From a bacterium (GTDB lineage: Bacteria > Hydrothermota > 32-111), in assembly GCA_046484245.1 (NCBI GenBank), contig JAWOBN010000021.1:1-27448 (forward strand): a DNA stretch of 27,448 nt, written 5' to 3'. The notes under the pieces are model-generated. The model was not told the DNA's origin, did not search any database, and saw nothing but the letters and a program-made list of their open reading frames with translations. A program made the position numbers and the translations under genes. This document shows positions 1 to 27,448 of this stretch, one piece after another (within the stretch, counting starts at the first letter, position 1; every line of letters begins with the position of its first letter).

Positions 1-206
1 ATCGAGGAATGTGCCGCTATCGATGTTGAAACCATAGGGTATGCCGCCTGCTAGCAAGTGGGAGCTTATCCGCAGGAGCGAACCCTGCTGTTTGTCGCCA
101 CAACGAACCGCGCTGCGCTACGATGTGTCGCGCATCGCCACGATATGTGGCGCATAGTGCACACGAACTTGTCTTCGGCTCAATCTGGGTTTGCCGTCCA
201 CCGGGC

Positions 207-476
207 CTATGGGAGCGCGACCGGGTCGCCCCGATCCATAGCTACCTTCAGCGAGCTCACGAACTTGCCAGCGGCTGAAACTGGGTCCGCTGCACCGGCT
301 AGCGTCTTGATCAGGGCGCTCCCCACGATGACGCCATCGGCGATCCGAGCCACGTCCGCTGCCTGCTCCGGGGTGCTGATGCCGAAGCCGACTGCCAAGG
401 GCTTGTCGGTGAGGGCTCGCACGTCGCGGACGAAGCCGACCAGGTCCCCTGGCGCCAGAGAGGTCTTCGGCCCTGT
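207..476 (-). pseudogene. trpA: 3' fragment of tryptophan synthase alpha chain (5'-truncated at a GC-content junction)
   Basis: Translation [54 protein letters not shown] matches the TrpA C-terminal signature (TG.r..L / [14 protein letters not shown] / [10 protein letters not shown]). Upstream of ~476 the frame no longer resembles TrpA. The region is GC-rich (38/60 G+C in 241-300). Confidence 0.85.
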
Positions 477-477
477 G

Positions 478-762
478 AAGGCAAGGAGTTTGCTGCCTTC
501 AGTGTATAAACTCAGTCCATTGAGCAGGTCAGTATTTGCAGGCAGTTCAATGCTCAAGTATCAGTTGCCCGGAGAGTCCAATGTGGATATAAGCATATAT
601 GACATCTCAGGCAGAATGGTAAATAATATTGTCAGTGGAGTGAAGAAAGCAGGAGTTTACAAGATAAACATAAATGCATCCGATTACAGTTCAGGCACAT
701 ATTTCATAAGAATGAAAGCTGATGAATATGAACATGCCGAGAGGATGACAATAGTAAGATAA
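478..762 (+). pseudogene. 3' end of a secreted protein: FlgD-Ig / T9SS type-A-like C-terminal sorting domain (5' part absent from the window)
   Basis: [28 protein letters not shown]...AGVYKINI...SSGTYFIRM matches the Y.LP..V.I.IYD..GR.V / SG.YFI pattern. GC falls to about 40% (24/60 in 601-660). No plausible start or N-terminal domain follows the junction; the start coordinate is approximate. Confidence 0.75.
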
Positions 763-763
763 T

Positions 764-795
764 GAATAAAGCAGGGATTTCCCCTGCTTTTATTC
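764..795. terminator. Bidirectional intrinsic terminator between convergent genes
   Basis: GAATAAAGCAGGG-ATTTC-CCCTGCTTTTATTC: a GC stem flanked by A- and T-tracts, lying between the stop codons at 762 (+) and 790 (-). Confidence 0.8.
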
Positions 796-1515
796 TGTGA
801 TTTTTTTAATATAATTCAGTGAATTGACATACATGCCAATATGTCCGGTATCACTGCCGGTAATATTGAGATTTAGTCCCGAATCACCTGTAAAATACTG
901 TATGATATTACTGCATGCATTCCTGCATGTGAATGGATGAATCAGAATCCATGCACCGAATATACCGAATAATTTTGTGAAATCAGCCGAAAAGGAGCAA
1001 ATGCTCATTACAAAGAGCACCCTTCCCCCTGTTTTCCTGTTGAAATGGAATGCCTCAATAAGCCTGTCTGCAATGGATTCATCATCAGTAAGGAAATAGT
1101 AGTTTACATCCTTACTCCCGAACCGGGGGTAATCCCTGAATTTACATTCTATGTCACAGTTATCCCTCTCACAGTAATCCGTGAAACGGACAGGGCAGTC
1201 AAGGGGCTTTTCACAGTATGAGGGTGTTATGAGGATTTTCAGGGGTAATTTATGTTTTAATCTATAAATAAGCGAGTTTTCAAAAGGAGCCCTGCGGCCG
1301 GGATTATACTGATAGATGGATTTTGAATAATGAAGAGCATTATAGAATGTCCTGTACGGGTATTTGAACAGCAGTCCGGCCAGTTTCTTCAGTGTATTCT
1401 TATTACTCAAATATGTGTTGACTGAGTGATGCGGGTGACGGATAACACCCAGTTTAAACCCAAAAAAATACAGTAAATATGCTGCTATACTCTTCATCCC
1501 ATAAATATACCCCAT
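790..1515 (-). CDS. Cys-rich hypothetical protein, possibly a divergent DUF116-like metal-binding protein
   Basis: 241-aa ORF with motifs ILITPSYCEKPLDC..FTDYCERDNCDIEC, VLFVMSICSF and IHPFTCRNAC. The spacing resembles DUF116 by eye only. Confidence 0.6.
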   Translation of the reverse strand: MGYIYGMKSIAAYLLYFFGFKLGVIRHPHHSVNTYLSNKNTLKKLAGLLFKYPYRTFYNALHYSKSIYQYNPGRRAPFENSLIYRLKHKLPLKILITPSYCEKPLDCPVRFTDYCERDNCDIECKFRDYPRFGSKDVNYYFLTDDESIADRLIEAFHFNRKTGGRVLFVMSICSFSADFTKLFGIFGAWILIHPFTCRNACSNIIQYFTGDSGLNLNITGSDTGHIGMYVNSLNYIKKITE

Positions 1516-1537
1516 TTTAAACTTCCGTCAACACTCT

Positions 1538-1583
1538 ATTTACAAAGACCGGGTGTCAAATCTGTTGAATTATCTCCTCAAAT
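1538..1583 (+). repeat. Left terminal inverted repeat of the Y1 element
   Basis: ATTTACAAAGACCGGGTGTCAAATCTGTTGAATTATCTCCTCAAAT is the reverse complement of 2421-2466 with 6 mismatches. Confidence 0.95.
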
Positions 1584-1592
1584 GCATATAAT
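1565..1592 (+). promoter_or_regulatory. Putative sigma70 promoter of the transposase
   Basis: TTGAAT (1565-1570), 16-bp spacer, TATAAT (1587-1592), followed by RBS AAAGGAGG and the ATG at 1614. Confidence 0.65.
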
Positions 1593-1613
1593 AATAATAC
1601 AAAGGAGGTTATT

Positions 1614-2426
1614 ATGGGAGTAATACGGATTGAAAAGGAGGGATATTATTATCATGTCATGGCAAGGGGGCAGAGGAAGAATCCCCTGTTTTTCTCAGAC
1701 AAAGATAAGTATGTTTTCCTTCAGTATCTCAGAGAGGAATTAGAGGCAACAGATATTGAGTTATATGCATACTGTCTCATGAGAAATCATTTTCATCTAC
1801 TGATCAGGCGGGGCAAGGATGATATTTCAAAATTCATGCATCATCTCAATCTGAGGTATGCGATTTATCTAAACAACAAGTACGACCTTGTAGGTCATGT
1901 ATTTCAGGGAAGATACAAGTCATTTATAATCCTGAGCATCAGGTATCTGCATACTGTGAAAAATTATATTCATTACAATCCTGTCAAAGCAGGATATGTT
2001 ATCAATGAGAAATACTATAAATTCTCCAGTGCTGATTTCTACAATGACGGTTCCTCCATTATTCCGGTCAGACGTATAAATTATGCGCGCATAATGGATT
2101 TTGATTATGACAAGATAGTAAATACCAAGAAGGGTTATATCGGTACAGAGGATGAATTCCTCACATTGCAGAAGAGGGAGAGACAAAGAAATGCTTATAA
2201 CAACAGGGAAAGAAGAGAACTCTACAGTAATCAAAGGGCATTGTTAAAAGAAATTCTGAAGAGCCATAATCTCAGTCTGAAAGAACTCAAATACTTGAAG
2301 CATGCAAAGTCAAATACTGTTGTAAAAGAAATAATGCGCGAACTTAAAGACAAAGGGCTTAATCAAACTACTATAGCTAGATTACTCAATTATTCTAGAC
2401 AAAGAGTATCTCAGATTCTTAATTGA
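1614..2426 (+). CDS. REP-associated-type tyrosine transposase (Y1_Tnp HUH endonuclease) with C-terminal helix-turn-helix
   Basis: Motifs YHVMARG, AYCLMRNHFHLL (HUH), GHVFQGRYKS, YIHYNPVKAG (catalytic Tyr region) and YKFSS. C-terminal GLNQTTIARLLNYSRQRVSQIL is HTH-like. Strong RBS. Confidence 0.92.
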   Translation: MGVIRIEKEGYYYHVMARGQRKNPLFFSDKDKYVFLQYLREELEATDIELYAYCLMRNHFHLLIRRGKDDISKFMHHLNLRYAIYLNNKYDLVGHVFQGRYKSFIILSIRYLHTVKNYIHYNPVKAGYVINEKYYKFSSADFYNDGSSIIPVRRINYARIMDFDYDKIVNTKKGYIGTEDEFLTLQKRERQRNAYNNRERRELYSNQRALLKEILKSHNLSLKELKYLKHAKSNTVVKEIMRELKDKGLNQTTIARLLNYSRQRVSQILN

Positions 2427-2466
2427 AGAGATAATTTGACAGATTTAACACCCGGTCTTAGTAAAT
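2421..2466 (-). repeat. Right terminal inverted repeat of the Y1 element (overlaps the transposase stop codon)
   Basis: AATTGAAGAGATAATTTGACAGATTTAACACCCGGTCTTAGTAAAT; contains the TGA stop at 2424-2426. Confidence 0.95.
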
Positions 2467-2657
2467 GTATTTAATTCGGTTGTTTATGAGATGCTTTGGG
2501 GAGATTGGCAGATCTGTATGGGGATAGGGTTGTCATGAAGGTTTTACAGTGGAATGAATTACTGTCATATTGTACATGTCAATTATCCTTAAGTGGAGAA
2601 ATGAGCTGATTTATCTGCGGTATGAACATTGCTTCTATTAATGGTAAAGGAGGCATC

Positions 2658-3281
2658 ATGAATCAGATACAAAAAGAGCTCTTGAGGGACAGTGATTTCA
2701 GGAATACGGTTCACATGGTTCTCAGTAAGAGATATGACAACAGGTCATTTGTTTACTATTTGGACAGTAAAGACAGAATTGTCAGTATAGACAACAGTTT
2801 CATAGAATTTGCACTGGAGAATACTGCAGGCAATTTAATGAAAGACATTGAATTTTCCAATATATGGCAATATATATCAGGCAAGGCTGTCAGACACATA
2901 TACAGGGGATTATTCAAGGAAATAAGGGAAAACAGGCGCGAAGTGGAATTCCCCTTCAGATGTGATTCACCCTATGAGAAGAGATTCATGCAGATGAAGA
3001 TGATACCCCTGTCAGCAGGGAAGATAGGATTCATCAGCCAATTGATAAGAACAGAAAGATATGAGACATACAACAGGCTTCTTGACACGCATTTAATGAG
3101 AGACAGCAAATATATATCAATGTGCTCGTGGTGTAAATCAATTGAGGTCAGTATCGGGAAGAAGAAGGAATGGGTGGATATTGAAAAGGGCATTGAATAT
3201 TACAGGCTATTTGCAGAAAAAAGAATGCCTGCAATATCGCATGGTATATGCCCCGATTGTGCCTCCCGGTTTAAGATTTAG
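2658..3281 (+). CDS. PAS-like domain protein with C-terminal CxxC...HxxCxxC putative zinc-binding domain
   Basis: RBS AAAGGAGG precedes the ATG at 2658 (preferred over 2622). YYLDSKDRIVSID...FPFRCDSP..KRFMQM is PAS-like. MCSWCKSI...W..IE...ISHGICPDC is a tail commonly seen on signalling proteins. Confidence 0.75.
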   Translation: MNQIQKELLRDSDFRNTVHMVLSKRYDNRSFVYYLDSKDRIVSIDNSFIEFALENTAGNLMKDIEFSNIWQYISGKAVRHIYRGLFKEIRENRREVEFPFRCDSPYEKRFMQMKMIPLSAGKIGFISQLIRTERYETYNRLLDTHLMRDSKYISMCSWCKSIEVSIGKKKEWVDIEKGIEYYRLFAEKRMPAISHGICPDCASRFKI

Positions 3282-3296
3282 ATATGAGGAGATATT

Positions 3297-6200
3297 ATGA
3301 TTAAACAGATTAAACAGAATGAACCGAGTGAATTAAAAGAATGCATGTTCAAGACATACTGTGAACTGCCGATTGGGATTATTATAATGAACTCAGAACA
3401 GCAAATTGTTGAGATCAATGACATTGCCCTTGAATTATCCGGATACAGAAGGGATGAGCTTATAGGAAAGAAATGTCATAAGACATTATGCCCGGCACTT
3501 GAGGACAATTGTCCTGTGCTTCATCAGCATAAGGATATTGACAGATCAGAGAAGATATTGATTGATAAGAATGGAAAGGAGATAGATATACTCACATCTG
3601 TTATCAAGAAGGAAATCAATTCCGAAACATATCTCATTGAAACAATTGAGGATGTAAGCAGTATGAGGAAGAATCAGAATGAACTTGTAAAGAAGTCCAA
3701 AATAGACCTGTTGAGAATATCCATATGGGAGCATATCAATGTTTCCGAAAGCAGGGACGCGCTGATACAGTCATTTATTGATGATATAGGCGAACACCTC
3801 AATCTGGACAATCTTCTCTTCATCAATATGGACCATGAAAACAATGTTTCCTCTTTTGAATTTGAGTACAACAAAAGGGAGCATTCAGTCACAGGTCTTT
3901 CATTTCAACTTGACATGTTAAAAGGATATTTCGGGAAACATTACACAGTTATAAACAGACACAATATACCCCCGACAATGAAAAAAGAGATAATGCATAT
4001 TTATGATAAATACGGCATCTATTCAACACTCAATATTGCAGTCGGTGACAAGGACAATCCGCGTGCTTATCTTTCTTCAAGTACACTTGACCCCGATAAA
4101 ATATGGAATCAGGAGGAAATCAATCTGCTTATTGAATCTGCCAATATACTGGATATGAAATTAAATCAATTATCAATAAAGAGTCAGCTTGAAGAGACTA
4201 AGACATTCTACAAGAATATATTTGAAAATTTTGCAGACCTCTATCTGAGGTCATCACTGGACGGCCGGATTGAGACACTGAGCCCCTCAGTCAAAGACAT
4301 GCTCGGATACTCACCGGAAGAATTGTACGGCAGCAATATCAAGGTTATTTACACTGACCTGCATGACAGGGAAGAGTTCATCCGTCAATTGAAGAAAACG
4401 GGGAGTGTCTCAAATTATGAGCTGCGTCTCAAGACAAAAAAGGGCAATGTGAAAACATGCTCTGTCAATGCGCATTTTATTTATGACAGTGACGGCAACC
4501 CTCAGTATATTGAGGGTTCTCTGCATGACATAACAAATATCAAGCAGATTGAAAAGGCATTGTTCCGTTCTCAGGAGAGATTTCAGATGCATTTTGAATA
4601 TTCCTCACAGGCAATAATTGAGGTTACCAATAAGCTCATTATCTCTGCGTGGAATCCTGCTGCAGAGAGGATATTCGGATTCAGCGGGGAAGAATCCATA
4701 GGCAAAAGGATAGACGAGCTGATTATCCCTCATAATGAGAAAGACAGAGCTGTAAACCTGCTGGATGAATTAAAGAGCAAGAAAGAGAGTATAAAGACAA
4801 TAAACAGGAATATTACAAAAAGCGGAAAAACAGTGATATGCGAATGGTATGAGACCCCGCTTATTGACAAGAACGGACAGTTCCTGGGCATAATGTCAAC
4901 TGCCAAGAATATCACTGAGGATATTAAGAACAGAAAATCCCTGGAACAATTATCCAAAGCAGTTGAACAGAGCCCTGCTTCAATTGTAATAACAGACAAA
5001 GAGGGGGATATTGAGTATGTGAATAAGAAATTCACTGATATTACAGGGTACAGTTATGATGATGCAATTGGTGAAAACCCCCGAATCCTTAATTCAGGTG
5101 AGCAGGATAAGGGGCTCTACACTGAAATGTGGGACACAATACTTTCAGGCAATGAATGGACAGGGCAGTTAAGGAATAAGACCAAGGACGGAAGATTGTT
5201 CTGGGAACAGGCATCCATATCCCCCATGCTTGATGAGGAAGGCCGGATATCCCATTTTGTTGCAGTGAAGGAGGACATAACATTAAAGAAACAGAGACAG
5301 GAGGAACTCAAACAAACCAAGAAACAACTGGAAATTATGAATAAGGAGCTGCTCAGCAATATTGATATGGCAAATCAATATGCACTGGAAGCGCAATTCG
5401 CCAATGAGGCGAAGAGCAGATTCCTGGCAAATATGTCGCATGAAATCAGAACACCGATGAATGGCATTATGGGGATGCTTGGTCTTCTTCAGGACACCTC
5501 GCTTGATGAGAGTCAGCATGAATATGCTGGCATTGCACAGAGCAGTGCCGAATCTCTGCTTTCACTGATAAATGACATACTTGATTTCTCCAAGATTGAG
5601 TCCGGGAAACTGGAAATGGAGGAGACATCCTTCAATCTGCAGAATATACTGGAGGAATTGAATGATATGCTCGGATTGAGAGCCCAGCAGAGCCGCATTG
5701 AATATGCCTACCTCATTCCCGGGCAGATACAGGGGAATCTGATAGGTGATTCCGGCAGATTAAGGCAGGTTCTTGTCAATCTTCTGGGCAATGCAGTGAA
5801 ATTCACTGAGGAGGGAAGTGTCAATCTTATTGTAACACAATTATCCTCAGATGAAGAAAAAGTAAGATTGGAGTTTTCAGTTGAGGATACGGGTATTGGT
5901 ATAAAAGAAGAGAAACTGGAAAAGATATTTGAAACATTCTCCCAGGCTGAGAGCGGAACAACACGGAAATACGGGGGAACTGGTCTGGGACTCACCATAT
6001 CAAAGAAACTGGTTGAACTGATGGGAGGTGAATTAACTGTTGAAAGCACTGAAGGTGAAGGATCCAAGTTCCGGTTTGATGTTGAATTCCGGAAAGACAA
6101 TGAAAATATCTGCTACAATGAACTGAATAATGAAATGAAGGAAATTAAAATCCTCGCTGTTGATGATAATGAAATAAACAGAAAATTACTGGATGTAATA

Positions 6201-7313
6201 CTGAGCAACTGGCAGATTGAGGATTACACTGTTACAGATGATTCGGAGGGTGTGCTTGATGAACTCAAGAGAGAGAATGGAAGAGGGAACCCCTATGACA
6301 TTGTACTCCTTGATATGCAGATGCCTGACAGGGACGGTATTGACATTGCCGGCTCAATAAAGAATTCAGCTGATGTCAATCCTTCAGTTATTCTGATGAC
6401 ATCCATGCTAATCAACTCCAAAGAAGAGAATATATCCTCTGTTATAGATGATTATATCACCAAACCGATAAAGAAAGAAAAACTTCTTTCAAAAATATTG
6501 AAACTCGTTAATAAGGCACAGAACATCAAAAGCATTACTGACAACACGACTGTTCCGGTGTGTGATACCATGAATGCATACAGGATTCTGCTTGTTGAGG
6601 ATAATATAACAAATCAGAAGGTTGCATCCATGATACTCAAGAATATGGGACATAAGGTTGATGTTGCTGCCAATGGCGCGGAAGCACTGGAATCTTTTAA
6701 GAGCATATCTTATGATTTGATACTGATGGATGTACAGATGCCTGTTATGGACGGGTATGAGGCAAGCAGGAGAATAAGGGAGACAGGCAGCAATGTGCCG
6801 ATACTGGCAATGACAGCAGATGTGCTGAAAGGTACAAGAGAGAAATGTATAAACAGCGGCATGAATGATTATATATCCAAGCCCGTTAATCCGGATACTG
6901 TGTCCGGTATGATCAGCAAATGGATGGAGAGGAAAGACAATGACGGGGATCAAAAAGAAGCATTATCCGGCAATGGGAAGCATCAATTTGATATTGATTC
7001 TCTTGCTGAGAGTATCGGGGGCAGTATGGATATTGCCCTCAGCATAATGGAAGAGTTCATTGTTGAAACAGAGGAGTCAATCAATGAGATCAGATCCGGC
7101 TTGAATGACCGAGACACAGGCAGAATAAGGGCAGCATCTCATAAGATAAAGGGCTCAGCAGCCACAGTAGGCGCTCAGGATATCCATGATATTACAAGAA
7201 GAATGCAGGAATGGGCTGAAAGCAGTTCAATCAGTAAAATAGATGCGTCCATTGGTGAATTGAGTGATTCATTCAACAGAATGAAAAACAGTGTCTCAGA
7301 TATAAGAAAGTAA
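3297..7313 (+). CDS. Cytoplasmic hybrid sensor histidine kinase (PAS-GAF-like-PASx3-HisKA-HATPase-RECx2-HPt)
   Basis: H-box FLANMSHEIRTPMNGI, N-box QVLVNLLGNAVKFT, G boxes DTGIGI and GGTGLGL, two receivers (LLDMQMP, LMDVQMP), HPt ASHKIKGSAATVGA, several PAS repeats. No obvious TM helix. Confidence 0.95.
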   Translation: MIKQIKQNEPSELKECMFKTYCELPIGIIIMNSEQQIVEINDIALELSGYRRDELIGKKCHKTLCPALEDNCPVLHQHKDIDRSEKILIDKNGKEIDILTSVIKKEINSETYLIETIEDVSSMRKNQNELVKKSKIDLLRISIWEHINVSESRDALIQSFIDDIGEHLNLDNLLFINMDHENNVSSFEFEYNKREHSVTGLSFQLDMLKGYFGKHYTVINRHNIPPTMKKEIMHIYDKYGIYSTLNIAVGDKDNPRAYLSSSTLDPDKIWNQEEINLLIESANILDMKLNQLSIKSQLEETKTFYKNIFENFADLYLRSSLDGRIETLSPSVKDMLGYSPEELYGSNIKVIYTDLHDREEFIRQLKKTGSVSNYELRLKTKKGNVKTCSVNAHFIYDSDGNPQYIEGSLHDITNIKQIEKALFRSQERFQMHFEYSSQAIIEVTNKLIISAWNPAAERIFGFSGEESIGKRIDELIIPHNEKDRAVNLLDELKSKKESIKTINRNITKSGKTVICEWYETPLIDKNGQFLGIMSTAKNITEDIKNRKSLEQLSKAVEQSPASIVITDKEGDIEYVNKKFTDITGYSYDDAIGENPRILNSGEQDKGLYTEMWDTILSGNEWTGQLRNKTKDGRLFWEQASISPMLDEEGRISHFVAVKEDITLKKQRQEELKQTKKQLEIMNKELLSNIDMANQYALEAQFANEAKSRFLANMSHEIRTPMNGIMGMLGLLQDTSLDESQHEYAGIAQSSAESLLSLINDILDFSKIESGKLEMEETSFNLQNILEELNDMLGLRAQQSRIEYAYLIPGQIQGNLIGDSGRLRQVLVNLLGNAVKFTEEGSVNLIVTQLSSDEEKVRLEFSVEDTGIGIKEEKLEKIFETFSQAESGTTRKYGGTGLGLTISKKLVELMGGELTVESTEGEGSKFRFDVEFRKDNENICYNELNNEMKEIKILAVDDNEINRKLLDVILSNWQIEDYTVTDDSEGVLDELKRENGRGNPYDIVLLDMQMPDRDGIDIAGSIKNSADVNPSVILMTSMLINSKEENISSVIDDYITKPIKKEKLLSKILKLVNKAQNIKSITDNTTVPVCDTMNAYRILLVEDNITNQKVASMILKNMGHKVDVAANGAEALESFKSISYDLILMDVQMPVMDGYEASRRIRETGSNVPILAMTADVLKGTREKCINSGMNDYISKPVNPDTVSGMISKWMERKDNDGDQKEALSGNGKHQFDIDSLAESIGGSMDIALSIMEEFIVETEESINEIRSGLNDRDTGRIRAASHKIKGSAATVGAQDIHDITRRMQEWAESSSISKIDASIGELSDSFNRMKNSVSDIRK

Positions 7314-7358
7314 GAGATCTGATTAATTGACATTATTGGCAGCAAAGTGTTATGCGTC

Positions 7359-7556
7359 TTTCCTCATAAGAAAAAGTCACTGAATATAATTATTATGTAA
7401 TGTTTGTTTTCTTAACAAAAAAGCATTGAGCATAGTGATTGATGTAATGACGGAGAGGCTCACACATTCTCATCAGCACCGAATTACCGGTTATGCACGG
7501 GTTGGCAAAGGCGCTTTCTGAGAACTGTCTTCGCCTTATTATTATTTATGAGGAAA
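7359..7556. other. Candidate structured intergenic element (ncRNA, leader or small inverted-repeat element)
   Basis: An 11-bp perfect inverted repeat TTTCCTCATAA / TTATGAGGAAA encloses several internal hairpins. TTGACA lies upstream at 7327-7332. Confidence 0.3.
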
Positions 7557-7600
7557 CATATGTCTTTCAAGTACTTTATTTTTGAGGAATAACTATTATG

Positions 7601-7628
7601 TTGCATTTTGAAATGTATCAATTATAAT
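7601..7628 (+). promoter_or_regulatory. Putative sigma70 promoter of the S8 peptidase gene
   Basis: TTGCAT, 16-bp spacer, TATAAT; RBS-like AAGGGGG before the ATG at 7654. Confidence 0.6.
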
Positions 7629-7653
7629 TATAGAAACCAAAAGGGGGCATAAA

Positions 7654-10600
7654 ATGAAAAAGGTCATTATTCTGATTTCTGCTGTTATAATAATTATGTC
7701 ATTATCAGCAGAGTCAATGATAAGATTAAAAGTAAAAGAGTTCAATACGGATTTATCCGTTCCTCAGTTTGAAACAGAGGCACTCAATAAGGAGCAAATG
7801 TCGGGGAGTGAGGATTATTTCCTTGTGCAGTTCAGTGAACGCATAAGACCCCATCATAAAGACCGGCTCATTTCAATGGGCGGGGAGTTTATTGATTATA
7901 TTCCCGATAATGCGTATATAGTCAAAATGGATGAAGAAGCTTTCAATCAGGCAAAGAACAGCTCCTTCATTAAATTCATACAATTATGGCAGCCCGGATA
8001 CAAGATAGCCCCTTATGTACTCAAGTCAGAGCATATGGAGCCGCATTTAGAACTGGAGGGCAATAATATCACACTGTTTATTACCCTGTTTGATGAAAAT
8101 GAAGCATATCAATTGACTGAATTCCTCAAGAAAAACAGTATAGAGGATTTTGAGATTGATTCACGGTTTGCAAGGATAAGGATATTGCCCGGACAGGCAA
8201 AAGAACTTGCTGTTGAACTTGCCGGATTGAAGGAGGTTTACTGGATTGAGAGGGATTTCCCCATTGTTATGCATAATGCCTGGTCCAGATGGATCAGTGA
8301 TTCGTATGCAAGAGACGGTATGTCAGGCGGAGTAGGCGGACACTGGTATGCACAGCTGAGACTCGCTTCCCCTGAAGATTCAAGCCGCCTGGCAATGTAT
8401 GCAAACAGTGTTTTCGGCACCAATCAGATCGTCTCAGTTGATGACACGGGCCTTGACTGGGATAATATTTATTTCAGGGATAACAGCCAGCCCATATATT
8501 ATGACAAGGATGGTGATACGATTTGTGAAAGCCCCAATTATCTGCACCGCAAGGTTGTAGCATACAATGCCTATGTTGACACATTTGACCTGAACAGCAG
8601 TGGCCACGGCACCCATACAAGCGGCTCTGTTGCCGGTGATTCACTCGGTTCCAATTTCCCCGGTGATACAATTATTTCCAGGGCAGCAGGCATGGCTCCC
8701 AATGCAAAACTGATGTTTGTGGACCTCGGCGGTGCCGGTGACGGACTAACTACACCGCTTGATTATAACAAAATTTATACATGGGCATATAATGGCGGTG
8801 CAAGGATAACGTCATCGTCATGGGGTCCCGGCGCGCCCGCAGCATCATCATATACAAGCAATTCAAGGCAGCTGGACGATATATCCTGGAAGCACAAGGA
8901 CCTTCTGATGTTCCGCTCAGCAGGCAATGACAATAACAATTCAACCCCTGATTCCATCAATACACCTGCAACTGCAAAGAATATTGTGACAGTGGGTGCC
9001 AGTGAATCGGGATTCGGCTACGGTTCCACAACCTGGTCTGATGTAGGAACCGGATCGGGCGATGAACTCAATGATGTAGCGGAATTCAGTTCCCACGGCC
9101 CGACAAAAGAGGGGCAGATGAAACCGGAGCTCATTGCTCCGGGAGGATGGTATATATGGTCAGCTGATTCAGACGGCGACCTTTCAACCAATAATACCGG
9201 GATAACTACTATGGGCGGCACATCCATGTCATGCCCGACAGCAGCAGGATTTGCAGCACTTGTCAGACAGTATTTCACTGATGGTTATTATCCGACAGGA
9301 CTGCCCAGTGCAGGTGATTCAATCAGTCCGTCCGGGGCACTGATAAAGGCAATGCTTGTCAATTCAACGAGGAATTCCCCCGGCAGATATTCAATTGATG
9401 ACCTGGATCATGTGGGAATGCAGAATGCGCCCTCCATGGGCCAGGGATGGGGAAGAATAACAGTCAATGATGCAGCGTATTTCAATGGTGATGTCCGCGA
9501 CCTTCTTGTATATGATGAGAGAGACGGATTTTCATCAGCAGGGGAGTCCAAGGAATACCAGTTTGTTACAGATGCATCACTTGATGAATATATAAAGATT
9601 GTCCTGGTCTATACGGATTATCCGGCAAGCCCCGCACCTGCATCAGTAGTAGTCAATGATCTCAATCTGACAGTGATAGCAGGCGCAAGTACATACAAGG
9701 GCAATGTGTTCGGCACAGAGGCGCGGTCTGTCACAGGGGGTTCATATGACAGTGATAATGTGACAGAGGTCGTATGGCTTGATTCCCTGCCCAATACGAA
9801 TATCACAGTGAGGGTAGATGCAGATGCAGTAAATTCCGGCCCCCAGCCCTATGCACTGGTGATAACCGGTGACATAAAACAGTCAAGTTTACAGTCAGGT
9901 ATTGTATATCATAAGAGTGAGATTTATGACACCATCTCAACAGGGACTGTTATCAGTGACGGGCTTCTCAATAATGGTGAGACAGCTGATATTGACCTCT
10001 GGATAACAAATTCCGGTGATTCAACAGCTGAGACAATAACAGCTGAACTGATAAATAATTCAGCTTACTCCAGTACAGCTGACTCCAATCTCGTGTTTGA
10101 CAATCTGTCTCCCGGGGATTCCACTTCACAATTAATAAGAGTGGAGGTTGCAGAGGATTGCCCGGACAATACATTCCTGCCATTCACATTGATAACCCAT
10201 TACAATGCAGCTCAGTCCGACACATCATACTTCAATCTGCAGGTCTCCGGAACAAGCATTGTTTCACTTGACAGGGATTCACTGCTTATTGAAACAGGTG
10301 TAGCCAAGTCACTGTCAGAGGCAGGTGAAGATATATTACCCATAGAAACAAGCCGGAAACTCCACAAAACGGATATCATAAGTCCTGTCAAAGCCCAATA
10401 TCCGCATAATACAGGCAGCAAGGGTCTGGAATACGACACACTGATGCATGATGACGGCACAGTGGCAACAGGTTTTTACGGAGCAAGCAGATTTGCTGTC
10501 AAATTCGCCCCTGTAAGGGCATGCTCAGTAAAAGCAATATGGTGGAGCAGATATACGAATAGCGACAGGACAGACACCCTCTTTGTCAATGAGAACAACA

Positions 10601-11490
10601 GCGGCACTCCCGGAACCAGACTCTTTGAGAAACCGGTCAGTATAAGAGGCACAAGTTCAAATTCCTATTACAGGAATACATTAAGCGGACCTATTGTCAA
10701 TGATTCATTTTTTGTATCCCTCTATACTTACACTGAAGAGGCATCCGGTGATACTTCATACCTCAATGCAGATGCCGGAGGCGGCCAGTACAGTTATTTT
10801 TATGACGGCAGTGCGTGGAACACACTGGCAGGAATCGGATTCAACAATGACCTGATGGTCAGGGCAGAGGTGAAGTATTTCATAAATATAGCTGATTCAG
10901 GCATGTTCTATGTTGTCAACAATGACACGGCATCTGTCAAGGACATTGGTATTGACACAGTAATAGTGAGGAATAATGCACTCTGGATAGTGGATATTGA
11001 CCCCTATTCGGGCACTGTTTCACAGAGTGATTCAATGGGCATCAAGATATACATTGACACAACGGGCCTCTTGCCTGATACAGTTTACAGGGACACACTG
11101 GAGATATACACAGATGCTGATATGTCCAAAGCAGTTATGCTTGAGCTTCCTGTAGTGCTGAGGACCACCGGGAGTTCGGGCATTGAGACACCGCAATTGC
11201 CCTCAGTGGACGCTCTTCCTCCTGAAAACAGCCTATCTGTTGACAAGAGGCTGAGCAGGCGTCCGGTTATCAATTATGCATTGAGCAGTGCAGGCATGGT
11301 AAGGATTGATGTGTTTGATGTATCGGGCAGATTGATTGACAATATTGTCAATGCAGACACGCCGGCAGGCAGACACACTGTTGTCTGGGATAAGAGCGGG
11401 GCTGCAGGCATGTCCCCCTCAGGTGTTTTCTTCATAAGAGCCCGTATCGGCAATGATATAATGCAGGAAAGAATAATATCAATTAAATAG
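7654..11490 (+). CDS. Secreted S8 (subtilisin, KP-43-like) serine peptidase with Ig-like domains and a FlgD-Ig/T9SS-like C-terminal domain
   Basis: Signal peptide MKKVIILISAVIIIMSLSA. Catalytic motifs VDDTG, GHGTH, SAGN and GTSMSCP; KP-43-like VNDLNLTV..GPQPYALV; C-terminal VFDVSGRLI...SGVFFIR. Confidence 0.92.
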   Translation: MKKVIILISAVIIIMSLSAESMIRLKVKEFNTDLSVPQFETEALNKEQMSGSEDYFLVQFSERIRPHHKDRLISMGGEFIDYIPDNAYIVKMDEEAFNQAKNSSFIKFIQLWQPGYKIAPYVLKSEHMEPHLELEGNNITLFITLFDENEAYQLTEFLKKNSIEDFEIDSRFARIRILPGQAKELAVELAGLKEVYWIERDFPIVMHNAWSRWISDSYARDGMSGGVGGHWYAQLRLASPEDSSRLAMYANSVFGTNQIVSVDDTGLDWDNIYFRDNSQPIYYDKDGDTICESPNYLHRKVVAYNAYVDTFDLNSSGHGTHTSGSVAGDSLGSNFPGDTIISRAAGMAPNAKLMFVDLGGAGDGLTTPLDYNKIYTWAYNGGARITSSSWGPGAPAASSYTSNSRQLDDISWKHKDLLMFRSAGNDNNNSTPDSINTPATAKNIVTVGASESGFGYGSTTWSDVGTGSGDELNDVAEFSSHGPTKEGQMKPELIAPGGWYIWSADSDGDLSTNNTGITTMGGTSMSCPTAAGFAALVRQYFTDGYYPTGLPSAGDSISPSGALIKAMLVNSTRNSPGRYSIDDLDHVGMQNAPSMGQGWGRITVNDAAYFNGDVRDLLVYDERDGFSSAGESKEYQFVTDASLDEYIKIVLVYTDYPASPAPASVVVNDLNLTVIAGASTYKGNVFGTEARSVTGGSYDSDNVTEVVWLDSLPNTNITVRVDADAVNSGPQPYALVITGDIKQSSLQSGIVYHKSEIYDTISTGTVISDGLLNNGETADIDLWITNSGDSTAETITAELINNSAYSSTADSNLVFDNLSPGDSTSQLIRVEVAEDCPDNTFLPFTLITHYNAAQSDTSYFNLQVSGTSIVSLDRDSLLIETGVAKSLSEAGEDILPIETSRKLHKTDIISPVKAQYPHNTGSKGLEYDTLMHDDGTVATGFYGASRFAVKFAPVRACSVKAIWWSRYTNSDRTDTLFVNENNSGTPGTRLFEKPVSIRGTSSNSYYRNTLSGPIVNDSFFVSLYTYTEEASGDTSYLNADAGGGQYSYFYDGSAWNTLAGIGFNNDLMVRAEVKYFINIADSGMFYVVNNDTASVKDIGIDTVIVRNNALWIVDIDPYSGTVSQSDSMGIKIYIDTTGLLPDTVYRDTLEIYTDADMSKAVMLELPVVLRTTGSSGIETPQLPSVDALPPENSLSVDKRLSRRPVINYALSSAGMVRIDVFDVSGRLIDNIVNADTPAGRHTVVWDKSGAAGMSPSGVFFIRARIGNDIMQERIISIK

Positions 11491-11494
11491 ATGC

Positions 11495-11522
11495 TTGACA
11501 AACACAGGACTATTCATATAAT
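11495..11522 (+). promoter_or_regulatory. Consensus sigma70 promoter for the tRNA
   Basis: TTGACA (11495-11500), 16-bp spacer, TATAAT (11517-11522), 20 bp upstream of the tRNA. Confidence 0.8.
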
Positions 11523-11540
11523 ATGTCCTGTGTTCTTTAT
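11501..11540 (+). terminator. Hairpin after the peptidase gene (possible terminator or operator) overlapping the tRNA promoter
   Basis: AACACAGGAC (11501-11510) / GTCCTGTGTT (11525-11534): perfect 10-bp stem, 14-nt loop, followed by CTTTAT. Confidence 0.5.
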
Positions 11541-11542
11541 CA

Positions 11543-11616
11543 GGGCCCATAGCTCAGTTGGTTAGAGCGGCTGACTCATAATCAGTAGGTCCCAGGTTCG
11601 AGTCCTGGTGGGCCCA
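11543..11616 (+). tRNA. tRNA with CAT anticodon, most likely tRNA-Ile2 (lysidine-modified); CCA not encoded
   Basis: Acceptor stem GGGCCCA/TGGGCCC plus discriminator A, D-arm GCTCAGTTGGTTAGAGC, anticodon arm GCTGA-CTCATAA-TCAGT, T-arm CCAGG-TTCGAGT-CCTGG. A paired G1:C72 and lack of three G:C pairs in the anticodon stem exclude the initiator; C4:G69 and C5:G68 favour Ile2. Confidence 0.93.
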
Positions 11617-11750
11617 TTATCATGCCTATTGCGCAATAAACACCCCAATAATAATTTTTGAAACCTGTGCAATGATCCGGTCAATGGTATTGCCTGGTGA
11701 GAGAGGGGATTCATCTAATCAGGCATTTATTACTGTAAACAGCATTAAGC

Positions 11751-11778
11751 TTGACAATTCCCTCTTATATTATAAAAT
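11751..11778 (+). promoter_or_regulatory. Putative sigma70 promoter of the long operon
   Basis: TTGACA (11751-11756), 16-bp spacer, TAAAAT (11773-11778); RBS AGGAG before the ATG at 11814. Confidence 0.7.
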
Positions 11779-11813
11779 CTCTATTAAACAAATTAAAATA
11801 TACAGGAGATAAT

Positions 11814-12995
11814 ATGAAGATATCAAAGAGATTCGCGAATGTCGGAGATTCATCAACACTGAAGATAACAGCCAAAGCCAAGGAACTCAAGAATAATGGT
11901 GAAGATGTTGCGATTCTGGCAGCAGGCGAACCGGATTTTGATACACCTGATGCAATCAAAAAGAGCGCAATTAAGGCGATTGATGAGGGTTTTACCGGTT
12001 ATACATCTGTCAGGGGGATCATTGAGCTGAGGGAGCTCATTGCAGAGAAATTGAAAGAGGATAACAGGATTGACTATTCACCTGAGGAAATAGTTGTCAC
12101 ATCAGGAGCCAAACAGGGCATTTATAATATTATACAGGCACTCTGTGATGAAGAATCCGATGTTATAGTCATTGCACCGTATTGGGTTTCATATATTGAG
12201 ATGATAAAAATGACAGGAGCCACACCCGTGATATTTGATACATCGGAGTATGACTTCAATATACTGCCTGAGAAACTTGAGGAGTATATTACATCAAGAA
12301 CCCGTATGATAATCATGAATTCCCCCAGCAATCCGACAGGCAGAGTCATAGGCAAGGATGTGCAGATAAAGCTCTCAGAGATCATTGTCAGGAATAATAT
12401 ATATTGTATCTCCGATGAGATATATGAAAAAATAATTTATCCGGGAAGCAGGCATTTCTCCATTGCATCAGTGAATAATGAGATAAGAGACCTCACTTTC
12501 ACAGTGAACGGTTTTTCAAAGGCATATGCCATGACCGGCTGGAGAGTGGGATATATTGCAGGAAAGAAGGAGCTAATTGACAATGCATTGAAGGTGCAGA
12601 CACATTCAACATCATGCGCATGCTCAATTTCCCAGAAGGCGGCAGTGGGAGCACTGCAGACTGACCAATCTGTCCTTGACACAATGCTGGACGCATTCAC
12701 CAAGAGAAGGGAGTTCATAACCCGCAGGGTTTCAGAGATAGACGGACTGGATTATATTGAGCCGCAGGGGGCATTCTACCTCTTCATAAATATTGAAGCC
12801 GTGAAGAATGCTGACAATCCGCTGAAAACATCACATGAGGTCTGTATGCGGCTCCTGGAGGATTTCAAGGTTGCCGCAATACCGGGCAGTGCCTTCGGAG
12901 CAGATGATTATATACGTGTATCATATGCAGCTTCAATGGAAGACATAGAGAAAGGCTTAGACAGAATAGAGAGGTTTGCGGGGAAATATCTATGA
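11814..12995 (+). CDS. aspC: Pyridoxal-phosphate-dependent aminotransferase class I/II (aspartate aminotransferase-like)
   Basis: Motifs GEPDFDTP, GAKQ, NSPSNPTG, SDEIYE, NGFSKAYAMTGWRVG (PLP lysine) and PQGAFY. Start moved to the ATG at 11814, which has an RBS. Confidence 0.9.
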   Translation: MKISKRFANVGDSSTLKITAKAKELKNNGEDVAILAAGEPDFDTPDAIKKSAIKAIDEGFTGYTSVRGIIELRELIAEKLKEDNRIDYSPEEIVVTSGAKQGIYNIIQALCDEESDVIVIAPYWVSYIEMIKMTGATPVIFDTSEYDFNILPEKLEEYITSRTRMIIMNSPSNPTGRVIGKDVQIKLSEIIVRNNIYCISDEIYEKIIYPGSRHFSIASVNNEIRDLTFTVNGFSKAYAMTGWRVGYIAGKKELIDNALKVQTHSTSCACSISQKAAVGALQTDQSVLDTMLDAFTKRREFITRRVSEIDGLDYIEPQGAFYLFINIEAVKNADNPLKTSHEVCMRLLEDFKVAAIPGSAFGADDYIRVSYAASMEDIEKGLDRIERFAGKYL

Positions 12996-13972
12996 CAGGA
13001 CGCCTCATTGACAGAGTAACACTTTTCCTTAAATCCGGCAAAGGCGGAGACGGCAAGACATCCCTGCACAGTGAAAAATTCGTCCGGAAGGGCGGTCCTG
13101 ACGGGGGTGACGGAGGCAGGGGAGGCGATGTTGTATTCAAGGTCAATGACAGCATGTTCACACTCAATCATCTCCGCAATAAACATCATTTCAAGGCCCA
13201 GGACGGTGAGAGCGGAAGGTCAAGGAAACAGCATGGTGCAGACGGCGCGGACACTGTCATAGAGGTGCCGCCCGGAACAGTTGTACTTGACAATGAGGGC
13301 AATGAGATAATGGACCTCACGGAAGGTGCATATACATTTCTCAAGGGCGGAGACGGCGGTATGGGCAATGTTCATTTCAAATCATCCACAAACAGGACTC
13401 CCCGTAAGTCAACTAAAGGATATGAAGGTGAAAGCGAGAAGGTTATTCTTGAGCTCAGAATAATTGCGGATGTCGGTCTGGCAGGCAAACCCAATGCAGG
13501 CAAGTCAACATTCCTCAGTGTTGTGACAAAGGCATCACCCAAGATAGATTCATATCCATTTACAACACTGCGCCCCAATCTCGGTGTGTATTCCGATGAT
13601 GTGCATTCAATAAGAATTGCCGATATCCCGGGCATTATTGAAGGTGCGTCTAAGGGCAGGGGCCTCGGGTATCAATTCCTGCAGCATATAACAAGGGTGT
13701 CCCTGATTGTCTTTATTATTGATATAACAGAAGATGATGTATTGGAGACATATGAAACACTGAAGAGAGAGATTGAGGAGTATTCAGCCAAGATGAAGAA
13801 TAAAGAGAGATTGATACTCTTCAATAAAACAGACCTTGTATCTGAGAGCAGAATCAGTGAAATAAAGCAGATGGATATCCCTGTTGAGCACACTTTCTCA
13901 TCACTCAAGAACAGTGATACAGGCAATATTGAACAGATGATAATGGAAAAATTATATGGACAAGACAATTAA
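12992..13972 (+). CDS. obgE: Obg family GTPase (short form)
   Basis: Gly-rich GGPDGGDGGRGG Obg fold; G1 GKPNAGKST, YPFTTL, DIPG and NKTD motifs. Confidence 0.95.
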   Translation: MTGRLIDRVTLFLKSGKGGDGKTSLHSEKFVRKGGPDGGDGGRGGDVVFKVNDSMFTLNHLRNKHHFKAQDGESGRSRKQHGADGADTVIEVPPGTVVLDNEGNEIMDLTEGAYTFLKGGDGGMGNVHFKSSTNRTPRKSTKGYEGESEKVILELRIIADVGLAGKPNAGKSTFLSVVTKASPKIDSYPFTTLRPNLGVYSDDVHSIRIADIPGIIEGASKGRGLGYQFLQHITRVSLIVFIIDITEDDVLETYETLKREIEEYSAKMKNKERLILFNKTDLVSESRISEIKQMDIPVEHTFSSLKNSDTGNIEQMIMEKLYGQDN

Positions 13973-14906
13973 GAGCATAGTAGCCGGTCAGGCAGAACTC
14001 TATAATATGGACACTGAGATGATTGACAGGTCCCTTGACTGGATGGAGTCCCGGAACATAGGTATTACTGACAGGCATCTTGAGAGAGGCTCCATCAGTT
14101 CACTGAGAATACCCGAGCATCTCTTCTTTGCAGGCAATGAGGATTTGCTCAGCAGGAAGAAGATTGCAATAGTGGGCACAAGGAAACCGGACAATTACGG
14201 ACAGTATGCAGTTGAGAAAATAGTATCCTCACTGAGCAGCGAATATGCGACTGTCTCCGGTTTCGCACTCGGCATAGACTCGCTTGTACACAGCCATTCA
14301 ATCAAGAATGACATACCGACAATTGCTGTTACAGGCAGCGGTTTTGCAGTCAATTACCCTTCCGGTAATTCACACTTGAAGAAGCATATCATTGAAAAGG
14401 GGCTTATGCTCAGTGAATATTCGCCATTCATAAAGCCCTATAAACATAATTTTATCAAGAGAAACCTTATTATTGCATATCTGGCTGATATTGTCATAAT
14501 AACGAGAGGCACTTCAAGAAGCGGGACACTCTCCACATTGAGATGGGCTGAGAAGCTTGACAGGGAAATATACGCTCTGCCCGGCAATATCAATTCCAAG
14601 CTCTCATATGCACCCAATTATGCTCTGTCAAGGGGAGCACGCCCCATGCATGATTTGAGTGAATGCGTATTCCTTAAACCGGACAGCAGAGCAGAGGAAT
14701 CCGTAAGCCCTGCTGAAAGGAAAATACTGAATATTATTTCAAAATACCCCCGTATAGATTCAATGCTGAGGAACAGTGAATACAGCAGGGAGAATCTTTT
14801 GAGCATTATAACAAATCTGGAGATCAAGAATATTGTAAGAAGAACAGCCAATAATACCATAGAAATAATGGAGGATATAAATGGAAGGACTGATACCGAA
14901 GATTGA
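13956..14906 (+). CDS. dprA: DNA-processing protein DprA/Smf
   Basis: Motifs IAIVGTR, VSGFALGID, SEY, FIKRNLII, SGTLST and ALPGNI; C-terminal winged-helix-like tail. Confidence 0.9.
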   Translation: MDKTIKSIVAGQAELYNMDTEMIDRSLDWMESRNIGITDRHLERGSISSLRIPEHLFFAGNEDLLSRKKIAIVGTRKPDNYGQYAVEKIVSSLSSEYATVSGFALGIDSLVHSHSIKNDIPTIAVTGSGFAVNYPSGNSHLKKHIIEKGLMLSEYSPFIKPYKHNFIKRNLIIAYLADIVIITRGTSRSGTLSTLRWAEKLDREIYALPGNINSKLSYAPNYALSRGARPMHDLSECVFLKPDSRAEESVSPAERKILNIISKYPRIDSMLRNSEYSRENLLSIITNLEIKNIVRRTANNTIEIMEDINGRTDTED

Positions 14907-15438
14907 GGCAATACTCTTTGCATCAGGAAAACCCGTGTCATCGGAAAAGATAACCAGTGAGCTCGGTATTGAAAAGAGTGTGCTGCGCCGGGTGATTGAG
15001 TATCTCAAGGAGAAATACAGTGATGATGAATCCGGTATTCAGGTGGTTGAAGCTGCAGACGGATATCAGATTGTGACAAAACCCCGCTATAATGAGATGC
15101 TGAAATCATTCTACGGCAACAGGAGAATAGCCCGTCTCAGTGTGCCCGCACTGGAGGCGCTTGCCATAATTGCATATAAGCAGCCGGTTACAAGACCGGA
15201 GATTGAAGAGATAAGGGGTGTAAACTGTGACGGTGTGCTGAAGACATTAATGGAACGCGATTTAGTAACAAGAAGAGGGCATGCGGACCTGCCGGGAAGA
15301 CCGTCATTGTACTTTACAACCAAGAAGTTCCTTTCATATTTCAAGATCACATCCCTCAAGGAATTGCCCCCCATACAGGAACTGACAGGTGAAAATGAAG
15401 AAGAGCAGAAGGTGTTGTTTGATGAAGATGAGGATTAA
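14881..15438 (+). CDS. scpB: SMC-Scp complex subunit ScpB
   Basis: Motifs IEAILFASG, LSVPALEALAIIAYKQPVTRPEIEEIRGV and GRPSLYFTT..FL..F...SLKELP. Confidence 0.95.
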   Translation: MEGLIPKIEAILFASGKPVSSEKITSELGIEKSVLRRVIEYLKEKYSDDESGIQVVEAADGYQIVTKPRYNEMLKSFYGNRRIARLSVPALEALAIIAYKQPVTRPEIEEIRGVNCDGVLKTLMERDLVTRRGHADLPGRPSLYFTTKKFLSYFKITSLKELPPIQELTGENEEEQKVLFDEDED

Positions 15439-16138
15439 TAAATTTATTGCCGCACATACCAATTATTCGCGCAGGAAAGCGGATGAACTGATAAGGCAGA
15501 AGAGGGTCAAGGTCAATAACCGTCTGGCAAAGGTCGGGGAACAGATAGACCCTGATAATGACAGTATTGCTGTTGATTTCAAAATTCTCAATCCCCGGAA
15601 ACAGAAGATGGAATATTACTGTATCTATAAACCCCTCAATACAATTGTGTCAAAAAGTGATGAAAAGCACAGGCCTGTTATCTATGATACACTGCCGGAC
15701 AAGTTCAGGAAATTCAATCCGGCAGGCAGGCTGGACTTTGATTCAGAGGGCATACTCATAATGACGAATGACGGGGATTTCCTCAATTATATCATCCATC
15801 CCTCTTCAGAGGTTCAGAAGGAATACAGGGCTAAAATATTCGGGAGGCTTGGAAGTGAGGAGATGGAGCGCCTGAAAAGGGGAATCCATTATCAGGGTGA
15901 AACATACAGGCTGGACACAGTGGATATAGTTTCGTATAATAGGAATACGGACAAATCGGATATAAGAATTGTGATTTCACACGGGAAGAACCGGGAGATC
16001 AGGAATGCGCTCAAAGCAATAGGGCATCCTGTAATAAGCCTCAAGAGAACAGCTGTCGGTAATATTGATCTGGAATTTCTCGGTGCAAGGAATTACAGGA
16101 AATTTGACAAATCCTACTTCAAGCCGGAGGTGGAGTGA
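15428..16138 (+). CDS. rluB: rRNA pseudouridine synthase (RsuA/RluB family)
   Basis: S4 domain MRINKFIA..SRRKADELI, catalytic GRLDFDSEGILIMTNDG, and GKNREIR. Start is probably 15428 (or 15422). Confidence 0.85.
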   Translation: MRINKFIAAHTNYSRRKADELIRQKRVKVNNRLAKVGEQIDPDNDSIAVDFKILNPRKQKMEYYCIYKPLNTIVSKSDEKHRPVIYDTLPDKFRKFNPAGRLDFDSEGILIMTNDGDFLNYIIHPSSEVQKEYRAKIFGRLGSEEMERLKRGIHYQGETYRLDTVDIVSYNRNTDKSDIRIVISHGKNREIRNALKAIGHPVISLKRTAVGNIDLEFLGARNYRKFDKSYFKPEVE

Positions 16139-18084
16139 AGAGAACACTGATTCTGCTGATCTTGATTTCAACTGTTATTATTATTCACGGCAGTGCGCAG
16201 TATCTCCGTGATCCAGAAAACAGGGATATTTCCAATAATAATGCAGTGTTCAATGTGAACAGGCAGGATGCAGAACTCAAATATATCTCTCCCGATTCAA
16301 TTACATATTATATTTTGAGACCGGGCGGCGATACTGTAGAGAACCGCCGCGATTCTCTGGGGATTTACAGAATAGAAGTCCATCCGTCCGGGCTCGGGGA
16401 AGGCGAATACTGGATTGAGGTTCTGGGCAGTGAGAAGCAGAAGGAGCTTGATTTTGAGTTTACTGTCAAGAGTTCTGTCAATATAGCTGAATTGATCCTT
16501 AAGGTTCTGCTCGGACTGGTTTTCTTCATGATGGGTCTGCAGTTCTCATCCAAGGGCCTTTCAAGAATATCCGGATACAGAATGAAGGAGATACTGTGGA
16601 ATCTCTCCGATTCACCCATAAAGGGCGGGCTTGCAGGCATTGTTCTGACAATGATGCTGCAGTCATCCACAGCTTTCTCCGTCATGATAACAAGTTTTGT
16701 GTCTGACGGACTCATTGGTGTTGTCGGCGCAGTATCCCTCCTTGCCGGTTCTGCAATAGGCACATCGGTGATTGTACAGATCATTGCATTCAATATATCC
16801 GTGTTTTCCATTATACTGATAATAACGGGGTTTGCTGTATATGACAGGGTGAAGAAATACAGGGACCTCGGCACTGTCATAATGGGTTTCGGGCTTATTT
16901 TCTTCGCTATTCAGACAATGTCCGGCGCAATGATGCCTGTTAGGGATACAGTATTCTTCTCCAGTGTGATAGATTTTCTCCAGAACAATCTTATACTGCT
17001 CTTTGTCCTTACATCAATATTCACATTTTCCGTCCATTCATCTGCTGTGGTGATTGCCCTTGTCATGGGGCTTTCAGCAACCGGGAAAATACCATTCAGC
17101 GGTGCTGTTGTAATGATTGCTGCTGCAAACCTGGGTACGACATTCACAGCAACAATGGCTTCATTCAGGGGAAACAGGCAGGCTAAATATGTTACAATTA
17201 TCAATGCTGTAATGAAACTCGCAGTGGGTATTGTGTTTGTCGCTATAATGTTCTCTCTTGAAAGCGTATTCACGGGCATTGCCCAGACATCAAGGGGTAT
17301 TGCCAATCTGCATCTCATATTCAATATATCCTTTGCTTTGATTGTATTAATGCTCATGCCCCTCATAGCATACATAGGCAGGAAGATCAAAGAGGGTGAA
17401 CAGACCATTGTGGACAGGACCCTGATTGGTGAAAGCATGAATACAACTCCGACACTTGCAATGGGCCATATATTCAATGAAATTGTGAAAATGGCTGAGA
17501 TAGCACACAGGATGGTGGACCGCTCATTTGATGTATTCAAGACCAATGACAATAATCTGAGGAAGGAACTGATTGCACTGGATGATGAGATAGACCAGTA
17601 TGAGAAGGAAATAACACTGCTTCTGGTGAAATTATCGGAGGAGGAGCTCACCTCCGGATGGTCTGCAAAGATCAAATCCATGCTTTTCATTGTTGATGAG
17701 ATAGAGCACATCGGTGATATTGTCAGCAAGAACCTCATGGTCAGTGCAAAGAAAAAGATTGAGAATAATTATTTCTTTTCCGATGAGGGATTTAGTGATA
17801 TCAAGTTAATGTATTCCGAAGTGCTTGAGACAGTGCGCAATGTCCTCTCCCTCATGACAATATTCAATGAAGAGGAAGCTGAACAGCTTCTCAAAAGAAG
17901 GGAAAAGGTGCTTGCCACATTGAACAGGCTTCATGCCAAGCATCTCGGGAGAATGCAGAAGGATATCAAGGAATCAATTGAAACATCAACACTGCATCTG
18001 GATATTCTTTCGGATTATGAGAGAATCAATTTCCATTCATACAAGATATGTTTTTATATTATTGAGAAGGAAAAAATAAAATAA
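16135..18084 (+). CDS. Na/Pi cotransporter family protein with C-terminal PhoU-like domain and an extra N-terminal exported domain
   Basis: Repeat motifs LQSSTA / VHSSAV, GSAIGTS / ANLGTT and ANLHLIFN, and a PhoU-like helical tail (DDEID, EIEHIGD, DYERI). The N-terminus has a signal-peptide-like segment plus ~95 soluble residues. Confidence 0.9.
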   Translation: MKRTLILLILISTVIIIHGSAQYLRDPENRDISNNNAVFNVNRQDAELKYISPDSITYYILRPGGDTVENRRDSLGIYRIEVHPSGLGEGEYWIEVLGSEKQKELDFEFTVKSSVNIAELILKVLLGLVFFMMGLQFSSKGLSRISGYRMKEILWNLSDSPIKGGLAGIVLTMMLQSSTAFSVMITSFVSDGLIGVVGAVSLLAGSAIGTSVIVQIIAFNISVFSIILIITGFAVYDRVKKYRDLGTVIMGFGLIFFAIQTMSGAMMPVRDTVFFSSVIDFLQNNLILLFVLTSIFTFSVHSSAVVIALVMGLSATGKIPFSGAVVMIAAANLGTTFTATMASFRGNRQAKYVTIINAVMKLAVGIVFVAIMFSLESVFTGIAQTSRGIANLHLIFNISFALIVLMLMPLIAYIGRKIKEGEQTIVDRTLIGESMNTTPTLAMGHIFNEIVKMAEIAHRMVDRSFDVFKTNDNNLRKELIALDDEIDQYEKEITLLLVKLSEEELTSGWSAKIKSMLFIVDEIEHIGDIVSKNLMVSAKKKIENNYFFSDEGFSDIKLMYSEVLETVRNVLSLMTIFNEEEAEQLLKRREKVLATLNRLHAKHLGRMQKDIKESIETSTLHLDILSDYERINFHSYKICFYIIEKEKIK

Positions 18085-18551
18085 TGGAGGATATGATGAT
18101 AGAGGGTGTGAAATTCAAGGAACTTATCATGCACAATGACGAGAGAGGGCGTCTGATGGAGATACTGAGAAATGATGATGATGCGTACACTGAATTCGGA
18201 CAGGTTTATATGACCACTAATTATCCCGGAATTGTCAAAGCCTGGCACTGTCATGAGAAACAGACAGATTATGTCACCTGTATATCCGGTATGATAAAGC
18301 TGGCTCTGTATGACGGCAGAAAAGAATCATCCACATACCGCAGTGTTGAGGAATTATTCATTGGTGACCATAAGAAGAGAATGGTTATCATACCTCCCGG
18401 TGTATATCACGGGTGGAAGAACATAGGCACTGATGAGTCCATTGTTGTTTCTGTTATCACCCGGACATATAATCCCGAAAACCCCGATGAACTCAGGCTT
18501 CCCTATGATACAGACAAAATACCCTATTCATGGGAAGTTAAAATGGGATGA
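18084..18551 (+). CDS. dTDP-4-dehydrorhamnose 3,5-epimerase family (RmlC-like cupin)
   Basis: Motifs MIEGVK..L..HNDERG.LMEILR, VKAWHCH, LYDGRKESST and IPPGVYHGWK. Confidence 0.85.
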   Translation: MEDMMIEGVKFKELIMHNDERGRLMEILRNDDDAYTEFGQVYMTTNYPGIVKAWHCHEKQTDYVTCISGMIKLALYDGRKESSTYRSVEELFIGDHKKRMVIIPPGVYHGWKNIGTDESIVVSVITRTYNPENPDELRLPYDTDKIPYSWEVKMG

Positions 18552-19231
18552 TTATGAGCAATGAGATTCTCTGGATTATTTTCCTTCTTCTTGATCTGGG
18601 TGTAACAACATTAATATTCAAGTATTTCAGGAAAGAGGGTTTGTATTTTATCATAGGAATCAACATCATACTGTGCAATATACAGGTGATGAAGGTTGTT
18701 GAGATATTCTCCGTAACTGTGACACTGGGCAATATCATGTACGGCTCAATTTATTTTGCAACTGACCTTCTCAATGAATTCTACGGCAGAAAAGAGGCAT
18801 ACAGGGGAGTTATTGTGGGGTTTATTGCCCTCATTATGATGACAGTGTTCATGCAGCTGTCACTGATGTTTACCCCTGCTCCGGATGATTTCATCAACCC
18901 GGCTCTTGTGGAGATTTTCTCATTGATGCCGAGGATTGCGCTTGCTTCAATAACAGCCTATGCTGTGTCACAGATACACGATGTGTGGATTTACAGTATT
19001 TACAAGGCAAAGACAAAGGGAAAGTATCTCTGGCTGAGGAATAATCTCTCAACAATGGTGTCTCAGCTGATTGATACTGCACTGTTTGTATTCATTGCAT
19101 TCTGGGGACTCTTCCCGAGGGATGTCTTTATTTCAATTTTCATAACAACATATATAATGAAATTCATTGTTGCTGCCATGGATACTCCGTTCATTTACCT
19201 TTGCCGGAAGATAGCAGGAGGTGAAAGATGA
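18548..19231 (+). CDS. yhhQ: Queuosine precursor transporter (YhhQ / Vut_1 family)
   Basis: Multi-TM protein with ATDLLNEFYG, RIALASITAYAVSQIHDV, LWLRNNLSTMVSQLIDT and DTPF motifs. Confidence 0.9.
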   Translation: MIMSNEILWIIFLLLDLGVTTLIFKYFRKEGLYFIIGINIILCNIQVMKVVEIFSVTVTLGNIMYGSIYFATDLLNEFYGRKEAYRGVIVGFIALIMMTVFMQLSLMFTPAPDDFINPALVEIFSLMPRIALASITAYAVSQIHDVWIYSIYKAKTKGKYLWLRNNLSTMVSQLIDTALFVFIAFWGLFPRDVFISIFITTYIMKFIVAAMDTPFIYLCRKIAGGER

Positions 19232-20574
19232 TATTTACCAGACAATTCAAGATTCTTATCTCCGCTATTATTATCATGATAATATTCATCATTGTCTCAA
19301 TCAACATACTGATTATTTTCCAGTCAAGACAGATGGATACATTCTACAGGACGGAAGCATCCCGCCTGGCCGGCATGATTGATGATATTGAAGATGGCAG
19401 TATAGAACCGCCCTCTTTCATACTGAGCATACATCTCTTTGAAGAAGGCAAGTACAATAACCGTAAGGTGGTTTACGGCAAGGGGGACAGGGATAATCTT
19501 GAGGGCAGTAAGCTCATTGAAAATATACCCGGCACTGATTTGAGGATGCTTATTGTGTTCAGGGACATCAATCCTTATTTCAATATCATTATCATATTCA
19601 ATACAGTGATAATGCTTATGGTGCTCATTGTATTCCTGGGGTATTTCATATACATATATATGTCAAGGAAACGCTATATAGAGAATATACTGTCTATACG
19701 CAGTGCAGATGATATTGATATTGTGAGGTCTCAGGTGAATCCGGACGGTGATCTTGTCATTCTCATTGATTTCATTGAGAATTATACCGGAAAATACAAG
19801 GAAGAGATCAAGAAACTGAATAATGAAATTGCTTCTATTGAACATCAGAACAAATCATTACTCAACCGGGACATACTCAAAACAGGTATAATAGAGAATA
19901 TTTCCCATGAACTGAAGTCACCCCTGACAAAGGTGAAGGGCTACATAGAATATATATACGAGGGCGAGATGGGACCGATAAATGAGAAACAGACAGAGGC
20001 AATCAAAATCGCATCAAGCAATCTTGAACTTGTTCTCAAGCAGATTGACAGAATACTGCTCTATACAAAGGATGAAATGTATTCAGACGAAATGGAGCAA
20101 TTCCCGCTCAAGGGTGTTATAAGTGATGTATATGATGCATACAGGGAGGAATTCGCCAGAAAGGACATTGAAACAACTGTTGACACGGAGAATCTCGTTT
20201 CTGATGTAAGAGGCACGAGGATGGCCCTCTTTGAGGTTTTTGACAATATCATAAATAATGCCTTGAAATTTACCCCGAAAGGTGGTAAAATAATAATACA
20301 AGCTTATGAAAGACAGTTCCAAAGCAGGATAAATGCTGTAGTAAGAATTTCTGACACGGGAGTAGGTGTGCCGACAGATAAAATTGACAAAATCTTTGAA
20401 CGTTTCTATCAGGTTGAACAGAATACTAACAGGAAATACAGCGGCATGGGGCTTGGGCTCACAATTTCCAAAAATATCATAGAAAGACACGGCGGGGCAA
20501 TTGATGTGAATTCATCTGCAGATGAAGGGACAACATTCATTATTCGCCTGCCTGTAATAAATGCGGAGGGATAA
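19228..20574 (+). CDS. Membrane sensor histidine kinase
   Basis: Two TM segments, H-box ISHELKSPL, N-box NIINNALKFT, DTGVG, FERFYQV and GMGLGL. Confidence 0.92.
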   Translation: MIFTRQFKILISAIIIMIIFIIVSINILIIFQSRQMDTFYRTEASRLAGMIDDIEDGSIEPPSFILSIHLFEEGKYNNRKVVYGKGDRDNLEGSKLIENIPGTDLRMLIVFRDINPYFNIIIIFNTVIMLMVLIVFLGYFIYIYMSRKRYIENILSIRSADDIDIVRSQVNPDGDLVILIDFIENYTGKYKEEIKKLNNEIASIEHQNKSLLNRDILKTGIIENISHELKSPLTKVKGYIEYIYEGEMGPINEKQTEAIKIASSNLELVLKQIDRILLYTKDEMYSDEMEQFPLKGVISDVYDAYREEFARKDIETTVDTENLVSDVRGTRMALFEVFDNIINNALKFTPKGGKIIIQAYERQFQSRINAVVRISDTGVGVPTDKIDKIFERFYQVEQNTNRKYSGMGLGLTISKNIIERHGGAIDVNSSADEGTTFIIRLPVINAEG

Positions 20575-20575
20575 A

Positions 20576-20971
20576 ATGAGTGATGAAAAATTGATACTTG
20601 TAATTGATGATGATGAAGAGATACTCAATCTCATTGAAATGATTCTCACAAACAAGAATTATAAAGTAGAGACAGCATTGACAGGTGAAGAGGGGATCAA
20701 GCTCGCAATAAAGAGTCACCCCGACCTTATTCTCCTTGATATAATGATGCCTGTGATGGATGGATGGGAAATACTCAAAATGCTCCATACAGAGGAGAAG
20801 ACGAGAAATATCCCTGTGGCAATGCTCACATGCAAAACAGATGTGAAGAACAAGCTCATCGGACTTCAGGAAGGGGCAATTGATTATATCACAAAGCCGT
20901 TCTCACCCGAGGAATTGACCTCAAGGGTTGAGAGTATCTTCAATATTTTCAAAAAGGGTTCTGCTCAATGA
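20576..20971 (+). CDS. Single-domain response regulator (receiver only)
   Basis: Motifs ILVIDDD, LLDIMMPVMDG, MLT and ITKPF; GGAGG RBS before the ATG at 20576. Confidence 0.92.
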   Translation: MSDEKLILVIDDDEEILNLIEMILTNKNYKVETALTGEEGIKLAIKSHPDLILLDIMMPVMDGWEILKMLHTEEKTRNIPVAMLTCKTDVKNKLIGLQEGAIDYITKPFSPEELTSRVESIFNIFKKGSAQ

Positions 20972-22278
20972 ATGAAAATGACTATTTTAAGCTGCATACT
21001 GAGTGGCTGAAGTTCAAGAGTTGTCTCTATGACATGAATACAGGCCTGCCCATAATCAATGTGATTATGGATGACATAAGGAAACTGCTTGATGAATATG
21101 ACAAACTCGCTGTAATATATGTTGATGTCTCCAAAGACATAGAGTCATTATACGGATGGCAGGTTTACGACAAACTCATCAGATTGTCCGTAAACAGGCT
21201 CAATTCCCTCAAGAAGGAAATGCTGCCTGCCAGTTCCATAATTTCTCTGACCAGTGTGCGTTCCGGAGAGGTTGTCATAATTTTCCCCACGGACAAATCA
21301 GGCAATACACTCTCTGTAGCATTGGTGGAAAAGCTTATTCATAAGATGAGCTCAACTCTGGAGAATGAACTGCCCGGATGGGAGCCCGATTATGTGTTTG
21401 CAACAAAAATATTCAGATTCGGATATTCATTCCTAAAGAAACAGACAGTAATGAGAACAGAGCGCCTCATATTCTCGGCAATTCAGAAATCCAAGCGGCT
21501 TGTTGAAATGCAGAAGAAGGAGTCGCGCCTGGACAGGGATCTGAATCTTGAATACATTATTGTCAATAATGAGATTGATATGGTCTATCAGCCCATAATA
21601 TATATGGATGACCTCTCAGTGCTCGGTTATGAAGCCCTTGCAAGGGTGGAGAATGCGGGTTTTCTGTCCAGTACGGAGATACTCTTCTCCTATGCTGTGG
21701 AAACAGATATGCTCCTTGATCTTGAGCGGATCTGCAGGACAAATGCAATAAAGAGGATACCCGGCAAACTCAAGGGCAAGAAACTCTTTCTCAACAGTTC
21801 AGCCAAGGGTATATACGACCCTGAATTCCAGTCACGGAAATTTGACAGCTTTTTGAAGGACAATGGCATGTCCAATGAGGATGTTGTTATTGAAATAACG
21901 GAGAGGCTTGCTGTGTCTGATTACCATGCATTCACATCATCCATAAAGATACTTAAGGACAAGGGTTACAAGATTGCAATTGATGACATGGGGGCCGGAT
22001 ATTCTTCACTCAGGACAATTGCGGAAATCAAACCGGATTATCTCAAATATGACATGGCTCTCATTAGGGATATACATCAAAATCTTATAAAGAAAGACCT
22101 CCTTGAAACATTGATACCATTCACAGAGCGTCTCGGTGCAAATATAATAGCAGAAGGCATAGAAACAGAAAACGAATACCATGTACTGAAGAAACTGGGA
22201 ATAAAATTCGGACAGGGCTATTATTTTGCCAGACCTTCATACCCGTTCCCGGAGATCAAGGTAAAGCCAGTAGATTAA
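20968..22278 (+). CDS. EAL-domain c-di-GMP phosphodiesterase with N-terminal degenerate GGDEF-like domain
   Basis: EAL motifs YQPI, GYEALAR, FLN, IEITE, AIDDMGAGYSSL, K, AEGIE and QGYYF. The N-terminal half has AVIYVDV..IESLYG and RSGEVVII in place of GGDEF. Confidence 0.88.
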   Translation: MNENDYFKLHTEWLKFKSCLYDMNTGLPIINVIMDDIRKLLDEYDKLAVIYVDVSKDIESLYGWQVYDKLIRLSVNRLNSLKKEMLPASSIISLTSVRSGEVVIIFPTDKSGNTLSVALVEKLIHKMSSTLENELPGWEPDYVFATKIFRFGYSFLKKQTVMRTERLIFSAIQKSKRLVEMQKKESRLDRDLNLEYIIVNNEIDMVYQPIIYMDDLSVLGYEALARVENAGFLSSTEILFSYAVETDMLLDLERICRTNAIKRIPGKLKGKKLFLNSSAKGIYDPEFQSRKFDSFLKDNGMSNEDVVIEITERLAVSDYHAFTSSIKILKDKGYKIAIDDMGAGYSSLRTIAEIKPDYLKYDMALIRDIHQNLIKKDLLETLIPFTERLGANIIAEGIETENEYHVLKKLGIKFGQGYYFARPSYPFPEIKVKPVD

Positions 22279-22279
22279 A

Positions 22280-23935
22280 GTGACAATCAGAATACTCCCC
22301 GAAAAAGTTTACTCACTCATAGCAGCAGGTGAAGTCATAGAGAGACCGTCTTCTGTTGTAAGAGAGCTTATCCAGAATGCCATAGATGCAGGCAGTGATT
22401 CCATTGAACTGATACTGAGTGCAGGGGGCAGGGATTCCATCAGTGTCATAGACAATGGTGCAGGAATGGATAGGGAAGACCTCCTGAACTGCATAAAACC
22501 ACATTCAACAAGCAAGATTGCCCGTGAGGGTGACCTGGAGAGCATCAATACATATGGTTTCAGGGGGGAGGCCCTCCATGCTGTTGCCAGTGTGTCACGG
22601 CTGACAATTGAGACATGCCTGCACAGCAGTGAAACCGCATATTGTCTTGAAACCGGGTTTTCGGGCAATACGGACATCTCCCGGACAGCCAGGCAGCCCG
22701 GAACAACCGTGACTGTCAATGACCTGTTCAGGAATATGCCGGCAAGGAGGAAGTTCCTCAAATCGGATTCAGTGGAGGCGAATCATTCCATGCATCAATT
22801 CATGATGTATGCACTGGCAAATGAATCAATCAAATTCCGGCTGAAGAACAATTCCTCAATAGTGCACAGTATTGAGAAACATTCAATGAAAGACAGGGCG
22901 GAGTATATTGCAGGCAGTGAATTCATTGACAATTCATACAGTGTTGATTTCTTCAGCAATGATATGCATATTACCGGATATGTGGGCAAACCGGACATAT
23001 TCTCGGATAAAAGGACACGCATCAATCACATGTTCGTCAACAGGAGATATATTTACAATCCGCTCATAAGAAAAGCCCTTTACTCTGCATTTGATTCACA
23101 GCTCTCACACCGTTATCTGCCATTCATAATATTCATTGACGTACCGCCTGAACTGATTGATGTGAATATACATCCTGCAAAGAGGGAGATAAAATTCAAG
23201 AATGAGAAGGCGGTATTCCCCGCAATCATCAATGCAGTGCGGTCAGCTGTTCAGGTCAGAAAGGCGGTTGACAGCAGGAATGCATTGGGAATTGTGCCGG
23301 AAATGGAGGACAATAGGGAAGACAGTGAAGCAGTTTCACTCTTTTCTGAAGAGAGCAGCACCCTGACAACATACAGTCGGCAGCAGACATCACAATTATG
23401 GCAGTTCAATAAATCCTATATAATCACCCAGCTCAAAGACAAGCTGTATGTGATTGACCAGCATGCTGCCCATGAGAGGATTATGTATGAGCGCTTTGCA
23501 GACAGCAGTGACCTGACCTCTCAGAGAATGCTCTTCTCAAAGACAATAAAGCTGGACAGTGAATTGATGGAGATATATGAGGAGAATGAGGATTATCTCA
23601 GATCAAACGGATTCATTACGAGGAAATTCGGCAATGACATAATACTGCTTGAAGGAGTCCCCTCAATCATTGAATCCAATTTTACAGAAAATGATTTCAC
23701 GGGCATACTGGAGGATTTCAGTTCAAACAGGACAATTGGTTCAATTGATGATATGCTTAAGCTCATGGCATGCAGGACAGCGATAAAGGCAAACACAGTC
23801 CTCAGTCAGGCGGAAATGGCAAAGATACTCTCAGAGCTCTTCAGATGCGATAATCCGTATGCCTGTCCGCACGGGAGACCCACTGTAAGGATATTTGAGA
23901 CAGATGAGATAGAGCGATGGTTCAAGCGCACATAG
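22280..23935 (+). CDS. mutL: DNA mismatch repair endonuclease MutL
   Basis: Motifs IAAGEVIERP, GFRGEAL and DVNIHPAK; endonuclease motifs DQHAAHERIMYE, MACR and CPHGRP. GTG start. Confidence 0.96.
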   Translation: MTIRILPEKVYSLIAAGEVIERPSSVVRELIQNAIDAGSDSIELILSAGGRDSISVIDNGAGMDREDLLNCIKPHSTSKIAREGDLESINTYGFRGEALHAVASVSRLTIETCLHSSETAYCLETGFSGNTDISRTARQPGTTVTVNDLFRNMPARRKFLKSDSVEANHSMHQFMMYALANESIKFRLKNNSSIVHSIEKHSMKDRAEYIAGSEFIDNSYSVDFFSNDMHITGYVGKPDIFSDKRTRINHMFVNRRYIYNPLIRKALYSAFDSQLSHRYLPFIIFIDVPPELIDVNIHPAKREIKFKNEKAVFPAIINAVRSAVQVRKAVDSRNALGIVPEMEDNREDSEAVSLFSEESSTLTTYSRQQTSQLWQFNKSYIITQLKDKLYVIDQHAAHERIMYERFADSSDLTSQRMLFSKTIKLDSELMEIYEENEDYLRSNGFITRKFGNDIILLEGVPSIIESNFTENDFTGILEDFSSNRTIGSIDDMLKLMACRTAIKANTVLSQAEMAKILSELFRCDNPYACPHGRPTVRIFETDEIERWFKRT

Positions 23936-24786
23936 ACCTTCTCCTGGGCCCGACTGCATCAGGCAAAACCCTTTATATTGAAGACCTTTCAAAACATAAT
24001 GAATTTGAAGTGATAAACTGTGATTCCAGGCAGATATACAAATACCTTGACATAGGCACAGCAAAGCCGCCTGCATCACTGCTCAGTGAAGTGCCCCATC
24101 ACATGGTTGATGTAACTGAGATTGACAGGAGCTTCTCTGTAGGTGATTTCCTGGATATTGCACTGAGGGAAATTGCCGCTGAAAAGCGCATTATAATCAG
24201 TGCAGGCACACCCTTCTATATCAATATACTGATAAACGGCATCAGTGATATACCTGACACAGACCCTGAGGTTAGGGCAAGAACCCAAGAACTGGAAGAT
24301 GAGAAGGGGCTTGATTATCTCTATGACATGCTCTATAAAGCAGACCCTGCAAGGGCACTGGACCTCAGTCCCAATGATTCACAGAGAATTAAACGGAGTA
24401 TAGAGGTGTATCTCCAGACAGGCAGACCGATATCCCATTTCTACAGGAACAAGAGGAAGTTCAATATTGCATTTGACTCCGTGAAATACCTCAATTGGTC
24501 AAGGGCGCAACTACAAGAGCGGATAATCAAAAGAACAGACAGTATGATTAATGGCGGGCTTATTGAAGAGACAGAGCATATAACAGACAGATATTCTGCG
24601 GAAATACTGAGAAATAAGAAGATAATCGGATATAATGAGGTGCTTGACTATCTTGAGGGAAATTCTGACAGAGACAGAATGCGGGAATTGATTATCTCAA
24701 ATACTATGAAGTATGTGAAAAGCCAGCTCACATTCTTCAGAAAGATACTGCGCCAATTGGACACCAGCATTATTGATTCAATATAA
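23917..24786 (+). CDS. miaA: tRNA dimethylallyltransferase
   Basis: Motifs GPTASGKT, DSRQIYKYLDIGTAKP, PHHMVD and IGYNE; canonical position after mutL. Confidence 0.95.
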   Translation: MVQAHIDLLLGPTASGKTLYIEDLSKHNEFEVINCDSRQIYKYLDIGTAKPPASLLSEVPHHMVDVTEIDRSFSVGDFLDIALREIAAEKRIIISAGTPFYINILINGISDIPDTDPEVRARTQELEDEKGLDYLYDMLYKADPARALDLSPNDSQRIKRSIEVYLQTGRPISHFYRNKRKFNIAFDSVKYLNWSRAQLQERIIKRTDSMINGGLIEETEHITDRYSAEILRNKKIIGYNEVLDYLEGNSDRDRMRELIISNTMKYVKSQLTFFRKILRQLDTSIIDSI

Positions 24787-24916
24787 AGTGTATTGTTCAC
24801 ATTACACTGTAATACCCCTTTGACTCAAAAAACAACAAACTCATCATAAATCGCAGAATAATTATACTTAGAATGGTATGAGTATTGCATAATATAGTGA
24901 TATAAAAGGAGATAAC

Positions 24917-26848
24917 ATGACAACACTAAAAAATACCAATGAGCAAAGTCTGACGCAGGATTTAAAGACAGAGAGGCATTACAGTGAAGATGATCTGCTG
25001 TATTATGCGGAAAAATTCTCAATGGGAATAGACCTTGACCTGCATCCTGAGATTATGCCCGATATTCTTCCCGGGAGTTTCATGAGGCAGAGAAACATTG
25101 TGCCTGTTGAAATCAATGACAACACAATAAAAATTGCATCATCCGATCCTCTGGACTGGGAGACAATAAAGGATATTGAGTTCATAACAGGCCTCAATGC
25201 AGAGATAATCCTAACCCATCAGAGCAATATAACAGAGGCAATTGAAGAACGGATGGGAGCAGAAGACATCTATTCTGAAAATGAGGGAATTCTTGACATA
25301 GATATTCTCAGTCAGAAGGAGGATAATGTCTCTGAAATAAACAATCTTCAGGCAATAGCTGAGCAGCCCCCCATAATACGCCTGGTCAATATCATACTGA
25401 TTGAAGCAATAAGAGGCAGGACTACTGATATACACATAGAGCCGAGGAAGGACTTTGTCAATGTGCGGTTCAGAGTGGACGGGCATCTTGAAGAATATAC
25501 AAAACTCTCCAAGAAACTTTCAAGCAGTATAATATCGCGCATAAAAATAATGTCACAGCTCAATATCTCAGTGAGGAATAAACCGCAGGACGGTTCATTC
25601 ACAATAGCTGTCAATAACTCCAATGTGGATGTGAGGGTCAATACAATGCCTTCATTATACGGTGAAAAGGCTGTATTGAGGCTTCTCAATAAGGGTGATG
25701 TTAATATTGAACTGGACACTCTCGGGTTCAGCAGCCAGTCACTTCAAAGCATCAGACAGATGGTGGACAGTCCCAATGGCATCATATTTGTTTCAGGACC
25801 CACAGGAAGCGGTAAGACAACAACACTCTATTCCATAATCAATGAAATCTCTTCAGATGACACGAATATAGTGACAATAGAGGACCCCGTGGAATATAAA
25901 CTTGAAGCAGTCACACAGACGGATATATCAGGCAATCCCGACATTACATTTGCATCCGCACTGAGAGCACTTCTGAGGCAGGACCCTGATGTCATATTAC
26001 TCGGTGAGATAAGGGACGAGGAAACAGCCAATATTGCTGTTCAGGCTGCAATAACAGGACATCTTGTCCTGACGACAATCCATACCAATGATGCTGTTTC
26101 AGTAATAAACAGACTGAGGTCAATGAATATCAATCCGGACATGATATCCGATTCCATTCTGGGTATAATCGCGCAGAGGCTTGTCCGTAAATTAAATACT
26201 GACGGCCATTCAAAATACAGGGGCAGAACTGTCATTGAAGAGGTTGTAAGGTTCAACAGTCAAGTGAAGCAGATGGTTGAAGACAATGCAAAGATTCATA
26301 ATATCAAGAAATATCTGATTGCTGACGGATTCAAGACAATGCAGGAGAGCGGTCTTGATAAAGTGAAAGAGGGAATAATTGACATGGAGGAGTTGAAGAA
26401 TGTAATAGATATGCCGGATGACCAAAACAGTGATGATGAACAATCCACTGATAATAAATCTGATTCAGCGCAGGGTGACAGGAGAATCCTCATTGTTGAT
26501 GATTCACGCACAATAAGGATGATGATAAGACCTCTCCTTGAAGACAATGGTTATGAAGTAATAGAATCAGAAGACGGTTCATCGGCACTTGATCTAATCA
26601 GCCAGAAGAAATTTGATCTTGTGATCCTTGACCTGATGATGCCCGGTATAGATGGCTTTGAGGTGATAAAAAGAATAAGGGAGAGCAGTCATAACAATGA
26701 TTTAAGAGTCATAATGCTGACATCTGACAATGTAATGGAAAATGAGCTCAAGGGATTCAATCTGGGGATTGATGAATTCATTCCCAAACCCTTCATGCCT
26801 GAGAAGCTAATGGCAAGGGTCAATGCCATAATGCGCAGGATTAACTGA
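24917..26848 (+). CDS. GspE/PilB-family secretion ATPase fused to a C-terminal receiver domain
   Basis: T2SSE N-domain (IVPV..ASSDPLD), TDIHIEP, RFRVDG, Walker A GPTGSGKTTT, TIEDPVEY, LRQDPDVILLGEIRD and His box TGHLVLTTIH. An acidic linker leads to a REC domain (ILIVDDS, LDLMMPGIDG, MLTS, PKPF). RBS AAAGGAG. Confidence 0.92.
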   Translation: MTTLKNTNEQSLTQDLKTERHYSEDDLLYYAEKFSMGIDLDLHPEIMPDILPGSFMRQRNIVPVEINDNTIKIASSDPLDWETIKDIEFITGLNAEIILTHQSNITEAIEERMGAEDIYSENEGILDIDILSQKEDNVSEINNLQAIAEQPPIIRLVNIILIEAIRGRTTDIHIEPRKDFVNVRFRVDGHLEEYTKLSKKLSSSIISRIKIMSQLNISVRNKPQDGSFTIAVNNSNVDVRVNTMPSLYGEKAVLRLLNKGDVNIELDTLGFSSQSLQSIRQMVDSPNGIIFVSGPTGSGKTTTLYSIINEISSDDTNIVTIEDPVEYKLEAVTQTDISGNPDITFASALRALLRQDPDVILLGEIRDEETANIAVQAAITGHLVLTTIHTNDAVSVINRLRSMNINPDMISDSILGIIAQRLVRKLNTDGHSKYRGRTVIEEVVRFNSQVKQMVEDNAKIHNIKKYLIADGFKTMQESGLDKVKEGIIDMEELKNVIDMPDDQNSDDEQSTDNKSDSAQGDRRILIVDDSRTIRMMIRPLLEDNGYEVIESEDGSSALDLISQKKFDLVILDLMMPGIDGFEVIKRIRESSHNNDLRVIMLTSDNVMENELKGFNLGIDEFIPKPFMPEKLMARVNAIMRRIN

Positions 26849-26893
26849 CACAGGACTGCGAATAGAACCCCACCTTAATCTATAATTCCTCTG

Positions 26894-27043
26894 CCAAGCC
26901 CCAAGTACAGTAGTTGAAAATGTTGAAACTTTTAACTTTATTTATTACTATACTTAAAGGTTTTTATGGTATAATTGTGCTTCAATACGGGGCATTTAAC
27001 TCCGGAATTTTCTACGGTTTCAACTACTGTACTTGGGATTTGG
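26894..27043. repeat. 150-bp inverted-repeat-bounded element (MITE-like, second family)
   Basis: CCCAAGTACAGTAGTTGAAA (26900-26919) / TTTCAACTACTGTACTTGGG (27018-27037) form a perfect 20-bp inverted repeat, extendable to 24/26 with the outer CCAA/TTGG. Confidence 0.8.
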
Positions 27044-27253
27044 ATTCAGTTTTACAGATTACTTTTATTTTCACTACCTGCATCTGTCACCTGTTTCTAA
27101 ATCAATGAGTCTCCGTTGTAATAATGATCTCATACCTAATATTATGAAGAGTATCCTTACAACCTCGTTATTCCTGTCGTAAACTTGTCTCAAAGGTGTT
27201 CGCATAGTCTGCAGATAACATCTTAACTTTACAAGCCCCCTGATTGAATACAC

Positions 27254-27423
27254 TTACAAAGACCGGGTGTTGTTTTTGTTGCTTAAACTGCCTAAAAAAT
27301 ATTAAGTGATATTATTCATGAACTTACACGGTGTTTACCGATTTGTTATAAAATCGGTCATTATACGGGGTTTATGCGGGTTTCATGAGATAAAGCAACA
27401 AAAGCAACACCCGGTCTTAGTAA
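27254..27423 (+). mobile_element. 170-bp non-autonomous element (MITE/REPIN-like) sharing termini with the Y1 transposase element
   Basis: 31-bp inverted repeats (27254-27284 / 27393-27423, 29/31 identical). The outer 17 bp, TTACAAAGACCGGGTGT and ACACCCGGTCTTAGTAA, are identical to 1540-1556 and 2448-2464 respectively. Confidence 0.85.
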
Positions 27424-27448
27424 TAGAGAGAGAACATTTTGTAAAATA

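Follow-up and report, generated by a model that had tools for sequence, protein, structure and literature searches.

Why does a 170-bp stretch of DNA that encodes no protein begin and end with the very sequences that bracket a gene for a Y1 protein elsewhere on the same contig? As we set out below, the 170-bp element is probably a non-autonomous partner of that gene-bearing unit, a TIRtron at 1540-2464, and would be acted on in trans by the unit's TIRYT product. The window (the whole stretch of DNA analysed here, 27,448 nt) is contig C40 of a 1.81-Mb genome in 117 contigs that is 91.78% complete (G000). The sole congener in our sample (G001) is a MAG of 330 contigs labelled candidate division WOR-3, and both assemblies are fragmented at repeats. 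The coordinates of the features discussed are collected in Table 1.

Table 1. Positions of the short element, the gene-bearing unit and the surrounding host repeat in the window.
Feature	Position	Strand	Description
TIRtron: Y1 gene plus two inverted repeats	1540..2464	+	925 bp; syntenic in G001
TIRtron left inverted repeat	1540..1579	+	35/40 positions match right repeat; no local hairpin
Promoter-like site TTGAAT-16-TATAAT	1565..1592	+	10/12 matches
TIRYT gene, 270 aa	1614..2426	+	HUH/Y1 domain, linker, C-terminal three-helix HTH (about residues 235-269)
TIRtron right inverted repeat	2425..2464	+	overlaps stop codon region
Left module, remnant of host composite repeat	27228..27253	.	ends ATACAC directly before TTAC; homology of other copies begins at 27228
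Inverted-repeat dimer, REPIN-like hairpin element	27254..27423	.	170 bp, non-coding
Left arm	27254..27289	+	17-nt terminal part (TTACA...), then two tandem ~9-nt repeats
Right arm	27388..27423	+	reverse complement starts TTACT...
Right module, start of host composite repeat	27424..27448	.	continues past contig end

The short element and the gene-bearing unit

The element and the unit at 1540-2464 have their ends in common, as the first-pass annotation had reported: TTACAAAGACCGGGTGT at 27254-27270 is also found at 1540-1556, and ACACCCGGTCTTAGTAA at 27407-27423 is also found at 2448-2464, in identical order and orientation. Equally borne out were its statements that the element encodes no protein (the ORFs inside it span just 21-47 aa) and that the window copy lacks a target-site duplication, such a duplication being absent around all 11 copies examined in G000 and G001. 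Its further claim that homology stops sharply at TTAC/GTAA holds for the comparison with the Y1 unit but not among the 170-bp copies themselves, where homology extends into both flanks. The 36-nt arms of the element are 89% complementary. An A/T asymmetry at position 5 of the arms is retained by most copies, whether from G000 or G001, and by the two gene-bearing units. Taken as a single DNA strand, the element is predicted to fold into one long hairpin (-39.4 kcal/mol, z -8.15, equalled by none of 200 shuffles); single TIRtron arms, with predicted energies of 0 to -2.1 kcal/mol (z 0.6-1.25), form no hairpin of their own.

Between the arms, an alignment of 11 copies (the window copy and 10 others, drawn from both species) keeps three short islands, namely TAAGT at about position 50, TTATG at about 118-123 and ATGAGATAA immediately inside the right arm, the rest being near random; the ATGAGATAA island recurs in the right end of the gene unit. 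Interiors are 67% identical between most copies, compared with 57.9 +/- 2.8 for shuffles, and such near-random interiors mean that the element has not undergone a recent burst. No Rfam family matched at the element or at the Y1 unit, and a scan found no terminator-like or promoter-like site within the element. A mobile-promoter role was considered and rejected, as the conserved TAAGT island, which lies at a fixed distance from TTGCTT, failed the promoter scan.

The protein encoded by the TIRtron matches the Pfam family Y1_Tnp (PF01797, E 5.4e-15) and scores 64.6 bits against the NCBIfam RAYT model NF047646, under the cut-off of 80. A sequence search of the PDB gave E. coli TnpA-REP (4ER8) as the sole match, a weak one (E 0.11) whose alignment covers the HUH and Y motifs; the same structure ranked first (E 2.2e-7, with a TM of 0.69 on the target) in a fold comparison with an AF2 model that drew on 20 relatives (mean pLDDT 83.8), ahead of the IS608, ISDra2 and IS200 transposases. 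The motifs H59-F60-H61, Y118-x3-N122 (Y118-I-H-Y-N122) and F137-S138-S139 are all intact, with H59, H61, Y118 and N122 invariant in 20 relatives and S139 conserved in at least 90%. A serine motif shortly behind the catalytic tyrosine is a trait associated with TnpAY1 subclass 2.1. At the C terminus, residues 239-270 give sub-threshold matches to HTH_3, Sigma70_r4 and HTH_28, and residues 235-269 of the model form three short helices (block pLDDT 79-93). Relatives go by the names 'transposase', 'REP element-mobilizing transposase RayT' and 'DnaA, partial', and some contain the domains PF08299 (Bac_DnaA_C), PF13384 (HTH_23) and PF13936.

Measured against its orthologue in G001, the gene as a whole has a dN/dS of 0.17, with values of 0.055 for the HUH domain and 0.305 for the last 60 codons; the HUH domain is, on these codon comparisons, under strong purifying selection. 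The orthologue (87% identical as a protein) lies between the same neighbouring genes, in a stretch of 2941 bp with 87.4% identity, and the next relative beyond it is at most 46% identical by BLASTP. A gene with these ends is single-copy in G000, and it is the single copy together with the synteny in G001 that makes it look like a domesticated, vertically inherited gene of RAYT type rather than an autonomous insertion sequence, so that the label 'autonomous', which the unit had been given at first, is not supported. The first hexamer (-35) of the promoter-like site falls within the second 9-nt repeat of the left inverted repeat; promoter-like sites in the gene region number 6 against 5.2 expected, and thus only its position argues for this one.

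Nor is the system an undescribed one, as had been supposed. TIRYTs and TIRtrons were named in 2013 (Di Nocera, De Gregorio & Rocco, PMC3733652), for Y1 genes that lie between long inverted repeats, not between REP hairpins; in the portions of that paper used here, the TIR repeats are described as dispersed in single, dimeric or grouped copies, many with a GGGGWSAS motif and others unrelated to it. Quentin et al. (2018, PMC6006769) equated TIRYTs with TnpAY1 subclass 2.1, the second largest of the TnpAY1 subclasses, its mark being a C-terminal HTH of DnaA_C/HTH_23/HTH_28 type; the relevant sections of that work find no REP-like partners near subclass 2.1 genes and doubt that the HTH reads the repeats. 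Within the same portions of PMC3733652 and PMC6006769, no biochemical test of TIRYTs is reported, and a full-text literature search found the term TIRYT confined to these two papers. The unit at 1540-2464 and its partners are a TIRYT/TIRtron system, a cousin of REPIN-RAYT, in a little-studied WOR-3-type bacterium; the unit is probably TnpAY1 subclass 2.1-like, TIRtron and subclass 2.1 probably being the same class.

Copies in two congeners and the repeat that hosts them

The 12-nt core occurs four times in the window, each time exactly; with up to 2 mismatches, 0.9 occurrences are expected and 3 of 100 shuffles reach four, a weak test because mismatches are allowed. A search of the whole of G000 for the 17-mer, with up to 2 mismatches allowed, gives 13 matches, and a reversed control gives 0. 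Twelve of these matches make up six inward-facing pairs, with spans of 170, 170, 170, 170, 171 and 925 bp, and the thirteenth (C96:89) is part of a copy already counted, because the start of its contig and the end of C111 overlap in 176 identical bases. The genome therefore holds one gene-bearing 925-bp unit, five short copies (on C39, C40, C45, C59 and C111/C96) and no solo sites. Five non-coding pairs at a fixed spacing of ~170 bp substantiate the proposal, made from the window alone, that the Y1 flanking repeats have a non-autonomous partner. They also rule out reading the motif as a transcription-factor site, since the matches are paired at fixed spacing and the sole unpaired one is a contig-end duplicate.

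Among contigs of 4 public runs (13 listed, with no RNA run among them), no joint skips exactly 27254-27423; the joints 27270>27407 and 27287>27372 in these contigs are other copies with different interiors, and neither an excision circle nor a sealed donor was seen in the runs, which are available as contigs only. In JGI metagenome contigs, a search for the paired pattern gave 0 matches, and a protein-based scan gave 190 pattern matches, 0 of them confirmed and no additional species gained.

One of 60 relatives carries the 17-mer, namely the congener G001, and a scan of 185,579 species found pairs, among the 80 loci listed (of 90 stretches), only in records of the G001 MAG, 72 of the 80 listed loci being single matches in unrelated taxa. 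In G001 the short copies number seven. The gene unit there has GGGTCT in both arms, in place of the GGGTGT of G000; the GGGTCT variant is found in 10 of 13 G001 partner arms, and the G (GGGTGT) in all G000 arms. The match between G001 partners and the G001 TIRtron extends over 31-36 nt, with 94-100% identity. The ends of G000 partners match the G000 TIRtron over 17-18 nt only, and the subterminal repeats of these partners (GTTGCTTTT GTTGCTTAA, of GTTGCTT type, as at window 27271-27288) differ from the gene units of both species. For these mismatched repeats, a chimeric end or an absent second TIRtron is a possibility, and the poor match in G000 weakens the claim of mobilisation.

In the 11-copy alignment, 93.3% of stem cells are paired and 8 of 30 stem pairs are altered on both sides. 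Neither the covariation score nor the percentage paired was attained in any of 500 shuffles (in a test that is inflated by related rows), and slid controls were 33-48% paired. Arm identity, leaving out the odd copy C317, is 84-100% within species and 68-84% between species, and the host flank modules of four copy pairs are 87-95% identical between species. At the orthologous locus C39/G001:C324, identity is 91-95% in the unique flanks, 74-81% in the arms, 57% in the interior and 48% in a 65-bp left module. Taken together, arm and flank identities indicate that the ends are homogenised per species inside older host sequence and, in G001, homogenised to the gene's own variant. The upstream gene of the window copy was not found in G001, and the C59 locus breaks at repeats there.

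At one orthologous site, G001 has a copy (C317) where G000 has none (C23). The occupied site reads ATACAC TTACAAAG...(171 bp)...CTTAGTAA ATAA TCCGGA and the empty site ATACAC TTACAAA TCCGGA, a difference of 168 nt with a boundary ambiguity of 2 nt, such that TTAC remains at the empty site. The right 42 nt of the C317 copy match the G000 gene unit at 40 of 42 positions, stop-codon region included, and by its sequence the copy looks like a deletion derivative of the parent unit. The TTAC at the empty site, which is also the target of IS608, fits insertion 3' of a flanking target tetranucleotide, by analogy with IS200/IS605. A microhomology deletion would look the same at C23, in what is a single clean case and a comparison across species. 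A flank-motif search for other empty sites in G000 found only C23.

The surroundings of the copies offer a competing account. The stretch 27247-27448 is 93% identical to the C111 copy with its flank, and four of the five G000 copies and most G001 copies sit at the same position, after ...ATACAC, in a ~370-bp repeat whose outer ~50 nt are the end of an rve-type insertion sequence. Of this host repeat the window copy keeps just 26 nt of left context. The corresponding terminal ~50 nt are found at C94:4369-4665 and C62:1-45, which carry the end of an rve/IS481-like transposase gene, and a palindromic TTTTGWCAAAA motif, which may be a recombinase or promoter site, lies within the host flanks of the copies. 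The shared position in the composite repeat means that part of the copy number can be explained by hitchhiking, without Y1 activity. In full, such an account would have a repeat dimer that inserted once, long ago, into an IS481-like miniature element and was multiplied by the DDE transposase of that element as a passive hitchhiker, on which the Y1 enzyme no longer acts. It would agree with the old, diverged interiors and with the presence of the whole composite at G001 C300/C230 and its absence from the matching G000 stretch C92, a complex, rearranged region. We nevertheless consider it unlikely, as it leaves unexplained the species-specific arms inside flanks that are 87-95% identical between species, the long match of G001 partners to the G001 TIRtron, the difference between C317 and C23 that involves the inner element alone, and the G001 copy C248, which lies outside the host repeat.

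Paralogous units and the build of their arms

The window TIRtron is one of several such units in the genome. G000 has 15 Y1_Tnp matches, comprising 13 ORFs of 199-324 aa and two contig-end fragments, and 10 of the 13 ORFs have inverted repeats of their own of 20-40 nt. Short partners are found for other types as well: 19 of the C108 type at 157-159 bp (25 with looser matching), one each of the C102 and C90 types, and two of the C109 type at 414-415 bp. Of the 61 genomes in the phylum sample, 37 have members of the Y1 family; in other genera, TIRs were detected at 5 of 6 loci with an ORF found, and no ORF was found at 5 further loci.

Several side observations concern these other families. Hairpins of 157-159 bp with the ends of the C108 TIRtron lie at 25 G000 loci (for example, C59:32460-32617 and C23:7014-7171), embedded between conserved flanks, one of ~75 nt and one of ~45 nt. 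Searching for this 158-bp family with a loose motif gave mostly noise. Near 15028 on C117 there is a perfect palindrome, ...AAAACCACCC TCCAA TTGGA GGGTGGTTTT..., which resembles a site of the 158-bp family with 5 nt per end left and could be a hairpin-loss footprint or an unrelated palindrome. In the window, directly upstream of the 170-bp element, 26876-27061 is a second, different repeat dimer, whose arms (26876-26931 and 27006-27061) show 75% complementarity and belong to the type found around the Y1 gene on C20. A related-strain contig of run X5 lacks 26881-27182 (302 nt) and has 16 nt instead, which identifies that stretch as an insertion polymorphism. A tRNA gene is found at window 11543-11616 (Rfam RF00005, 76.4 bits).

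The paralogues have a common arm build, in which a GC-rich end of ~17 nt is followed by two tandem repeats of ~9 nt. An offset of 9 is the best in 10 of 17 arms, and at least 7 of 9 positions match in 8 of 17 (0.38 expected; 0 of 500 shuffles), although the 17 arms are related and the pattern is absent in more distant genera. Between G000 and G001, the window TIRtron pair is identical at 140 of 145 residues of the N-terminal (HUH) domain and at 16 of 17 positions of the 17-nt end, with 19 of the last 40 residues and 13-14 of the 18 subterminal nucleotides identical. The C85 pair has 37 of 40 tail residues and 17-18 of 18 repeat positions identical between the congeners, and the C109 pair 34 of 40 and 15 of 18. 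Drawn from three orthologous pairs, this co-divergence of tail and repeat is a lead. We tentatively raise the possibility that TIRYTs use a two-part recognition code, co-evolving with a private hairpin population. In such a code the near-invariant 17-nt end would be recognised by the near-invariant HUH domain, and the two neighbouring 9-nt repeats, which resemble DnaA boxes, by the fast-evolving HTH.

With some 13 Y1-HTH paralogues in the genome, the G000 partners might be served by a different enzyme, either another of these paralogues or a TIRtron that the 92%-complete assembly lacks; partners and window unit have just the terminal 17 nt in common. Besides the incompleteness of G000, the subterminal repeats of its partners speak for such an enzyme, as they are nearer to the GTTGCA type of C46 and G001:C78 than to the window TIRtron. 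This explanation seems to us improbable nonetheless, given that, even with 2 mismatches allowed, the 17-mer is found beside none of the other Y1 genes of the assembly and that in G001 the partners match the orthologue of the window gene along the whole arm.

Two of the paralogues, C43 (oriented ORF 1731-2546) and C85 (2600-3415), have lost the HUH histidines (RTEYQLL and RTEYYLL, respectively) and the catalytic tyrosine. Both retain the HTH and inverted repeats of 39-40 nt, and the C85 unit is nearly unchanged in G001; they may be catalytically dead DNA-binding derivatives. It is very doubtful, however, that the hairpins in general are host-serving rather than mobile (as terminators, RNA stabilisers or nucleoid sites, with the HTH protein a binding factor or a repressor of its own promoter), for while these two paralogues, the -35 inside the gene's repeat, and the conservation of arms and interior islands amid a drifting remainder would suit such a role, the scan of the element gave neither a terminator-like nor a promoter-like site, the presence/absence difference and the turnover of ends between species suggest mobility or conversion, and the HUH domain is strongly constrained.

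A candidate mechanism and its closest relatives

Mobilisation of the 170-bp element by the TIRYT enzyme, the reading that we prefer, is plausible, and the comparative support for it is better than is usual for the class. The TIRYT gene itself would stay put and be inherited vertically, its product acting in trans on DNA that has its repeat ends. Once an element is single-stranded, as might happen at a replication fork, its 30-bp arms would pair, and in the resulting long hairpin the two ends would lie side by side. The two subterminal ~9-nt repeats may then be held by the HTH, and the HUH/Y118 centre would cut and rejoin at the invariant 17-nt terminal part. The outcome would be either excision and re-insertion beside TTAC without target duplication, or an exchange of ends between copies, and such excision or exchange could keep ends alike within a species and matched to the gene's own repeats. 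Many copies share one preferred site within a larger miniature element derived from an IS, and would also travel with that element.

Among known systems, TIRYT/TIRtron is the closest. Here, too, a RAYT-like Y1 protein is longer than RAYTs and ends in an HTH, long non-hairpin inverted repeats bracket the gene, repeat copies are dispersed and often dimeric, and several TIRYT genes with different repeats share a genome. Differences are the absence of GGGGWSAS from the 17-mer and its extension (some paralogues have near matches such as AGGGACAG), a much larger number of paralogous units (~10 with repeats in 1.8 Mb), the two-part arms and the WOR-3-type lineage; cross-species covariation and an empty site are likewise seen here, whereas the portions of PMC3733652 and PMC6006769 used contain no such evidence.

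REPIN-RAYT, as presented in the portions drawn on of Bertels & Rainey 2011 (PMC3116915) and Bertels et al. 2017 (PMC5581495), likewise combines a single-copy, vertically inherited Y1 gene that has its own flanking repeat with non-autonomous partners in which two inverted copies fold as a hairpin, each gene having a private repeat population. By contrast, the repeat described here is no REP, without a palindrome of its own or a GTAG foot, and the elements are longer (170 bp, with a ~100-nt loop), number 5-7 per genome instead of hundreds and have unconserved interiors. In IS200/IS605, according to the mechanism as summarised in the relevant section of PMC6006769, the target tetranucleotide flanks LE. 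Elements of that group (such as IS608) and their miniature derivatives resemble the present system in the HUH/Y1 fold and the lack of a target duplication, and the one empty site, with its 2-nt ambiguity, would fit their insertion beside a left-flank tetranucleotide; unlike them, it has no subterminal hairpins at single ends, Y-x3-N in place of Y-x3-Q, symmetric ends, and a gene unit that is neither multi-copy nor mobile. DDE-type MITEs are similarly short and non-coding, with terminal inverted repeats common to a protein-coding parent (40/42 nt for C317), but here there is no target-site duplication, and a tyrosine HUH nuclease takes the place of the DDE transposase as candidate enzyme.

What is new here is that G001 partners carry G001's own repeat variant, that one orthologous site is occupied in G001 and empty in G000 with TTAC kept, and that ~10 paralogous TIRtrons with their own partner families are found together in 1.8 Mb. 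The genus amounts to a natural experiment, with the same gene at the same locus in two species, ends and HTH tails that seem to have diverged together, and partners that follow the local variant. With two such congeners, it becomes directly testable what TIRYTs do and how the reading of the repeat is divided among their domains. The 170-bp element is otherwise ordinary selfish or domesticated repeat DNA. If the two-part code and its private lineages, the turnover of ends and the empty site are what they appear to be, they would be the first natural evidence of TIRYTs moving or converting their partners at a defined site.
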